From positions 112,874 through 176,873 of the forward strand of contig CAKRYT010000001.1 in NCBI GenBank assembly GCA_934432675.1: a stretch of 64,000 bases of DNA. The letters are read 5' to 3'. This DNA comes from an uncultured Eubacteriales bacterium (GTDB lineage Bacteria; Bacillota; Clostridia; Oscillospirales; CAG-272). How positions within the stretch are numbered: position 1 is the first letter of the stretch; each line of letters begins with the position of its first letter. The notes under the pieces are model-generated. The model ran no database searches. It saw nothing but the letters and a program-made list of their open reading frames with translations, and was not told the DNA's origin. Position numbers and translations under genes: made by a program. Shown here piece by piece: positions 1 through 64,000 of this stretch.

Positions 1-1179
1 ATCACTGCGAATCTCTATGATAACGGCGGGTTAGGTTACAATGCCAAAGTGATACATACCTCTCTTGATGAGGAAAGTATCCTGCACAGGACGGATGAAG
101 GCTATTTGTTCTGCGTGCAGGGTGATCTTGTATGGCTAATGGGATATAACGGTAAAGATACCTCCACGACTCTGCCGGGTCGTTATGACGGTAAGACGTA
201 TGAAATTTATCCATATGCATTCTTCGGCTGCAACGGTTTGACCTCAATTACCATCCCTAATGGCGTGACAAGCATCGGGTGGTGCGCGTTTTCCAATTGC
301 GCGGGTCTAACTTCGGTCACCATCGGGAACAGCGTTACGAATATTGAGAACTATGCATTCTCCGATTGCACGGGCTTGACCTCTATCACCATTCCGAACA
401 GCTTGACGAGCATCGGGGATGAGGCGTTTTGCCGTTGCTGCAAGTTGGTTGAAGTCTACAATCTCTCAAATCTGTCCATTGAGGCTGGTTCGTATGGTAA
501 CGGCTACGTAGGTTACTATGCCGAAGCGGTACATACCTCTCTTGATGAGAAAAGTATCCTGCATAGGACGGATGACGGCTATGTTTTCTGTGTAGTGGGT
601 GAGGATGTATGGCTGATTGGCTATACCGGTACAGATACCCTTCTGAACCTTCCGGGGTCATACGACGGCAGGAAGTATGACATGTATGATTACGCACTCG
701 CCAATTGCATCGGCTTGACCTCTGTTGTCATCCCGAACAGCGTGACGAGCATCGGGGATGGGGTGTTCTCCGATTGCACGGGTTTGACCTCTGTCACCAT
801 CCCGAACAGCGTGACGAGCATCGGGGGGTGGGCGTTCTTCGGTTGCACGTGTCTGACCTCCATCACCATCCCGGGTGGTGTGACGAGTATCGGGAAGTAT
901 GCGTTCTACTGTTGTGTGAATCTGACCTCGATTACCATCCCGGACAGTGTGACAAGTATTGATGATGCGGCATTTGCCGGATGCACGGGTTTGACCTCTG
1001 TCACCATTCCGGACAGCGTGACGGGCATCGAGCAGGCTGCGTTCTCTGGTTGCACGCGCCTTACGAGTATTCAATACAACGGGACTAAGAAACAATGGGA
1101 AACTATTTTTAAGTGGTATAATTGGTCAAGCAATACCGGCGACTTTGTCGTGCATTGCTCCGACGGGGACATAAACTAA
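1..1179 (+). CDS. BspA/TpLRR-type leucine-rich-repeat surface protein, 5' end cut by the window edge
   Basis: There are many ~23-aa repeats of the form 'C.GLTS(I/V)TIPNSVTSIG..AF..'. The frame stays open back to nt 1 (ITANLYDNGGLGYNAKVIHTSLDEE), and that stretch is homologous to the internal module boundary 'EAGSYGNGYVGYYAEAVHTSLDEK'. The GTG at 49 is therefore not the true start. Confidence 0.8.
   Translation: MTANLYDNGGLGYNAKVIHTSLDEESILHRTDEGYLFCVQGDLVWLMGYNGKDTSTTLPGRYDGKTYEIYPYAFFGCNGLTSITIPNGVTSIGWCAFSNCAGLTSVTIGNSVTNIENYAFSDCTGLTSITIPNSLTSIGDEAFCRCCKLVEVYNLSNLSIEAGSYGNGYVGYYAEAVHTSLDEKSILHRTDDGYVFCVVGEDVWLIGYTGTDTLLNLPGSYDGRKYDMYDYALANCIGLTSVVIPNSVTSIGDGVFSDCTGLTSVTIPNSVTSIGGWAFFGCTCLTSITIPGGVTSIGKYAFYCCVNLTSITIPDSVTSIDDAAFAGCTGLTSVTIPDSVTGIEQAAFSGCTRLTSIQYNGTKKQWETIFKWYNWSSNTGDFVVHCSDGDIN
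229..1080 (+). repeat. Coding tandem repeats: ~69-nt LRR units nested inside two ~480-nt higher-order modules
   Basis: Near-identical DNA strings such as 'ggcttgacctct.t.accat.ccgaacagc.tgacgagcatcgggg' recur at about 374, 712, 781 and 990. The module beginning at 52 (catacctctcttgatgaggaaagtatcctgca) is repeated at 532. Confidence 0.75.
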
Positions 1180-1222
1180 TCCGACGCTTGATCATTCCGC
1201 ATCACTCCTTCATTCAACGCGA

Positions 1223-1254
1223 CCCCGCACCGAAAATCGGTGCGGGGTATTTTT
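1223..1254 (+). terminator. Rho-independent terminator after the LRR gene
   Basis: Stem ccccgcaccg / cggtgcgggg with loop aaaat, followed by tattttt. Confidence 0.8.
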
Positions 1255-1306
1255 CGTAGTCCCTGACCGTATATTGTAGCAATGATAAGATGGGGGGACG
1301 GGCGTT

Positions 1307-3943
1307 TTGCAGACTGTCGGGACGGTGGAAGAGCGGGGGCTCGGAGAGGCGGAGGTCGCGGCATCCCGCGAGAAGTACGGGGCAAATGTCCTCGTGACGC
1401 GCAAGAGGCGCAGTTTCTTTCGGGAACTGCTCGGTAACTTCGGTGACCCGATCATCCGGGTGCTCCTGATCGCGCTCGCCGTGAACGTCATCGTGTTGTT
1501 CCGCGAGATCAACTGGTTTGAGACGGGCGGGATCCTGCTCGCCGTTTTTCTGTCTACCTTTGTCTCGACCGTCTCCGAGTGGGGAAGTGCCCGCGCGTTT
1601 GAGCGACTGCGTGAGGGGTCCGGTACGCTTTGCCGCGTGCGCCGGTGCGGAGAGACGCGGGAGATCCCGGCGGAGGAACTGGTCGTCGGGGACGTCATGC
1701 TCCTCGGTGCCGGGGAGATGGTACAGGCGGATGCGCGGCTCCTCTCCGGGGAGATCGCGGTGGACCAGTCGGCACTCAACGGCGAGGGGGCGGAGGTGAC
1801 GAAGTACCCGGGCGGCCGCGGCAACTGGGACCTCGCCTCGCCGGGGGCGGTGTTCCGCGGGAGCCTCGTCTCCTCGGGTGCGGCGTGCGTGCGTGTCGCG
1901 CGCGTCGGTGCGGATACGCTCTACGGGTCCCTCGCGACGGAGTTGCAGGCAGAGGTGCGCGAGAGCCCCCTGAAACTGCGCCTCGCGCACCTCGCAGGGC
2001 AGATCAGCCGCATCGGGTATATCATGGCGGCACTGGTCGCGCTCGCGTACCTTTTCAATGCCTTTGTGCTCTCCGCCGGTTTTGACCGCGCGGAAATACT
2101 CCTGCGCCTCACAGACGGCAGGTACGTCTTCAAGACCCTGATGCACGTCGTGACCCTCGTCATCACCGTCATCGTGGTGGCGGTGCCGGAGGGGCTCCCC
2201 ATGATGATCACCGTTGTGCTCTCCTCCAACATGAAACGGATGCTGAAAAACGGCGTGCTCGTGCGGAAGATGGTCGGTATTGAGACGGCGGGGAGCATGA
2301 ACATTCTGTTCACCGATAAAACGGGCACCCTCACAGAGGGGAAAATGAGCGTCATCGGCGTCGTCAGCGGAGATACGGTGCTCTATAAGACCCCGAGGGC
2401 TCTCACGACGTCCCCCGCGCTCTTGAACGCCCTCACGGCGTGCGTGATGGGGAACAGTGACAGTGCCATGACCGAGGCGGGTCCCGTCGGCGGCAACGCG
2501 ACGGACCGGGCGTGCCTTTCTTTCTTCTTTGATCCGGCGATGACCCTGCCGCAGGTGCGGGGGCGTCTGCCGTTTTCGAGCGAGCGCAAATACGCCGCGA
2601 CGGCGACGGCGGACGGCATCCTTTGCAAGGGGGCACCGGAGGTGCTGCTCCCGCGGGTCGTCTCCCGCATGACGGCGGACGGCAGCGTGCGCCCCATGAG
2701 CCAAAGGGATAAACAACGCTTTGAATACGAACTGCACAAGTCCGCCGTGCGGGGGGAGCGGCTATTGCTCCTCTGCCGGGGGGATGCCGGTTTCGGGGAC
2801 CTCGCCGCCCTGCCGCCCTTGACACTGCTCGGTGCCGTGATCCTGCGCGATCGGGTGCGGAAAGAGGCACCGGACGCGGTCGGACAGTTGCGGCGCGCAG
2901 GGGTGCGCGTGGTGATGGTGACGGGAGATGCACGGGAGACGGCAGTCGCCATCGCGCGGGAGTCGGGGATCTTCTGCGAGGGGGAGGGGACCGTCCTCGG
3001 CGGGGATGAACTCGCCGCCCTCACGGATGAAGAACTTTCCGACCGCCTCGGGCATCTCGCCGTCGTGTATCGCGCGCTTCCGGGGGATAAGTCGCGCCTC
3101 GTCCGTGCCGCGCAGATGCGCGGGCTCGTCGCCGGGATGACGGGGGACGGCGTGAACGACGCCCCCTCTCTCAAACTCGCCGACGTCGGTTTCGCTATGG
3201 GGAGCGGGACGGATATTGCCCGCGAGGCGGGGGACATCGTCATTCTGGATGACAATATTGCCTCCATCGCCAGAACGGTCCTGTACGGTCGCACTATTTT
3301 TAAGTCCATTCGCAAATTTATCACCTTCCAGCTCACGATGAATCTCTGCGCCGTCGGCGTATCGCTCTTCGGGCAGTTCATCGGGATTGAGAGTCCCGTG
3401 ACCATCTTGCAGATGCTCTGGGTCAACATCATCATGGATACGCTCGGCGGTCTTGCCTTCGCCGGGGAGCCCCCGCTCGCCATGTACATGCGCGAAAAGC
3501 CGAAGAAACGGGAGGAGCGTATTCTCTCCGGTGCCATGGTGCACCAGATCGCCGTCACGGGGAGTTATACGCTCGGCGTGTGCGCGTGGTATCTTGCCTC
3601 GCCCACCACGGCGCAGATCTTTCATCGCGACACGAGCGAGGTGTATTTCCTGACGCTGTTCTTTGCATTGTTCATTTTCTGCGGGATCGCAAACTGCTTT
3701 GCCGCGCGGAGCGAGCGGATGAATCTCTTTTCGTCCATCGGCCGCAACAAGCCGTTTATGTTCATCATGAGTTTCATTCTGTGTGTTCAGCTCGCGATGC
3801 TGTATTTCGGTGGGGAGTTGTTCCGTACCGTCCCGCCCTCTGCGGGGGACCTCGCGCTGGTCGCGCTCCTTGCCATGACGGTATTGCCCGTGGACTTTAT
3901 CAGGCGTTGTTTCTTCCGTCTGCATCGCCGGGAGGATCGGTAA
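1307..3943 (+). CDS. P-type (P2, Ca2+-type) cation-transporting ATPase
   Basis: Motifs seen: DKTGTLT phosphorylation motif, VAVPEGLP (TM4 PEGL), TGDGVNDAPSLK hinge, and multiple C-terminal TM segments. The start is apparently a TTG preceded by a G-rich SD. Confidence 0.9.
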   Translation: MQTVGTVEERGLGEAEVAASREKYGANVLVTRKRRSFFRELLGNFGDPIIRVLLIALAVNVIVLFREINWFETGGILLAVFLSTFVSTVSEWGSARAFERLREGSGTLCRVRRCGETREIPAEELVVGDVMLLGAGEMVQADARLLSGEIAVDQSALNGEGAEVTKYPGGRGNWDLASPGAVFRGSLVSSGAACVRVARVGADTLYGSLATELQAEVRESPLKLRLAHLAGQISRIGYIMAALVALAYLFNAFVLSAGFDRAEILLRLTDGRYVFKTLMHVVTLVITVIVVAVPEGLPMMITVVLSSNMKRMLKNGVLVRKMVGIETAGSMNILFTDKTGTLTEGKMSVIGVVSGDTVLYKTPRALTTSPALLNALTACVMGNSDSAMTEAGPVGGNATDRACLSFFFDPAMTLPQVRGRLPFSSERKYAATATADGILCKGAPEVLLPRVVSRMTADGSVRPMSQRDKQRFEYELHKSAVRGERLLLLCRGDAGFGDLAALPPLTLLGAVILRDRVRKEAPDAVGQLRRAGVRVVMVTGDARETAVAIARESGIFCEGEGTVLGGDELAALTDEELSDRLGHLAVVYRALPGDKSRLVRAAQMRGLVAGMTGDGVNDAPSLKLADVGFAMGSGTDIAREAGDIVILDDNIASIARTVLYGRTIFKSIRKFITFQLTMNLCAVGVSLFGQFIGIESPVTILQMLWVNIIMDTLGGLAFAGEPPLAMYMREKPKKREERILSGAMVHQIAVTGSYTLGVCAWYLASPTTAQIFHRDTSEVYFLTLFFALFIFCGIANCFAARSERMNLFSSIGRNKPFMFIMSFILCVQLAMLYFGGELFRTVPPSAGDLALVALLAMTVLPVDFIRRCFFRLHRREDR

Positions 3944-4038
3944 CCCCAAAAACTATTTTCGCACGATTCCGACATTTTCTTTACTTTTAGTACATTATGT
4001 GCTACAATATTAGTACAGAAACGGAACCGGAGGAAATC

Positions 4039-4872
4039 ATGGGGCACAGATTCGTATTCGGAGCATCGGAGAAGTCGGGCACAGGGACGCTTTTGCACGC
4101 AGAGCGGCATGAAGGGTGTATGGAACTCCTGTTCGTGCGCCGCGGCACCGTCACGGTGCAGACGGCGATGTGTTGTTTCTCCGCCACGGAGGGGGAACTT
4201 TGTTTCCTCGCCCCGGATATGGTGCGTATCGTCACGGCGGAGGGGCCGATCGGTGCCACGGTCGGCAGTATCTATTTTGACACCGAGTTTTTGGAGGATC
4301 TCCCGGAGAGCATCGACCGCGACCTTTTCTATATGTTCCTCATGCAGTCCCGCACGCGGGAAAACCGCTATACGCCGGATGCGCCGTTATACGACGCCCT
4401 CGTCACTACCTTTGAGACCTGTTACGAGGAGTATGTTACGCGGGATCTCTGCTATACTCTCCGTATCCGTGCACAGATCGATTACATGATGGCACAGGTG
4501 ATCGCCTCTTACAGCACGACGCGCGAGAACGATCGCGTCATCTACCACAACGTCCTGCGCCTGCGCGACAGCCTGAATTACATTGACACGCATTATCGGG
4601 AGAAAATGTCCGTCCCCACGCTCGCGGAGTATCTGCGGGTCACCCCGGATTACTATACCAAACTGTTCCGCGACAGCATCGGGAAGACGACGGTCGATTA
4701 TATCAACTCGGTGCGGATCAATCGGGGGATGATCCTGCTCTTGGAGGCGGATCTGCCGGTGTCCGAGGTCGCGGAGGCAGTCGGGCTCGCGAGCGGCAAT
4801 TATTTCAGTAAGTTGTTCCGTACGACCCTCGGCATCACCCCGCTCCTCTTCCGTCGGGAGAACAGACCATGA
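4039..4872 (+). CDS. AraC family transcriptional regulator (cupin N-domain plus C-terminal AraC HTH)
   Basis: The C-terminal ~100 aa is typical of an AraC HTH (..SVPTLAEYLRVTPDYYTKLFR...NYFSKLFRTTLGITP). I chose the ATG at 4039 (SD ggagga at 4029-4034) over the ORF-track start at 3997, because that start lies inside the predicted promoter. Confidence 0.8.
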   Translation: MGHRFVFGASEKSGTGTLLHAERHEGCMELLFVRRGTVTVQTAMCCFSATEGELCFLAPDMVRIVTAEGPIGATVGSIYFDTEFLEDLPESIDRDLFYMFLMQSRTRENRYTPDAPLYDALVTTFETCYEEYVTRDLCYTLRIRAQIDYMMAQVIASYSTTRENDRVIYHNVLRLRDSLNYIDTHYREKMSVPTLAEYLRVTPDYYTKLFRDSIGKTTVDYINSVRINRGMILLLEADLPVSEVAEAVGLASGNYFSKLFRTTLGITPLLFRRENRP

Positions 4873-5033
4873 CGCCATCGCATCGGTGCAACCAAAGACT
4901 TTCGGTGCGCGACAAACGGCTTTCGGGCATAACAAAAGACTTTCTGGCGTGATCTGTGATTCCCGGGCGTGACCGGAGGGCCGTTATCAAAAAACCGATG
5001 CCCTGCAAACGGCGGTTTGAGACCGAAAAAGAC

Positions 5034-5064
5034 AGCCGGGACGCGTTTTGCGTCCCGGCTTTTG
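5034..5064. terminator. Bidirectional terminator between the convergent araC-like gene and clpX
   Basis: Stem agccgggacgc / gcgtcccggct with loop gtttt, flanked by an A-run upstream and a T-run downstream. Confidence 0.8.
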
Positions 5065-5105
5065 TGTTGCCGTTGCTTTTTTCGCTGTGACGATAGGCAA
5101 GGGGA

Positions 5106-6434
5106 TCAGTCGCCCTTTTTCTCCACGATGAGGTCGCCCTTGCCGCACACGTAATCGGCGGTCACGATGACGCGTTTGACGTCGCCGCGGGAGGGGATGT
5201 CGTACATCGGGTCGAGCATGATGGACTCCATGATGGAGCGCAGGCCGCGCGCGCCGGTCTCCCGTTCAATGGCGAGGTGCGCGACCGCACGGTAAGCGTC
5301 TTCCTCAAAGACGAGTTCGACGCCCTCCATCTCAAAGAGTTTCTGATACTGCTTGACGAGTGCGTTCTTCGGCTCGCGCAGGATGCGTACGAGTGCCTCT
5401 TCGTCCAGGTTGTCGAGCGTCGTGATGACGGGGAGACGACCGACGAGTTCGGGGATGAGCCCGTACTTGACGATATCGTGTGCCGTTACGTCGGAATAAG
5501 TGCCCTTCGCGAGGCGTTCGCTCTTGGTCTTGATCTCTCCCGCAAAGCCGATGGTCTTCTGCCCGCGGCGTTGTTCGATGATCTGCTCCAAGCCGTCGAA
5601 GGCACCGCCGCAGATGAAGAGGATGTTTTCGGTGTGGATCTGGATAAATTCCTGGTTGGGATGCTTTCTGCCGCCCTGCGGGGGGACGTTGGCAACCGTG
5701 CCCTCAATGATTTTGAGGAGGGCTTGCTGGACACCCTCACCGGAGACGTCCCGGGTGATGGAGCGATTTTCGCTGCGGCGGGAGATCTTGTCGATCTCAT
5801 CGATGTAGATGATGCCGCGTTCTGCCCGTTCCACGTCGAAGTCGGCGGCTTGGATGAGGCGCAGCAAAATGTTCTCCACATCCTCGCCGACGTAGCCGGC
5901 CTCCGTCAGGGTCGTGGCGTCCGCAATGGCGAACGGGACACGGAAGGAACGTGCCAGCGTCTGCGCGAGATAAGTCTTACCGACACCGGTAGGACCCAGC
6001 AGGAGCACGTTCGATTTTTGGAGTTCGACGTCGTCGTCCTGCGGTTTGTCGGCGACGGTCTCGGCGGGGTTTCCTTCATTGTTACGCTCGCGCGTTTTCT
6101 TGCGCTGTTCCTTCTGGTCGAGGCGCAAAATCCGCTTGTAGTGGTTGTAGACGGCGACCGAGAGGACACGCTTGGCGGCGTCCTGCCCGATGACGTGCTC
6201 GTCGAGCATTTTCTTGATTTCCTGCGGCTTCGGCAGATTTTCCGCCGTGAGCGGCTCTACTGCCTCGCCCTTGGACTCCGCGTCCGCCCGATTGAGCAGA
6301 TCCTCACAGGCGTCCACGCAGTCGTCACAGATATAGATGCCGGTGGGGGAGGGGATGAGGCACAGTACCTGGTGCTCCGTCCTGCCGCAGAAGGCACAAC
6401 GGCGCACATCGCCGTTCTTACCGAATGTTGGCAT
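5106..6434 (-). CDS. clpX: ATP-dependent Clp protease ATP-binding subunit ClpX
   Basis: N-terminal zinc ribbon CAFCG..CDDC, Walker A GPTGVGKT, and full-length similarity to ClpX. Confidence 0.97.
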
Positions 6435-6505
6435 AGTCGTCAGTGTTCCTTTCTTTTAAGAGAGGGGGACCGCCGCACGGCGTGTGCGACAGTCCCCGGT
6501 GACTT

Positions 6506-7090
6506 TCAGGCGCGCTTTTCCACGACTTTATCAACAAGACCGTATTCGAGGGCCTGTTGTGCCGTCAGGAAATTATCGCGCTCGGTGTCGCGGCAGATCT
6601 CCTCGTAGGGTCTGCCCGTTTGCTCGGAGAGGAGGCGGTTCATTCTTTCACGGATGCGAATGATGTGTTCCGCATGGATCTTGATATCCGTCGCCTGTCC
6701 CTGGGCACCGCCGAGGGGCTGGTGGATCATAATCTCACTGTTCGGGAGGGCGAGACGCTTACCGGGTGTACCGGAGGAAAGCAGGAATGCCGCCATACTC
6801 GCCGCCATACCGAGGCAGATGGTCGATACGTCGCACTTGATGAAGTGCATGGTATCATAGATTGCCATGCCGGCGGAAATGGAGCCGCCGGGGCTGTTGA
6901 TATAGAAGTTGATATCCTTATCGGGATCCTGTGCTTCCAGGTACAACATCTGGGCGACGACGAGAGATGCCGTTGTGTCATTGACCTCGTCGGCAAGGAA
7001 AACAATGCGGTCGTTGAGCAGGCGCGAGAAAATGTCGTAGGAGCGTTCTCCGCGGCTGGTCTGTTCGACAACCATTGGGACAAGTGCCAT
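6506..7090 (-). CDS. clpP: ATP-dependent Clp protease proteolytic subunit ClpP
   Basis: Motifs [22 protein letters not shown] (catalytic Ser) and IMIHQP (His). Confidence 0.97.
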
Positions 7091-7161
7091 ATTCGTTCCT
7101 CCTTTTGTTCATGGGCGGGTGGATGATACGGGTAGCGCGGGGGAGACCCCCGCGCTTGCGA

Positions 7162-8481
7162 TTACTGTTCCTGGGTTTCGGCGGCCTTTGCCTTGGCGGG
7201 TGCCTTGGTGACGGCCTTGGACTTGACGAAATCCATCGCCGCCTTGACGAGCATATCTTTTTCGATATCCTCGCGCGCCACCATCGACTTCACCTGCTCC
7301 ACGGGCACATTGTATGCAGTCGAGATGCGGGTATATTCGGCTTCGATGGCGTCATCGGCAACGGTGAGTGCCTCCTGCCGCGCGATGGTTTCGAGGGCGA
7401 GGCGGAGTTTTACCTGCTTTTCTGCCTGCGGACGGAGTTGTTTACGCAGGTCGTCAAGCGTCATATGCGTATATTGCAGATAGGTTTTGAGGTCGAGACC
7501 GTTCATACGCAGGCGGTTATCCTGGTCGCGCACAAAGTTCTCGGTCTCCTGCACGTACATGGCCTCCGGGATCTCGTCGGGGACGAGCGCGATGAGTGCC
7601 TCGCAGAGTTTCTGCTCCACTTCGTCATCGGCGGCCTTCGCGTTCTTTTCTTGGAGTTTTGCCTTAACGTCGGCTTTATATTCTTCCAGCGTATCAAATT
7701 CGGAAATATCTTTTGCGAATTCGTCGTCGAGTGCAGGGAGTTCCTCGGTCGAAATGCCGTTCAGCTTGCAGTGGAACACGGCGGCTTTGCCCGCGAGTTC
7801 CTCGGCGTGATAGTCAGCCGGGAAGGTGACGTTGACGTCGAACTCCGTGCCGATCTCTTTGCCGACCACCTGGTCCTCAAAGCCGGGGATGAACTGCCCG
7901 CTGCCGAGTTTCAGGCTCTGACCTGCCGCGGTGCCGCCGTCGAATGCGACGCCGTCCACCGTGCCGGCATAGTCAATGTTGACGGTGTCGCCGTTTGCGG
8001 CGGCACGGTCGGTGATCTCAACGGTGCGGGCGTTGCGCTTACGCACGCGTTCGAGTTCTTCGTCGATATCCTTTTTCAGGACGCGCTTGACCTTCTTCTC
8101 GGCCTTGATGCCGGTATAGCCGGTCAGTTCAAACACGGGCTTGACACCGATCTTGGCTTTGAAAACGACACCGTCCTCGGCGGAAACGGAGACCACCTCA
8201 AACTCGGGGTGACCGACGGGTTCGAGTTCAGCCTCTTTCACCGCTGCCTCGTAAGCATCGGGGAGGACGTCGTTGAAGGCATCATCGTAGAAGACCTCTT
8301 TACCGTAAAGACGCTCGATGATGTGACGAGGTGCTTTGCCGGGGCGGAAGCCGTCGATCCTGATTTTCTTCACGTTCTTCTTGTATGCACGATCCACGGC
8401 GGCGGCAAAGGCAGCCGCATCAACGGTGAATTCGATCTCATACTGATTCTTTTCGGTCAGTTCCTTTTTGGAAAGACTCAT
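7162..8481 (-). CDS. tig: Trigger factor
   Basis: N-terminal GFRPGKAP ribosome-binding signature, an FKBP-like middle domain, and the tig-clpP-clpX synteny. Confidence 0.95.
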   Translation of the reverse strand: MSLSKKELTEKNQYEIEFTVDAAAFAAAVDRAYKKNVKKIRIDGFRPGKAPRHIIERLYGKEVFYDDAFNDVLPDAYEAAVKEAELEPVGHPEFEVVSVSAEDGVVFKAKIGVKPVFELTGYTGIKAEKKVKRVLKKDIDEELERVRKRNARTVEITDRAAANGDTVNIDYAGTVDGVAFDGGTAAGQSLKLGSGQFIPGFEDQVVGKEIGTEFDVNVTFPADYHAEELAGKAAVFHCKLNGISTEELPALDDEFAKDISEFDTLEEYKADVKAKLQEKNAKAADDEVEQKLCEALIALVPDEIPEAMYVQETENFVRDQDNRLRMNGLDLKTYLQYTHMTLDDLRKQLRPQAEKQVKLRLALETIARQEALTVADDAIEAEYTRISTAYNVPVEQVKSMVAREDIEKDMLVKAAMDFVKSKAVTKAPAKAKAAETQEQ

Positions 8482-8533
8482 AGGGTTTGATACCTCCGTG
8501 TGGTTTGTAAGTTCATTTTTGCATAGCCAAACT

Positions 8534-8562
8534 ATTTTATAAAATTATAAATAATAAGTCAA
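8534..8562 (-). promoter_or_regulatory. Sigma-A type promoter for tig
   Basis: The minus strand reads TTGACT, a 17-nt spacer, then TAAAAT, in an AT-rich island about 50 nt upstream of the tig start. Confidence 0.6.
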
Positions 8563-8617
8563 TACTTTGTCCGCAAATTTTTCTGTTTTCCCGGGACTGT
8601 GTCCGTTTTTCGGGCAT

Positions 8618-9343
8618 TCAGGGCTCGGAGGGGATCCGATAGGGCGTAAAATCCAGTGCATCAGCGGCCGTGAGACAATAGGTAATATCGCCCTCGCGGA
8701 TCTTGCGTGCACCCGTCACGCCGTGAATATGCCCGAAGTAACAGCGTCGCACGCCTTCCCGCGCAAGCGGCTCTGTGAGGGCGGGGCAGACCGCCCCGTT
8801 CCAGACGGGCGGGTAGTGGAAAAAGGCGATGATCTCGCATTCCGGTGTCTCCTCACGGAGCCGCCGTGCGGCGGCGAGGCTCATTTCCAGCCGCAGAGCC
8901 TCGCGGGTGAGGATCTTCTGCTGTTCCGCGTCGCTTTTCCCGGGCGTGTCTCCCCAGAGCCAGCCGCGGGTCCCTGCGAGGATCTTGTCCTCCGCACGAC
9001 AGGCGTCGTGATAGAGAAAAGTCAGTGTCGTAAAGCCGTTCTTTGCACAGAATTCCTCCATTTTTTTCATAGACGACCACCAAAAGTCGTGGTTGCCTTT
9101 CATGAGGATTTTCTTGCCCGGCAGACGATGGAGGAGAGCCAGATCTTCGTGCGCTTCATCCAGCGTGAGTGCCCAGGAGATATCTCCCGGGACGATGACG
9201 GTGTCTTCCGGTGTGACGAGGTGCGACCAGTTGCGGCAGAGCCGCTCGGTGTAGCCCGCCCAACGGTTGCCGAACACCTCCATGGATTTGTCGATCCCGT
9301 CCCCGCAGGACAGGTGCGGATCCGCGATTACGTAAAGTGCCAT
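8618..9343 (-). CDS. Metallophosphoesterase family protein
   Basis: Calcineurin-like motifs DPHLS, GDISW, GNHDFW and GHIHG. Confidence 0.85.
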   Translation of the reverse strand: MALYVIADPHLSCGDGIDKSMEVFGNRWAGYTERLCRNWSHLVTPEDTVIVPGDISWALTLDEAHEDLALLHRLPGKKILMKGNHDFWWSSMKKMEEFCAKNGFTTLTFLYHDACRAEDKILAGTRGWLWGDTPGKSDAEQQKILTREALRLEMSLAAARRLREETPECEIIAFFHYPPVWNGAVCPALTEPLAREGVRRCYFGHIHGVTGARKIREGDITYCLTAADALDFTPYRIPSEP

Positions 9344-9432
9344 ACAGTCTCCGTGTTCAGGTGTAAAAGGTGCATTTTCCGCGCATACTGTTACGGGTGA
9401 AAGCCCGAAATTTTATTTTGCGGAGGCATCCC

Positions 9433-9615
9433 ATGAAAGAAGATAACAAGTGCGGTTGCAAACACATCAAAGGCATCGTTTGCAGTGTGGAAAAGTGCGT
9501 GTATCATGATACCGCGAACGAATGCACGGCACCGGAGATCGCTGTCGGACCTACGTCCGCGTGCTGCTCGTCCGAGACGCTGTGCGTGACTTTCCGTCCC
9601 AAAACCGAGGGTTAA
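9433..9615 (+). CDS. DUF1540 domain-containing small Cys-rich protein
   Basis: Sequence MKEDNKCGCKHIKGIVCSVEKCVYHD..ECTAPEIAV....CCSSETLCVTF. I placed the start at the internal ATG at 9433, in the frame of ORF 9370-9615. Confidence 0.7.
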   Translation: MKEDNKCGCKHIKGIVCSVEKCVYHDTANECTAPEIAVGPTSACCSSETLCVTFRPKTEG

Positions 9616-11102
9616 TCGGCAACTGACGCAAAGCGCAGGACCGCCGTCGGCATTTCGGGCGCGTCGATCGTTTCCGTAAAGCGCACTTGGCGCGTGGCGA
9701 TACCGGCGAGCGGTGCGGGGATGGCGACCCCTGTCTTCCCGGCGAGCAGGCTCTGTGCCGTGAGCCCGTCGGGGGCCGTCTCGTCGAAGAGGGAACGGTA
9801 AACGTCAAAGGCGAATTTATACGGGGAGGCCGTGGAGGCAACGAGAGTTTTTCTCTTTGCACCATGGTCTCTTTGATATTGTGCGACGGCACCGAGCGCG
9901 ACGGCGGTATGCGGGTCGGCGAGGTAATGCTCGTCCTCCCAGACGTGCCGCAGGGTCGCCCGCGTGCCTTCCTCGTCGGTGCAGTATCCGATAAAGGTTT
10001 TTTGGACGGCGGCGAGTTCCGACGGCGTCAGTTCGTAGCGACCGGTTTCGGCGAGAGAACGCATACAGGAGGCGGTTTTCTCATGTCCGAACAGCAGATA
10101 GAGCAGCCGTTCCAGGTTGGAAGAGATGAGAATATCCATAGAAGGCGACATCGTGGTGCGGAAGGCGCGGTTCCGGTCATAGACACCGGTCGTAAGGAAC
10201 TCGGTCAGAACGTTGTTTTCGTTGGAGGCGCAGATGAGTTTGTCAATCGGGAGCCCCATACGCTTGGCAAGATAGGCGGCAAAAATATTGCCGAAGTTGC
10301 CGGTCGGTACGCAGATGTCGATCGGCTCTCCGAGTTGGATGGCACCGTTTTTTACCATGTCGCAATAGGCTGACACGTAATAGACGATCTGCGGCGCAAG
10401 CCTGCCCCAGTTGATTGAGTTCGCGCTGGACAGAAACACGTGATACGTATCCAACGCCTGCCGCGTGCCTTCGTCGGCAAAGATGCGTTTCACACCGCTC
10501 TGTGCATCGTCAAAATTGCCGCGGATTGCCATGACGGAGACGTTGCCCCCGGTCTGCGTCATCATTTGCAGTTTTTGCACCTGTGAAACGCCGTCCACCG
10601 GGTAGAAAACCTGGATTTTGACGCCGGGGACGTCCCGGTAGCCTTCCAGTGCCGCCTTTCCCGTGTCACCGGAGGTCGCGACGAGGATCAGCGCGGTGCG
10701 GGTCTCTCCGGTCTTGGTCAGCGCACGGGAGAGCAGGCGGGGCATGATCTGCAACGCCATGTCCTTGAACGCGGCGGTCGGACCGTGCCAGAGTTCCAAC
10801 AGATAGGTACTGTCGTTCAGACGCCGGACGGGTGCCGCCCCGCCGGGGAAACGGCTTTCCGAATAGGCGGCCGAGCAGTCCGCCCGCAACTCATCCGTGG
10901 AGTAGTCCGTCAGATATTTGCCGAGTATGTACGCCGCGCGCGCCGCGTAACTCTTTGTGAGGAGCACTTCGATCTCTGCCAGGGTGAGGACGGGCACGTC
11001 CATCGGCATGTACAGCCCCCCGTCGGGAGACAGTCCTTCTTTGATGGCCTCCGCCGAGGAGACGGTGTGCGTGGAGGGAGTTCTGGTTCCGGTATATAAC
11101 AT
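9612..11102 (-). CDS. thrC: Threonine synthase (long form)
   Basis: PLP-lysine motif TAAFKD, TGNFGN, and a length of 496 aa. Confidence 0.92.
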   Translation of the reverse strand: MLYTGTRTPSTHTVSSAEAIKEGLSPDGGLYMPMDVPVLTLAEIEVLLTKSYAARAAYILGKYLTDYSTDELRADCSAAYSESRFPGGAAPVRRLNDSTYLLELWHGPTAAFKDMALQIMPRLLSRALTKTGETRTALILVATSGDTGKAALEGYRDVPGVKIQVFYPVDGVSQVQKLQMMTQTGGNVSVMAIRGNFDDAQSGVKRIFADEGTRQALDTYHVFLSSANSINWGRLAPQIVYYVSAYCDMVKNGAIQLGEPIDICVPTGNFGNIFAAYLAKRMGLPIDKLICASNENNVLTEFLTTGVYDRNRAFRTTMSPSMDILISSNLERLLYLLFGHEKTASCMRSLAETGRYELTPSELAAVQKTFIGYCTDEEGTRATLRHVWEDEHYLADPHTAVALGAVAQYQRDHGAKRKTLVASTASPYKFAFDVYRSLFDETAPDGLTAQSLLAGKTGVAIPAPLAGIATRQVRFTETIDAPEMPTAVLRFASVAD

Positions 11103-11113
11103 AGCGGTTTCCT

Positions 11114-12004
11114 TTACTTTTGATGGGGATGGAACAGGTACGCCCCGAGACGGTCGCCGGCGTTCCCGTAAAAGAATCGGTGTGTAAAATCTTCGCCGTA
11201 TCGTTCTCTTACGGCAGGGAGCAGAAGATCGTATAGATCCCGTGCGGAGGCAAAACCGCAGGCGAGACGATCCGTCCCGTCAAAGTCGCCCCCGATGGCG
11301 AGCGCATCGCGGAGCCCCAGGGAGATGCCGTGGTCGATGTGTGCGAAGAGGGCGGAGACATCCGGCATTCCGCCGGTGTGTGACGGGACGAGAGAAAGCC
11401 CGATGACACCGCCGGCGGCGACGAGCGCGCACGCCTCCTCGTCCGTCAGATTGCGCGGGTGCGGTGTAACGGCGAAGAAGTTGGAATGTGTGGCGAGTGG
11501 CGGCAGGCCCGCCGCGCGGGAGAGGTCGATGATGGCGCGCAGGGAAGCGCGTGAGGCGTGCGAAACATCGAGGAGCATTCCTCGCCGTGTCGCCTCCGAG
11601 AGAAGATGGCAACCGTCCTCGGTGAGCCCTGCCTCCGTGTCGTACGCACCGCCGAAACGGTTGACACCGCTCCAAAAGGGGGTCAATATGCGTACCCCGG
11701 CAAGTGCCGGATGGGAGAGGCGTGCAGCAGGATCCCCCGAGAGGATTCTCGCATCCTCTAAGGAAAACACGGTGCGGCAGGGGGCATCCGAGAGTTTTTC
11801 CGCCGCATCACGGCGCATGAGAAGCATGGCTTGCCACGCCTCCTCGTCCGTGAGTCGTTTGTCGGCCCAAAAGGCAAAACATACGACGGGTGCGTCCCAG
11901 GGGAGGAGCGTGGCCCTGTCGATATGGAGCGCGGGGTCGGAAAAAGGGCGTTCCTCGCGGAACATACGGTAAGGCGTATCGGCGTGTAAAATCCACAGAT
12001 TCAT
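11114..12004 (-). CDS. Peptidase M19 membrane dipeptidase family protein
   Basis: Pattern GLTEDG..LL.E..RRGMLLDVSHAS....THSNF....HPRNLTDEE...GGVIGLS, typical of M19. Confidence 0.75.
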   Translation of the reverse strand: MNLWILHADTPYRMFREERPFSDPALHIDRATLLPWDAPVVCFAFWADKRLTDEEAWQAMLLMRRDAAEKLSDAPCRTVFSLEDARILSGDPAARLSHPALAGVRILTPFWSGVNRFGGAYDTEAGLTEDGCHLLSEATRRGMLLDVSHASRASLRAIIDLSRAAGLPPLATHSNFFAVTPHPRNLTDEEACALVAAGGVIGLSLVPSHTGGMPDVSALFAHIDHGISLGLRDALAIGGDFDGTDRLACGFASARDLYDLLLPAVRERYGEDFTHRFFYGNAGDRLGAYLFHPHQK

Positions 12005-12035
12005 CAGTCATACCTCCGGCATGACAGGATATGTG

Positions 12036-12458
12036 TCAGGTACGAAAGGCGTCCTGCAAGTGGCGGACGGCGAGGACCCGCAGGGCATCGCCGGCAGGGT
12101 CCAGATAGACCTCCACAATATCAAACTGTATGGCCTTTCGGGTCGGGTGCGCCGCCGTGTAACGCCTGGCGGCGTTCAGTATATGGCGACGTTTGTCCGA
12201 CGTGACCGCCGCCATCGGCGTGCCGAAACGGCTATCGCCCCCCGGCAGTTGTCGTCTGGTCTTGACCTCGATAAAGCGGCGTGTCTTGCGATCCTCTGCC
12301 ACGAGATCGAGTTCTTCACGCCCCTCGTACTGCACGTTGCGCGCACGGATGCGGAAGCCGTTTTGCCTCAGGTAGGCGGCGGCTTGTTCCTCACCGTAGT
12401 CACCGGTACGCCGCGCCGGGGCTTTTGCCACCGCCTTTCGGCGAAACAGTCCGAACAT
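12036..12458 (-). CDS. yraN: YraN family (UPF0102) endonuclease-like protein
   Basis: Pattern GEEQAAAYLRQNGFRI.ARN......ELDLVAED......FIEVKTRR, plus synteny with rnhB. Confidence 0.8.
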   Translation of the reverse strand: MFGLFRRKAVAKAPARRTGDYGEEQAAAYLRQNGFRIRARNVQYEGREELDLVAEDRKTRRFIEVKTRRQLPGGDSRFGTPMAAVTSDKRRHILNAARRYTAAHPTRKAIQFDIVEVYLDPAGDALRVLAVRHLQDAFRT

Positions 12459-12459
12459 A

Positions 12460-13059
12460 TCAGGTGTCGAGGAATTTCAGAAAGGTCTTACGGTGGATCG
12501 GGCAGGGACCGTACGCGCGCAGGGCGGCTATATGTTCTGCCGTGCCGTAACCTTTGTGTTTGGCGAATCCGTAGGCAGGGTACTGCTCATCGTCCAGAAG
12601 GCAAAGACGGTCCCGCGTGACCTTGGCGAGTATGCTCGCCGCGGCGACGGACATGGAGAGGAAATCCCCCTTGACGATGGCGCGCGCGGGGATGGGATAG
12701 TCACGGATGCAGTTCCCGTCCACGAGGGCATAGTCCGCCGGCGTTTTCAGGGCGGCAATGGCGCGCCGCATGGCGAGCATCGTGGCATTCAGAATGTTGA
12801 TCTCGTCGATTTCCTCCGGAGTGGCGAGCCCGACGGCGAAGTCCTCGGCTCTCTCCATCACGAGATCGTAGAGTTGATCGCGCTTTTTAGGCGACAGTTT
12901 TTTGGAGTCGTTGAGTCCCGGTATCTCCGTCCCGGGGGCGAGCACGCATGCCGCCGCCACCACGGGGCCCGAGAGGGGACCGCGCCCCGCCTCGTCAACA
13001 CCGCAGATATGCAGATAACCGTTGTCACGGGCGGCGAGTTCAAAGGAATAGTCCGGCAT
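12460..13059 (-). CDS. rnhB: Ribonuclease HII
   Basis: Motif GVDEAGRGPL.GPVVAAA, and a C-terminal KHKGYGT. Confidence 0.95.
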   Translation of the reverse strand: MPDYSFELAARDNGYLHICGVDEAGRGPLSGPVVAAACVLAPGTEIPGLNDSKKLSPKKRDQLYDLVMERAEDFAVGLATPEEIDEINILNATMLAMRRAIAALKTPADYALVDGNCIRDYPIPARAIVKGDFLSMSVAAASILAKVTRDRLCLLDDEQYPAYGFAKHKGYGTAEHIAALRAYGPCPIHRKTFLKFLDT

Positions 13060-13061
13060 CG

Positions 13062-13937
13062 TCAGAGCTCTCCTTTCGGTTTTTCAAGGGAGATGCGCCC
13101 GATCGTACCGGAGCGGAATTCGTCGAGCAGCATTTCGGCCGTGCGGCGGAAGTTGACGGCACCGCCCGCCATGAGAAATCCGCGCTTTCGACCGATGAGT
13201 TCGGTCAGATCGTAGGCATCCAGTGCCTCAAATTCCCCGGGGGTGAGCCGGTAGCGCGCCGCGAGCAGGTCGGGCGCGACCTCGGCGAGGCGACCGGCGA
13301 GGATCATGGCGACCTCTTCCACGTCGAGGATCTGGTCGCGGATGGCACCCGTTGCGGCGAGATTTTCGCCGACGCGTTTTTCATCGAATTTGGGCCACAG
13401 CACACCCGGCATGTCGAGGAGTGAAAGCCCGATGTCGGTCGAGACCCATTGTTTCGTCAGGGTAACACCCGGGCGGTTTTCCACTTTGGCGTGTTTACCG
13501 CCGGCGAGGCGGTTGATAAGCGAAGATTTCCCGACGTTGGGGATTCCGACGATCATGGCTTTGAGCCTTCGTCCTTCCATGCCGCGCTCGCGGTAACGGG
13601 TGATCTTGTCGGCGAGCACCTCGCGCACGGTGTTTTTGAGATCCGCGATGCCTTCGCCCGTCAGGCAGTCAATCGCCACACACGCATTCATGTGCGTGCG
13701 GTACCGGCGGCACCAGTCGGCGGTGGTGCCCGGGTCGGCGAGCGATGCTTTGTTCAGGATCGTGACGATCGGTTTTTCACCGACGATTTTTTTGATCTCC
13801 GGGTTTTTGGAACTGTACGGGATCCGTGCATCAAGGAGTTCGAGCACGATATCCACGTCGGGCAAAGACTCTTTCATGAGCCGCCGCGTTTTTGCCATGT
13901 GCCCCGGAAACCACTGAATCTGTTTAATATCCGGCAT
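13062..13937 (-). CDS. rbgA: Ribosome biogenesis GTPase A (YlqF/RbgA)
   Basis: Circularly permuted GTPase: NKASLAD (NKxD) precedes the P-loop GIPNVGKSSLINRL. Confidence 0.93.
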   Translation of the reverse strand: MPDIKQIQWFPGHMAKTRRLMKESLPDVDIVLELLDARIPYSSKNPEIKKIVGEKPIVTILNKASLADPGTTADWCRRYRTHMNACVAIDCLTGEGIADLKNTVREVLADKITRYRERGMEGRRLKAMIVGIPNVGKSSLINRLAGGKHAKVENRPGVTLTKQWVSTDIGLSLLDMPGVLWPKFDEKRVGENLAATGAIRDQILDVEEVAMILAGRLAEVAPDLLAARYRLTPGEFEALDAYDLTELIGRKRGFLMAGGAVNFRRTAEMLLDEFRSGTIGRISLEKPKGEL

Positions 13938-14626
13938 CAGTCAAGCCCTCCGAAACGGGAGATAGGCAGAATACGCAGGACCGCGTGCCCGAGAATACAG
14001 TCTTCGCTGATGGCACCGAATACGCGACTGTCGAGGGAGTTGAACCGGTTGTCCCCCATGACGAAACACTCTTTTTCTCCCACTTCGTAGAGGTAGTAGA
14101 TACCGTTTTCGTCCGAGCGGGGGTCCATGACCGATACTTTGTAGTAATCGTTACGCACCCCATACAACAGTTCGTTGTTTTTGGTGAGGTAGTCCGGCCC
14201 CTCTGCCACGAGTACCCCGTCCACCGAAACGCCCGCGGCATCGATGCGGACGGTTTGCCCCGTGGTGGCAATCACGCGCTTGATGAGCGGCTCATTGAGA
14301 CCGGTTTCCTCATAACTTTCGAATACGACGATGTCTCCGACCGACGGTTTGTAGAAAACATCCGTGATGATCAGGTGTTCGTTGTTTTTCAGCGTCGGCT
14401 CCATCGAGTCGCCGTCCACTACGGTGTGCCGGAACAGGAACAAGGCGGCGAAGAGCAGGATGCAGACGGTGATAACGACGAGTTCCACATATTCAAAGAA
14501 TACCCCCGCCATGAGGAAATTGCGTTTGGAACGGAGGGAACGGGGGGCTTTCGGCGGCTCCTCCGGTGACACTTCCGGGAAGAATGTGCCCCCGTTTTCA
14601 AAATCGGACATATCGGTCTCCTTCAC
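13937..14626 (-). CDS. lepB: Signal peptidase I
   Basis: An N-terminal TM segment followed by the GDSMEPTL catalytic Ser motif. Confidence 0.9.
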   Translation of the reverse strand: MKETDMSDFENGGTFFPEVSPEEPPKAPRSLRSKRNFLMAGVFFEYVELVVITVCILLFAALFLFRHTVVDGDSMEPTLKNNEHLIITDVFYKPSVGDIVVFESYEETGLNEPLIKRVIATTGQTVRIDAAGVSVDGVLVAEGPDYLTKNNELLYGVRNDYYKVSVMDPRSDENGIYYLYEVGEKECFVMGDNRFNSLDSRVFGAISEDCILGHAVLRILPISRFGGLD

Positions 14627-15834
14627 GACTGTGCAAACAGCATCCCCATAAGGGCTGTGCCGTCCGGCAGATATAGTTGCGCCCTACGGGCGGTTTCTTC
14701 GGTAAGGTGGTGCACGCCGCGATGACGGCCGGTGCTGTCATAGAGCAGAAAGGGAACGGGCTCTTCCGAGTGGGTACGCAGAGTGATGGGCGTGGGGTGG
14801 TCGGGGAGCAGCAGGATGCGGAACGGCTCGTCACCCTCCCGCAGAAAACGGCAGAGGGGAGCCAGGATCTCACCGTCAATGTGTTCGATGGACTGCACCT
14901 TTCCACGGGCATCACCCTGATGCCCGCATTCATCCGGGGCCTCTACGTGTACGTAGACCATGTCCTGCCCGCGGCGGAAAGCATCCGCGGCGGCCTCCGC
15001 TTTCCCGCGGTAGTTGGTATGGAGATTACCGGTCGCACCGGGGACATCGACCGATTCCATCCCCGCGCAGAGCGCGATGCCCTTGATGAGATCGACGGCA
15101 GAGATAACGGTGGCTTTTTTGCCCCATTTTTCCGCGAAGGAGGGGAGGGCAGGCTTTTTCCCGGGGCTCCACAGCCAGATCGAGTTGGCAACGTGCTGCC
15201 CGCGGGCGCGGCGCGCCTCATTGACGGGGTGATGATTCAGAATATCGTAACTCTTCTTTTGCAGTTCGAGGAATGCACGCCCCTCATCGCCCCCCGGCAG
15301 ATAGGAGCCGACCCTGCGCCCGAGGATGTCGTGCGGGCGCGCAAAGGGATAGGAGTCGGGGGCACCGCGCCAGAGCAGGCAGTGCCGATAACTGACACCG
15401 GTATGAAAGCGACGGTCTTTCGTGCCGAGGGCGGCATCCAGCGCACGGATCAACTCCCGTGCCTCCTCCGTCGTGATTTCTCCCGAGGAGTGGTCGAGCA
15501 TGGTTTTCTCCTCATACGGCCCGTCGTCGGTCAGTGTGACGAGGTTGCAGCGCAGGGCAGTGTCTTCCGGGGCCATCGTGAGCCCCATGGAAACGGCTTC
15601 CAGGGGAGAACGCCCTTTGGAATAGACGCGGGGATTATACGAGAGAATCGCGAGGTTTGCCGTATCGCTTTCGGGCACCATGCCGGCGGGGACGTTGAGG
15701 ACGGTGCCGATGAGGGCGTCCGCCGACAGGTTGTCCATCGCGGGGGTGCACGCGACCTCCATCGGCGTCCGACCGCCGAGTTCCGGTACGGGGCGATCCG
15801 CCATACCGTCGTAGACAATGACGAGTGATTTCAT
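14623..15834 (-). CDS. apgM: Cofactor-independent phosphoglycerate mutase, archaeal ApgM-type (the 'proposed homoserine kinase' family)
   Basis: Alkaline-phosphatase-superfamily pattern (MKSLVIVYDGMADRP..., HVEAPDECGHQGD). I chose the start at the internal ATG 15834, which has SD GGAG 7 nt upstream. Confidence 0.8.
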   Translation of the reverse strand: MKSLVIVYDGMADRPVPELGGRTPMEVACTPAMDNLSADALIGTVLNVPAGMVPESDTANLAILSYNPRVYSKGRSPLEAVSMGLTMAPEDTALRCNLVTLTDDGPYEEKTMLDHSSGEITTEEARELIRALDAALGTKDRRFHTGVSYRHCLLWRGAPDSYPFARPHDILGRRVGSYLPGGDEGRAFLELQKKSYDILNHHPVNEARRARGQHVANSIWLWSPGKKPALPSFAEKWGKKATVISAVDLIKGIALCAGMESVDVPGATGNLHTNYRGKAEAAADAFRRGQDMVYVHVEAPDECGHQGDARGKVQSIEHIDGEILAPLCRFLREGDEPFRILLLPDHPTPITLRTHSEEPVPFLLYDSTGRHRGVHHLTEETARRAQLYLPDGTALMGMLFAQS

Positions 15835-15941
15835 AGGGGGTGTCTCCGAAAAAAATGTATCCTCTATATAATAACACATATGCCGGGGAATTACAACGGC
15901 GGATCCTTCGTAAAAAACAGAAAACTTTTTTGCATTCCCTC

Positions 15942-15970
15942 TTGATTTTTGTCAAAAATGCCGTTATAAT
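15942..15970 (+). promoter_or_regulatory. Sigma-A promoter for rplS
   Basis: TTGATT, a 17-nt spacer, then TATAAT. This leaves a 5' UTR of about 78 nt before the rplS ATG. Confidence 0.65.
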
Positions 15971-16054
15971 AGGATGCGTCGTGTCAAAGCGGCGAGTAGG
16001 ACAGTCCTCTGCAACTCGGTACGAATGTCCGATATTTTTAAGGAGGGTCTCACA

Positions 16055-16396
16055 ATGGATAAGATTGAGGCTTTTGTAAACGAGCAACTCAAGGAAAACG
16101 TCCCTGAGTTCAATGTTGGCGATACCGTTCGGGTACACAACAGAATCAAGGAAGGTGCCAAGACCAGAATTCAGATGTATGAAGGCACGGTCATCGCGAA
16201 GCGCGGCGGCGGGATCTCTGCCACCTTTACCGTAAGACGTGTTTCTTACGGTTGCGGCGTTGAAAAAACCTTCCCGATCCACTCTCCCAATGTAGAGAAG
16301 GTAGAGGTTATCCGCCGCGGCTCCGTCCGTCGCGCAAAGCTCTTCTATCTGCGTGACAGAGTTGGTAAGGCCGCGAAGGTTAAAGAGAAGATCTGA
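16055..16396 (+). CDS. rplS: 50S ribosomal protein L19
   Basis: Sequence [33 protein letters not shown]...[15 protein letters not shown] aaggaggg lies upstream of the ATG at 16055. Confidence 0.96.
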
Positions 16397-16414
16397 TTCT
16401 TCCGTCGGCAAATA

Positions 16415-16452
16415 GAAAACGACCGCTGCTCTGTCAGCGGTCGTTTTCTGTT
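16415..16452 (+). terminator. Terminator after rplS
   Basis: Stem gaaaacgaccgctg / cagcggtcgttttc, followed by a T-rich tail. Confidence 0.8.
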
Positions 16453-16484
16453 CCGGAGGGTCCTATGTATCGGCGACGCGGCGG

Positions 16485-16823
16485 TTACGCCATGCGTTCG
16501 GGGAGTTTGGCACCTCCGAGCAGGTGGAAATGCAGGTGGCGGACGGACTGACAGCCGTCTTCACCGACGTTGGTGATGACGCGGTAACCGTTTCGGAGCC
16601 CGAGTGCCTTTGCCACCTCGGGGATTGCCTCCATGACGCGGCGGACGATCTCGCTGTTTTCCGGGGTTACCTCATCGACGGAGGCAATGTGTTTTTTCGG
16701 CACGATCAGGACGTGGACGGGTGCTTGCGGCTGTATGTCGCGAAAGGCGAATACGGCATCGTTTTCGTACACTTTGGCGGACGGGATCTCTCCCGCGATG
16801 ATCTTACAAAACAGGCAATCCAT
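16485..16823 (-). CDS. HIT family (histidine triad) nucleotide-binding protein
   Basis: Motifs CLFCKII.GEIP and HLHFHLLGG (HxHxHxx). Confidence 0.92.
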   Translation of the reverse strand: MDCLFCKIIAGEIPSAKVYENDAVFAFRDIQPQAPVHVLIVPKKHIASVDEVTPENSEIVRRVMEAIPEVAKALGLRNGYRVITNVGEDGCQSVRHLHFHLLGGAKLPERMA

Positions 16824-16894
16824 GATTGTTTACCTCACTTTTTGATTTACACATAGTGTAGCACACACCGGTCGGTGTTGCAAGGGGAGGATGT

Positions 16895-18013
16895 ATGAAG
16901 TCCTATTTTTTACCGCCCCCGGGCGGCACCGCGGACGTGTGGACCCGTCTGCAAGACGAGACGCGCCCCATCGTCGTGTGGGGTATGGGCAACGGCGCGG
17001 ATAAACTGCTCCGTGTCTTCGCGGAGCGGGGGATCACCGCCGCGGATTTCGTCGCATCGGACGGATTCGTGCGCGGACAGTCGTTTCACGGGCGGCGCGT
17101 ACTTTCCTTTGCCGAGATGCGGGGAAAATATGTGTCTCCGGTGCTCGTCATGGCTTTCGGCACCTCGCGCCCCGAGGTTCTCTCGTGCGTCGCACGGACG
17201 GCGCGCGAGTTTCCGCTCCTGATTCCTGACCTTCCGGTGGCAGGGGAGGGGCTTTTCGATACGGAGTATTACCGGACCCACGAGGCGGCGTTTCGCATCG
17301 TGTGTGACCGCCTGGCGGATGAAACTTCGCGCTCTCTGTATGCCGCACTTGTCATCGGCAAACTTACGGGGGACTACGAGGTCCTCGCGGATGCGTGGAC
17401 GGACGGGGCGGAAACGGCGGAACTCCTCGGTGTTACAAAAATAAAAACATATATAGACGTCGGTGCCTACCGCGGAGACACGCTTGCGGAGCTGATCGGG
17501 CTGGGAGCACCGCTGACGCACGCCTTGTGCGTAGAGCCGGATGCGAGAAACTTCCTGAAATTGGAGCAAATGGCGGCTTTGCTTGCCCCGGTTTCGGTCA
17601 CCTGCGTCAATGCCGCGGCATGGGACCGGGAGGGGATGGGGTGCTTTTTCGGCAGCGGCAACCGCAATGCGTCCCTCTGCAACGCATCTTTCGAGAATCG
17701 ACCGGCAGACACGCGTCTTGCCACCATCGACACCCTGGCGGGAGGGCTCATACCCGACTACATCAAATACGATACCGAGGGGGCGGAGGTGCCAGGACTT
17801 CTGGGCACCGCGCTGACGATTTGCCGGGCAAGACCGAAACTGCGCGTGGCGGCCTATCACCGCACGGAGGACCTTATCCGCCTGCCGCAGTTGCTCACGG
17901 AGCTTTGCCCCGATTACTCGCTTTATCTGCGGCGCAAACGATGCCTCCCTGCTTGGGAGACGGATATCATTGCCCTACCGAAGGGAGGAATGACGATACA
18001 TGAAACCACTTGA
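16895..18013 (+). CDS. FkbM family SAM-dependent methyltransferase with an N-terminal Rossmann-like extension
   Basis: Central pattern YIDVGAYRGDT....(FkbM-type) ...IKYDTEGAE. The 3' end overlaps the next gene by 14 nt. Confidence 0.7.
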   Translation: MKSYFLPPPGGTADVWTRLQDETRPIVVWGMGNGADKLLRVFAERGITAADFVASDGFVRGQSFHGRRVLSFAEMRGKYVSPVLVMAFGTSRPEVLSCVARTAREFPLLIPDLPVAGEGLFDTEYYRTHEAAFRIVCDRLADETSRSLYAALVIGKLTGDYEVLADAWTDGAETAELLGVTKIKTYIDVGAYRGDTLAELIGLGAPLTHALCVEPDARNFLKLEQMAALLAPVSVTCVNAAAWDREGMGCFFGSGNRNASLCNASFENRPADTRLATIDTLAGGLIPDYIKYDTEGAEVPGLLGTALTICRARPKLRVAAYHRTEDLIRLPQLLTELCPDYSLYLRRKRCLPAWETDIIALPKGGMTIHETT

Positions 18014-19268
18014 AGGAAAACGGCCGGAACTGCTTTCTCCGGCAGGGAATTTTGAAAAGATGGAGGCGGCGATCCGCTACGGTGCGGACGCGGTCTATCT
18101 CGCGGGCAAGGCCTTCGGGATGCGGTCCGCCGCGGATAATTTTGGCGATGGAGAACTCGCCGATGCCATCCGCTACGCGCATGAACGGAAGGTGCGGGTC
18201 TACGTGACGGTCAACACCGCACCGCGCGATGCGGAGTATCCCGCGCTCGCCGCTTATCTGCGTCGCCTCGGCGAACTGGCACCCGACGCGCTCATCGTGG
18301 CGGATCTCGGTGTGTTTTCGCTCTGTCGCGAATTGCTCCCCGATATGGAACTCCATGTATCGACGCAAGCGAACAGTGTCTCGGCGGCGGATGTGCGTGC
18401 GTGGGGGCGGCTCGGGGCGAAACGCGTCGTGCTGTCGCGCGAGTTGACGCTGGATGAGATCCGCGCCATTCGTCGGGAGGTCCCCGCGGAAACGGAACTC
18501 GAATGTTTCATTCACGGCTCCATGTGCATTTCATACAGCGGCAGATGCCTTCTTTCCAATTACCTCTGCGGGCGGGATGCCAACCACGGTGCCTGCGCCC
18601 AGCCCTGCCGCTGGGAATACAGGATCCGCCCTGCGGCGTATGAACTCATCGAGCGTGAACGCCCCGATCTCCCCATCCCGATTGAGGAGGAGGCAGGGGA
18701 GACCTTCGTCATGTCCAGCCGCGATCTTTCGATGATCGCCCACGTACCGGAACTGATTGACGCGGGCGTAGCATCTTTCAAAATTGAGGGACGCATGAAG
18801 AGTGCTTATTATACCGCCGTTGTCACGAATGCGTATCGCATGGCGATCGACGCGGCCCTCCGCGGTGACCGCTCGGTAGACCCGCTCTGGCTGCGTGAAC
18901 TCGACAGCGTGTCGCATCGCGAGTATGATACCGGCTATTTTTACACCGATGTCCGTTCCGAGGCACTCACCTGCAAAAAGAGCGGTTACATCCGCGAGAA
19001 GGCGTATCTCGCCACAGTCCTCGCCTACGATGAGGCGACCGGGGAGGCTAAGTGCATACAACGGAACAAGGTCTCCGTCGGGGACACGGTGGAGTTGCTC
19101 ACCCCCGGGAAAGCGGGGCAGGGGTTTTTGTGCGAGCATCTGTTCGATGAGGCACACGAGGCGATCGTTTCCACGCCGCATCCTGCAATGATCTACTACC
19201 TGCCGGTACCTTTCCCGGTGCGACCGGGCGATATTCTCCGCGGCGGGGATCCCGCCCCCGGGCGATAA
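18000..19268 (+). CDS. Peptidase U32 family protein (YrrO/TrhP-like prephenate-dependent RNA hydroxylase family)
   Basis: N-terminus KPELLSPAGNFEKMEAAIRYGADAVYLAG. At 422 aa it is the same length class as B. subtilis YrrO. The Cys-rich segment FIHGSMCISYSGRCLLS is present. Confidence 0.85.
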   Translation: MKPLEGKRPELLSPAGNFEKMEAAIRYGADAVYLAGKAFGMRSAADNFGDGELADAIRYAHERKVRVYVTVNTAPRDAEYPALAAYLRRLGELAPDALIVADLGVFSLCRELLPDMELHVSTQANSVSAADVRAWGRLGAKRVVLSRELTLDEIRAIRREVPAETELECFIHGSMCISYSGRCLLSNYLCGRDANHGACAQPCRWEYRIRPAAYELIERERPDLPIPIEEEAGETFVMSSRDLSMIAHVPELIDAGVASFKIEGRMKSAYYTAVVTNAYRMAIDAALRGDRSVDPLWLRELDSVSHREYDTGYFYTDVRSEALTCKKSGYIREKAYLATVLAYDEATGEAKCIQRNKVSVGDTVELLTPGKAGQGFLCEHLFDEAHEAIVSTPHPAMIYYLPVPFPVRPGDILRGGDPAPGR

Positions 19269-19313
19269 CCGGACGGTCGGCGCACGTCGTGCTGGTCCGA
19301 TCTCCTCATTAGC

Positions 19314-19344
19314 ACAAAGCGGCTCGGTTTACGAGCCGCTTTGT
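19314..19344. terminator. Bidirectional terminator shared by the U32 gene (+) and the NACHT gene (-)
   Basis: Stem acaaagcggctcg / cgagccgctttgt with loop gttta. The hairpin contains the TAA stop of the minus-strand gene (19329-19331). Confidence 0.7.
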
Positions 19345-21938
19345 TGTATTCCGGATAAAGCGAGAAGTCCTTTGTCAACCGGTCGATGGGCGTCAATGGA
19401 GGCGCGCAAGGCCCGGTAGGTTTCACGCAGGTGCCGTTCAAAGGCAACTGCCCCCTTGGCGGTCAGTTTCCCGTGAGAGATGAGATATTGCAGGTAGGTT
19501 TGAGTGGAGGTGCCGTTTCCGACAGGTGCGTAGAGCGTTCGTTGGACGAGTTCATCCTCGGAGACGGATCCGTAGGTTTCGAGTATGGGGGGCGGCACAG
19601 ATCCACGATCCTCAATGAAAGAGCGGATGACGGTCATATCAATGGGACGGATGAACTTCTGGCGGTTTTCAGAACTGTTGAAATGCTCACGGAAACGGTC
19701 AGCGGTACGGTTCCACTCGCATCGATCACGGTCAGAGTAGCCGTAGGTTTCTTTCACGTCCTGGTGGTAGACCAGATAAACACCGCGGTTCAAAAGGTCA
19801 AAATCGGGGATGGACGTCATCAAACGGAAGTACCGTTGTTCGGCTGTATAGTCTTCGAGCTGGGAAAGCCAGTTGAGGATGGCGATGCTTTCCAGATAGG
19901 CCTTGCGGCGCAGATGATGCCGGAGCCGTTTCTGCATAAAGGAGCAAAGGTGGCGGAGCAGCTCCGGTTCCGTCATGACGAGACGCGGCATCATATAGAG
20001 AATCACGAGTTTCTGGCTGTGGTCGGTTGTCCTGGCGTAATGCAGTTTCAGATTGTCGAGCAGTATCTTGCGCTTTTCATACGGTTCGATGGCAATCAGG
20101 TCCGCGATCATACGGTTGGCTTCGGAGGAAAGCATGCTCGGGTTTTTGTAAAGTTCGCCCGTGCTTTCCGGGGCGGACATCAAAGCGATGGCTTCCTCTG
20201 CCAAAAAATACTCTTCAAATTGCAGATGAATCGGGGTGGCCCGGTAGTTGGAAACCGAATAAAACAGCGGAATGACGGAGAAGCCGCGCGGAAGTTTTGC
20301 TTCCTCTTCCAGCCTGTGTTGTACGGTGGGGATGTCTGCCGGGTGCCTGCCGCCGAGATGCAGTTGCCAGGCAAAGGTGCAGAGCAGGCGGCGTGCGGCG
20401 GCGATATTTTCATCGGGATCGATTCCGCGCTTGCGCAACTCCTGCCGGCACATGGAATCAACCGTGGAGCGAAGCAGAAGTCCGGCGGAAAAGCGGGAGA
20501 AACGATCTGTGAAAGCGGTGATGCCCTCATTCCGGATGTTCCACAGTGCCAGTTTCACAATGAGCGGTGCGAGTGGCGGTATGGGAGAGGAATCTGCGGT
20601 GAGAGGAGTGCTGTCATGACTCGTCCGATCCGTTTTTCCAATCGTAGAGTCTGCACTGACAAACCGCCTGATGGCGGTACATGCCAGGCCGGCCTCCGCC
20701 GGGGCGGTGTGTGCACAGACAAAGCGACGTATCTGTTCCCAGTCCCAGCCGAGTAAGCAGTACCGGTATCCAAAAGCGGAGATCAGACCGTACAGTTCCA
20801 GCACCTTGACGACAGAACGTCTGGTTGTGAGGAGAATACTGTGTGCATGCCGCACGGAGAGAATTTCATGTACCAGTGTGTCTGTTTGCGTAGCGGACAT
20901 GCCGATGCAGGCCTCGTCCAGTGCATCCAGATAATAATCAAAGCGGAGCCCGTTCGTATTGAGGAACGAAGGGTAAGTCATGCCATTCGGCAAAAGTTCG
21001 TCCCAGAGATCGTGCAGCAAATTTTCGGAGAGAGCATAGTCCGCTCCCCGACCGGAGAGAGAAAAGAGAATCGGTATGGGGGCGGTACTGCCGCCGTCCG
21101 GATCGGCCGTGCGGGCGTGAAGTGCCGCCAGGTAAGCTTTTTTCAGGGCGGTACTTTTCCCGCTCCCGGCATCTCCCTCGATGAGTACACGGGCGCCTTC
21201 TCCGGCGCGCATATGCGAGACTACGGCAGAGACAAGGTCTCCGGTATACTCTTCCGACTTTGCGGCGGTGTAGGTGACACCGATGCCGTCGTTGTCCGCA
21301 CCGAGTGAAAAAATGTCGGAAGTAAGGCATTCGGAGACGTAACGTGACTGTGCACGCACGAGATATTCTTCGATAAAATAGCGGCTGAGACCACGGAGAC
21401 GGTCGAGGGCGATCCCGGCGATCTCTTCCGGAGCACCGTCTTTGTAGGGAAAGAAAATGGTGCTTTTGCGATCGTTGTCCGCCGCATCCGCGATGTCAAG
21501 CACCCAGGAAAAGAGCTTTGCCGGATTGTCATAGATGTCGGAGCAGTCGGCGAGAAAACGCTCGCGCGCCTTTTCGTCAAGATTCCGGTATGTGAAAGCG
21601 TCCTTTTTGACGCGCTCGCTGACGAGGGTAATCACCGGGATCCGGACACTTTTTGCATGCCGATATTCGTCTTCTGTATAGGAGCAGCCGATTTCCGGCA
21701 CCATCGTCCCGTAGATCGAGTTGATGAGCAGGATTACGCATTGACAACCGTCGAGGGTCCTCAGACAGTTTTCGCGCACGTTCGCGTCATATGCAACCGG
21801 AAAATCCGCGCGGGAGTAAAGGACGGGTGTGACCCCCCAACTGCGGTCCATTTCGCACGCGAGGTGGTTGCGTGCGAGCGCGTCTTCCGTGGTCCCGTGA
21901 GAAGAAGAGATAAAAATGCGCCACTTGGTCGTGCTCAT
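19329..21938 (-). CDS. STAND NTPase: N-terminal DUF4062/TIR-like domain, NACHT P-loop module and a helical C-terminal region
   Basis: aa 6-106 carry RIFISSSHG.., CQCVILLINSIYG and SYTEDEYRHA..IPVITLV (DUF4062-like pattern). The NACHT module shows Walker A GDAGSGKST (nt 21150-21176), Walker B YYLDALDE (nt 20913-20936), ILLTTR, and the NACHT winged-helix signature IHLQFEEYFLAEEA. SD AAGGAG lies 10 nt upstream of the ATG. Confidence 0.8.
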   Translation of the reverse strand: MSTTKWRIFISSSHGTTEDALARNHLACEMDRSWGVTPVLYSRADFPVAYDANVRENCLRTLDGCQCVILLINSIYGTMVPEIGCSYTEDEYRHAKSVRIPVITLVSERVKKDAFTYRNLDEKARERFLADCSDIYDNPAKLFSWVLDIADAADNDRKSTIFFPYKDGAPEEIAGIALDRLRGLSRYFIEEYLVRAQSRYVSECLTSDIFSLGADNDGIGVTYTAAKSEEYTGDLVSAVVSHMRAGEGARVLIEGDAGSGKSTALKKAYLAALHARTADPDGGSTAPIPILFSLSGRGADYALSENLLHDLWDELLPNGMTYPSFLNTNGLRFDYYLDALDEACIGMSATQTDTLVHEILSVRHAHSILLTTRRSVVKVLELYGLISAFGYRYCLLGWDWEQIRRFVCAHTAPAEAGLACTAIRRFVSADSTIGKTDRTSHDSTPLTADSSPIPPLAPLIVKLALWNIRNEGITAFTDRFSRFSAGLLLRSTVDSMCRQELRKRGIDPDENIAAARRLLCTFAWQLHLGGRHPADIPTVQHRLEEEAKLPRGFSVIPLFYSVSNYRATPIHLQFEEYFLAEEAIALMSAPESTGELYKNPSMLSSEANRMIADLIAIEPYEKRKILLDNLKLHYARTTDHSQKLVILYMMPRLVMTEPELLRHLCSFMQKRLRHHLRRKAYLESIAILNWLSQLEDYTAEQRYFRLMTSIPDFDLLNRGVYLVYHQDVKETYGYSDRDRCEWNRTADRFREHFNSSENRQKFIRPIDMTVIRSFIEDRGSVPPPILETYGSVSEDELVQRTLYAPVGNGTSTQTYLQYLISHGKLTAKGAVAFERHLRETYRALRASIDAHRPVDKGLLALSGIQQSGS

Positions 21939-21959
21939 AGCCTGTCCGCTCCTTTGCTG

Positions 21960-22643
21960 TCAGTTTGGTTGATCGAGGACGGATTCCCAGCGGATGGGGG
22001 TCATGCCGTTTTCAATCAGAAAGTGATTGCATTTGGAAAAGTGTCTGCAACCGAAAAATCCGTTGTAAGCAGAGAGCGGTGATGGGTGTACCGTTTCCAG
22101 GATGAGATGCCGTGGGTTGGTGATCAAACTTTTTTTGGAACGGGCATTCCCACCCCAGAGCAAAAAGACGATGGGGTGATCGGCGTCGTTCAGTGACCGT
22201 ATGACGGCGTCGGTAAAAGTCTCCCAGCCGTGCCCCTTGTGGCTTTGCGGTGCACCGGCGCGGACGGTGAGGGTCGTGTTCAGGAGCAGGACGCCCTGGT
22301 CTGCCCAACTTTGGAGATAGCCGCCCTTCGGCTTCGGCATGCCGATATCGTCGGCGAGTTCACGGTAGATGTTGCAGAGCGACGGCGGCGGCTCCACCCC
22401 CGGCTGCACGGAGAAACACAGACCGTGCGCCTGCCCGGGGCCGTGGTAGGGGTCCTGACCGAGGATGACGGCTTTCACCTTGGCGTACGGCGTACTTTTC
22501 AGGGCATTGAAAATGTGATACATATCGGGGTAGATGCGCCTCGTCGCGTATTCTTCTTTCAGAAAGGCGCGCAGGGCGAGGTAGTATTCCTTTTGGAACT
22601 CTCCCCCGATGACTCCGTCCCAGTCGTTACCGATTTTCGGCAT
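21960..22643 (-). CDS. ung: Uracil-DNA glycosylase (family 1)
   Basis: Motifs GQDPYHGPGQAHGLCFSV and HPSPLSA. Confidence 0.96.
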   Translation of the reverse strand: MPKIGNDWDGVIGGEFQKEYYLALRAFLKEEYATRRIYPDMYHIFNALKSTPYAKVKAVILGQDPYHGPGQAHGLCFSVQPGVEPPPSLCNIYRELADDIGMPKPKGGYLQSWADQGVLLLNTTLTVRAGAPQSHKGHGWETFTDAVIRSLNDADHPIVFLLWGGNARSKKSLITNPRHLILETVHPSPLSAYNGFFGCRHFSKCNHFLIENGMTPIRWESVLDQPN

Positions 22644-22700
22644 AAAAATCCCCTCTCCGGCTTTTTTCTCATTGTAGCACAGAGAGGGGGAAAAAACAAG

Positions 22701-23630
22701 TCAGCAGAAAACGCTTTCGATGACGCGCTCGCAACAGGAGGGGGAGTATCGCCAGGTATCCATGTGGGTATGTTCTTTTGTGTCGGTAAAGTAACGCATC
22801 GGGGTGACGGTACCGCCGGCGGCGGAATCAATAATGATTAACTTGATCTTCATCTTTTCCGGCAGGATGCTCTTGATGTAAACGGCGGCAATCTGGTTGA
22901 CCTCGACTCCTTCCTTCAACTCGGCGAGCCCCGCGAGATTCGGTGTCAGTTCCACGAAGATGCCGTACGGCTCAATGGAGCGCACGATACCCGCCACGGT
23001 CTGCCCGGGGGTGAAGAGTGCGGCATTTTCCTCCCAGTTGCCGAGCAATTCCCGGTGCGAGACGTAAATGCGTCCTTCTTCGTCAATCGTTTTCACGACG
23101 GTAAAGATGCGGTCCCCGGGGGAGAAACGGACACGCGGATGGGAAATACGCGAGACCGATATGCTGTCGATCGAGAGCAGGGAAACGAGCCCGCACCCGA
23201 TGTCCACGAATGCCCCGAAGTTTTCGAGATGCGTGACGGCGGCGGGGATGATGTCCCCGGGGATGAGTGTGGAGACGTAGTGCTCCATACAGTCTTTTTG
23301 AGCCTCGCGCCGCGAGAGCACCGCAGAGACGCCGTCCGCGTCCCGCTCAAATCCGATGATCTTGAAGCAGACGGGTTTGCCTACGCGGGTGAGTACGGCA
23401 ATGTCCTTAACCGTTTCTCCCGGGCGACAATAGACGACCTCCTCCCGTGGCATCTTACCGGGGATGCCGCCGAGATCAAAATGCAGACAAAAATTGCTGT
23501 CGCAGAGCAGTGCGACGGATTCCAGGATCTTTCCGCGCTCCATGGCCTTTTCGAGCCCGGCGCGCCCTTGGAGATACTCCGTGTTTTCTGCCCCCGAGAG
23601 CAGAGATCCTTCCGGTTGATACGGATACAT
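22701..23630 (-). CDS. S1 RNA-binding domain-containing protein
   Basis: Two to three S1/OB motifs (GDIIPAAVTHLENFGAFVDIG, GQTVAGIVRSIEPYGIFVEL). I chose the start at ATG 23630 (SD aagagg), because the longer ORF-track start would overlap the thioesterase gene. Confidence 0.8.
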   Translation of the reverse strand: MYPYQPEGSLLSGAENTEYLQGRAGLEKAMERGKILESVALLCDSNFCLHFDLGGIPGKMPREEVVYCRPGETVKDIAVLTRVGKPVCFKIIGFERDADGVSAVLSRREAQKDCMEHYVSTLIPGDIIPAAVTHLENFGAFVDIGCGLVSLLSIDSISVSRISHPRVRFSPGDRIFTVVKTIDEEGRIYVSHRELLGNWEENAALFTPGQTVAGIVRSIEPYGIFVELTPNLAGLAELKEGVEVNQIAAVYIKSILPEKMKIKLIIIDSAAGGTVTPMRYFTDTKEHTHMDTWRYSPSCCERVIESVFC

Positions 23631-23778
23631 AACATACACCTCTTTTTCGTAGTCTTTTGTTTGTGATACAATACCAAGATATGAGAGAGGTTGTCCTGTC
23701 ATGACCCGTTCGACAAAACTAGAAGAAACATAAGAAAAAACACCCGTTTGCGACCGGGTGTTTTCTGGCTTGCGACGG

Positions 23779-24495
23779 TTACAGATCCGCCTGGGTGAGG
23801 GACGCCTCGGCATTGATCTCGCCGTCCGCGCGGATTGTGCGAAAACCGAATGAGCCGTCGGGGAGCACCGTGCGGTAAACCGTCAGGGTCTCTCCGATGG
23901 GGGCGTCTTTTTGGAAACGGATGGAGAAGTGGGGAATCCACTTTCCCTTCATGTCGAGAAATCCCGTGAAGAGGTCGGGATAGAAGGTGTTGTTGAGGTG
24001 CAGGTTGCGGTCGGTCTGTCCGTAGGTGACGGTATAGGTGCCGACAGGCTCCATCATATCCGTGTGGGGGAGAGGAAACCGTTTCATCCGGTAGGCGGGC
24101 AGGGGCATCGGTACAAAGCGGGAGGGATAGTCTTCAAACCGTTGCAGGGCCTTGGTCGCGATGTCGACGAGCCCGAATTGACCGAGCCCCTCGGCAATCA
24201 GCTCCCCCTCGCCGCGTAGTGCATAATAACGGGGAAAAAGAAAACCGCGCCCGGTGCAACCGCAGCTCTCGCTCTCCAAGACTTCGTAGGTGCGGATGGG
24301 GCGTCGCAGGGTGACATCGATCGCCGTGAGCACGAAGGCTTTGCCCTGTGCCCGCATTTCCTCATTGGAGGGTCCCTCGCCGTGCAGTTGTCCGTTGGCG
24401 GCGATTTGCAGGTAGCGCAGGAGTGCGGACGGGCGTATGATCCCGTTCAGATCCTCATCGTGGATATCTGTGACGATATGGCTGACCCAACTCAT
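23779..24495 (-). CDS. Acyl-ACP thioesterase
   Basis: Double hot-dog size (238 aa), and an N-terminal D...DLN..I.PSALLRYLQ pattern typical of FatA/B-like bacterial thioesterases. Confidence 0.7.
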   Translation of the reverse strand: MSWVSHIVTDIHDEDLNGIIRPSALLRYLQIAANGQLHGEGPSNEEMRAQGKAFVLTAIDVTLRRPIRTYEVLESESCGCTGRGFLFPRYYALRGEGELIAEGLGQFGLVDIATKALQRFEDYPSRFVPMPLPAYRMKRFPLPHTDMMEPVGTYTVTYGQTDRNLHLNNTFYPDLFTGFLDMKGKWIPHFSIRFQKDAPIGETLTVYRTVLPDGSFGFRTIRADGEINAEASLTQADL

Positions 24496-24580
24496 ATGAT
24501 ACTCCGATTCTTTTGCATGAATGATATGAGTATAGTCTTTCTCACAGGAAAAGTCAAGGCGTGCGGCGCGTGGATGCCGC

Positions 24581-24988
24581 TTAAATATTCGGTTTGATGC
24601 TGCGGGGCACTGTCGGCGACGGAGGAGGGGCGACGGTATGGGGGGTCAGCCCGAAACTGACAGAGATGGCACTGTCCACCTTTTGCATCAGGGCATCGGG
24701 GAGATGCCCCATCTTTTCACGCAGGCGTTGCTTATCCAGGGTACGGATCTGTTCCAGAAGAATGACGGAATCCCGTGTCAATCCCACGTCCGACGCGAAA
24801 ATGTCAATATGTGTCGGCAGCTTGGCTTTCCCCATTTTGCTTGTAATGGCAGCGGCAATGACCGTCGGACTGTAACGGTTTCCGACGTCATTCTGCACGA
24901 TCAGTACCGGGCGCAGACCGCCTTGCTCGCTCCCTACGACCGGGGATAGGTCCGCATAATAGATATCACCGCGTTTTATGTTCATCAT
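24581..24988 (-). CDS. mazF: Type II toxin, MazF/EndoA (PemK) family endoribonuclease
   Basis: Near-colinear with B. subtilis EndoA: [42 protein letters not shown]...KAKLPTH....[16 protein letters not shown]. There is an extra Pro-rich C-terminal tail of about 18 aa. The start is ambiguous (24985, 24988 or 25009). Confidence 0.9.
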
Positions 24989-25125
24989 GACGCTTTGCGC
25001 GTAACGCATTCCTTTCTGTGACTCGGCATCCCGTGCATTCAGTCTCCCCGCCGGGCGGCACTTTTAATCACCGATTTCAGAAATCTCTCATTGTTAGGGT
25101 ATTTTGAGAACTGTCATCGTGTGAA

Positions 25126-25165
25126 AAGACCGCCCCCGGATGGTCTCCCACCGGAAAACGGTCTT
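25126..25165 (-). terminator. Possible terminator after the DUF378 gene
   Basis: Outer stem aagaccg / cggtctt encloses an inner ccgg...ccgg hairpin, followed on the minus strand by ttttcac. The loop is long, so this call is tentative. Confidence 0.4.
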
Positions 25166-25169
25166 TCTT

Positions 25170-25385
25170 TTATTCGGCGTCGGTCATCGCCTCTTCACGA
25201 GGACGGAAGAGCAGAGAAATGCACCAGATCCCCGCGAGTGCCACAATCGTGTAGATGATCCGTGCCACGACCGAGCCCTGCCCGCCGCAGATCCATGCGA
25301 CGATATCGAAAGAAAAGAGTCCGATGCTCCCCCAGTTCAGGGCGCCGATGATCGTCAGAATCAAAGCAATTCTGTCAAGAATCAT
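25170..25385 (-). CDS. DUF378 domain-containing small membrane protein
   Basis: Sequence MILDRIALILTIIGALNWGSIGLFSFDIVAWICGG, with two TM helices. Confidence 0.8.
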   Translation of the reverse strand: MILDRIALILTIIGALNWGSIGLFSFDIVAWICGGQGSVVARIIYTIVALAGIWCISLLFRPREEAMTDAE

Positions 25386-25469
25386 GAGAAAATCCCCCTA
25401 ATGTGAAATACGAAACGATGTTCGTCGGGGGTAGTATGCGTGTGCCGCGTCGGCATTATACATCATACT

Positions 25470-26168
25470 TCATGGTTTTTCCTGTCCTGTAATCTCTCCT
25501 CGTAAGGCTTCCAGTGCCTTTTTCTCGATACGGGAAACGTAGGAGCGGGAGATTCCGAGGTGTTTCGCGACCTCGCGCTGAGTCTTCGGCGGAATCCCCG
25601 AGAGCCCGTAACGCAGACAGATGATCTCCCGCTCCCGGTCGTCCAGTGCGCGAAACAGCAACCGGCGCACTTTTTCATTCGTCATTTTCTTGTCAAGTTC
25701 TTCGGGAATATCACAATCGTCGGAAATAATATCTATATAGGTCAGCGGGTTTCCGTCCCGGTCGACGTCGATGGTTTCCGAGAGGGAAACTTCCAGGCTT
25801 TGTTTTTTTTGAGAGCGAAAATACATGAGGATCTCGTTCTGAATACATTTTGCCCCGTAGGTAGCGAATCTTGCACCGTTTCCCGAACGGAAAGAGTCTA
25901 TGGCTTTGATTAAACCGATGGAGCCGATGGAAATGAGCTCATCCGGATTTGGGGCATTGGTATAATACTTCCGGACGATATGTGACACAAGCCGCAGGTT
26001 GTGCTCGATAAGGGTGGCGCGTGCGCTCTCATTGTGCTCTTCCTCAACTTTCCGGAACAATTCGGTTTCCTCCTCCCGCCCGAGGGGCGGCGGAAAATTT
26101 TGCCCGGTCGAAATGCCGAGGACAATCGACGCGAAAAAGTGTATGATGCGCTCGAATAATGCAAGCAT
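25470..26168 (-). CDS. sigK: Sporulation sigma factor SigK (pro-sigma-K), uninterrupted
   Basis: The pro-sequence ends in ..NFPPPL. LIEHNLRLVSHIVRKY and ISRSYVSRIEKKAL match SigK rather than SigE (which has ISQSYISRLEKR). The start at 26168 has SD GGAGG 5 nt upstream. Confidence 0.85.
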   Translation of the reverse strand: MLALFERIIHFFASIVLGISTGQNFPPPLGREEETELFRKVEEEHNESARATLIEHNLRLVSHIVRKYYTNAPNPDELISIGSIGLIKAIDSFRSGNGARFATYGAKCIQNEILMYFRSQKKQSLEVSLSETIDVDRDGNPLTYIDIISDDCDIPEELDKKMTNEKVRRLLFRALDDREREIICLRYGLSGIPPKTQREVAKHLGISRSYVSRIEKKALEALRGEITGQEKP

Positions 26169-26225
26169 GGCAACCTCCAAAAAAGAATCCGCATACGACA
26201 TAACGTATGCGGATGCAAGCTTGTA

Positions 26226-26903
26226 TTAATACGCACCGGGCATAAGTTCTTCGCCCGTGAGCAGACGGTAACCTCCTCCGTCCGATAAAATGATGTGGTG
26301 CCCAAGTGCCTCCTGCGCTTTTAGGTTAATCCGGTATATATGACTGGCAATATTGCCGAGCGTCGGGCAGGTGCCCGGTTTGGTGCAGTACCGTTGTAAC
26401 TCTTTGGCGGAGACCGGATGATAGGCCGCCACGATCAGATGGCGGAAGATGTTGCGCTCAATCGGCGTCATGTGGATGGGGATACCGTTGTAGGCGGGGG
26501 CGTCATCGAGCAGATGGTCCCGTGCGGCACCGAGTTGAAACAAGGCAACGTCTCTCTTGTGGTATCGCGAGAGGGAAAGCAGGATTTCATCGGTGAGTCT
26601 GGCACTCGGTACATTGATGTCGATGAGCACGTCTGCCTGCCCGAGGATTGGCACATCGTCCCTGAGAGTCTGCTTGAACATAACAATCGGCAGATTCGGA
26701 TTACGCTTGCGGAGTGCAAATACCAGATTATCCGGTATGGTACTGTCGTAAGGGTTTGTCAGGATCAAGGCACAGACCGTGTCATCAAAAATGACGGTCA
26801 TAAGGTCGGAGTAGGGGAGTGTAATTGTCATCATTCCGGCGGCGTAAAGCTGGCGGCGGGCACGAAGCAGTGCCTCCTCGTCGGAATCGGAAAGAATCAA
26901 CAT
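26226..26903 (-). CDS. OmpR/PhoB-type winged-helix regulator with a degenerate (Asp-less) receiver-like N-domain
   Basis: The C-terminus is wHTH-like (IHMTPIERNIFRHLI....VSAKEL.......NIASHIYRINLK......I.....GGYRL). The N-terminus reads MLILSDSDEE...ALILTNPYD where receivers have DD...D. Confidence 0.7.
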   Translation of the reverse strand: MLILSDSDEEALLRARRQLYAAGMMTITLPYSDLMTVIFDDTVCALILTNPYDSTIPDNLVFALRKRNPNLPIVMFKQTLRDDVPILGQADVLIDINVPSARLTDEILLSLSRYHKRDVALFQLGAARDHLLDDAPAYNGIPIHMTPIERNIFRHLIVAAYHPVSAKELQRYCTKPGTCPTLGNIASHIYRINLKAQEALGHHIILSDGGGYRLLTGEELMPGAY

Positions 26904-26942
26904 GGCGTTTCCTTTTCCTTCTTTTTTTACAATTTACCGCAC

Positions 26943-26971
26943 ATTATAGCACAATTTATTCACATTTGCAA
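26943..26971 (-). promoter_or_regulatory. Sigma-A promoter for the receiver-like wHTH gene
   Basis: The minus strand reads TTGCAA, a 17-nt spacer, then TATAAT, with an upstream TGc (extended -10). Confidence 0.6.
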
Positions 26972-26996
26972 TGGGGAAACGGTATTCTTTTTTCGC

Positions 26997-27025
26997 TTGA
27001 CATCAAATCACACGAACACTATAAT
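26997..27025 (+). promoter_or_regulatory. Perfect-consensus sigma-A promoter for the SDR gene
   Basis: TTGACA, a 17-nt spacer, then TATAAT, 28 nt upstream of the ATG at 27054. Confidence 0.7.
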
Positions 27026-27053
27026 AATAGGAGAAGCGGAAAGGGTGACGAAT

Positions 27054-27770
27054 ATGGCACATATTTTAGTGACCGGCGGGTCCCGGGGGATTGGTGCCGC
27101 AACGGTGGAACGATTCACCGCGAACGGAGATACCGTATCCTTTACCTACCTGAAAAGCGTTGCCGAGGCGGAGACCCTTGCGGCGCGTACCGGCGCATAT
27201 GCTTTCCCGGCGGACAGCCGTGACCCGGATGCCATCTGTGCGGCGGTACGCACCGCCACCGCGCAAAGCGGACCGATTGATGTCCTGGTCAACAATGCGG
27301 GGATTGCCGCATTTCGGCTATTCGACGAGATCACCACGCAGGAATGGCGCGATATGTTCGGCGTCCACGTGGAGGGCGCGTTCCATTACATTCAAAGTGT
27401 TCTCCCCGATATGATTCATCGCAAGGCAGGCAAAATTATCAATGTATCCTCTATTTGGGGCATCACCGGTGCATCCTGCGAGGTGCACTATTCGGCGGCA
27501 AAAGCGGCACTCATCGGAATGACGCGTGCGCTGGCAAAGGAACTGGGGCCCTCCGGCATTACGGTGAACTGCGTGGCACCCGGTGTCGTGGACACGGATA
27601 TGAACCGTGCGCTCTCGGAGGAGGATTATCGGGCACTTTGCGAGGAGACGCCTCTCGGACGCATTGCGACGGCCTCGGAGATTGCGGAATCGATCTTTTT
27701 CCTTGCGTCTCCCGCCGCGGACTTTGTGACCGGTCAGGTACTCAGCCCGAACGGCGGTATCTGCATCTGA
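27054..27770 (+). CDS. SDR family oxidoreductase (FabG-like 3-oxoacyl reductase family)
   Basis: TGGSRGIGAA (TGxxxGxG), NNAG, and YSAAK (YxxxK). The upstream part of ORF 26418-27770 is rejected. Confidence 0.9.
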   Translation: MAHILVTGGSRGIGAATVERFTANGDTVSFTYLKSVAEAETLAARTGAYAFPADSRDPDAICAAVRTATAQSGPIDVLVNNAGIAAFRLFDEITTQEWRDMFGVHVEGAFHYIQSVLPDMIHRKAGKIINVSSIWGITGASCEVHYSAAKAALIGMTRALAKELGPSGITVNCVAPGVVDTDMNRALSEEDYRALCEETPLGRIATASEIAESIFFLASPAADFVTGQVLSPNGGICI

Positions 27771-27812
27771 TGCGTGTTTCTCACTTGCTGACAGTGAAAC
27801 GGAGAACAAGAT

Positions 27813-28115
27813 ATGTATATACCGAAACCCGTGGATACGAGCCACATCAAACTTCCGGACGACATTCTATCACTGACGGAGAAGATTGCAGCGAACGTGC
27901 ATGAAGTCTGGGCACAGAGCCGTATGGCAGAGGGATGGACCTACGGCGAGCGACGCGATGATGCCAAGCGGCAAACGCCGTGTCTCGTACCCTACGACGC
28001 CTTGCCCGAAATTGAAAAGGATTATGACAGAAACACGGCGATGCAGACACTGCGTCTGATACTGGCACTCGGTTACAAAATCGAGAAGGCGGGAGACGAA
28101 CAACCGGTATCGTAA
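27813..28115 (+). CDS. Stand-alone RyR (ryanodine-receptor repeat) domain protein
   Basis: Sequence LTEKIAANVHEVWAQSRMAEGWTYGERRDDAKRQTPCLVPYDALPEIEKDYDRNTAMQTLRLILALGYKI follows the RyR-domain consensus (..E.WA......GW.YG..RD...K.HPCLVPY..L.E.EK.YDR). Confidence 0.8.
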   Translation: MYIPKPVDTSHIKLPDDILSLTEKIAANVHEVWAQSRMAEGWTYGERRDDAKRQTPCLVPYDALPEIEKDYDRNTAMQTLRLILALGYKIEKAGDEQPVS

Positions 28116-28222
28116 TCGGGCGGTATGGGTCGCGTGTCCTGCCAGTGCGTGGACATCGGCAGGATGTAATTGTTTTATACTACTTCGCATGGGCACTTAT
28201 GCCCGGAAAGGAATTTTGCTTT

Positions 28223-28675
28223 ATGAAAAAAATGGGGAGGGCATCTTTGGCAGTATTGCTGCTGGTCGCGACCGCGTTCCTGTTCGGATGCGGCAAGGAG
28301 AAAGCAATCGATTATGATCATTTCATCCAGACGATTGAATCTTCCCCCTCTGGTGTAGCGGCGGTCATCGACGGAGAAGCCCGCAAACAAAACTATTTGT
28401 TGGTCTTTGTGGCTGTGCAGAACGACACGAAAGATGCGGTGACGGTCCGTAAAGGCGACTACGTACTCCGAGCCGGAGGGGTGGAATATGCTTCCGACGG
28501 TTATCTTTCGCATATCGACTTGCAGTCCGGTAGTGACGGGAACGATCGGCTGACTACGGTCGCATACGATACAATCGGTCGCGGGGAAGAGAAAAAACTG
28601 GGTGTTCTTTTCTTCTGCGATGTAAACGGGAACGATAACTTTACACTCGCGTTCCACGGCAGAGAAATTCGCTGA
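28223..28675 (+). CDS. Putative lipoprotein (possibly a DUF4352-like beta-sandwich)
   Basis: Signal peptide with lipobox LFGC (MKKMGRASLAVLLLVATAFLFGCGKEK). The start at 28223 has SD ggaaagga upstream. Confidence 0.65.
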   Translation: MKKMGRASLAVLLLVATAFLFGCGKEKAIDYDHFIQTIESSPSGVAAVIDGEARKQNYLLVFVAVQNDTKDAVTVRKGDYVLRAGGVEYASDGYLSHIDLQSGSDGNDRLTTVAYDTIGRGEEKKLGVLFFCDVNGNDNFTLAFHGREIR

Positions 28676-28690
28676 TGTTTTTCGGTCATC

Positions 28691-28716
28691 GGGCGGGCAT
28701 AATGCCCGCCCTTTTT
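28691..28716 (+). terminator. Terminator after the lipoprotein gene
   Basis: Stem gggcgggcat / atgcccgccc followed by ttttt. Confidence 0.8.
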
Positions 28717-28739
28717 GTCGTACCTGGGGAAAGTGCTTG

Positions 28740-28768
28740 TTGCAATGTCTGCACAAATGTGGTAAAAT
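28740..28768 (+). promoter_or_regulatory. Sigma-A promoter for the tandem ABC genes
   Basis: TTGCAA, a 17-nt spacer, then TAAAAT, with an extended -10 TGg. Confidence 0.6.
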
Positions 28769-28844
28769 ACGATCGATTGATATGGGTCGCCGAGTGTGCC
28801 GTTTGGGCGCACGAGGGACCTGTTACAATAACGGAGGGACATGC

Positions 28845-31169
28845 ATGGCATTGCTAACACTTGAAAATCTCGGAAAGATATATGTGTCCGAAGGTGCTGT
28901 CGCCGTCGGAATCCGAGGGGTGAATTTGTCGTTTGACGCGGGTGAATTCGTCGCCGTGACCGGTAAGTCCGGAAGTGGGAAGACGACCCTGCTCAATGCA
29001 ATCAGCGGCATCGATACCTACGAGGAAGGCGAGTTGTATATTGACGGGCAACCGACCTCACATTATGTGCAATCGGATTGGGAGGCTTACCGCGAAAAAT
29101 ACATATCGTTTATCTTCCAGGACTACAACATCATCGATAGTTTCACGGTGCTGCAAAACGTGGAACTGGCACTCATGTATATACCGTCTGACCGTGAACG
29201 CCGCCGACGTGCGCTGGAACTCATTGAGCGCGTCGGTATGACCCCGTACCGTCACCATCGCGGATCGAAACTGTCGGGCGGTCAGAAACAACGGACGGTC
29301 ATTGCCCGTGCGCTCGCCAAAGACAGCCCGATCATCCTCGCCGATGAGCCGACGGGTAACCTTGACAGTACGTCTGCGAAAGAGGTCGTCGCTCTCCTCA
29401 AAGAAATATCTTCGGACAAACTGGTAATCGTCGTTACCCACAATTTCGAGCAGTTTGCCGGCTGCGCGACACGGGAAATCCGGGTGTTCGATGGACAGAT
29501 CGAACGGGATGAGCGGATACGTCCGACCCAAATCGTCACGCCGCACCTGACGGATGCCAAGCCTGCGACGAGGCGTGATACGCTGCACCGCGGCTTCGTT
29601 CTCGGCTGGCACAGGTTTTGTGCTACGCCGCGCCTGACGACATTTATCTGTTGTGTCATGCTGTTGGCACTGCTCGGCACCTTTGCCCTGACTTCTTATC
29701 TCATTGCGGGGACTACATCGGATGCAGAACAGCCGCTCTTCGGCTATGCACCGGGGCGATTGATCGTGGCTCGGCACGACGGCGCGCCGATGACAGAGAC
29801 CGAACTGCGTGCACTCGCAAAACTGACGGATGCCGAGCGGATGATACAATATGACGCTCTCTTGGACCAGAACGGCTCGCTTTACAGAACGGTCCCCGGA
29901 TCTGACGCTTATCTTACGCTCCAATACCGTTTCTCCTGCAACATCGGTGACATCACTTCAAATCCCGGGCGTTTCCGGCCGGATGCCGGTACCTTACCGA
30001 CCGGGGATAACGAAGTGTTTCTGTATGTGCCGATCTCGTGGGAGAGGATTTACGGCAGGGGAGAACTGAAAGCACGGGACATTTCAGTCTTGGACAGTTC
30101 CAAAAAACTGACGGTGACAGGCGTGAAATACTATTACGACAACACCGAGACCGGGGTGCTCTATATGACACCGGATGCTTTTACGCATTTCGGGGCAGAG
30201 CAGGTACTGAATAGGAAAGGCGACAGCTCTTATGTTTACCGTGTCGTATTCCCTTGGGGTTCAGCGGAGGATATCTCACGCAGTATGGACTTCTTTGTGA
30301 TTGCCGTTGACGATACACTTGCGCTCGGCAGCATCGCCGTGTCCACGTATGATGACGCAATCTTTTCGGATATGACGGGCGACGGTGCAAGGATCAGCGT
30401 AATGCCCGGCCGTACCGGGAGCAGTGGAAGCGGTCAGACCCTCTTTTACCGCGAGGGGGTCAAAACGGACGTTGCGAGATCCAGGACTTTGTCCGAGGAG
30501 ATGAAAAACGAAGGCTACGGTTTTGACACCCTTTTCGTCAGCCGCGATCTGTGGAACGAGGTATATGCGGCCGTTGCCAAAGGGTATCGACAGGGAAGTC
30601 TTTTCTTTCAGAGCGACCGTGCCGCATCGAAAGCGGGCGAGATGCTTGCCTCACTCACGGAGGATATGGCAGCAAGTCTTACGGCGGATGAAAAAGCCGC
30701 ACTTGATACCGGTTATTTTGCCGTTACGAGCGACGCATACCATACGAGCGGGGAACAGGCGATCATCGGCTTTTTTGCAGGCATTTTCCGGTATGCGGCA
30801 TGGATCATGCTCATTCTGTTCCTGGGGCTTTTCCTCACGCTATGTTTTTCCAGGGGTATCAACGCTTTGCGCGGAGATCTGGGGATCTTGCGGTCCATGG
30901 GCATCTCCGCCGGCACCATTCGGGTGGCATCCTACGCACAGACCTTCTATTCCATGGTGCCTGCGGTCGTGATACTGGCGATCGTTGCGACGGTGCTTTA
31001 CCGTTTACCCGTGACGAATTCCATCTTTCCGTTTATGAGGGCATGGCACTACGTGCTCATTCTCCTCGGTGCGATCTTCCTTTGCGTGCGGGTCGCGAGA
31101 CGGTACAATAAAAAAGTATTCTCGCAGAGTGTACGCAAAACACTGAGAGGAGGTGCCGCAAATGATTGA
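28845..31169 (+). CDS. Fused ABC transporter ATP-binding protein / FtsX-type (MacB-like) permease
   Basis: The N-terminal NBD has [28 protein letters not shown] and VVTHN. It is followed by TM1, an extracytoplasmic domain of about 370 aa, and three C-terminal TMs. The start at 28845 has SD ggaggg. Confidence 0.88.
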   Translation: MALLTLENLGKIYVSEGAVAVGIRGVNLSFDAGEFVAVTGKSGSGKTTLLNAISGIDTYEEGELYIDGQPTSHYVQSDWEAYREKYISFIFQDYNIIDSFTVLQNVELALMYIPSDRERRRRALELIERVGMTPYRHHRGSKLSGGQKQRTVIARALAKDSPIILADEPTGNLDSTSAKEVVALLKEISSDKLVIVVTHNFEQFAGCATREIRVFDGQIERDERIRPTQIVTPHLTDAKPATRRDTLHRGFVLGWHRFCATPRLTTFICCVMLLALLGTFALTSYLIAGTTSDAEQPLFGYAPGRLIVARHDGAPMTETELRALAKLTDAERMIQYDALLDQNGSLYRTVPGSDAYLTLQYRFSCNIGDITSNPGRFRPDAGTLPTGDNEVFLYVPISWERIYGRGELKARDISVLDSSKKLTVTGVKYYYDNTETGVLYMTPDAFTHFGAEQVLNRKGDSSYVYRVVFPWGSAEDISRSMDFFVIAVDDTLALGSIAVSTYDDAIFSDMTGDGARISVMPGRTGSSGSGQTLFYREGVKTDVARSRTLSEEMKNEGYGFDTLFVSRDLWNEVYAAVAKGYRQGSLFFQSDRAASKAGEMLASLTEDMAASLTADEKAALDTGYFAVTSDAYHTSGEQAIIGFFAGIFRYAAWIMLILFLGLFLTLCFSRGINALRGDLGILRSMGISAGTIRVASYAQTFYSMVPAVVILAIVATVLYRLPVTNSIFPFMRAWHYVLILLGAIFLCVRVARRYNKKVFSQSVRKTLRGGAAND

Positions 31170-33708
31170 AGTCAGCCATCTTGATAAATATTATGCCAAG
31201 GGTTCTCAAAGGGAAGTCCATGCTGTGCGAGACACCACCCTGCAACTGCCCGATAAGGGAATGGTTGCGCTGTTCGGTGCTTCCGGTTGCGGCAAGACTA
31301 CGCTCCTGAACATTATCGGCGGTCTTGACCGGGCCGACCGGGGCACCGTCGTACTTGACGGCGAGAGGGTGCAGCCGAATGCGACGGAGACGCGAAACCG
31401 CGGTATCGGTTACATTTTCCAGAACTATCATTTGATCGGCGACGAAACCGTGTTTGAAAACGTGGCGTTGTCGCTCCGCCTCTGCGGGGTGACGGACGCG
31501 GCGGAGATTGAAACGCGCACCATGGCGGCACTGGATGCGGTCGACATGGCGATGTATCGCCGCCGTTTGCCCGGGACCCTCTCGGGCGGGCAACAACAGC
31601 GTGTTGCCATCGCGCGCGCCCTCGTCAAAAATCCAAGGCTCATCCTTGCCGATGAACCGACGGGCAACCTGGATGAGCAGAACACTGTCATGGTCATGGA
31701 GCTACTGCGACAGGTGGCGAAGGATCACCTCGTGCTCCTTGTGACGCACGAGCATGATCTGTTGCCTTACTATTGCGACAAAATCATAGAAATATCGGAC
31801 GGCTCCGTCGTTTCTGCGCATGATAACGAGGTGGGAGACGGCTATCGCTCCAAAGGGAAATCGGATATTTATCTAGGAGATCTCCCGTACAATGCGGGCG
31901 GAGTCGGCACGACTTTCATTGAGATCTTCGGCGAGGAGGATGCCGTGCCGAAATCTCTGCGTCTCATCTCGCATGGAGGCACCCTGTACATTGCCGCGCC
32001 GGATAATGTGCGCCTGCGCGTACTGGACGCTTCCTCCGAGGTGCACGTGCACGAGTGCTCGTATCATCCGGAGGAGCAGAAACGCGTCAGGGAGTTGCCG
32101 CCCGTTCTTTTGGAAACGCCGAAATACAAGCACAAAAAATGCGGAAGAATGTTTGGATTTTCCGGTGCAGTCGCCTCCGGGTTCCGTGCCCACTTCGGGC
32201 ACGTCAAAAAAGGCAAGAAAACGCTGATTGCCGGGCTGTTTGTATTCGCCCTTTCCTTCGTCATTATGATTTCCTATTTCGGCACGAGCGTCCGCACGTT
32301 ACAGGAGGCCAAGATTCGCTATAATACCGATATGGTATATGTGCCTATCGGCAGTCTCACGGCAGACAGATTAAACGGGATGCGGGGAGACGGACTCATC
32401 GACAGTGCGACTTTCGGCTCTTTCCGCGATTACGGCGATAAAAATGTCTATATTGAACTCGGAAACTATCGTCCGACACTGACTTTGAATGTGGGTGGCT
32501 TTGAAGTGACTATGCCTCAGCCGGAAAACGGTGAAGACACGGAAATGCTGAACTTCTCGGCAATTGGTGCAAGAAAAAAGGTCGCAACGTCGCCCGCCGG
32601 AAAGTTTGAGGGGCTCTCGGACGAGGAAGTGGTGATTTCCACCGGTCTTGCGGACAAATTGCTGCAAATCTCCGGCATGAGTTATCTGCAAACATACGGA
32701 GACCTCTTGTATCATTCCTTGATGCGGGGGAATGGGAATTACTACTATGAATATGCCGATGCCGCCCGCCTCTCGGAAAGGATGACGATCGTCGGTATTG
32801 TGGAGGATAAGAACCCCTGCGTGTATGTCAGCCCGGTGGTATTGACAGATATCTATGCGCGGTCAATCGACAGAGGCATTGCGTATGCGTCGGACAGCGT
32901 ATGGGAGACCCTTGGGGTCACCCCTCCGCCAAAGGGGACACTTTATGCTGCCTATCCGAACGAGGCTAAACCGCAGTTCAAGTACAGCGTAGCGGGGAAA
33001 GAATACCGGGTAGACGAGACAACCGTTGCTGCCCTGCGGGAGCGGGAAGAGACTTTGTCTGATAAGCAACGGGAGGCACTTTACAGCCTCAGCGACAGTT
33101 ATTATATGTCGCGCGAAGATTATCTTTCGCTCATGGATGGTGCCTCCGCCGCGTTGGCGTCCTCTGTCAATCCCGATTTCACGCATTATGCGCTGCATGC
33201 ACCCGATGTGGATGCACTCCTTAGGTATTTGCGGGGAAACGGGATTACGAACGATGTTTATACGCCGGATGACATGTATTCGTTCGCGCGCGGGGAATCG
33301 CTCGGCGGATTAATCGCGACGGGTATCACGGCGACCGTGTTCCTGCTGCTTATGGTATTGTGTCTTTTCCTGATCATGAGGAGCGGGCTGATGGCATCCG
33401 TGCGTCAGATTGGTGTGCTGAGGGCCATCGGCGTCAGTCGGGGCAATCTGATGTTCCGCTATTTTACGGAATCACTCGTAGTTTTTGTACTCACAGTGCT
33501 CCCCGGGTATCTGTGCGCCAGCATCTCCCTTGCGTGGCTTTCCGATAAGGCGGCGGTGCTCGTCTCCTTGGTGCTTTATTATCCGGTGTGGATCGCCGCA
33601 CTGACATTTGCATTTTTACTTGCAGTGACGGCGATTTGCGGTACGCTCCCCGTGTTCTCACTGACGCGGAAAACGCCGGCAGCAATTATTGCGAAATACG
33701 ATATATAA
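31162..33708 (+). CDS. Fused ABC transporter ATP-binding protein / FtsX-type (MacB-like) permease, paralogue of the upstream gene
   Basis: NBD motifs [28 protein letters not shown] and LVTHE, with the same TM / large loop / 3-TM layout. The ATG at 31162 overlaps the upstream stop by 8 nt. Confidence 0.88.
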
Positions 33709-33730
33709 CCAACTTCTCCAATTTAAGAAA

Positions 33731-33761
33731 ACCAGCCGCGCCCGTTTCGGGTGCGGCTGGT
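33731..33761. terminator. Terminator between the convergent ABC operon and the small Cys-rich gene
   Basis: Stem accagccgcgccc / gggtgcggctggt (one G-U pair) with loop gtttc. Confidence 0.7.
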
Positions 33762-33784
33762 TTGACGATGGACGGCAGGGGACA

Positions 33785-34033
33785 TCAAAACCCCTCGTCG
33801 AGGAGTGCCTCCGTCAGGTGGCAGGAGGAGCGGAGGCGGAGCGGGCGGCGTTTGGTCAGATCATATATGTAGTCCGAGCACGAGGCACGCCCGACGATGT
33901 CCTTGTTGTATTTCTCACAGAAGACCCGATCGCCGTCTGAGATACGGGCGTGTTCACAAAAAGAGCAGGACGCGAGCGGGTCACGGCCGGTGCGGTCATC
34001 TTTTTTCACAGTTCTGCCCTCCTTTTTCTTCAT
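33785..34033 (-). CDS. Small (82 aa) basic Cys-rich hypothetical protein
   Basis: Sequence MKKKEGRTVKKDD...SCSFCEHARISDGDRVFCEKYNKDIVGRASCSDYIYDL. ATG at 34033 with SD gggag about 10 nt upstream. It lies 23 nt downstream of the ylbJ-like gene. Confidence 0.5.
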   Translation of the reverse strand: MKKKEGRTVKKDDRTGRDPLASCSFCEHARISDGDRVFCEKYNKDIVGRASCSDYIYDLTKRRPLRLRSSCHLTEALLDEGF

Positions 34034-34056
34034 TGTAGCACGCTCCCGAATGTTCG

Positions 34057-34947
34057 TCAAGGGGCAAAACGCATAAATAATATTGTCAGCGTTGCGCCGA
34101 GAATACCGCCCGCCGCCTTGACGATGACGGCAGGGAAAACACGGACCCCGCTCTCGACGGCGAAGGAGGCGGTTTGCAGATGGACGGAAAGGCCGGAAAA
34201 TATGACGGCGAATGCGGTGAGCGGCAGACCGCCCGGCGTTTCCGCGAGTGCCTGACAAGCTCCCCCGATCTCCAAAGCGGCGGCAACGTACGGGAAAAGG
34301 GGTGTCGGCAGCATCGAGCGGAGCACGGAAGTCAGTCCTGAAAAGAAAGCAATGTACCCGGTAACGGTGAGAGACGCATTGACGGCATTTCGCATGACTT
34401 CTGTAAACCGCGGAATGGGCATCGGAGATAGAGGGGTAGCCGCCGGGGGCGTTCCATGTCGCCGTCCGATATACAACAGAGCACCGGAGAGAAGGGCAAT
34501 CAGCGTTTGCAGACAAAACAGGAAGACTCCGTCGCGCACGCTCCCGCGCATGGCACCGACCCCGGCGATAAGAAAGGCAATACCGGTATTGTTGCAAAAG
34601 CAAAGCATGATTTCGGCATCCTTTACGGACCATTGACGGAGACGGACGCCGTCACAGGCGGTTTTGGCACCGAGGGGAAAGCCGCATAGCAAACCGATGC
34701 AGAAGGGGACGGTCGAGATGGGGAGGCGTCGCCGACCGCCGACTGCGGGAGCCGTGAGCACGACAAGGTAGGAGGAGAGGATGGTAAAGGGAAACAGTGC
34801 CGGGAGGACGGTATGCCCGGCAAGGCACAGCCCCGCGCGGATTCCGTCGGTAAGCGCACGGTTTTTCCACAAAAGCAGCAGGAGCAGGGCGAGGACGGGC
34901 GGCAGCACCATAGTATTGCGCCATGGCTTTTCGTAGGACTCGGTCAT
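34057..34947 (-). CDS. YlbJ-like sporulation integral membrane protein / nucleoside-recognition (Gate) domain protein
   Basis: Polytopic membrane protein (..GIRAGLCLAGHTVLPALFPFTILSSYL..). It is divergent from yqfC, as is often seen for sporulation membrane genes. The start is uncertain. Confidence 0.55.
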   Translation of the reverse strand: MTESYEKPWRNTMVLPPVLALLLLLLWKNRALTDGIRAGLCLAGHTVLPALFPFTILSSYLVVLTAPAVGGRRRLPISTVPFCIGLLCGFPLGAKTACDGVRLRQWSVKDAEIMLCFCNNTGIAFLIAGVGAMRGSVRDGVFLFCLQTLIALLSGALLYIGRRHGTPPAATPLSPMPIPRFTEVMRNAVNASLTVTGYIAFFSGLTSVLRSMLPTPLFPYVAAALEIGGACQALAETPGGLPLTAFAVIFSGLSVHLQTASFAVESGVRVFPAVIVKAAGGILGATLTILFMRFAP

Positions 34948-35009
34948 AGAGACGGTGACTCCTCTCATAATATGGGACAGTTCAATATACCGGGGGGAGG
35001 CTCGCATAT

Positions 35010-35306
35010 ATGCCGAAAAAGGTGAAAAAATCCAAGGCAGCACGGCCGCCTGCCGTTTTGCCGTCTCCCGGCTCTTTTCGGGTGGAGGTGCGACCGGCGG
35101 GTGGCGGCAAGCGACGGGTATTGGTCTGCGCCTGCGACGAGATCTGCGCTTACAGTCGCGAGCGGGTCAGTTTTCGGTACGCAAAAGAAACCGTAACGGT
35201 GCTCGGCGAAGAGCTATGGTGCCGTACGTACGCATATCGGACAGCGGAGGTCATCGGTCGGGTAAGCGAGATCGTTTTCGGTAATCGGGAGACGGAGAAG
35301 GTATGA
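35010..35306 (+). CDS. yqfC: Sporulation protein YqfC (YabP family)
   Basis: Size of about 98 aa, a YabP-like pattern (..V.GEEL.......AEV.G.VSEI.F), and a position immediately upstream of yqfD. Confidence 0.75.
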   Translation: MPKKVKKSKAARPPAVLPSPGSFRVEVRPAGGGKRRVLVCACDEICAYSRERVSFRYAKETVTVLGEELWCRTYAYRTAEVIGRVSEIVFGNRETEKV

Positions 35307-36454
35307 GAGAGAAGATCGGTTACTATACCTATACGGTGGCGTCCGCACACAGACTGACCGTGCTGAATCTGGCGTTGACATACGGCATTGAAATTTATGG
35401 TGAAAGGGAGATCGGAGACGATTGCTCCTTCCGCATATCGCTGTTTGACGCAACGGTATGGCAGGAGGCACTGCAAGGGTGCGGTGTACCGTATACACGC
35501 GGAGAACTGCGCGGGGTATGCGGTGCATTTCGGAAACTGGCACGCCATCCAGGGCTGATTTGCGGTGTGATACTTGCGATGTTTCTTTACCTTTGGCTGG
35601 GTGGCATGGTATGGGAAGTGCGGATTGTCTGTGAAAACGATATCGACGAGGACACGGTTCTGACAGAACTTGCGGAGGCGGGACTTTTTGAGGGGGCACG
35701 GGTTTCTGAAATTGACCCCGACCGTGTGGTGACGGAGTTCTTATCGCTGGATGCCGGGGTGGCTTTTGCCACCGTCCATATGACCGGGGTCGTGGCGGAG
35801 GTTGAACTGATCCGCAGAGAGGCCCCTCCCGCGCAGGAGCCGACGGAGGCACCGTGCAATCTGGTGGCATCGCGTGATGCGGTCGTGACAGATATGACGG
35901 TTTATGCCGGAAAACCGACAGTAAAAATCGGGCAGACGGTTGCAAAGGGTGATCTGCTCGTCACAGGGGTCCTCACCGACGTGGGGGGTACGCGATTGCT
36001 GCCCGCCTCGGCGACCGTTATGGGGCAGGTGGTGGACACACTCCTGATCGACGTCCCGCTTACGGCACAGACGCGGCAGGTCGTATCCTCTCACCCGATA
36101 TCCTGCACCCTGACGGTGTTCGGACACAATTTCACCGTGGGGAAACGCGAGGGGGCGGATTGCGTACGCGAGAGACGGCTGTATCTGTTTGAGCGGATTC
36201 GCTTGCCGGTGATCTGCCGCGTGGGGTATCGTGTCGAAACCACCGAGGTATCGCAAACACGCGAGGAGTCCGAGGCGATTCATATCGCCGAGGCGGAACT
36301 GCGGCGTCGCCTGGACGTTTTGCTCGCCGACGGGGCTCTGGACAGCAGTGAAACGTCGGTTTGGCAGGAAGGTGACACTCTCCATCTTTCAGCAAAGGTG
36401 ATTTACGAAACCAATATTGCAAAATCGCTTGCATTTGATATGGAAAATAAGTAG
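35303..36454 (+). CDS. yqfD: Sporulation protein YqfD
   Basis: The 383-aa length, a single central TM (LICGVILAMFLYLWLGGMVW), the C-terminal YqfD pattern, and an ATGA overlap with yqfC. Confidence 0.8.
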   Translation: MREKIGYYTYTVASAHRLTVLNLALTYGIEIYGEREIGDDCSFRISLFDATVWQEALQGCGVPYTRGELRGVCGAFRKLARHPGLICGVILAMFLYLWLGGMVWEVRIVCENDIDEDTVLTELAEAGLFEGARVSEIDPDRVVTEFLSLDAGVAFATVHMTGVVAEVELIRREAPPAQEPTEAPCNLVASRDAVVTDMTVYAGKPTVKIGQTVAKGDLLVTGVLTDVGGTRLLPASATVMGQVVDTLLIDVPLTAQTRQVVSSHPISCTLTVFGHNFTVGKREGADCVRERRLYLFERIRLPVICRVGYRVETTEVSQTREESEAIHIAEAELRRRLDVLLADGALDSSETSVWQEGDTLHLSAKVIYETNIAKSLAFDMENK

Positions 36455-36491
36455 AATATAGTGTATAAAGCAAGTGAAACGGGAGAAGACC

Positions 36492-37523
36492 ATGTCGGAA
36501 AAAATCGTAACGACCGTTTCCGCCGCGCAGACCGCCGCATTGTTCGGCGCGGCGGATGCACATATCAGGCTGCTGGAAGAGCGTTTCGGCGTGACGGTTC
36601 GCAACGCCGGCGGCAGTGGCGCGGACACGGGCGACGCTTTGATAATCACGGGGGAGGACCCCGGTCTCGGGCGTGCGGTCGTGGCACTCGAATATCTGAA
36701 ACGCATGACGGCGTCCGGAGATACGCTGGACGAGCAGAGCGTGGAGTATGTGCTCGGGATGGTGTCGGACGGACACTCGGAGGAGTTGGAATCACTCGAT
36801 CGTGACGTCGTGTGCATCACCAGCCGCGGGAAACCCATCCGCCCCAAAACCGTCGGCCAGCGACGCTACGTGGAGACCGTACGCAAAAACACCGTGGTGC
36901 TCGGCGTGGGTCCTGCGGGTACCGGCAAAACGTTTCTTGCCGTGGCGATGGCGGTGGAGGCACTGCGGGACAAGCAGGTCTCCCGCATCATTTTGACGCG
37001 CCCTGCGGTTGAGGCGGGCGAAAAACTCGGTTTTTTACCGGGGGATCTGCAAAACAAAATCGACCCTTATCTGCGCCCTTTGTATGATGCGTTGTTCGAG
37101 ATGATGGGGAGCGAGAATTTCGCGAGGCATATGGAACGCGGCACTATCGAGATTGCGCCGCTCGCCTATATGCGCGGCCGGACGCTCGACGATTCGTTTA
37201 TTATTCTGGACGAGGCGCAGAATACGACCGGGGAACAGATGAAGATGTTTCTGACCCGCCTCGGGTATCGTTCCAAGGTAGTCGTGACGGGGGACCCCTC
37301 GCAGACCGATTTGCCGTACGGCAAGAAGAGCGGACTCGCCGTTGCGGCCCGTATCCTGCGCGGCATCGACGGGATTGCCGTCCACGAGTTCACGGAGCGG
37401 GATGTCGTCCGTCATCACCTGGTGCAGAAGATCATCAAGGCGTACGAGCAATACGAGCGGGAAACGCCGAAAGCATCGGCGGGGCACCGTTTCACGCACC
37501 GTCCGCCGGAGGGAAAGAAATGA
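36492..37523 (+). CDS. phoH: PhoH family ATPase
   Basis: Motifs GPAGTGKTFLAVA and ILDEAQN, plus the yqfD-phoH-ybeY synteny. Confidence 0.93.
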   Translation: MSEKIVTTVSAAQTAALFGAADAHIRLLEERFGVTVRNAGGSGADTGDALIITGEDPGLGRAVVALEYLKRMTASGDTLDEQSVEYVLGMVSDGHSEELESLDRDVVCITSRGKPIRPKTVGQRRYVETVRKNTVVLGVGPAGTGKTFLAVAMAVEALRDKQVSRIILTRPAVEAGEKLGFLPGDLQNKIDPYLRPLYDALFEMMGSENFARHMERGTIEIAPLAYMRGRTLDDSFIILDEAQNTTGEQMKMFLTRLGYRSKVVVTGDPSQTDLPYGKKSGLAVAARILRGIDGIAVHEFTERDVVRHHLVQKIIKAYEQYERETPKASAGHRFTHRPPEGKK

Positions 37524-38035
37524 AACATTATCTCGCGCGGCAACACCGCGTCTCTATTGATTTCGGAGCCTGCGGCGTAACGCCGAAAATCACGTATGCG
37601 CTCAAACTCGCGTGTCGGCACGCCATCGAAGAGACGCTCGACCATGAGCAATTCAACAAGGATGCGGAGGTGTCGGTTACCTTTTGCGACAATGAGCAGA
37701 TCCGGGAGCTGAACCGCACCTATCGGGATAAGGACAGAGCGACGGATGTCTTGTCTTTTCCGCAGTATGAGCCGTTCGAGGCCGCACGGGAGACGGATGA
37801 GCCTGTTACACTCGGGGATATCGTGATCTCTCTGGAACGTGCCGCCGAACAGGCAAAGGAGGTCGGACATCCTTTCCTTGACGAGGTGGCATTCCTCTGC
37901 ATTCATTCCACGTTGCATCTGCTCGGATATGACCACGAGCGATCGACGGAGGATGAGGAGGATATGTGCCGCCGCCAGCGTCAGATTGTCGCCGCCCTGG
38001 AACAAAAATACACAACAAAGGAATGCAATTCATGA
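37520..38035 (+). CDS. ybeY: rRNA maturation RNase YbeY
   Basis: HSTLHLLGYDH zinc motif (HxxxHxxGxxH). Confidence 0.93.
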   Translation: MKHYLARQHRVSIDFGACGVTPKITYALKLACRHAIEETLDHEQFNKDAEVSVTFCDNEQIRELNRTYRDKDRATDVLSFPQYEPFEAARETDEPVTLGDIVISLERAAEQAKEVGHPFLDEVAFLCIHSTLHLLGYDHERSTEDEEDMCRRQRQIVAALEQKYTTKECNS

Positions 38036-38919
38036 AAAGAACGGCTTTTATCGCCATTGTCGGACGTCCGAACGTCGGTAAGTCCACGCTCCTCAACCAT
38101 ATTCTCGGTGAGAAAGTCGCCATTGTCTCCAAACGGCCGCAAACGACGCGCAACCGCATCACGGGTGTGCATACGGTCGGGGACGACCAGTATGTATTTC
38201 TGGATACACCCGGTGTCCATCATCCGCGTACAAAACTGGGCGATTACATGGTAAAAGCGGCGACGGGCACCCTCGGCGGTGCCGACGCAGCCATTCTGGT
38301 GGTGGAGCCACGCGAGGCCGTCGGGGATATCGAGGCAGAAATCCTGAATAACATACGGGCGGCAAAATTACCTGCCATTCTCGTCGTCAACAAAACGGAT
38401 GCCGTGACCGCCGCGAACGTCGCCAAAACGATTGCCGCCTATGCCGAGGCATTCTCGTTCGATGCGGTCGTGCCCACCGCCGCCAAGAGCGGCAAGGGGG
38501 TGGAAACGGTCGTCGCCGAATGCGAGCGGTATCTTGCCGAGAGCGAGTGGTTTTTCCCGGACGATATCGTGACGGATCAGACCGAACGGCAGATTGCGGC
38601 CGAGATCATCCGCGAAAAACTCCTGCGTGTCCTCTCCGACGAGGTACCGCACGGGACGGCGGTTTCGATCGAAGAATTCCGCGACGCCGGTCGAATGGTA
38701 CGCATCCGCGCCGAAATATACTGTGAGCGTGCCTCTCACAAGGGCATCATCATCGGGAAAAACGGCGTCACTCTGAAACGCATCGGCACAATGGCGCGGG
38801 AGGACCTCGAAAAATTCTACGGCACCAAGGTGTTCCTCGACCTATGGGTCAAGGTGAAGGAGAACTGGCGCGACAGCCAGTTCAATCTGAACGATCTCGG
38901 GTATCGGGAGGATACATGA
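38032..38919 (+). CDS. era: GTPase Era
   Basis: Motifs GRPNVGKSTLLN, DTPG and NKTD, with a C-terminal KH domain. ATGA overlap with ybeY. Confidence 0.95.
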   Translation: MKRTAFIAIVGRPNVGKSTLLNHILGEKVAIVSKRPQTTRNRITGVHTVGDDQYVFLDTPGVHHPRTKLGDYMVKAATGTLGGADAAILVVEPREAVGDIEAEILNNIRAAKLPAILVVNKTDAVTAANVAKTIAAYAEAFSFDAVVPTAAKSGKGVETVVAECERYLAESEWFFPDDIVTDQTERQIAAEIIREKLLRVLSDEVPHGTAVSIEEFRDAGRMVRIRAEIYCERASHKGIIIGKNGVTLKRIGTMAREDLEKFYGTKVFLDLWVKVKENWRDSQFNLNDLGYREDT

Positions 38920-39704
38920 GAGCACCGGAAAAAACCCAAGAGGTGCACGGCATCGTGGTCAATACCATCGACATCGGGGAGCGTGACAGACTGTTTCAAC
39001 TGCTCACGGCCGAGCGCGGGCTCCTCACCGTTTATGCGAACGGGGCGCGACAACTCAAAAACCGCTATCTGACGACCACGCAGATGTTTTGCTACGGCAG
39101 GTACTTTCTGACCAAAAAAAATGATCGGTACACCGTGCAGGACGTGACGCTTGAAGAATCATTTTACGACCTGCGCCGTGAGGTGGACCGTGCGGCACTG
39201 GGGGCTTATGTCTGTGAGGTCGCGGCCTATACGGGGACGGAAATGCCCGACACTGGGCTTTTACGCCTGATCCTCAACACACTGTATGCGGTATCTCGCT
39301 CCCTTTTTGACCTGACACTGGTGAAGGCGGCGTTTGAATTCCGCATGGCGACCGAACTCGGTTTTATGCCGGATATGTCTGCCTGCACCGTTTGCGGTGT
39401 GACCGACGGTGAATTTATCTTCGATCTGTCCGCGGGGAATCTCATATGCCGTGACTGCCGTGACACGCTTACTGCGCGTGCCCTCTACGAAGAGGGAACG
39501 GCGGAACACCGCATCGAGGTGCTGACACCGGGTGTGCGGTCGGCGGTCGAATATGTTTTGACTGCTCCGCCGGAGCGGTTGTTCTCCTTCCGGCTGGAAG
39601 AGGAAGACCTGCACATTTTTGCACACGCTGCCGAAGACTATCTTACCTGGCATACCGACCACAAATTTTCCACCTTGGAGTTTTATCACCAAGTTGCGCT
39701 TTGA
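38916..39704 (+). CDS. recO: DNA repair protein RecO
   Basis: N-terminal OB pattern (HGIVVNTIDIGERDR), zinc motif CxxC...CxxC (CTVCG...CRDC), and an ATGA overlap with era. Confidence 0.88.
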   Translation: MRAPEKTQEVHGIVVNTIDIGERDRLFQLLTAERGLLTVYANGARQLKNRYLTTTQMFCYGRYFLTKKNDRYTVQDVTLEESFYDLRREVDRAALGAYVCEVAAYTGTEMPDTGLLRLILNTLYAVSRSLFDLTLVKAAFEFRMATELGFMPDMSACTVCGVTDGEFIFDLSAGNLICRDCRDTLTARALYEEGTAEHRIEVLTPGVRSAVEYVLTAPPERLFSFRLEEEDLHIFAHAAEDYLTWHTDHKFSTLEFYHQVAL

Positions 39705-39710
39705 GAGAAA

Positions 39711-42098
39711 ATGATATTTACCGAAAAAACAAGATCCATACTGGAATTTGACAAGATCGTGCGCCTGCTCTCCGATTGTTGCAGTACCCCGGGGGCAAAG
39801 GCGCGCGCCCTTTCACTCGCCCCGACCGACGATGAGGTGCTGGTTGAGCGTCGCCTCGCCAGAACGAGCGATGCCTGCCGTCTGGTCGACGCAAAGGGGT
39901 ACCCCGGCTTTGATGCCTGTGAGGATGTGCCGGACGCCGCCGAACGAGCGGAGAAAGGTGCTACACTGACAACGATTGAGTTGCTCCACATTGCATCCAT
40001 GCTCCGCTCGGTGGCAGGTTGTGTGTCCTACGCAAAAGAGAATCATCCGTTTGATACAACGCTCGACGAAGTGTTTGATCGACTGTTGCCGAACCCGACA
40101 CTGGAAAGAAAAATCACAAAAAGTATTATTTCGCCGGAACTCATCTCCGACGACGCGAGCCCCGCGCTCGCGGATATCCGCCGGCAGATCCGCGCGGCAC
40201 AAAACCGTATCAAGGAGGCCCTGCTCAGTTATGTGACGGGGTCACGGCAACGCGCCCTCCAAGAGAACATCGTCACCATCCGTGACGGTCGGTACGTCAT
40301 TCCCGTCAAGCAGGAGTACAAGGGGGAAGTAAAGGGGATCGTCCACGATACTTCTTCTTCCGGCGCGACCGTATTTATAGAGCCGATGGCGGTCGTTGAC
40401 GCAAACAACGATCTGCGTGCGCTGGAAATCAAGGAGACGCGCGAGATCGAACGTATCCTGGCAGAACTCAGTGCGGACTGCGCCGCCTTCGGGGGCTCCA
40501 TCCGCCAGAATTACTATAATATGACCGACCTGGCGTTTTCGTTCGGCTGTGCGTCACTTTCCGAGCACATGAACGCCTGTGCGCCGCGCCTCTCCGATCG
40601 GCGAATGCTGGATCTGCGTCGTGCACGCCACCCTCTCATCGATAAAGGGCGTGTTGTGCCGGTCGATGTGTCCCTCGGGCTGGAATTCGATACCTTGATC
40701 ATCACGGGACCGAATACGGGCGGTAAAACCGTTACGCTCAAAACCATGGGGCTGTTCGCCGCGATGACGCAGTCGGGGCTGCACATTCCCGTTTCCCCGG
40801 ACTCGACCGTCGGGGTATTTGATGCGATTCTTGTGGACATCGGAGACGAGCAAAGCATTGAGCAGTCACTCTCAACATTTTCGTCTCACATGGTCAACGA
40901 GGTGCAGATGCTGCACGATACAACGCCCCGCTCCATTGTTCTGTTTGATGAACTCGGGGCAGGGACGGACCCTGTCGAGGGGGCGGCACTCGCCATCTCG
41001 ATTTTGGAACAGTGCCGCACGGTCGGTGCCCTTGCCGCAGCCACCACACATTACACGGAATTGAAGATGTACGCGCTCGATACTCCCGGTGTCCGGAACG
41101 CGAGTTGTGAATTCGATGTGGAGACGCTCCGCCCGACCTATCGCCTGATGATCGGTGCGCCCGGGAAATCCAATGCGTTTGCCATTTCAGAGAAACTCGG
41201 GCTCCCGCGTGAGGTCGTGGACCGCGCGCGCGAGTTGGTCAGCGCGGACAATCGCCGCTTTGAGACCGTTCTGGAAGAACTCGAAAAAACGCGGTTCGAG
41301 ATGGAGCGTGAGCGGGATGAAGCCGCAAGGTTGCGCCGCGAGTACGAAAACTACAAGGCACACGCGGAAGCAGATCTGGCGCGCCGGTTGCGCGAGGGGG
41401 AAGAAGCCATCAAGCGGGATCGGGACCGTGCACGGCAACTTCTGGACAGTGCCCGGGTTTCGAGCGAATTCGTTTTTCATCAGTTAGAGGAACTGCGTAA
41501 GAAAGAGGATGCCAAGAGCCGCGCGGCGGCGTTGGAGGGAACGAGACGCGCGGTACGCGAACAAATGCGAACCGCGGAAAAAACATGGTCGGAGACCGAA
41601 TTTGAGGGCGCTGAGACGGAGGAGAAATACGTATTGCCCCGTCCTCTTCGTGTCGGGGATAAAATCTATATCGTTTCTTACCGTGCGGAGGGCGAAGTGA
41701 CCGCGCTCCCGCGCGGCAAGGATGTGGAGGTACGGGCGGGGGTTTTCCGCGGTAAAGTCCCGCTCTCCGACGTGCGACTTATTACAGACATGAAAAAGCG
41801 CGAGCCGGCAAAGCCGAAGAGCGATACGCGCGTGACGCGCGGCGGTGTTGCCACGTTCACGCCGGAACTCGATGTCCGCGGCAGGTACGGGGACGATGCG
41901 TGGTTCGAGGTGGACCGCTACCTGGATGAGGCGGTGCTTGCCGGTGTAGAAACGGTGCGTATCATTCACGGTAAGGGAACGGGTGCACTCCGTGTGGCAC
42001 TCCACCGCGAGCTGAAGGCCGATCCCCGCGTCAAATCGTTCCGTCTCGGGGAAATCGGTGAGGGCGACTCCGGTGTGACGGTGGTCACGCTGAAATGA
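39711..42098 (+). CDS. mutS2: Endonuclease MutS2 (MutS ATPase plus C-terminal Smr domain)
   Basis: Walker A GPNTGGKTVTLKT, a coiled-coil, and a C-terminal Smr domain (LDVRG....A...VD.YLD.A...G...V.IIHGKGTGALR). Confidence 0.95.
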   Translation: MIFTEKTRSILEFDKIVRLLSDCCSTPGAKARALSLAPTDDEVLVERRLARTSDACRLVDAKGYPGFDACEDVPDAAERAEKGATLTTIELLHIASMLRSVAGCVSYAKENHPFDTTLDEVFDRLLPNPTLERKITKSIISPELISDDASPALADIRRQIRAAQNRIKEALLSYVTGSRQRALQENIVTIRDGRYVIPVKQEYKGEVKGIVHDTSSSGATVFIEPMAVVDANNDLRALEIKETREIERILAELSADCAAFGGSIRQNYYNMTDLAFSFGCASLSEHMNACAPRLSDRRMLDLRRARHPLIDKGRVVPVDVSLGLEFDTLIITGPNTGGKTVTLKTMGLFAAMTQSGLHIPVSPDSTVGVFDAILVDIGDEQSIEQSLSTFSSHMVNEVQMLHDTTPRSIVLFDELGAGTDPVEGAALAISILEQCRTVGALAAATTHYTELKMYALDTPGVRNASCEFDVETLRPTYRLMIGAPGKSNAFAISEKLGLPREVVDRARELVSADNRRFETVLEELEKTRFEMERERDEAARLRREYENYKAHAEADLARRLREGEEAIKRDRDRARQLLDSARVSSEFVFHQLEELRKKEDAKSRAAALEGTRRAVREQMRTAEKTWSETEFEGAETEEKYVLPRPLRVGDKIYIVSYRAEGEVTALPRGKDVEVRAGVFRGKVPLSDVRLITDMKKREPAKPKSDTRVTRGGVATFTPELDVRGRYGDDAWFEVDRYLDEAVLAGVETVRIIHGKGTGALRVALHRELKADPRVKSFRLGEIGEGDSGVTVVTLK

Positions 42099-42145
42099 CG
42101 GTGGATGTTGCCGTCGATTGCCTTTCAAAAAACTCGCGTTTCCCC

Positions 42146-42174
42146 TTGCAATCCGCATGACCGTGTGATACAAT
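42146..42174 (+). promoter_or_regulatory. Sigma-A promoter for the metK leader
   Basis: TTGCAA, a 17-nt spacer, then TACAAT, about 20 nt upstream of riboswitch helix P1. Confidence 0.65.
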
Positions 42175-42195
42175 AAACCCGCAACTGAATACGAC

Positions 42196-42277
42196 CTTAT
42201 CGAGAGTGGGGGAGGGACCGGCCCTGTGAACCCACGGCAACCTGTTACGTGCAAGGTGCCAATTCCTGATAGATAAG
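42196..42277 (+). promoter_or_regulatory. SAM-I (S-box) riboswitch aptamer
   Basis: The sequence cttatcgagagtgggggagggaccggccctgtgaacccacggcaacc...ggtgccaattcctgatagataag matches the S-box core (CUUAUC.AGAG.GG.GGAGGGA..GGCCC..UGAA.CC.GGCAACC....GGUGC.AAUUCC....GAUAAG). It lies upstream of metK. Confidence 0.92.
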
Positions 42278-42286
42278 CGTCCCTAT

Positions 42287-42324
42287 CCCGGGCGACCTTG
42301 TCTGTCTGCCCGGGTATTTTGTTT
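42287..42324 (+). terminator. Riboswitch expression-platform terminator
   Basis: Stem cccgggc / gcccggg followed by tattttgttt. Confidence 0.8.
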
Positions 42325-42358
42325 GATTTATCTGAAAAACGGAAAAGAGGAAAAATGT

Positions 42359-43540
42359 ATGTCAAAAAAACTGTTTACATCCGAGTCGGTAACGGAGGGG
42401 CATCCCGATAAAATCTGTGATAAGATCTCTGACGCGATTCTGGACGAAATGCTCAGGCAGGATCCGATGTCCCGTGTCGCCTGTGAAACCTTTGCCACCA
42501 CCGGCATCATTACGGTCATGGGCGAGGTGACGACGGAGGCCTATGTGGATATTCCGGAGGTCGTGCGCCGTACCGTGGAGGAGATCGGTTATGACCGTGC
42601 CAAGTACGGTTTTGACTGCCATACCTGCGCCGTAATGACCTCTATACATGAACAATCACCTGATATCGCCCTCGGCGTTGACCGCTGTGCAGAGGCGAAA
42701 GAGGGGACCATGACGGACGACCTCGATACGGGCGCGGGGGACCAGGGGCTCATGTTCGGCTATGCCTGCGACGAGACACCGGAGCTCATGCCGTTGCCCA
42801 TTTCGCTCGCCCATAAACTTGCCCGCCGCCTGACAGAGGTACGAAAGAACGGTACGCTCCCGTATCTGCGTCCGGACGGCAAGACGCAGGTAACGGTCGA
42901 ATACGATGATGACCGACCCGTTCGTATCGATACGGTAGTGGTGTCTAGCCAGCATAGCGCGGAGACCGAACTTGCACAGATCCGTGAGGATATCATCCGT
43001 GAAGTTATCACACCCGTGATCCCCTCGGAGATGATGGATAGCGAAACCAAGATCTACGTCAACCCGACCGGCAGATTCGTCATCGGCGGGCCAGCAGGGG
43101 ACACAGGGCTTACGGGCAGAAAGATCATCGTGGATACTTACGGCGGTTACGCACGTCACGGCGGCGGTGCCTTCTCGGGGAAGGACCCGACGAAGGTAGA
43201 CCGCAGTGCCAGTTACGCGGCGCGCTATCTCGCCAAAAATGTTGTAAAAGCCGGCCTCGCGCGTCGCTGTGAGGTGCAGATCGCCTATGCAATCGGCGTT
43301 GCAAAGCCTGTCTCTCTCATGGTGGACACAGACGGTACGGGCGTGGTCTCCGACGAGAAACTGTCCGAGGCACTCTCGGAACTCGTGGATCTCCGTCCCG
43401 CCGCGATCATACGCCGTTTTGACTTGCGCCGTCCCATCTATACGCCCCTTGCCGCTTACGGCCATATGGGGCGCGAGGATCTCATGGTCCCGTGGGAAAA
43501 GACGGATCTGACCGACGCTCTGCTGGCGAAAGTCCGCTGA
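42359..43540 (+). CDS. metK: S-adenosylmethionine synthetase
   Basis: Motifs [20 protein letters not shown] and [16 protein letters not shown]. Confidence 0.97.
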
Positions 43541-43576
43541 AACAAATCAATAGGTGATAGGTGAGGAGGTGAGAGA

Positions 43577-45811
43577 ATGGCAGATAACCAAACGGGCGAG
43601 GCAGACATTATCGGTACCGTGGAAGAAGTGGTGTATCACAACGCCGCGAACGACTACACGGTGCTGGAAATCATTGATGCGCGCACGGGCAAACTCGTGA
43701 CGGCCGTCGGTACGGTACCCTATCCCGCCGCAGGGGAACAGATGCGGCTCTGGGGGACTTGGAAGGCACACCCCGATTACGGTCAGCAGCTCGTCATTGA
43801 GCAGTACGAAAAACAACTGCCTTCATCAAGTGCCGACATTTTCCGCTATCTCTCCTCACATGCCATCAAGGGGGTCGGTCCCGGCATTGCACTGAAAATC
43901 GTGAATCGGTTTGGGGCGGAAACCTTTGAAGTCATTGAGCAACACCCGGAATGGCTGACGGACATTCCCGGCATCACCCGCAAAAAAGCGGCGGCAATCG
44001 CCGAATCGTTCGCCGAACAGGCGGAACTGCGCGAGTTTATGACACTATGTGCCGGGCATCTCGGAAACACGACCGTGACGCGCGTTTTCAGAGAGTGGGG
44101 CAAAGGTGCCTCAACGCTCCTGCGTAACGATCCTTATCGCCTTTGTCGCGGTGGGTTCGGGATCGGATTTGAGCGGGCAGATGAAATCGCGGCGCAACTC
44201 GGCATCAAAAAAGATGCGGCTGTGCGTGTGCGTGCCGGCGTCACCTATGTTTTGACTTATCAGGCAGGTGTGAACGGTCACACGTGTCTCCCGCGACAGA
44301 AACTGATTCCTGCGGCGGAGGAAACACTGGGGCTGGAAATCGGGACGGTAGAAGAGGCGGTGCAGGCAGAACTCGCCGCCGGCACGCTCGTCAGCCACGT
44401 CTTTGACGGTACGGATTATATCTATCTGAAAACCTACGATGACGCGGAACGTACTGTTGCAGAGAGGTTGCGGCTCCTCGCAAGGCAGGCGGCAACCTTT
44501 GATCGCGATAACATCGTGAGTTTGATCGAACGCATGGAGCGCGAGTGGGGTATTACTTACGCGGGGGAGCAGAGAAACGCCATCGGTGTCGCTGTGACGA
44601 GTGGCGTCATGATCCTGACGGGCGGCCCCGGGACAGGGAAAACCACGGTCATTCGCGCACTTTTGCGGATATTTGATATTCTCGGTGTGGATACGGTGCT
44701 GGCGGCTCCCACCGGGCGCGCCGCCAAGCGAATGTCGGAGGCGACGGTGCACGAGGCAAAAACATTGCATCGGCTCCTGGAAATGACCCGCGCCGACGAC
44801 GTAACGACGCCACACTTCATGCGGGATGAAGACAATCCGCTCGATGCCATGGCGGTCATCGTCGATGAAAGTTCCATGATTGACCTGCCTCTTATGGCAT
44901 CGCTTATGCGTGCCATGCGCCGCGGGAGCCGCCTGATCCTCGTCGGGGACGCCAATCAGTTGCCCGCCGTGGGGTGCGGTAATGTGCTCGGCGACATGAT
45001 CTCCTCCGGTGCATTTCCCACAGTGGAGCTCCGTGAGATCTTCCGCCAGGCAGGGGAGAGCCAGATCGTTCGTAATGCACACCGTATCCTGCACGGTGAG
45101 ATGCCGGACACCACGCGTACGGATGGGGATTTCTTCTTCCTCGCAAGGCCGCGCGAGGATACCATCCGTGAGACCATCGAGCAACTCATTGCCGAACGTT
45201 TGCCGCGTGCATACGGTCGTGAGGTGTTATCCGGTATTCAGGTCATCACACCGACGCATCGCGGTATCGCGGGGACGGATAAACTCAACGAAGGCTTGCA
45301 GACGCGTTTGAATCCGCCCGCACCCGACAAGGCGGAAGTGCGTGCTCATGGCAGCGTATTCCGCGTCGGGGATCGGGTCATGCAGGTGCGTAACCAATAC
45401 GACATTGAATGGCATCGCGGGGAGCATCGGGGAAACGGGGTATTCAACGGGGACCTCGGTATCATCAAAAAAATAGAGAAATCCGACAGGGACTTCGCGG
45501 TCACGATTGCGTTCGACGATCGGGAAGCGGTCTATGATCTCTCGATGCTGGATGATATTGAACTCGCCTATGCCATCACGGTGCACAAGAGCCAAGGGAG
45601 CGAATACGCGACGGTCATCATGCCGATCTTCGCTTGCGGGGCGGTGTTGCAGACGCGTAGCCTGCTCTATACCGCGATGACGCGGGCAAAGACGAGGCTC
45701 ATCCTCGTCGGAAGGCAGGACGTGCTTTCCCGCATGGTAGAGAACGCGCACGTCGCGTCCCGTTACACCGGACTTGCCAACCGACTTGCGAGCATTGCGG
45801 AATTGTCATAA
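43577..45811 (+). CDS. recD2: ATP-dependent RecD-like DNA helicase (RecD2, SF1B)
   Basis: Motifs GGPGTGKTT, VDESSMID and VHKSQGSEY, with an N-terminal OB/HhH region. Confidence 0.92.
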   Translation: MADNQTGEADIIGTVEEVVYHNAANDYTVLEIIDARTGKLVTAVGTVPYPAAGEQMRLWGTWKAHPDYGQQLVIEQYEKQLPSSSADIFRYLSSHAIKGVGPGIALKIVNRFGAETFEVIEQHPEWLTDIPGITRKKAAAIAESFAEQAELREFMTLCAGHLGNTTVTRVFREWGKGASTLLRNDPYRLCRGGFGIGFERADEIAAQLGIKKDAAVRVRAGVTYVLTYQAGVNGHTCLPRQKLIPAAEETLGLEIGTVEEAVQAELAAGTLVSHVFDGTDYIYLKTYDDAERTVAERLRLLARQAATFDRDNIVSLIERMEREWGITYAGEQRNAIGVAVTSGVMILTGGPGTGKTTVIRALLRIFDILGVDTVLAAPTGRAAKRMSEATVHEAKTLHRLLEMTRADDVTTPHFMRDEDNPLDAMAVIVDESSMIDLPLMASLMRAMRRGSRLILVGDANQLPAVGCGNVLGDMISSGAFPTVELREIFRQAGESQIVRNAHRILHGEMPDTTRTDGDFFFLARPREDTIRETIEQLIAERLPRAYGREVLSGIQVITPTHRGIAGTDKLNEGLQTRLNPPAPDKAEVRAHGSVFRVGDRVMQVRNQYDIEWHRGEHRGNGVFNGDLGIIKKIEKSDRDFAVTIAFDDREAVYDLSMLDDIELAYAITVHKSQGSEYATVIMPIFACGAVLQTRSLLYTAMTRAKTRLILVGRQDVLSRMVENAHVASRYTGLANRLASIAELS

Positions 45812-45880
45812 AAATTTGCCTTGCAATATGTAGACGGATGGTATATAATCTTACTACCATTACGTTAAAAGGAACTGTTC

Positions 45881-46921
45881 ATGCAAAACCGACTTGGAAT
45901 CGACATGGGTGGCGCTACCATCAGCGTTGCGGCACCGGGGCGCGGACTTATCTTGCAGGACCCTGCGGTGATCGCGGTTGAGCGAGAGAGCGGGCGCGTG
46001 CTGGCGGCGGGCGCCATGGCGGAACAAAAACTGAATACTTCCGACCGCCGTGTGTCGCTGACCCGTCCTTTCACGAACGGTTTTATGGGGTCGCCGGATG
46101 AAATCGGGGTGCTTATTACCTCTTGCCTCGCTAACACCGGGTGTATGGGTGACACGGATCTGATTCTCTCCGTCCCGTGCGATATCAGCGATGAAGACGA
46201 GGAGCGGCTCGGCAGAATTGCGGACGCCGCCGGTGCTGCCTCCTGCCACCTGGTCTATGCGCCGCTGGCGGCGATGGCGGGCACGTTTCTGCGCTTACCC
46301 GCCGGGTGCCTCGTCGTGGATATCGGTGCCACCTCCACCAACGTGATGCTGCTTTGCCGCGGCAGGATCTACTATATGAAGACCATTCGCGTCGGCGGTC
46401 AGACCTTTGACCGCTCCATCGCGGACTATCTTTGGAAACGCAGAAAGATCCGCGTGAGTCTCCGCACCGCCGAAACCATTAAAATGAAGATCGGGTCGGT
46501 ATGGGCGGGTGCCACCGGAAAAACGATGGAGGCGGTCGGGAAGGATGCCTCCGGCAGAGAAGTGAAATTCCGTGTTTCTTCTCCCGACCTGTACGATTCG
46601 CTGGAACAGCCTCTTGCCGATATTTTGGAAGCCGTGTTTTTCGCCGTCTCCAAAATTCCGTCGGAATTCGTCTCCGGGGTGTTTGAACTCGGGATTCAGT
46701 TGACGGGCGGCGGGGCACTCCTGGACGGAATCGATCGTATGATCGGCGGTGTCACCGGTGTTCCGACGACACGCGTCGATGACCCTGTTGGTTGTACGGC
46801 ACTCGGGCTTGCAGAGATGTTTGACATCCTCCCCGAGGATCTGCCGCCTTCCTTCCGCAACGTGTCGGAGATTTACATTAAACATGCCGGTCTACCCGGG
46901 CAAGGAGATTATGATGAGTAA
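45881..46921 (+). CDS. Divergent MreB/Mbl-family actin-like protein
   Basis: Colinear with MreB (GIDMGG, VVDIGATSTNV, VGGQTFD, LTGGGALL), but the phosphate-1 motif (GTANT) and several loops are divergent. Confidence 0.7.
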   Translation: MQNRLGIDMGGATISVAAPGRGLILQDPAVIAVERESGRVLAAGAMAEQKLNTSDRRVSLTRPFTNGFMGSPDEIGVLITSCLANTGCMGDTDLILSVPCDISDEDEERLGRIADAAGAASCHLVYAPLAAMAGTFLRLPAGCLVVDIGATSTNVMLLCRGRIYYMKTIRVGGQTFDRSIADYLWKRRKIRVSLRTAETIKMKIGSVWAGATGKTMEAVGKDASGREVKFRVSSPDLYDSLEQPLADILEAVFFAVSKIPSEFVSGVFELGIQLTGGGALLDGIDRMIGGVTGVPTTRVDDPVGCTALGLAEMFDILPEDLPPSFRNVSEIYIKHAGLPGQGDYDE

Positions 46922-47048
46922 AGAAAACCAGAATAAAAACCGCGGCAACATGCGAGACGGTTTCTACCGAGCTCTTGCATTCATTCTTGCGGGTCTTATG
47001 ATCGCGGGGTCCGTGACGGCGGTCATATTTTATATCATTGCGAAGTAA
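46911..47048 (+). CDS. Small (45 aa) single-TM membrane protein
   Basis: Sequence MMSKENQNKNRGNMRDGFYRALAFILAGLMIAGSVTAVIFYIIAK. SD caaggaga sits immediately upstream. The start overlaps the end of the mreB-like gene. Confidence 0.45.
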   Translation: MMSKENQNKNRGNMRDGFYRALAFILAGLMIAGSVTAVIFYIIAK

Positions 47049-47063
47049 GGTACCCGGTACCGA

Positions 47064-47091
47064 AAAAGCCGCTCGAAAGAGCGGCTTTTTT
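47064..47091. terminator. Bidirectional terminator between the small membrane gene (+) and ruvB (-)
   Basis: Stem aaaaagccgctc / gagcggcttttt with loop gaaa. Confidence 0.85.
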
Positions 47092-47117
47092 GATGCTGTC
47101 CGGTTTTTGTCGTTGCC

Positions 47118-48167
47118 CTAGTCCTTGTGATCAAAAAAGGACGGTTGCGCGCCGGAGGAAAAGGGAATACCGAGGTGGTCGTACGCGAGTTTCGTTACAC
47201 ATCTGCCGCGCGGGGTGCGGGACAGAAATCCGAGCTGCATCAAATACGGCTCGTAGACATCTTCAATGGTCACTGCCTCTTCTCCGATCGTTGCGGCGAG
47301 GGTCTCCAAACCGACGGGACCTCCTCCGTAATATTTGATAATCGCCTCCATCATGCGGCGATCAACCGCATCGAGACCGATGGCATCAATATCGAGCATA
47401 CGCAGCCCGAGTTCGGCGATCTCGCCGGTAATGACACCGTCCCCTTTGACAATGGCAAAGTCACGGATGCGTTTGAGCAGCCGGTTGGCGATACGCGGCG
47501 TGCCGCGTGAGCGTCCTGCAATCTGCCGCATCCCCTCGTCGGTGATTTCGATTTCCAGCAGTTTGGCACTGCGACGGACGATGGTTGCCAGTTCTTCCGG
47601 TGTATAGATTTCCAATTTCAGTATCACGCCGAAACGGTCGCGTAGCGGTGTCGTCATCTGTCCCGCACGCGTCGTGGCACCGATCAGGGTAAAGGGTTTG
47701 AGGTCGAGTCGGATACTGCGGGCACTGGGGCCCTTACCGATGATAATATCGACGGCATAATCTTCCATGGCAGGGTAGAGCACTTCTTCTACCTGTCTCG
47801 AAAGACGGTGAATCTCGTCAATGAAGAGGATATCTCCCGCATTCATATTGGTGAGGAGTGCGACAAGATCCCCGACTTTTTCGATGGCGGGCCCCGACGT
47901 GATGCGAATCGGCTTGCCCATCTCGTTCGCGATGACACCGGCCAGAGTGGTTTTACCGAGACCTGGGGGGCCGTAGAGCAGGACGTGGTCGAGGGCGGTC
48001 CCCCGCATTTTGGCAGATTCGATGTAGACTTTCAGGTTCTCCTTAGCCTTGTCCTGACCGACATATTCATCGAGGGTTTTCGGGCGGAGGCTGATTTCCT
48101 GTCCGTCTTCGCTCGGATCATATTCATTGGACATGATCCTGTCTTCAAAATCAAACTCTGTTTCCAT
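47118..48167 (-). CDS. ruvB: Holliday junction branch migration helicase RuvB
   Basis: Motifs [23 protein letters not shown] and IDEIHRL. Confidence 0.97.
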
Positions 48168-48176
48168 CGTATCTCC

Positions 48177-48779
48177 TTACAGGAATTTACGGAGTGCCTG
48201 CGAAATGAGGTCGTTCAGGGAAAGTTTCTCGGCATCCAGACCGGAGAGCGCACTCATCGCGGAGGCGCGGTCGTATCCGAGCGTCATGAGTGCTTCTATC
48301 GCATCTCCGAGTTTGCCGCCCGTTGCAGGGGCGGCACTCGCAGCCGCCCCCGTTTGCGGGGCGCGGAGGGTCATACCGGCGATTTTGTCTTTGAGTTCAA
48401 GGACGATGCGGGCGGCGGTCTTTGCACCCACGTTCGGTGCCTTGGCGAGTGCCTTCGTATCCTCGGTGCAGACAGCGAGACGGAAACGGTCGGGGGTGAA
48501 GACGGACAGCACCGCCATTGCTGCCTTGGGTCCCACACCGGACACGCCGATGAGCAGTTTGAAACAATCAAGCTCGTCCTTGTCGCGGAAACCGAACAGT
48601 TCGACCCCGTCCTCGCGGACTTGCAGGTAGGTGTAGAGTTTGACGCGGGTACCGACTTTTGCGGATAATGTATCCGAAGTCGTGAGGCTGACCGTCAGAC
48701 TGTAACCGACGCCGCCGCAATCCACAACGGCGAGCCCCGGCTCACGCTCTGTCAGCGTCCCGTCAAGATAATAAAACAT
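48177..48779 (-). CDS. ruvA: Holliday junction DNA-binding protein RuvA
   Basis: Sequence MFYYLDGTL........VVDCGGVGY, with HhH motifs (GVSGVGPKAA, APNVGAKTAARI). The start is at the internal ATG 48779. Confidence 0.93.
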   Translation of the reverse strand: MFYYLDGTLTEREPGLAVVDCGGVGYSLTVSLTTSDTLSAKVGTRVKLYTYLQVREDGVELFGFRDKDELDCFKLLIGVSGVGPKAAMAVLSVFTPDRFRLAVCTEDTKALAKAPNVGAKTAARIVLELKDKIAGMTLRAPQTGAAASAAPATGGKLGDAIEALMTLGYDRASAMSALSGLDAEKLSLNDLISQALRKFL

Positions 48780-48881
48780 AATCGTCCACCTCGCATTTTC
48801 ATGGAAACAGTATAACATAAGTACGCATAAAAGTAAAGTCGGAACGACGATGCGGCACAAAAATGATGACGGCGGACGGGT

Positions 48882-48910
48882 TTGACAATTACGACGTAAT
48901 ATGCTATACT
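48882..48910 (+). promoter_or_regulatory. Sigma-A promoter for ruvC
   Basis: TTGACA, a 17-nt spacer, then TATACT, with an extended -10 TGc. Confidence 0.6.
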
Positions 48911-48941
48911 ATTCTGTAAATTTGTATCGGGAGGGCAGGTT

Positions 48942-49439
48942 ATGATCGTTCTCGGCATTGACCCGGGATACGCCATCGTCGGCTGGGGTGTTATCGAGGT
49001 GCGCGGTGCTACCTTCCGTCCCATTGCCTGCGGCGATATTTCCACTCCGGCAAAGACAAGCCTCTCGTCCCGACTGAAAACCATTTATGACGAAATGCGC
49101 CGTATCACGGAGAAGTACCATCCGGAGCAGATGGCGATTGAGGAGTTGTTTTTCAACACGAATATCACGACCGGCATAAAGGTGGCGGAGGCGCGCGGCG
49201 TCATCCTGCTCGCCGCCGCGGAGGCAGGCATACCGATCTTTGAATATACACCCTTGCAGGTCAAGCAGGCGGTCGTCGGATACGGTCTTGCCGAGAAAAA
49301 GCAGGTCATCGCCATGGTAACGAACCTTCTGCGGCTGAAAACCCCGCCAAAACCCGATGATACGGCAGATGCGCTGGCGATCGCGCTGTGCCATGGGCAG
49401 GCGGCAGGCTCCGGGATCGCCGCTTATTTTAATCAATAA
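48942..49439 (+). CDS. ruvC: Crossover junction endodeoxyribonuclease RuvC
   Basis: Motif GIDPGYAIVGWGV, an acidic catalytic residue in the IEELF segment, and the C-terminal DDTADALAIALCH. Confidence 0.95.
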   Translation: MIVLGIDPGYAIVGWGVIEVRGATFRPIACGDISTPAKTSLSSRLKTIYDEMRRITEKYHPEQMAIEELFFNTNITTGIKVAEARGVILLAAAEAGIPIFEYTPLQVKQAVVGYGLAEKKQVIAMVTNLLRLKTPPKPDDTADALAIALCHGQAAGSGIAAYFNQ

Positions 49440-49452
49440 CGAGTGTGAAATT

Positions 49453-50325
49453 ATGTGGATTTGTGAGAACTGGAAAGATTACGAGGTGCTGGACACTTCC
49501 TCCGGAGAAAAACTCGAACGGTGGGGACAATATACATTGATACGCCCCGACCCGCAGGTGATATGGAACTCGGAGAAGACACATCCGATGTGGCGAACGG
49601 CGGATGCCGCCTATCATCGCTCCCGCGCCGGCGGCGGCGCGTGGGGAGAAAACCATTTGCCGGAGAGTTGGGTCATACGGTATGGGGATCTGCGCTTTCG
49701 CGTGCGGCCGATGGGATTTAAGCATACCGGTCTGTTCCCGGAGCAGGCGGCGAACTGGGATTGGTTTTCCGAACTGATCCGTAAGGCGGGGAGACCGATC
49801 AAGGTGCTTAACCTGTTTGCGTATACCGGCGGTGCAACCGTGGCGGCGGCAAAGGCGGGGGCATCCGTCTGTCACGTGGATGCTGCCAAAGGTATGGTGG
49901 CTGCGGCAAAGGAAAACGCCGCGCTTTCCGGCCTTTCCGAGGCCCCGATCCGCTACATCGTCGATGACTGCCGCAAATTCGTCGAGCGCGAATTGCGTCG
50001 TGGCAACCGTTATGACGGAATCATTATGGATCCCCCTTCCTACGGACGCGGACCGACCGGGGAAGTGTGGAAGATCGAGGAGAATATCGATGCACTCGTG
50101 GATCTCGTCAGCGGCGTTTTCAGCGACTCTCCTCTTTTCTTTCTCTTGAATTCCTACACGACAGGGCTGAGTGCCTCTGCCATGAAATATATTACGAAAT
50201 TACGTATTGGTACACGTCTTGGTGGTGTGACCGAGGCAGACGAGCTCGGATTGCCCGTGGGGCATGACGGTTTCGCGTTGCCTTGCGGATCCAGCGTGCG
50301 CCATACGTTTGAAGGAACGCTATGA
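49453..50325 (+). CDS. Class I SAM-dependent (RlmI/YwbD-like) methyltransferase
   Basis: Motifs VLNLFAYTGGATVAAAKAGA and IIMDPPSYG (DPP motif). The start is at the internal ATG 49453. Confidence 0.8.
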   Translation: MWICENWKDYEVLDTSSGEKLERWGQYTLIRPDPQVIWNSEKTHPMWRTADAAYHRSRAGGGAWGENHLPESWVIRYGDLRFRVRPMGFKHTGLFPEQAANWDWFSELIRKAGRPIKVLNLFAYTGGATVAAAKAGASVCHVDAAKGMVAAAKENAALSGLSEAPIRYIVDDCRKFVERELRRGNRYDGIIMDPPSYGRGPTGEVWKIEENIDALVDLVSGVFSDSPLFFLLNSYTTGLSASAMKYITKLRIGTRLGGVTEADELGLPVGHDGFALPCGSSVRHTFEGTL

Positions 50326-51194
50326 CGGAAAAACTCATTGCGTGTGAGCATGTTTCGTTTGCTTACAACGCCGATACACCGAGCGATGCCATCCCCGCAG
50401 TCAAGGATGTCTCTTTTTCACTCGGGCGCGGCGAGTATGTCGCGGTACTCGGTCACAACGGATCCGGAAAGTCGACCCTTGCCAAACTCCTGAATATGAT
50501 TCTCACGCCGGTGTCCGGCAGGCTCTTCATCAACGGCGTGGATACGACGGCGGCCGATTTTTCGGAGGACGACCTTTTCGAGGTGCGCCGTCGCATCGGC
50601 ATGGTCTTTCAGAATCCGGACAACCAGTTGGTGGCGACCATCGTGGAAGAGGATGTTGCTTTCGGCCCCGAAAATCTCGGATTGCCACGCACGGAGATAC
50701 GTCGCCGTGTCGATGAGGCGCTCGCCGCCGTTGATATGACTGCGTATGCTCACCATGCGACGCATAAACTCTCCGGCGGGCAGAAGCAACGCGTGGCGAT
50801 TGCCGGAATGATCGCCATGAAACCGGATTGCATTGTTTTTGATGAATCGACGGCAATGCTTGATCCTCGCGGTCGCCGGGAAGTGCTGGATACGATGGAG
50901 CGGCTTCATCGTGGGGATGGGTTGACCGTCGTGCACATTACCCATTACATGGAGGAGGCGGCGCGTGCCGACCGCATCCTCGTCATGAATGACGGGGAAC
51001 TGGTCATGGATGGGACTCCGCGCGAGATTTTTACGCAAGTGGAAAAACTGCGCGGTTTCGGACTCGAAGTGCCGCAGACGGTAGAACTGCTGACGGAACT
51101 CAGGGCTGCCGGGGTCGATGTGCCCATTGACGCACTGACGGCAGAGGCCTGCATTGATGTCATCATGGCGCGCCTCGGGGAGGTGACACCGTGA
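50322..51194 (+). CDS. ecfA: Energy-coupling factor transporter ATPase (EcfA1)
   Basis: Motifs GHNGSGKST, LSGGQKQRVAIAG and the Walker B segment IVFDEST, with ecfA-ecfA-ecfT-truA synteny. Confidence 0.93.
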   Translation: MTEKLIACEHVSFAYNADTPSDAIPAVKDVSFSLGRGEYVAVLGHNGSGKSTLAKLLNMILTPVSGRLFINGVDTTAADFSEDDLFEVRRRIGMVFQNPDNQLVATIVEEDVAFGPENLGLPRTEIRRRVDEALAAVDMTAYAHHATHKLSGGQKQRVAIAGMIAMKPDCIVFDESTAMLDPRGRREVLDTMERLHRGDGLTVVHITHYMEEAARADRILVMNDGELVMDGTPREIFTQVEKLRGFGLEVPQTVELLTELRAAGVDVPIDALTAEACIDVIMARLGEVTP

Positions 51195-52054
51195 CGATTC
51201 TGGAAGTATCTCATGTAACGCATACCTACGGCAGGGGGACACCCTTCAAAACGGAGGCACTCCATGACGTCAGCGTCGGGTTTGAGCGGGGCCTTATCAC
51301 GGGGCTCATCGGTCATACCGGCAGTGGCAAATCCACACTCGTGCAGATGCTCAATGGCCTGATAAAGCCTGACGAGGGCGAGGTACGGCTGGACGGTGTA
51401 AACATTTGGGACAAACCGAAAGAGATCCGTTCGGTGCGTTTCCGCGTCGGACTCGTGATGCAATATCCGGAATATCAACTGTTTGATGAAACGGTGGAGC
51501 GGGACATCGGTTTTGCTCCGCGTAACCAGGGGCTGGATGAGGCCGCGGTACGCCTGCGTGTCGAAGAAGCGGCAAATTTCGTCGGACTCACCCGCGAGAT
51601 GCTCGCGAAGTCGCCGTTCGATCTTTCGGGCGGACAGAAACGCCGTGCCGCGATAGCGGGCATCCTTGCCATGCATCCGGACGTTCTGGTGCTCGACGAA
51701 CCTGCGGCAGGGTTGGACCCCCGCGGCAGGCGCGAGATCCTCGGCGGTCTGACCCGCTTTCGCGATGAGACGGGCACAACGGTCATCCTCGTTTCCCACA
51801 GCATGGAGGATATGGCGACTTACTGCGACCGTGTCGTGGTGATGAACTGTGGCGAGGTATTTGCCACGGGGACGACGGAAGAGGTGTTCTGCCGCGCGGA
51901 AGAACTTGCCGCTGTCGGTCTGGACATACCGCAGATCTCTCATGTGGCAGAGGGATTGATTGCGCGGGGCGTGCCGCTCGGAGGGAAACTCTATACGGTC
52001 GCCGGGGTGCGGGACGCACTCCTGCCGCTGCTCGGCGGGGAGGTGAAGCCGTGA
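51191..52054 (+). CDS. ecfA: Energy-coupling factor transporter ATPase (EcfA2)
   Basis: Motifs GHTGSGKST, LSGGQKRRAAIAG and LVLDEPAAGLD. Confidence 0.93.
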   Translation: MTILEVSHVTHTYGRGTPFKTEALHDVSVGFERGLITGLIGHTGSGKSTLVQMLNGLIKPDEGEVRLDGVNIWDKPKEIRSVRFRVGLVMQYPEYQLFDETVERDIGFAPRNQGLDEAAVRLRVEEAANFVGLTREMLAKSPFDLSGGQKRRAAIAGILAMHPDVLVLDEPAAGLDPRGRREILGGLTRFRDETGTTVILVSHSMEDMATYCDRVVVMNCGEVFATGTTEEVFCRAEELAAVGLDIPQISHVAEGLIARGVPLGGKLYTVAGVRDALLPLLGGEVKP

Positions 52055-52887
52055 AGACAGAGATGACTCTCGGTCAGTTTTTCCCGGGTCGATCGCTCCT
52101 GCATCGCATGGATCCGCGTGTCAAAATCCTGCTTGCGATCGCGTATATCGTCGCCATCTTCCTGTGCCGCTATGTGCTCACCTATGCGCTCATTCTTCTC
52201 TTTACCTGCTTTTTGATTGCGGTCAGCGGAATTCCGCTCCGCACCGTTCTTCGCAGTTTGCGCCCGATCGTCATCATTCTGTTGATTACCTCTTTAATCA
52301 ACATATTGATGACCGGTGGAGAGCAAATCGTTTTTGAATGGAAGTTTATTCATATCTATCGGGAGGGGCTGTGGCGCGCACTTTTCATGGCGGTGCGCGT
52401 TGTATTGCTCGTGATTTCGGCGAGTCTGCTCCTGACCTATACCACTTCTCCTATCGATCTGACGGACGCGATTGAATCGCTCCTGACGCCCCTTAAATGG
52501 GTACACGTACCCGTGCACGAATTCGCGATGATGATGTCCATCGCGTTGCGATTCATACCGACGCTCATTGAAGAGACGGAGCGCATTATGAACGCGCAGA
52601 AATCGCGAGGATCCGATTTGTCAACCGGGGGGCTTGTCAAGCGTGCGCGCGCATTGATCCCCATTATTGTGCCGCTCTTCATCTCCGCTTTCCAACGGGC
52701 ACTTGACCTCGCGACGGCGATGGAGTGCCGTTGCTACCGTGGCGGGAAGGGCAGGACGCGTCTCCGGGCGTATCATCTGCACGCCTGTGACTTTGTCATG
52801 CCGATCCTTTTTGCCGCGTTGATCGTCGGCATCTGTCTCGGAAACCGTTATCTGCCCGATCTGATTGGCTGGGGGTATATTTCTTGA
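52051..52887 (+). CDS. ecfT: Energy-coupling factor transporter transmembrane protein EcfT
   Basis: Polytopic membrane protein with the EcfT-type ARG motifs (..AQKSRG..). Confidence 0.9.
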   Translation: MKTEMTLGQFFPGRSLLHRMDPRVKILLAIAYIVAIFLCRYVLTYALILLFTCFLIAVSGIPLRTVLRSLRPIVIILLITSLINILMTGGEQIVFEWKFIHIYREGLWRALFMAVRVVLLVISASLLLTYTTSPIDLTDAIESLLTPLKWVHVPVHEFAMMMSIALRFIPTLIEETERIMNAQKSRGSDLSTGGLVKRARALIPIIVPLFISAFQRALDLATAMECRCYRGGKGRTRLRAYHLHACDFVMPILFAALIVGICLGNRYLPDLIGWGYIS

Positions 52888-53636
52888 AGTACTTTATGCA
52901 TCTTGCTTATCTCGGCACCGATTTCTGCGGGTCCCAGATACAGCCGAATGTGCGGACGGTGCAGGGCGTCCTGAACGATGCCTTCGCGGCACTTTTCGGG
53001 GTGATCTGTCGTGTCACCTCCTGTTCCCGTACAGATAGCGGCGTTCATGCGTGCGCCGCCGCACTGACGGTGGAACTGCCGGGAGGGACGCTCCCGATCC
53101 CGCCGGAAAAACTTGCACTGGCGGTGCAGTGCCATCTCCCCGCGGATGTCTCTGTGTTTGATGTGGATGTACGCCCGGACACATTCCATGTACGCCACGA
53201 TGTGGTCGGGAAGGAATATCTTTATCGAATTTGCAACCGCTCGGTACGCGATCCGTTTCTGACGGGCAGAGCATGGTTTTTCCCGCGCCATCTGGGCGAG
53301 GCGGCCATCGAGCGCATGAATCGCGCCGCCGCGTACCTTATCGGGAAACACGATTTTGCCGCATTCCAGGCGCAGGGATCGCCGGTGGCGACGACGGTGC
53401 GCTGCGTCACCCATTGCTCGGTACGACGTAAGGGAGACGAGATCCTGGTCACCGTGCGTGCCGACGGCTTTTTATACAATATGGTCCGTATTATTGTCGG
53501 TACGCTACTTGATGTCGGCATCGGGCGCACGGAGCCGGAAGGAATTCCCGTTATCCTACAAACCCGGGATCGGACGAAGGCGGGCATGACGGCACCGCCC
53601 GAGGGGCTTTACCTCCATCGCGTTTTTTACAATTAA
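52884..53636 (+). CDS. truA: tRNA pseudouridine(38-40) synthase TruA
   Basis: Motifs YLGTDFCGSQIQ and RTDSGVHA (catalytic Asp). The start is probably a TTG overlapping the ecfT stop, with an alternative ATG at 52896. Confidence 0.92.
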   Translation: MKYFMHLAYLGTDFCGSQIQPNVRTVQGVLNDAFAALFGVICRVTSCSRTDSGVHACAAALTVELPGGTLPIPPEKLALAVQCHLPADVSVFDVDVRPDTFHVRHDVVGKEYLYRICNRSVRDPFLTGRAWFFPRHLGEAAIERMNRAAAYLIGKHDFAAFQAQGSPVATTVRCVTHCSVRRKGDEILVTVRADGFLYNMVRIIVGTLLDVGIGRTEPEGIPVILQTRDRTKAGMTAPPEGLYLHRVFYN

Positions 53637-53723
53637 CCGTCAGGATTCACAACAATTACCGAAAAACTCTCTTTTGAAAAAACCGTTTCCGTTCGATACT
53701 AAAGATAGTATGAGCGGAGGCAG

Positions 53724-53747
53724 AGAGCCGCTTGCGCGGCTCTTTTT
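53724..53747 (+). terminator. Terminator after truA
   Basis: Stem agagccgc / gcggctct with loop ttgc, followed by ttttt. It ends 7 nt before the PBP ATG. Confidence 0.75.
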
Positions 53748-53753
53748 GATTTT

Positions 53754-56060
53754 ATGAAACGAAAAAAAGATGTGGGAGGTCACCGCGCAAAAAAAATCAT
53801 TTTGCGGGTGTTTCTTGTGTTGGCCATTCTCCTGCTGGCCGCAATCGTGACAGGGGCCGGTGTCGTTGCTTATGTGGCGATTACGCTGGACTCCGATGAG
53901 GATATGGCGGTGATGGAGGCAATGCGAGGCTCACGTACAACACGCATTTGGGCACCGAAGCGGGAGGGCGAAGGTGAGATTGATGCCGAGAATTATTCTC
54001 CGGTTGAGTATGATATTCTATACGGGGATGAAAACATGGTGTGGGCGGATAGCAGCGAGATCCCGGATCTTTTGAAAAATGCTTTTGTTGCCATAGAGGA
54101 CCAGCGGTTTTATCGTCATCGGGGGGTGGACTGGCGCAGGACGGGGAAGGCGGCACTCAATTACGTCTTTCGGTTCGAGCCGCAGTTCGGCGGGTCGACC
54201 ATAACCCAACAGCTCATCAAAAACGTGCATGGGGAAAAAGATATCAGTGCTATGCGAAAAGTTAAGGAGATCATCCGTGCGCGCCGCTTGGAAAAAGCAT
54301 ACAGTAAAGAGGAAATTCTGACGTATTATCTCAATATCGTGCCACTCGGGCACCAGTGTACCGGAGTAAAGTCGGCCGCGCGTTATTACTTCGGGAAAGC
54401 ACCGGAAGATCTGACGCCGATCGAGTGTGCCGCTCTCGCGGCCATTACCAATGCGCCTGCTTACTACGAGCCGCAGGGGCACCCCGATAATAACCAAAGG
54501 AGGCGGGACCTCGTTTTGGATGCGATGCGTCAAAACGGGTATCTGGACGAGGAAACCTATCGGATTGCCTACGCAACGGAACTGACGCTGAATGTCACGG
54601 ACCCCGTTTATACCAAACGCTCCCGCGGGTGGTATACCGAGACGGTGGCGGCAGATGTTATTGCCGATCTGCAACGGGAACGGGGGCTCACAAAATCTGC
54701 GGCAACGGCATTGGTTTACCGGGGAGGGCTCGACATCTATGCTCTGGTTGACCCCACCGTGCAGTCGACAATGGAAAGGTACTTCGGAGACGAAAGTCAC
54801 TTTGCCGTGGATGGGCAACGTGTGCAGGGGGGCATGGTCATTTGCAATCCCAAGACCGGCGATATTCTCGGCATTGTCGGCGGCGTCGGAGAAAAACGGG
54901 GCTCTCTTCTGTTTAACCGTGCGACAGACGGTTATTACCAGCCGGGTTCCGCGCTGAAACCCGTGGCGTTGTACGGTCCTGCCTTGGAGCGCAACCTGAT
55001 CACATACAGCACTGTTTTTGAGGATCTGCCGGGCGAGACCGAGAGTGGCGTGTGGCCCCATAACAGTCCCGGTGTCTATCAGGGGCGCATTACGGTGGCA
55101 GAGGCACTCGCCAGATCGAAAAACACGGTCGCCGTGCAATTATACGAGCTCCTCGGAAAAAAGGAAATATACCGTTATTTGCGCGACACGGTCGGTTTGA
55201 CGGGGCTCGTACGGGGAGAGAACGGAAAGACAGACCTCGGTGCGGCCCCGCTGGCACTGGGGCAGTTGACAAGAGGTGTGACGGTCCGGGAACTGACAGG
55301 TGCCTATACCGCGTTTGCCGGCGGCGGGGAACAGGCAGATACCCGCTCGTACGTTGCTGTTTTTGATACGCGTGGGGATCTGCTGCTCCGAAAGGATGTG
55401 CAGAAAAAGCGTGTGATGAGTGCGGAGACTGCCTATATTCTTTCGGAAATGCTTTCCGGCGTCGTCGATCACGGGACGGCACACCGCATCACACTGGACG
55501 AATTGGTTGCCACGGCAGGGAAGACGGGGACCTCCGGTATGGATAAGGACAAGTGGTTTGTCGGGTATACACCGTCCTATGTGGCGGGAATTCGCATCGG
55601 ATATGACGAGTCGTTGTCCTTGCCGGGCGGTACAAGCCTTCATCTCACCGCGTGGGATGAGATTCTACACGAACTGTATCGGCGGGAGGACGCACCCGGG
55701 GAGGATACGTCGTTTTCTGTACCGGAGGGGGTACGCCGCGCCGAATATTGCCTGGATAGCGGCTTGGTACCGACGGATGCCTGTCGCAGCGAATTGCGCG
55801 GCAGCCGTGTCGCGACGGGACTGTATAAGGTCGGATTCATGCCGACCGAGGAATGCGGGGTGCACACCGTCGCACATTACGATATTCTCACAGAGAAGTA
55901 CGGTCTCGGCGAGGGCAATCCGGATACAGCCCTGAACTTCTATGTGCTTTACTTGCCGCGGCGATCGGTCCCCGAGGGGATTACGCCACAGGATGCGGAA
56001 TATGAGTATAACCGGATCGTTAAGCAACACGAGGAAGAATCGGAGGAGACATCCGGGTAA
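53754..56060 (+). CDS. Penicillin-binding protein 1A family (bifunctional glycosyltransferase/transpeptidase)
   Basis: N-terminal TM, GT51 motif EDQRFYRHRGVD, and transpeptidase motifs SALKP (SxxK) and KTGTS. Confidence 0.93.
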   Translation: MKRKKDVGGHRAKKIILRVFLVLAILLLAAIVTGAGVVAYVAITLDSDEDMAVMEAMRGSRTTRIWAPKREGEGEIDAENYSPVEYDILYGDENMVWADSSEIPDLLKNAFVAIEDQRFYRHRGVDWRRTGKAALNYVFRFEPQFGGSTITQQLIKNVHGEKDISAMRKVKEIIRARRLEKAYSKEEILTYYLNIVPLGHQCTGVKSAARYYFGKAPEDLTPIECAALAAITNAPAYYEPQGHPDNNQRRRDLVLDAMRQNGYLDEETYRIAYATELTLNVTDPVYTKRSRGWYTETVAADVIADLQRERGLTKSAATALVYRGGLDIYALVDPTVQSTMERYFGDESHFAVDGQRVQGGMVICNPKTGDILGIVGGVGEKRGSLLFNRATDGYYQPGSALKPVALYGPALERNLITYSTVFEDLPGETESGVWPHNSPGVYQGRITVAEALARSKNTVAVQLYELLGKKEIYRYLRDTVGLTGLVRGENGKTDLGAAPLALGQLTRGVTVRELTGAYTAFAGGGEQADTRSYVAVFDTRGDLLLRKDVQKKRVMSAETAYILSEMLSGVVDHGTAHRITLDELVATAGKTGTSGMDKDKWFVGYTPSYVAGIRIGYDESLSLPGGTSLHLTAWDEILHELYRREDAPGEDTSFSVPEGVRRAEYCLDSGLVPTDACRSELRGSRVATGLYKVGFMPTEECGVHTVAHYDILTEKYGLGEGNPDTALNFYVLYLPRRSVPEGITPQDAEYEYNRIVKQHEEESEETSG

Positions 56061-56094
56061 TTGTAACAAAATCATGAAACAAACGCCCCGCCTC

Positions 56095-56123
56095 TTGACA
56101 GAGACGGGGCGATTCGATATAAT
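56095..56123 (+). promoter_or_regulatory. Perfect-consensus sigma-A promoter for the marR-ABC operon
   Basis: TTGACA, a 17-nt spacer, then TATAAT. Confidence 0.7.
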
Positions 56124-56124
56124 C

Positions 56125-56138
56125 GTTAGCGTGCTAAC
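56125..56138 (+). promoter_or_regulatory. Candidate MarR operator (inverted repeat at the transcription start)
   Basis: GTTAGC-gt-GCTAAC, a perfect 6-2-6 palindrome 2 nt downstream of the -10 box. Confidence 0.55.
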
Positions 56139-56153
56139 TAAAAGGAGGCCGTC

Positions 56154-56603
56154 ATGAAAGAACGATATGAGCGATTGCGGGAAACGATCGATCGCATGAT
56201 CGAGGCAGATCGTCTGCACCGCGCCGTCTGCGACAGAGAACTTGCGGAGATCGGATTGCACCGTGCACAACATAGAATGCTGATGCACCTGTATTTTTGC
56301 GGGGAGGTTGCTTCACAGAGGGAACTCGCGAGGGCACTCGCCATCACGCCTGCCGTAGTTACGGTAACGTTGCGGAAACTGGAAACGGCAGGGTATATCC
56401 GTCGCTTCTCGACGCCCGAAGACAACCGCCAGCTCGGCGTTGAACTGACCGATGCGGGTCGCTCGGTCGTGCAACGGACGAAGCGTATTCTTGACCGTGT
56501 GGATATGGCAATGTTTGAAGGATTTACGGACGGGGAACTGGATGCTGCGCGCGCATTCTATGCGCGCATAAAAGAAAATCTCGGGAAAATCGGGGGTAAC
56601 TGA
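56154..56603 (+). CDS. MarR family transcriptional regulator
   Basis: wHTH pattern (..SQRELARALAITPAVVTVTLRKLETAGYIRR....DNR), 149 aa. Confidence 0.9.
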   Translation: MKERYERLRETIDRMIEADRLHRAVCDRELAEIGLHRAQHRMLMHLYFCGEVASQRELARALAITPAVVTVTLRKLETAGYIRRFSTPEDNRQLGVELTDAGRSVVQRTKRILDRVDMAMFEGFTDGELDAARAFYARIKENLGKIGGN

Positions 56604-56604
56604 C

Positions 56605-58350
56605 ATGGGCTATTGGTGGAAGTACATAAAGCCGTATTTACCCTATTTTATCATTGGACCGCTCTGCATGATCGTGGAGGTCGTCGGTGAAGTCGTGCTC
56701 CCGAAACTGCTGTCGTCGGTCATTGACGGCGGGCGAGCGGGGACGCTGACCGTTTCCGGCAGCATCGGCATATTGTTCGCGATGATCGGTGTTGCCCTTT
56801 TAATGATGGGGGGCGGCGTCGGCGGTGCTTACTTCGGAGCTAAGGCATCCGTCAATTTCGCTACCGATCTGCGTGCGGATGCCTATCGTTCGGTGGAGCG
56901 TTATTCTTTCGCAAACATCGATAAATTCTCGACCGGCTCGCTCGTCACGCGCATGACGAACGACGTGACACAAGTCCAGAACTTCGTCAACATGCTGTTG
57001 CGTATGGCATTGCGTGCCCCGGGGATGCTCATTGCCGCCCTCATTATGTCGATTACACTGAAACCGTCGCTTGCCGTCGTGTTCGCCGTGACGATTCCGA
57101 TAATGCTGCTGTCTATCCTGGGGATTATCCTGATCGGATTCCGCCGTTTTACACAACTGCAAACCAGAATCGATACACTCAATTCGACCGTTCAGGAAAA
57201 CATCACGAATGTTCGCGTGGTGAAATCGTTTGTGCGGGAGACGCAGGAGACAGAAAAGTTTTCGCGTGCCAACCGGAATCTTAAAGAGGCAGGCATGGCG
57301 GCGATGCGTGTCATGATCTTCATGGAGCCGGTTACGACCTTTATCATGTATGCCACGACGATTGTCGTCCTGTGGTTCGGGAGCGGGTTTGTTCTCGACG
57401 GTGGGATGTCCGTCGGTGATTTATCGGCGTTTGTGGTCTATGTCAACCAGATTCTCATGTCCATCATGATGGTCACCATGCTGCTCATGACTTCCTCGCG
57501 TGCCATTGCATCCGCGAAACGGATCCGTCAGGTCATCGATGAGGTACCTGATATTGATGACGCAAATGCCGCCGAGCCGGACCGTTTGGTGGAAAAGGGA
57601 AGTGTGGAATTCCGCGACGTTTCCTTCCGCTATTATAAAAATCGTGACGAATATGTCCTGAAACATATTTCGCTCTCCGTGGCACCGGGCAGTACCGTCG
57701 GTATTATCGGATCGACCGGGTGCGGCAAGAGTACACTGGTCTCCATGGTGTGCCGCCTCTACGATCCCGATGAGGGGGAGGTGCTCGTCGACGGTGTGAA
57801 CGTAAAGGATTATTCCCTTACTCATTTGCGTGATGGAGTTGGCATGGTACTGCAAAAGAATACCCTGTTCTCCGGCACCATTGCGGAAAATCTCCGCTGG
57901 GGGAATGAGTCCGCGACGGACGAAGAGGTGCGCCTGGCGGCGACGCAAGCGCAGGCGGATAAATTTGTTTCGTCTTTCCCGAAGGGGTATGATACGATGA
58001 TCGAGCAGGGCGGGACCAATGTGTCCGGCGGACAGAAGCAACGCCTTTGCATTGCGCGGGCACTGCTCAAACATCCGAAGGTTCTGATACTCGATGATTC
58101 GACTTCTGCCGTGGATACCGCGACGGAAAGGCAGATCCGCACGGCTCTTGCGGAATCATTTGCGGGTACGACAAAGATAATCATCGCACAACGCATTTCC
58201 TCCGTCATGGAGGCAGATCAGATCGCCGTCATGAACGAGGGGGAAATCGTCGCGGTCGGGACGCATGAGGAATTGCTCGAAAGTTCTCCGGAATATCGGG
58301 AGATCTATGAGTCGCAGATGGGGGGTGAGGAAGATGGCAAGAACGCTTGA
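56605..58350 (+). CDS. ABC exporter permease/ATPase, the degenerate-site half of a heterodimer
   Basis: Six-TM type I exporter domain plus an NBD with GSTGCGKST and VSGGQKQR. The Walker B reads LILDDSTSAVD, so the catalytic Glu is replaced by Asp. Confidence 0.9.
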   Translation: MGYWWKYIKPYLPYFIIGPLCMIVEVVGEVVLPKLLSSVIDGGRAGTLTVSGSIGILFAMIGVALLMMGGGVGGAYFGAKASVNFATDLRADAYRSVERYSFANIDKFSTGSLVTRMTNDVTQVQNFVNMLLRMALRAPGMLIAALIMSITLKPSLAVVFAVTIPIMLLSILGIILIGFRRFTQLQTRIDTLNSTVQENITNVRVVKSFVRETQETEKFSRANRNLKEAGMAAMRVMIFMEPVTTFIMYATTIVVLWFGSGFVLDGGMSVGDLSAFVVYVNQILMSIMMVTMLLMTSSRAIASAKRIRQVIDEVPDIDDANAAEPDRLVEKGSVEFRDVSFRYYKNRDEYVLKHISLSVAPGSTVGIIGSTGCGKSTLVSMVCRLYDPDEGEVLVDGVNVKDYSLTHLRDGVGMVLQKNTLFSGTIAENLRWGNESATDEEVRLAATQAQADKFVSSFPKGYDTMIEQGGTNVSGGQKQRLCIARALLKHPKVLILDDSTSAVDTATERQIRTALAESFAGTTKIIIAQRISSVMEADQIAVMNEGEIVAVGTHEELLESSPEYREIYESQMGGEEDGKNA

Positions 58351-60292
58351 ACAGTTGCAGTCCTCCTACACCTCGGAGAACGTCGGAAACGGAAGACGCA
58401 TGATGCGCCCGGGCCCCGGCCCGCGCGGTGGCCCCGGTGCACGCGGAGGTAAGCCGAAAAACACCCGTAAAATCGTCGCGAGGCTGTTATCTTACCTGAA
58501 ACCGTATCGCATACGATTGATACTGGTAATCCTCTGTATGCTGTTTTCCACCGCCGCCGCGCTCGTAGCATCCTATATGCTGGCACCGATCATCAATCGA
58601 CTGGCACTTGCCATAAATCCCGATATTCCCATGAATATGACTTCAATGGAGCGGCTTGCGGACAAAGCCATCACTGCCTTCGTCGGGGTCACGTCTGATG
58701 CGTTTCATCTGGCACCGGCACTGGTGTATGTATTGACGGCACTTTTCATCCTGGCGTTTGTGTACGTCATCGGCATCATCGCGACTTATGTGCAAGGGCG
58801 GCTTATGCTGACGGTCTCCCAAGGAACGACGCAGAGAATTCGGGGAGAGTTATTTGTCAAAATGCAGTCTCTGCCGCTCCGCTACTTTGACGGTCACCCG
58901 ACGGGGGAGGTCATGTCCCGCTTCACCAATGATATTGACAATATCGACACGATGCTCTCCAACTCGCTGACTTCCATTTTTTCCGGGTTTGTGATGCTGG
59001 TCGGTACCTTCGTCTTTATGATTATGACCAACTGGATCCTTACACTGGTTACGGTGGCGTTTATACCGCTGTATTTGTGGGGTGGCGGGCTGATCGGGAA
59101 ATTCAGTTCCCGCTACTACAAGGGACAGCAGGTGGCACTCGGTGCACTGAACGGATATATTGAAGAAAGCGTGTCCGGCGTCAAGGTCGTAAAAGTATTC
59201 AATCACGAGGGTGTCTGCACCGAAGAGTTCGCAACCCTGAATGGCGATATGCGCCAGAAACAGTTTAAGGCGCAGTTCTGGGGCGGCGTCATGGGCCCCA
59301 TTATGGGGAATCTCTCACAGATTTCGTACGGTATCACGGTCGGGATCGGCGGAATTATGATGGTTACGGCGGGTTTTGCACCCGGGTCTCTCACGGTGTT
59401 CGCTAATTATTCCAGGCAGTTCTCGCGCCCGATCAATACGCTTTCGATGCAGATGTCAACCATCTTTGCAGCACTTGCGGGTGCCGAGCGGGTCTTCAAT
59501 GTGATGGATGCAGAGCCGGAGGCACCCGATGCACCGGATGCAATCCCCATGGGGGATGTCAAAGGGGACGTCCGATTTGAGCACGTTACCTTTGGCTACG
59601 TGCCGGAAAAGACGGTCCTTCATGATCTGACGCTCTATGCAAAACCGGGACAAAAGATCGCCTTTGTCGGATCGACCGGGGCGGGGAAGACAACGATCAC
59701 CAATCTCCTAAACCGTTTTTATGATATCGATCATGGCTCCATCACGATAGACGGTGTGGATATCCGCCACTATCAGCGCGCGTCGTTGCGCAAGCATGTG
59801 GCGATGGTATTGCAGGACACGCATCTGTTTACCGGCACGGTGATGGAGAACATTCGTTATGGGCGTCCGGATGCAACGGACGAAGAGGTGATCGCTGCCG
59901 CCAAGGTGGCATCCGCACACTCGATGATATGCCGTCTTTCTGACGGGTATCAGACGGTCCTCACAGGGGACGGAGCTAATCTTTCACAGGGACAACGGCA
60001 ACTTCTGAATATCGCGCGTGCAGCTCTTTCGCACGCACCGATCCTCGTTCTGGACGAGGCGACCAGTTCGGTGGATACGAGAACGGAGCGACATATAGAG
60101 CACGGCATGGATCGCCTTATGGCATCGCGAACGACTTTTGTGATTGCGCACCGTCTCTCCACCGTTCGCAATGCGGATGCCATCATGGTTTTGGAGGCAG
60201 GCCGTATCATTGAACGAGGGACACACGAGCAGTTGCTTGCCCTAAAAGGCAGATACTATGAACTATATACCGGTGTAAAAGAACTGGATTGA
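58334..60292 (+). CDS. ABC exporter permease/ATPase, the consensus-site half of a heterodimer
   Basis: GSTGAGKTT and a canonical Walker B LVLDEATSSVD, but a non-canonical signature LSQGQRQ. The start at ATG 58334 overlaps the upstream gene by 17 nt. Confidence 0.9.
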   Translation: MARTLEQLQSSYTSENVGNGRRMMRPGPGPRGGPGARGGKPKNTRKIVARLLSYLKPYRIRLILVILCMLFSTAAALVASYMLAPIINRLALAINPDIPMNMTSMERLADKAITAFVGVTSDAFHLAPALVYVLTALFILAFVYVIGIIATYVQGRLMLTVSQGTTQRIRGELFVKMQSLPLRYFDGHPTGEVMSRFTNDIDNIDTMLSNSLTSIFSGFVMLVGTFVFMIMTNWILTLVTVAFIPLYLWGGGLIGKFSSRYYKGQQVALGALNGYIEESVSGVKVVKVFNHEGVCTEEFATLNGDMRQKQFKAQFWGGVMGPIMGNLSQISYGITVGIGGIMMVTAGFAPGSLTVFANYSRQFSRPINTLSMQMSTIFAALAGAERVFNVMDAEPEAPDAPDAIPMGDVKGDVRFEHVTFGYVPEKTVLHDLTLYAKPGQKIAFVGSTGAGKTTITNLLNRFYDIDHGSITIDGVDIRHYQRASLRKHVAMVLQDTHLFTGTVMENIRYGRPDATDEEVIAAAKVASAHSMICRLSDGYQTVLTGDGANLSQGQRQLLNIARAALSHAPILVLDEATSSVDTRTERHIEHGMDRLMASRTTFVIAHRLSTVRNADAIMVLEAGRIIERGTHEQLLALKGRYYELYTGVKELD

Positions 60293-60299
60293 GTTTTTT

Positions 60300-60338
60300 C
60301 CCGCGGGCAGAGTGGACTTCTGCCCACGGGAAGTTTTT
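60300..60338 (+). terminator. Terminator after the ABC exporter operon
   Basis: Stem cccgcgggcaga / tctgcccacggg (one mismatch), followed by aagttttt. Confidence 0.75.
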
Positions 60339-60374
60339 GACAGACAAAGATACGAAAACCGTCTGATAAAACAA

Positions 60375-60406
60375 AATTCCCCGAGAGGTACCTCTCGGGG
60401 AATTTA
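60375..60406. terminator. Perfect palindromic hairpin; terminator of the yegP-like gene
   Basis: Stem aaattccccgagagg / cctctcggggaattt with a 2-nt centre, flanked by A and T runs. Confidence 0.75.
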
Positions 60407-60418
60407 ATCGATGATTCG

Positions 60419-60817
60419 TTATTGATCGGATTCTTCCGGTACGACTTCGGCATCCGGAGCCCATTTTGCAAGACTCTTGATCCCGTTTTTGCAACCGTCT
60501 TTTGATGCGTAACCGTCTTCGCTTGTGCAGATGAGTTCGGCATTGGTGGCGAGGAGGCGGAAACGGAATTTTCCGGCTTTGTCGGCGTACAACTCGAATT
60601 TCGGATATTTCTGTTTGACCGGGGCTTTCAGTGTCTGATCCTCAATCGGTGCATTTACGTTACGGCGGACGCTCTCAATACCTGCCTTACAGGAGGAGAG
60701 AGATGCGTAACCGGTGCCACCGCTGACAGCGATCGTTTCCTTGTTGGGTGCTTTCAGTCGGTAGTTAAAATAACCTTTCGCGGTTTTGTAGTACACAAAT
60801 TGCCCTTTGACAGCCAC
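60419..60817 (-). CDS. YegP family protein (tandem DUF1508)
   Basis: Two repeats of the pattern F.....K.G.F.FRL.A.N.E.I..S.GY.S...C..GI.S. Confidence 0.8.
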   Translation of the reverse strand: MAVKGQFVYYKTAKGYFNYRLKAPNKETIAVSGGTGYASLSSCKAGIESVRRNVNAPIEDQTLKAPVKQKYPKFELYADKAGKFRFRLLATNAELICTSEDGYASKDGCKNGIKSLAKWAPDAEVVPEESDQ

Positions 60818-60855
60818 TTTATCTTCCTCCTTCGTGGATGATCCGTGCCAAGAAA

Positions 60856-62943
60856 TCAGTCGATGGAGCCTACGATATAAGGAGCCATTTCCGCTCTCTC
60901 GCGGGCACGCTCGTCGGCCTCCGCCTTGGCTTCGGCGGCACGCTCGGCGCGTTCTGCCTCACGTGCGGCGTTTTCTTCCGCTTTCTTCTGCGCTTCAAGG
61001 ATAGCGCGGATGGAGAGAGCAAGCTGACGTTTCTCGGTGTCAATGCCGGTGATCTGTACATCAACGACCTGACCGACGGAGAGATAGTTCTCCGGTTTGT
61101 CAACATGTTCGAGGGAAATACGGGAGTTGTGAATCAGACCGTCGACGCCCTCCGCCACTTCGGCAAACGCACCGAAAGCAACGATGGAAACAATCTTGGC
61201 GGACACGATATCACCGACACTATGCTCTGCTACGAATTTTGCAAAGTCGTCCATCTCCGGCGTCTTGTAGCCGAGGGAGATGCGGTGTGTCTCGGGATCC
61301 AGTTCCTTGATATAGACTTCCACTTCCTGTCCGACGGAAACGACCTGGGCGGGGTTTTTGATGTTCTTCCAGGAAAGCTCGGATTTGTGGATCATCCCGT
61401 CGATACCGCCGAGGTCTACGAAAGCACCGTAGGAGGTCAGATTCTTAATCTTCGTCTTGAATCTCTGACCGACTTCCAGTTTTGCAAAAGCGGCATCACG
61501 CGCTGCGTCGCGTTCGGCGCGGGCAATCTTGCGTGCCTCGTACTGGTAAGACTTAATGGAAGCGACGACGCGCTTCTTCGCCTCGTCAATGTCGATGATT
61601 TTGACTTTCTGGGTGGTGCCGACGAGAGGCGTCATGTCACCGTCTTTCGGGACGCCGCTCTGCGATGCGGGGACAAACACACGATAGCCCTCGATATCCA
61701 TCGTCAGGCCGCCCTTGACAACTGCGGTGACTGTGCCTTCTTTGATGGGGTTTTCTTTTGCCTCTTCGACAAAAGTAAACCAGCCGGCGTCGCGGTCAAC
61801 GCGGAGTTTATCCAGTGCGACCTCGCCGTTTTTGTCATCCACGCGGACGACGAATGCCTTGATCTCATCCCCGACCTTATACAGGGAGGTAATCTTGGCG
61901 TTCGGGTCGGCGGTCAGCTTGTCTGCTTCAATCACACCGGTCTGCTTGGTGCCAAGGTCGAGATAAACACATTTATCCGTAACGGCCTGAACTGTGCCGA
62001 CAACAATATCTCCTGTATGTATAGTTTTGAGGGATTCGTCAAGCAGGGTTGCGTAATCTTCCATGCTCATTTTGTGGTAAACCTCCATAATGATGCCGTC
62101 GGGTGTCGAAGCACCCGCGGTAATTGAAATCCGTTTCCCGCAGGGGATCTCTCCGATATCATCCGCAGTTGCCACCAGGCGTGTGTCGGGACAGCGTTCC
62201 AAACACAGATCGTACAGTTTCCGTGTATTGGAAGAATCCCGCCCGCCGATGACGATCATGCAGTCGGAGTGCTCTGCGAGAGCGAGCGCCTCTTGCTGGC
62301 GCGTCTCGGTAACATTACATATTGTATCAAAAAAAATCGCGTTTGTATATAGGTTTTTGAGATATTTTTGAGTTTTTTTCCACTCCGCGGTGCTTTGCGT
62401 GGTTTGTACGGCAACGATTAGCGGTTTCGGTGTGTTTTTCTGCTCCTCCAAATAGGCGGCAATGTCGCGACAGGAGGAAAAAACGGCCGCTTCTCCTCTC
62501 GCATAACTCATGATCCCGATGCATTCCGGATGTTGCGGGGCACCGAGCAAAATAAACCGCGTCCCGGCATTGGTATTCTCCCGCGCAATCTTATGGATGC
62601 GTTTTACGAAAGGGCAGGTCAGGTCGAGGACCGAAAAATCGGGGTGCGTCACTTCCAGTGCTCGTAACCGCTCTTCTTCCGTACAAGGTATGCCGTGCGC
62701 GCGGATCAGCAACACGGTTTTGCCGACGGTGTCACTCTCTTTTGCGATGCTTTCCGCATCCGTTGCGAGGATGGACCGCACACCTTTTCTTTCCAGATCC
62801 CGCAGGTAAGTGTCGTTGTGAATCAACGCTCCAAGGGTGTAGATTTTTTTCACCCCCGGATCACGGAGGAGAGCGGAAACGCAGTCGGTTGCGCGTTTGA
62901 CGCCGAAACAAAAACCTGCGTTTTTGGCGATGGTCACGGGCAT
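60856..62943 (-). CDS. ispH: Bifunctional 4-hydroxy-3-methylbut-2-enyl diphosphate reductase (IspH) / ribosomal protein S1 fusion
   Basis: The N-terminal ~280 aa is IspH (AGFCFGVKRA, conserved Cys residues). The C-terminal part carries four S1 domains (GTVQAVTDKCVYLDLG, GTVTAVVKGGLTMDI, ..YGAFVDLGG, ..FGAFAEV) and a Lys/Glu/Ala-rich tail. Confidence 0.9.
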   Translation of the reverse strand: MPVTIAKNAGFCFGVKRATDCVSALLRDPGVKKIYTLGALIHNDTYLRDLERKGVRSILATDAESIAKESDTVGKTVLLIRAHGIPCTEEERLRALEVTHPDFSVLDLTCPFVKRIHKIARENTNAGTRFILLGAPQHPECIGIMSYARGEAAVFSSCRDIAAYLEEQKNTPKPLIVAVQTTQSTAEWKKTQKYLKNLYTNAIFFDTICNVTETRQQEALALAEHSDCMIVIGGRDSSNTRKLYDLCLERCPDTRLVATADDIGEIPCGKRISITAGASTPDGIIMEVYHKMSMEDYATLLDESLKTIHTGDIVVGTVQAVTDKCVYLDLGTKQTGVIEADKLTADPNAKITSLYKVGDEIKAFVVRVDDKNGEVALDKLRVDRDAGWFTFVEEAKENPIKEGTVTAVVKGGLTMDIEGYRVFVPASQSGVPKDGDMTPLVGTTQKVKIIDIDEAKKRVVASIKSYQYEARKIARAERDAARDAAFAKLEVGQRFKTKIKNLTSYGAFVDLGGIDGMIHKSELSWKNIKNPAQVVSVGQEVEVYIKELDPETHRISLGYKTPEMDDFAKFVAEHSVGDIVSAKIVSIVAFGAFAEVAEGVDGLIHNSRISLEHVDKPENYLSVGQVVDVQITGIDTEKRQLALSIRAILEAQKKAEENAAREAERAERAAEAKAEADERARERAEMAPYIVGSID

Positions 62944-63581
62944 GGTTGCGTTCCTTTCGGTAGTGCTGGCAGCGTGGGCTCACCCAACCCGCATACGGCG
63001 GAAAAATAACAGGCGGCGGCATCTCGATACATACGGATGCCGGCACCGGTCTCGGGGAATGGGTATGTAATCGGTTTTCCGATCAATAGCTCCGTTCTGC
63101 GAAAGGGGGCGTAACGGTTGTTTTTCAGCCGTATGCAAACTGGGACGACCGGCTTCGCGGCATAATACGCCATCATGCCGATTCCGTGCTTGATTTCCGT
63201 CTCACGCGGGTCACGCCCACGGCGACGATGGGCCTGCGGGTAGACAGCAACGCATTCGCCGTCCCGCACCGACCGGACCACCGCTTTGATGGCGGATGTA
63301 TCGGCAAAATCACGCCGTACGGGGATCGTGCCGGCACCCCGCAAAAAGCGGGACAACAGTGGGATGCGGAACAGTTCGCTTTTGGCGAGGAAACGCACGC
63401 GACCGCGCAGCGTCGCCGCGAGAATGATGGCATCCGGGTAGTCGATATGATTGCAACAGAGCAGGCACCCGTCGGCGGGTATGTTGTCGAGCCCCTCCAC
63501 GTGGACACGGAAGAGCCAACGCACAAAACCGGAGAAAGCTCTGCACAGACGCTCGTAAAGGGAGGGCTTGTTATTTTTCAT
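62934..63581 (-). CDS. plsC: 1-acyl-sn-glycerol-3-phosphate acyltransferase
   Basis: NHIDYPD (HxxxxD) and the downstream VYPQAHRRRG-type block. The start could be 63581 or 63608. Confidence 0.85.
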   Translation of the reverse strand: MKNNKPSLYERLCRAFSGFVRWLFRVHVEGLDNIPADGCLLCCNHIDYPDAIILAATLRGRVRFLAKSELFRIPLLSRFLRGAGTIPVRRDFADTSAIKAVVRSVRDGECVAVYPQAHRRRGRDPRETEIKHGIGMMAYYAAKPVVPVCIRLKNNRYAPFRRTELLIGKPITYPFPETGAGIRMYRDAAACYFSAVCGLGEPTLPALPKGTQPCP

Positions 63582-64000
63582 AATCCGGACGTCCCGACAG
63601 TTTTGCATCGATGATTTTCATGACGGCGTCGACACTGTCGTTCAGCGTGTAACCGGTATTGTCGAGGAGGACGGCATCGTCGGCCTGTTTCAGGGGGGCC
63701 ACGGAGCGAGTGGAATCGTTGTGGTCCCTCGTTTTGATTTCTTCGAGAATGATGCGGTAATCGGCGTCGACCCCGCGCTCCCGGAGTTCCTTATAGCGTC
63801 GCTCGGCCCTGTTCTCCGCCGAGGCGGTCAGAAAAATCTTGACCTCCGCGTCTGGGAAGATTACCGTACCGATATCGCGGCCGTCCATGATGACGGACTG
63901 TTTCTCGGCGATATTGCGCTGTGTGGCGAGCAGGAAATCACGTACCGCGGGGATCGCAGAGACGGCAGAGGCATACATGGAGATCTCCTGCGTGCGGATC
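63571..64000 (-). CDS. cmk: Cytidylate kinase, 5' end beyond the window
   Basis: Sequence ..IRTQEISMYASAVSAIPAVR....Q........VMDGRDIGTVIFPDAEVKIFLTASAENRAERRY. The frame is open to nt 64000. Confidence 0.9.
   Translation of the reverse strand, partial: IRTQEISMYASAVSAIPAVRDFLLATQRNIAEKQSVIMDGRDIGTVIFPDAEVKIFLTASAENRAERRYKELRERGVDADYRIILEEIKTRDHNDSTRSVAPLKQADDAVLLDNTGYTLNDSVDAVMKIIDAKLSGRPDYEK

Follow-up and report, generated by a model that had tools for sequence, protein, structure and literature searches.

The question raised by this locus is what an 869-aa protein with the layout of an immune sensor does as a lone gene among housekeeping genes of an uncultured Eubacteriales bacterium (the window, i.e. 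the whole stretch of DNA analysed, spans 64,000 nucleotides). The initial annotation had described a single minus-strand reading frame of 869 aa, joining an effector, a STAND NTPase and a C-terminal region; the former was recovered in the ORF list and the latter holds in domain searches and in a structural model (AF2; pLDDT 88.5, pTM 0.87). We find the ORF to be genuine and undisrupted, with purifying selection acting on it; its product is an intact bacterial NLR-like protein whose role is most likely that of an anti-phage sensor. The close homologues (n=5) measure 838-869 aa, and the conspecific variants (n=34) have 869 aa in all cases among the matches listed. The motifs first quoted (GDAGSGKST, YYLDALDE, ILLTTR and IHLQFEEYFLAEEA) all sit at the positions assigned to them, while the active-site glutamates, initially numbered E88/E91, are correctly E89 and E91 (Table 1).

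Table 1. Features of the DUF4062-NACHT locus (positions within the window; aa, residues of the encoded protein).
Feature	Position (nt)	Strand	Basis
Complete CDS, DUF4062-NACHT-helical-tail protein	19329..21938	-	869 aa + stop; ORF list
DUF4062 TIR-like domain, aa 1-183, five parallel strands with flanking helices	21390..21938	-	Pfam PF13271, AF2 secondary structure, Foldseek
Putative active-site motif S86-Y87-T88-E89-D90-E91-Y92, start of helix alphaC	21663..21683	-	Family conservation, KpSwz alignment
NACHT nucleotide-binding domain, aa 222-400	20739..21275	-	Pfam (sub-cut-off), family matches, Foldseek
Walker A / P-loop GDAGSGKST, aa 255-263, K261	21150..21176	-	G258, G260, K261 invariant in 47 sequences
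Walker B YYLDALDE, aa 335-342	20913..20936	-	D338, E342 invariant; D341 in 45/47
Sensor-1 strand ILLTTR, aa 368-373, R373	20820..20837	-	R373 in 46/47; model strand E365-373
Helical domain 1 and winged-helix domain, aa 401-588	20175..20738	-	Model secondary structure
Winged-helix signature IHLQFEEYFLAEEA, aa 570-583, H571	20190..20231	-	H571 in 45/47, A580 in 44/47
Conserved C-terminal helical domain, aa 589-869	19332..20174	-	Near-invariant residues, weak alphaRep profile match, model
ung (uracil-DNA glycosylase), directly upstream, co-directional, probable operon partner	21960..22643	-	Pfam UDG
Ribosome-binding site AAGGAG, 10 nt 5' of ATG	21949..21954	-	Sequence read; lies in the 21 nt that separate the ung stop codon from the ATG
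GC-rich inverted repeat over the stop codon, probable bidirectional terminator	19303..19355	.	Arms 19303-19326 and 19332-19355

The N-terminal head was matched by Pfam DUF4062 (PF13271) over aa 7-95 (E = 1.8e-10, 41.3 bits against a cut-off of 24.7), as were all 47 of the 47 family members, and its model strands (aa 6-12, 36-39, 67-72, 102-107 and 162-165) form a TIR/NDT-like flavodoxin fold. Foldseek retrieved DNPH1 (TM 0.70 on target), nucleoside 2-deoxyribosyltransferases and TIR-STING with a probability of 1.0, phage deoxyribosyltransferases being also among the structural matches; the above-cut-off score and the fold matches thus uphold the original identification of this domain as a TIR/nucleoside-deoxyribosyltransferase-like DUF4062. 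The putative S-x-T-E-x-E-Y active-site motif is retained, with E89 or E91 as the candidate catalytic glutamate: E91 is invariant (47/47), S86 and T88 occur in 44/47 and 46/47 family members, and position 89 is occupied by Glu in 25, His in 10 and Gln in 6 of the 47. Sequence similarity to the DUF4062 domain of KpSwz (PDB 10wc) is weak (~50 residues, E = 0.03-0.8); the catalytic E97 of KpSwz aligns with E89 (10.64898/2026.05.01.722283), and the E91-Y92 pair corresponds to the E87-Y88 region of Eva01 (10.64898/2026.06.25.731849). SSSHG is inserted into the first loop in the window clade, and the window sub-clade has Gln at position 66 (all 16/16 conspecific variants, P0003 and P0004) where 43/47 family members and KpSwz have Asp, so that catalysis could be altered.

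For the NTPase, Pfam NACHT (PF05729) remained below its cut-off on the window protein alone (aa 250-379, 21.8 bits against 26.7); 40/47 full-length family members were matched at E <= 0.01 (best E = 2.4e-10), and related proteins exceeded the cut-off when scanned singly (P0074, 39.9 bits; P0086, 28.0 bits). The window protein has the full set of NACHT motifs (Walker A, Walker B, sensor-1 Arg and winged-helix His). The family consensus for Walker B is hhhDGhDE, the DGhDE form being that of NACHT-type proteins, and the window protein has Ala for the family Gly at position 339; the winged-helix consensus (G-x-x-H-E-Q-F-x-E-Y-L-x-A) comes after a beta-hairpin wing (E560-569) in the model. A clade-specific disordered insertion (~aa 429-456, nt 20571-20654; missing from P0004 and P0005) lies in the HD1/winged-helix region, where pLDDT <50 is confined to aa 431-443. 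In Foldseek the NBD-HD1-WHD fold was closest to NACHT NLRs, with NOD2 (5irn, E = 5e-7), the NLRP3 NACHT (9hg4, TM 0.48 on target) and NLRC4 (4kxf) as top matches (probability 1.0), Avs4 and Avs3 after these, and Apaf-1 and AAA+ proteins lower. The homologue matches, the family-invariant motifs and the model agree in supporting the NACHT-type assignment that had been proposed.

The C-terminal ~280 aa are, as first described, helical and devoid of a recognised repeat family: no Pfam family was found there in any of the 47 members, and the match to an alphaRep (HEAT-like) profile is weak (E = 1.7e-4). The model (pLDDT mostly >85 in this region) has ~7 HEAT-like helices (aa 605-724) followed by a second helical module. 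The idea of a variable sensor is contradicted, as this is a conserved domain that evolves no faster than the remaining protein (dN/dS 0.106), with many invariant polar residues and ten near-invariant positions family-wide (N608, Y648, R652, E700, N717, R718, Y724, D736, W742 and H752). Such conservation of the presumed sensor domain, without diversification, fits a ligand that is itself conserved, or a function outside immunity.

The initial view that no characterised family accommodates the protein was corroborated by the PADLOC and NCBIfam models, none of which matched it beyond a P-loop-level resemblance to mad8 (the sole PADLOC match, E = 0.035); no Avs1-5 or bNACHT defence-finder HMM (PADLOC) recognised it, and the PADLOC matches of the 47 family members were likewise weak and P-loop-level (e.g., PDC-S60 in 4/47). 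DUF4062-NACHT proteins of ~800 aa, the window protein included, constitute an undescribed family. The effector-STAND-sensor reading is well founded, because two 2026 preprints showed experimentally that DUF4062 is an antiphage NADase acting through abortive infection, in Swarozyc (10.64898/2026.05.01.722283) and Evangelion (10.64898/2026.06.25.731849). Similar to Swarozyc (KpSwz) and Evangelion (Eva01), the window protein is the product of a single gene and has an N-terminal DUF4062 TIR-like domain with an S-x-T-E motif, coupled to a C-terminal region (required for activation in those systems); NAD+ depletion and abortive infection are for the window protein proposed features. These systems differ in being ~300-350 aa long, in lacking an NTPase and carrying a short auxiliary (AUX) domain instead, and in residing in defence islands or on plasmids, whereas the window protein combines NACHT with another C-terminal domain and its gene is syntenic and chromosomal; KpSwz has, moreover, the conserved Asp66 where the window protein has Gln. 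Membership in Swarozyc/Evangelion was rejected on account of the 869-aa length, the presence of NACHT and a similarity to KpSwz limited to ~50-75 DUF4062 residues.

With bNACHT and Avs/AVAST proteins the window protein shares the effector-STAND NTPase-sensor layout and NACHT-type motifs, Avs4/Avs3 are among its structural matches, and effectors are swapped among its relatives; it differs in having a short, conserved C-terminal domain of ~280 aa that is of neither the TPR nor the Avs type, in lacking a PADLOC Avs/bNACHT match and in a gene located outside defence islands. Within the literature surveyed, no DUF4062 effector was found among the tested bacterial NLRs. DUF4062 does stand directly N-terminal to NACHT in the eukaryotic TEP1, NWD1, NWD2 and NPHP3, the TEP1 DUF4062 is an active NADase, and activation by NACHT oligomerisation has been proposed for TEP1 (10.64898/2026.05.01.722283). 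The same order, with a helical domain next, is found in these proteins, in bacterial TEP1-like proteins and in the window protein, and a few family members have weak Pfam NPHP3_N matches; the eukaryotic and TEP1-like proteins, however, bear WD40 or TPR sensors (TEP1 also TROVE and vWA) that the window protein lacks. A TEP1-like (TROVE-DUF4062-NACHT-WD40) assignment was rejected, as neither TROVE nor WD40 was matched in the window protein or in any of 47 relatives, and we found no evidence of orthology with the eukaryotic and TEP1-like proteins.

The neighbours of the gene encode S1, Ung, U32, FkbM-type methyltransferase, HIT and L19 proteins, and neither integrase nor transposase was found near it, nor do its flanks hold a meaningful repeat; neighbour annotation and repeat search thus agree with the housekeeping-only setting reported initially, and the gene shows neither the defence or mobile neighbours nor the variable strain presence of a defence island. 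It is apparently co-transcribed with ung, the spacer measuring 21 nt in the window, L001 and L169 and 37 nt in L002, with a 4-nt overlap in L166; no promoter-like site was found in this spacer, and transcription of S1-ung probably continues into the gene. The bidirectional-terminator candidate separates it from the convergent U32 gene, and a terminator-like hairpin (19325-19338) forms a short stem separate from the inverted repeat.

The low GC noted initially, which would hint at a foreign origin, is contradicted by host-like values of GC (0.555 vs 0.571 +/- 0.030 in 44 window ORFs), GC3 (0.639 vs 0.660 +/- 0.054) and codon usage (9th most typical of the 44). Against a 79%-identity orthologue dN/dS is 0.13 and alike in all domains (0.18 in DUF4062), and relatives spanning 97% to 46% identity have it in the same ung -> gene <- U32 slot. 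Intact copies occur in 9/9 conspecific contigs, among which no presence/absence polymorphism was seen, and E89, E91, the P-loop and Walker B are kept in 16/16 conspecific variants. Together with a good ribosome-binding site and the terminator hairpin, these observations speak for a functional gene. The initial annotation had held that a syntenic core gene of host-like composition would speak against its proposal, and this is largely what we found clade-wide (97%-46% identity); yet the gene is missing from the slot in the next-nearest relatives (U32 60-65% identical). In the window clade it is a stably and vertically inherited solo gene, fixed downstream of ung and off any mobile island. Host-like composition, long synteny and the lack of strain polymorphism are atypical for defence genes; the patchiness at the deeper level is, alongside head swapping, conflict-gene-like behaviour.

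In the main clade of the family, DUF4062-NACHT is the fourth gene of an uncharacterised radical-SAM (B12-binding) / HD / N6-N4 DNA methyltransferase cassette (metagenome loci L085-L116). The cassette-borne proteins are members of the same family from end to end (22-25% identity across ~800 aa; pairwise E = 1e-21 to 1e-36) and have all motifs in common with the window protein, including the C-terminal domain; the window gene, like its nearest outgroups, differs in being solo, and the window clade additionally in SSSHG and Q66. Where the cassette has three co-directional partner genes upstream, the window has ung and the S1-domain gene, and tblastn of partner proteins (E <= 0.01) recovered no homologue of the radical-SAM, HD, MTase, NUDIX or Macro proteins in the 64-kb window. 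The label of a single-gene system consequently stands for this locus and fails for the family, most of which sits in the four-gene cassette; as the cassette is missing here, the solo protein may lack needed partners. Solo forms make up several distinct clades. Among relatives that share the NACHT and C-terminal module, the head is CHAT or TIR-like, or a GT4-conflict domain is added; P0007 adjoins a TIR + SLOG gene pair and P0008 an AAA_15/21 ATPase, while in the L117-L120 branch the family gene is directly followed by one for a ThsA-type Macro protein that has two transmembrane helices (the architecture of the type II Thoeris effector, which binds a TIR-made ADPR derivative). In one cassette variant a serine recombinase is accompanied by a transmembrane ThsA-Macro protein, and P0007, P0008 and L117 have the defence-island setting that the window gene lacks. 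Judged from sequence, head swapping and defence-type neighbours point to conflict biology in this family.

We favour, with moderate confidence, a NACHT-type STAND immune sensor with an N-terminal DUF4062 TIR-like NAD+ hydrolase as executioner of abortive infection, encoded by a vertically inherited solo gene. We infer a resting state in which a nucleotide-bound monomer would be autoinhibited, His571 of the winged helix and Arg373 of sensor-1 helping to keep the closed form. A trigger arising during infection by a phage or other mobile element would bind the conserved C-terminal helical domain, allowing the Walker A/B site (K261, D341/E342) to exchange its nucleotide and the NACHT modules to oligomerise. 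Oligomerisation would gather the DUF4062 heads and open their active sites (E89/E91), which would split NAD+ into ADP-ribose plus nicotinamide, leaving a cell that no longer supports replication.

Four other explanations have to be weighed against this one. One is a domesticated, non-immune NACHT regulator fixed in the ung operon, adjusting NAD+ or nucleotide metabolism upon an endogenous signal (uracil or abasic DNA, nucleotide-pool stress), and several observations agree with it: the tight ung linkage (21-nt spacer or 4-nt overlap) over 97-46% identity, the core-gene-like presence within the species, the host-like composition, the uniform purifying selection with a conserved C-terminal domain, an N-domain fold shared with DNPH1 and deoxyribosyltransferases (enzymes acting on deoxynucleotides), and the wiring of the main clade to DNA methyltransferase, HD and radical-SAM enzymes. 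The S1-ung adjacency, however, is also present in relatives without the gene; ung therefore needs no such partner, and the linkage may reflect insertion at an operon end. Given that other family members are not beside ung, and given the CHAT, TIR-like and GT4-conflict swapping and the defence-type neighbours, we hold this regulator to be unlikely. The same linkage could mean that the NLR guards Ung, sensing phage Ung inhibitors (Ugi, p56-like) or Ung-processed uracil phage DNA and responding by NAD+ depletion. Firmicutes phages are known to encode Ung inhibitors, the translationally close coupling is kept clade-wide and a conserved sensor domain fits a conserved target; but the case is purely circumstantial, no other family branch is linked to ung, and the sensor domain is common to cassette-borne relatives without ung nearby, so its ligand is unlikely to be Ung-specific. 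Such a guard is the most improbable of the explanations considered.

The head could instead act as Thoeris TIR proteins do, making an ADP-ribose-derived messenger for an effector encoded elsewhere in the genome. The adjacent Macro protein of the L117-L120 branch and the TIR + SLOG pair beside P0007 are in keeping with this, and according to Osinski et al. the activities of DUF4062 may extend past simple NADase action (10.64898/2026.05.01.722283). Nevertheless, no Macro, SLOG or other receptor-effector gene lies nearby, the 64-kb window holds no partner homologue, and both characterised DUF4062 systems deplete NAD+ directly, which makes signal generation quite unlikely here. The missing cassette partners and the Gln that replaces near-invariant Asp66 in all 16 conspecific variants, P0003 and P0004 would also suit a catalytically impaired relic of the four-gene cassette, which has lost its partners and full NADase (D66Q) and now serves as scaffold or decoy, or slowly decays. 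This we consider very unlikely, since purifying selection acts on every domain (DUF4062, at dN/dS 0.18, included), no variant has lost E89, E91, the P-loop or Walker B, every contig has an undisrupted ORF, and solo forms of several distinct clades do not reflect a single accident.

Returning to the immune sensor that we favour, a further and distinctly speculative thought, quite unlikely in our estimate, concerns what the conserved C-terminal domain of the family may recognise: rather than a structural protein of a phage, this could be the condition of DNA bases or the modification of nucleotides, with the radical-SAM/HD/MTase enzymes as partners in the main clade and a re-wiring to Ung (e.g., to Ung inhibition or uracil-DNA processing) in the window clade. 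If this were true, the protein would be a modification-aware or repair-guarding NLR that kills through NAD+ cleavage.

The window gene, an 869-codon open reading frame, contains every motif quoted in the initial annotation where it had been placed, with one glutamate of the N-terminal domain misnumbered (E89, given as E88). The window protein matched Pfam DUF4062 at aa 7-95 (41.3 bits against a gathering score of 24.7 bits, E = 1.8e-10), and the DUF4062 assignment thus stands. By Pfam score the NACHT assignment was borne out at the level of the family and not of the single protein: taken alone the protein scored 21.8 bits against a cut-off of 26.7 (the nSTAND_NTPase5 score was also under its Pfam cut-off), whereas in the 47-sequence family alignment NACHT was matched by 40 members (best E = 2.4e-10) and DUF4062 by all. 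No meaningful match to PADLOC or NCBIfam models was found for the window protein, and the family as a whole is without representation in PADLOC.

By searching 1.84 billion cluster representatives exhaustively with HMMER we recovered 798 matches at E <= 1e-3, with 73 of them reaching E <= 1e-10. Dozens are 800-830 aa long, their alignment starting at the N-terminus and running as far as position 780-800 or so; a word-indexed search with the family profile returned only unrelated NACHT-HEAT proteins. Beyond the window clade, members share 17-26% identity with the window protein (a nine-sequence alignment served for the locus search). Across the 47 sequences G77, E91, G258, G260, K261, P323, D338, E342 and P458 are invariant, and nearly invariant positions extend from the N-terminal through the winged-helix part (S12, C58, D66, S86, T88, D341, R373, W398, H571, A580) into the C-terminal part (Y648, E700, R718, Y724, D727, W742, H752, R765). 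The family Walker B (hhhDGhDE), sensor-1 (TxR) and winged-helix (H-E-Q-F-x-E-Y-L-x-A) patterns are what we take to be NACHT signatures. A Ser/Thr/Pro/Asp-rich, low-confidence insertion (Table) is limited to the closest orthologues and is missing from the homologues P0004 and P0005.

The AlphaFold2 model built from the 47 sequences (pLDDT 88.5, pTM 0.87) replaced a first one from six sequences, whose NTPase part was of low quality (pLDDT 59). Its top structural matches in the PDB were NOD2, the NLRP3 NACHT and NLRC4, followed by RPP1, Avs4, Avs3, SAMD9 and Apaf-1, and the predicted fold therefore agrees with the STAND NTPase placement of the initial annotation. The TIR/deoxyribosyltransferase-like character proposed for the N-terminal domain was likewise recovered, as this domain of the shallow first model matched DNPH1, nucleoside deoxyribosyltransferases and TIR-STING. 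By sequence, the PDB yielded only a weak match to KpSwz (the Swarozyc protein, a single-gene DUF4062 antiphage NADase) and a P-loop match to NOD2.

In the putative active site HMMER pairs window E89 with the KpSwz glutamate at chain position 82, which is E97 (the construct begins at residue 15-16), a residue shown to be indispensable for both defence and NAD+ depletion (10.64898/2026.05.01.722283). The family-invariant glutamate is E91, and together with the aromatic residue next to it resembles the catalytic E-Y (E87-Y88) of the Evangelion protein Eva01 (10.64898/2026.06.25.731849); E89 and E91 are both kept in all 16 conspecific variants examined. Position 66 is Asp in 43 of the 47 family members and in KpSwz, and Gln in the window sub-clade: Gln66 occurs in the window protein, in 16/16 conspecific variants and in the orthologues of 79% and 63% identity, while the 46%-identity orthologue retains Asp66. 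This exchange could bear on catalysis in the sub-clade.

The helical C-terminus without a recognised repeat, as first described, is also what we found: aa 589-851 are helical and confidently modelled, and no Pfam family was detected in this region in any of the 47 members. Full-length fold searches were dominated by NACHT matches, and the family profile matched only designed HEAT-like alphaRep proteins, weakly (E = 1.7e-4). The domain is more than a bland repeat scaffold: conserved polar and aromatic residues run through it (ExNR, YxxxR, NRGxHLxY, D, W..T, H, RRID), N608, R652, N717 and D736 being further conserved positions, and suggest a defined binding site.

A word-indexed search with the window protein returned five relatives only (97, 89, 79, 63 and 46% identity), and all the close relatives that could be placed share the same slot, in which an S1-domain gene, ung and the window gene follow one another and the U32 and FkbM-methyltransferase genes run towards them. 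The gene begins 21 nt after the ung stop codon in the window and in the retrieved loci L001 and L169, and 37 nt after it in L002, while in L166 there is no spacer, its start codon and the ung stop overlapping by 4 nt. Considering this close spacing, the AAGGAG site ahead of the window gene ATG, the lack of a promoter-like site in the spacer and the GC-rich hairpin that straddles the window gene stop codon, we reason that co-transcription with ung is likely. A strong terminator-like hairpin directly upstream of the S1-domain gene probably marks the beginning of the S1-ung-DUF4062/NACHT transcription unit.

Other features were recorded in this neighbourhood. The S1 reading frame was probably called too long. 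The FkbM-type methyltransferase and U32 'peptidase' genes overlap, and since their adjacency is kept in all relatives, gene-less ones included, they probably form a conserved operon unconnected with the window gene. A PemK/MazF-type toxin gene, with no obvious antitoxin frame of at least 80 aa adjoining it, is kept in L001, L166 and L169, and in relatives is preceded by a DUF378 gene.

Coordinates of the features in the window, its protein and the retrieved loci
Feature	Locus and position (nt)	Strand	Residues (aa)	Remarks
Window gene	window 19329-21938	minus		869 codons (ORF listing of the window)
DUF4062 motif	window protein		S86-Y87-T88-E89-D90-E91-Y92	
Walker A, GDAGSGKST	window protein		255-263	sequence read
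Walker B, YYLDALDE	window protein		335-342	sequence read
ILLTTR	window protein		368-373	sequence read
IHLQFEEYFLAEEA	window protein		570-583	sequence read
Gln66 codon	window 21741-21743		66	
Insertion	window 20571-20654		429-456	between helical domain 1 and winged-helix domain
FkbM-type methyltransferase and U32 genes	window 16895-19268	plus		overlap of 14 nt (18000-18013)
S1 ORF call	window 22701-23813			internal ATG start probable, 309-aa product as in relatives
Terminator-like hairpin	window 23735-23766	minus		12 bp, T-run
PemK/MazF-type toxin gene	window 24581-25009	minus		142 aa; Pfam 126 bits; ~2.6 kb upstream of window gene
UppP-like undecaprenyl-diphosphatase slots	L007:9232-10077; L008:9237-12347; L009:9253-16925			read by eye
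Main cassette	L085-L116, e.g. L089:5976-12430; L097:1138-7603			B12-binding radical-SAM (~490 aa), HD (~445 aa), N6/N4 DNA methyltransferase (~393 aa), DUF4062-NACHT
Variant cassette	L117:208-7326; also L118-L120			serine recombinase, B12-binding radical-SAM, NUDIX (144 aa), DUF4062-NACHT, TM-Macro protein
Pair downstream of P0007	L163:12737-14519			TIR-domain protein (382 aa), then LD_cluster3/SLOG protein (213 aa)

The comparison of the U32-ung junction across relatives, which the initial annotation had proposed, gave a split answer, with the gene present in the nearest genome and in conspecific contigs and absent from more distant relatives. All nine contigs with an identical Ung carry it, and an apparent frameshift or split in L170 proved to be a gap in the scaffold, filled with N, and no mutation. 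Among 80 species-representative genomes retrieved through U32 it was found only in the nearest (L005, U32 72% identical); L007-L010 and L035 (U32 60-62% identical) keep the HIT-MT21-U32...ung-S1 synteny without it. In the three gene-less slots that we read by eye from translations there is a UppP-like gene, alone or with ordinary-looking and variable metabolic or transport genes (NUDIX, esterase, YitT-like, BMP-family ABC transporter, phosphoribosyltransferase), and none for defence; uppP is missing from this position in the window clade. We conclude from the present/absent pattern that a single acquisition, in the ancestor of one clade, was followed by inheritance in place. Given the ordinary-looking slot content of the gene-less relatives, as read by eye, we rejected the idea that the junction is a hot-spot of integration or a defence island. 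The flanks hold no direct or inverted repeats that could pass for insertion scars, only short chance matches and the terminator hairpin, in keeping, for direct repeats, with what had been stated earlier, and a tblastn search of 72,556 plasmids with a central family member gave a single match, to the DUF4062 domain only.

The low GC content put forward in the initial annotation did not survive measurement against 44 long ORFs of the window: the gene is typical in GC (0.555 vs 0.571 +/- 0.030) and GC3 (0.639 vs 0.660 +/- 0.054) and ranks as the ninth most typical in codon usage, by which a foreign composition is ruled out. Against the 79%-identity orthologue its dN/dS is 0.131, with similar values in all domains (DUF4062 0.18, NACHT NBD 0.11, HD/WH 0.15, C-terminus 0.11), the neighbours having 0.045 (ung), 0.022 (S1), 0.068 (U32) and 0.115 (MT21), all approximate figures as dS is about 1. 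As judged from these substitution rates, the window protein diverges more quickly than Ung, S1 and U32, yet is clearly maintained by selection, and its putative sensor domain (the C-terminal one) evolves no faster than the remaining protein.

The wider family behaves in the manner of conflict genes. In the metagenome loci of the main clade the DUF4062-NACHT gene closes a compact row of four genes read in one direction (Table), the three partners being complete in all 18 loci with sufficient upstream sequence and, as expected, partial in six incomplete contigs. The radical-SAM protein weakly matches the PADLOC candidate model PDC-M51A, none of the papers searched describes the cassette, and the 64-kb window holds no homologues of the partner genes. 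A variant cassette (L117-L120) ends in a protein (290 aa in L117) that combines a pair of N-terminal transmembrane helices with a ThsA-type Macro domain. This protein resembles a type II Thoeris effector, which points to DUF4062 as a possible signal producer in this branch. Elsewhere the same NACHT and C-terminal module carries a CHAT protease head (P0049, just under the Pfam cut-off), a head that is TIR-like by its N-terminal sequence (P0074, YFICFRGD; its own Pfam scan reported no TIR family) or an additional C-terminal GT4-conflict glycosyltransferase (PF20706; P0050 and P0086). The outgroups closest to the window clade occur as solo genes: P0007, the nearest of them (26% identity), adjoins a Thoeris-like TIR and LD_cluster3/SLOG pair situated just past a polysaccharide-synthesis gene cluster, P0008 adjoins an AAA_15/21 ATPase, and P0012 and P0013 have uninformative surroundings.

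Most economically, the window protein is read as an NLR-like immune sensor whose effector is a DUF4062 NADase, and by analogy we propose that it would work like bNACHT/Avs and like Swarozyc/Evangelion, although it belongs to neither group (no HMM match, and a different architecture and sensor in both comparisons). Enzyme activity, trigger and phenotype are what we infer here: the C-terminal domain would bind a trigger, the NACHT module would then oligomerise and activate the DUF4062 NADase, and the ensuing loss of NAD+ would lead to abortive infection. Unusually for a defence gene, the window gene combines long vertical inheritance with host-like composition, a lack of strain polymorphism, tight coupling to ung and a conserved sensor domain, and these features keep three alternatives alive, namely that the gene has been domesticated to a non-immune role, that its product guards Ung, or that it employs signalling (Thoeris-like) chemistry instead of NAD+ depletion.

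DUF4062 has been known as an immune NADase since 2026, in small NTPase-less proteins only (10.64898/2026.05.01.722283; 10.64898/2026.06.25.731849). In animal TEP1, NWD1, NWD2 and NPHP3 it precedes a NACHT ATPase, whose control over the NADase is a matter of speculation (10.64898/2026.05.01.722283); the window protein has this DUF4062-NACHT junction in common with them, but not their WD40, TPR and TROVE parts. Hence the bacterial family, compact (~800 aa) and well modelled, could be a tractable system for NACHT-driven DUF4062 NADase activation. The radical-SAM/HD/DNA-methyltransferase/DUF4062-NACHT cassette of the relatives, with its radical-SAM/NUDIX/TM-Macro variant, is a separate lead, possibly more novel than the window gene, towards a multi-gene system of defence or modification that would be new. 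The window gene itself is an NLR-like gene outside the mobile 'defence island' lifestyle, stably inherited and coupled to ung, and genes of this kind are a blind spot of island-based discovery.
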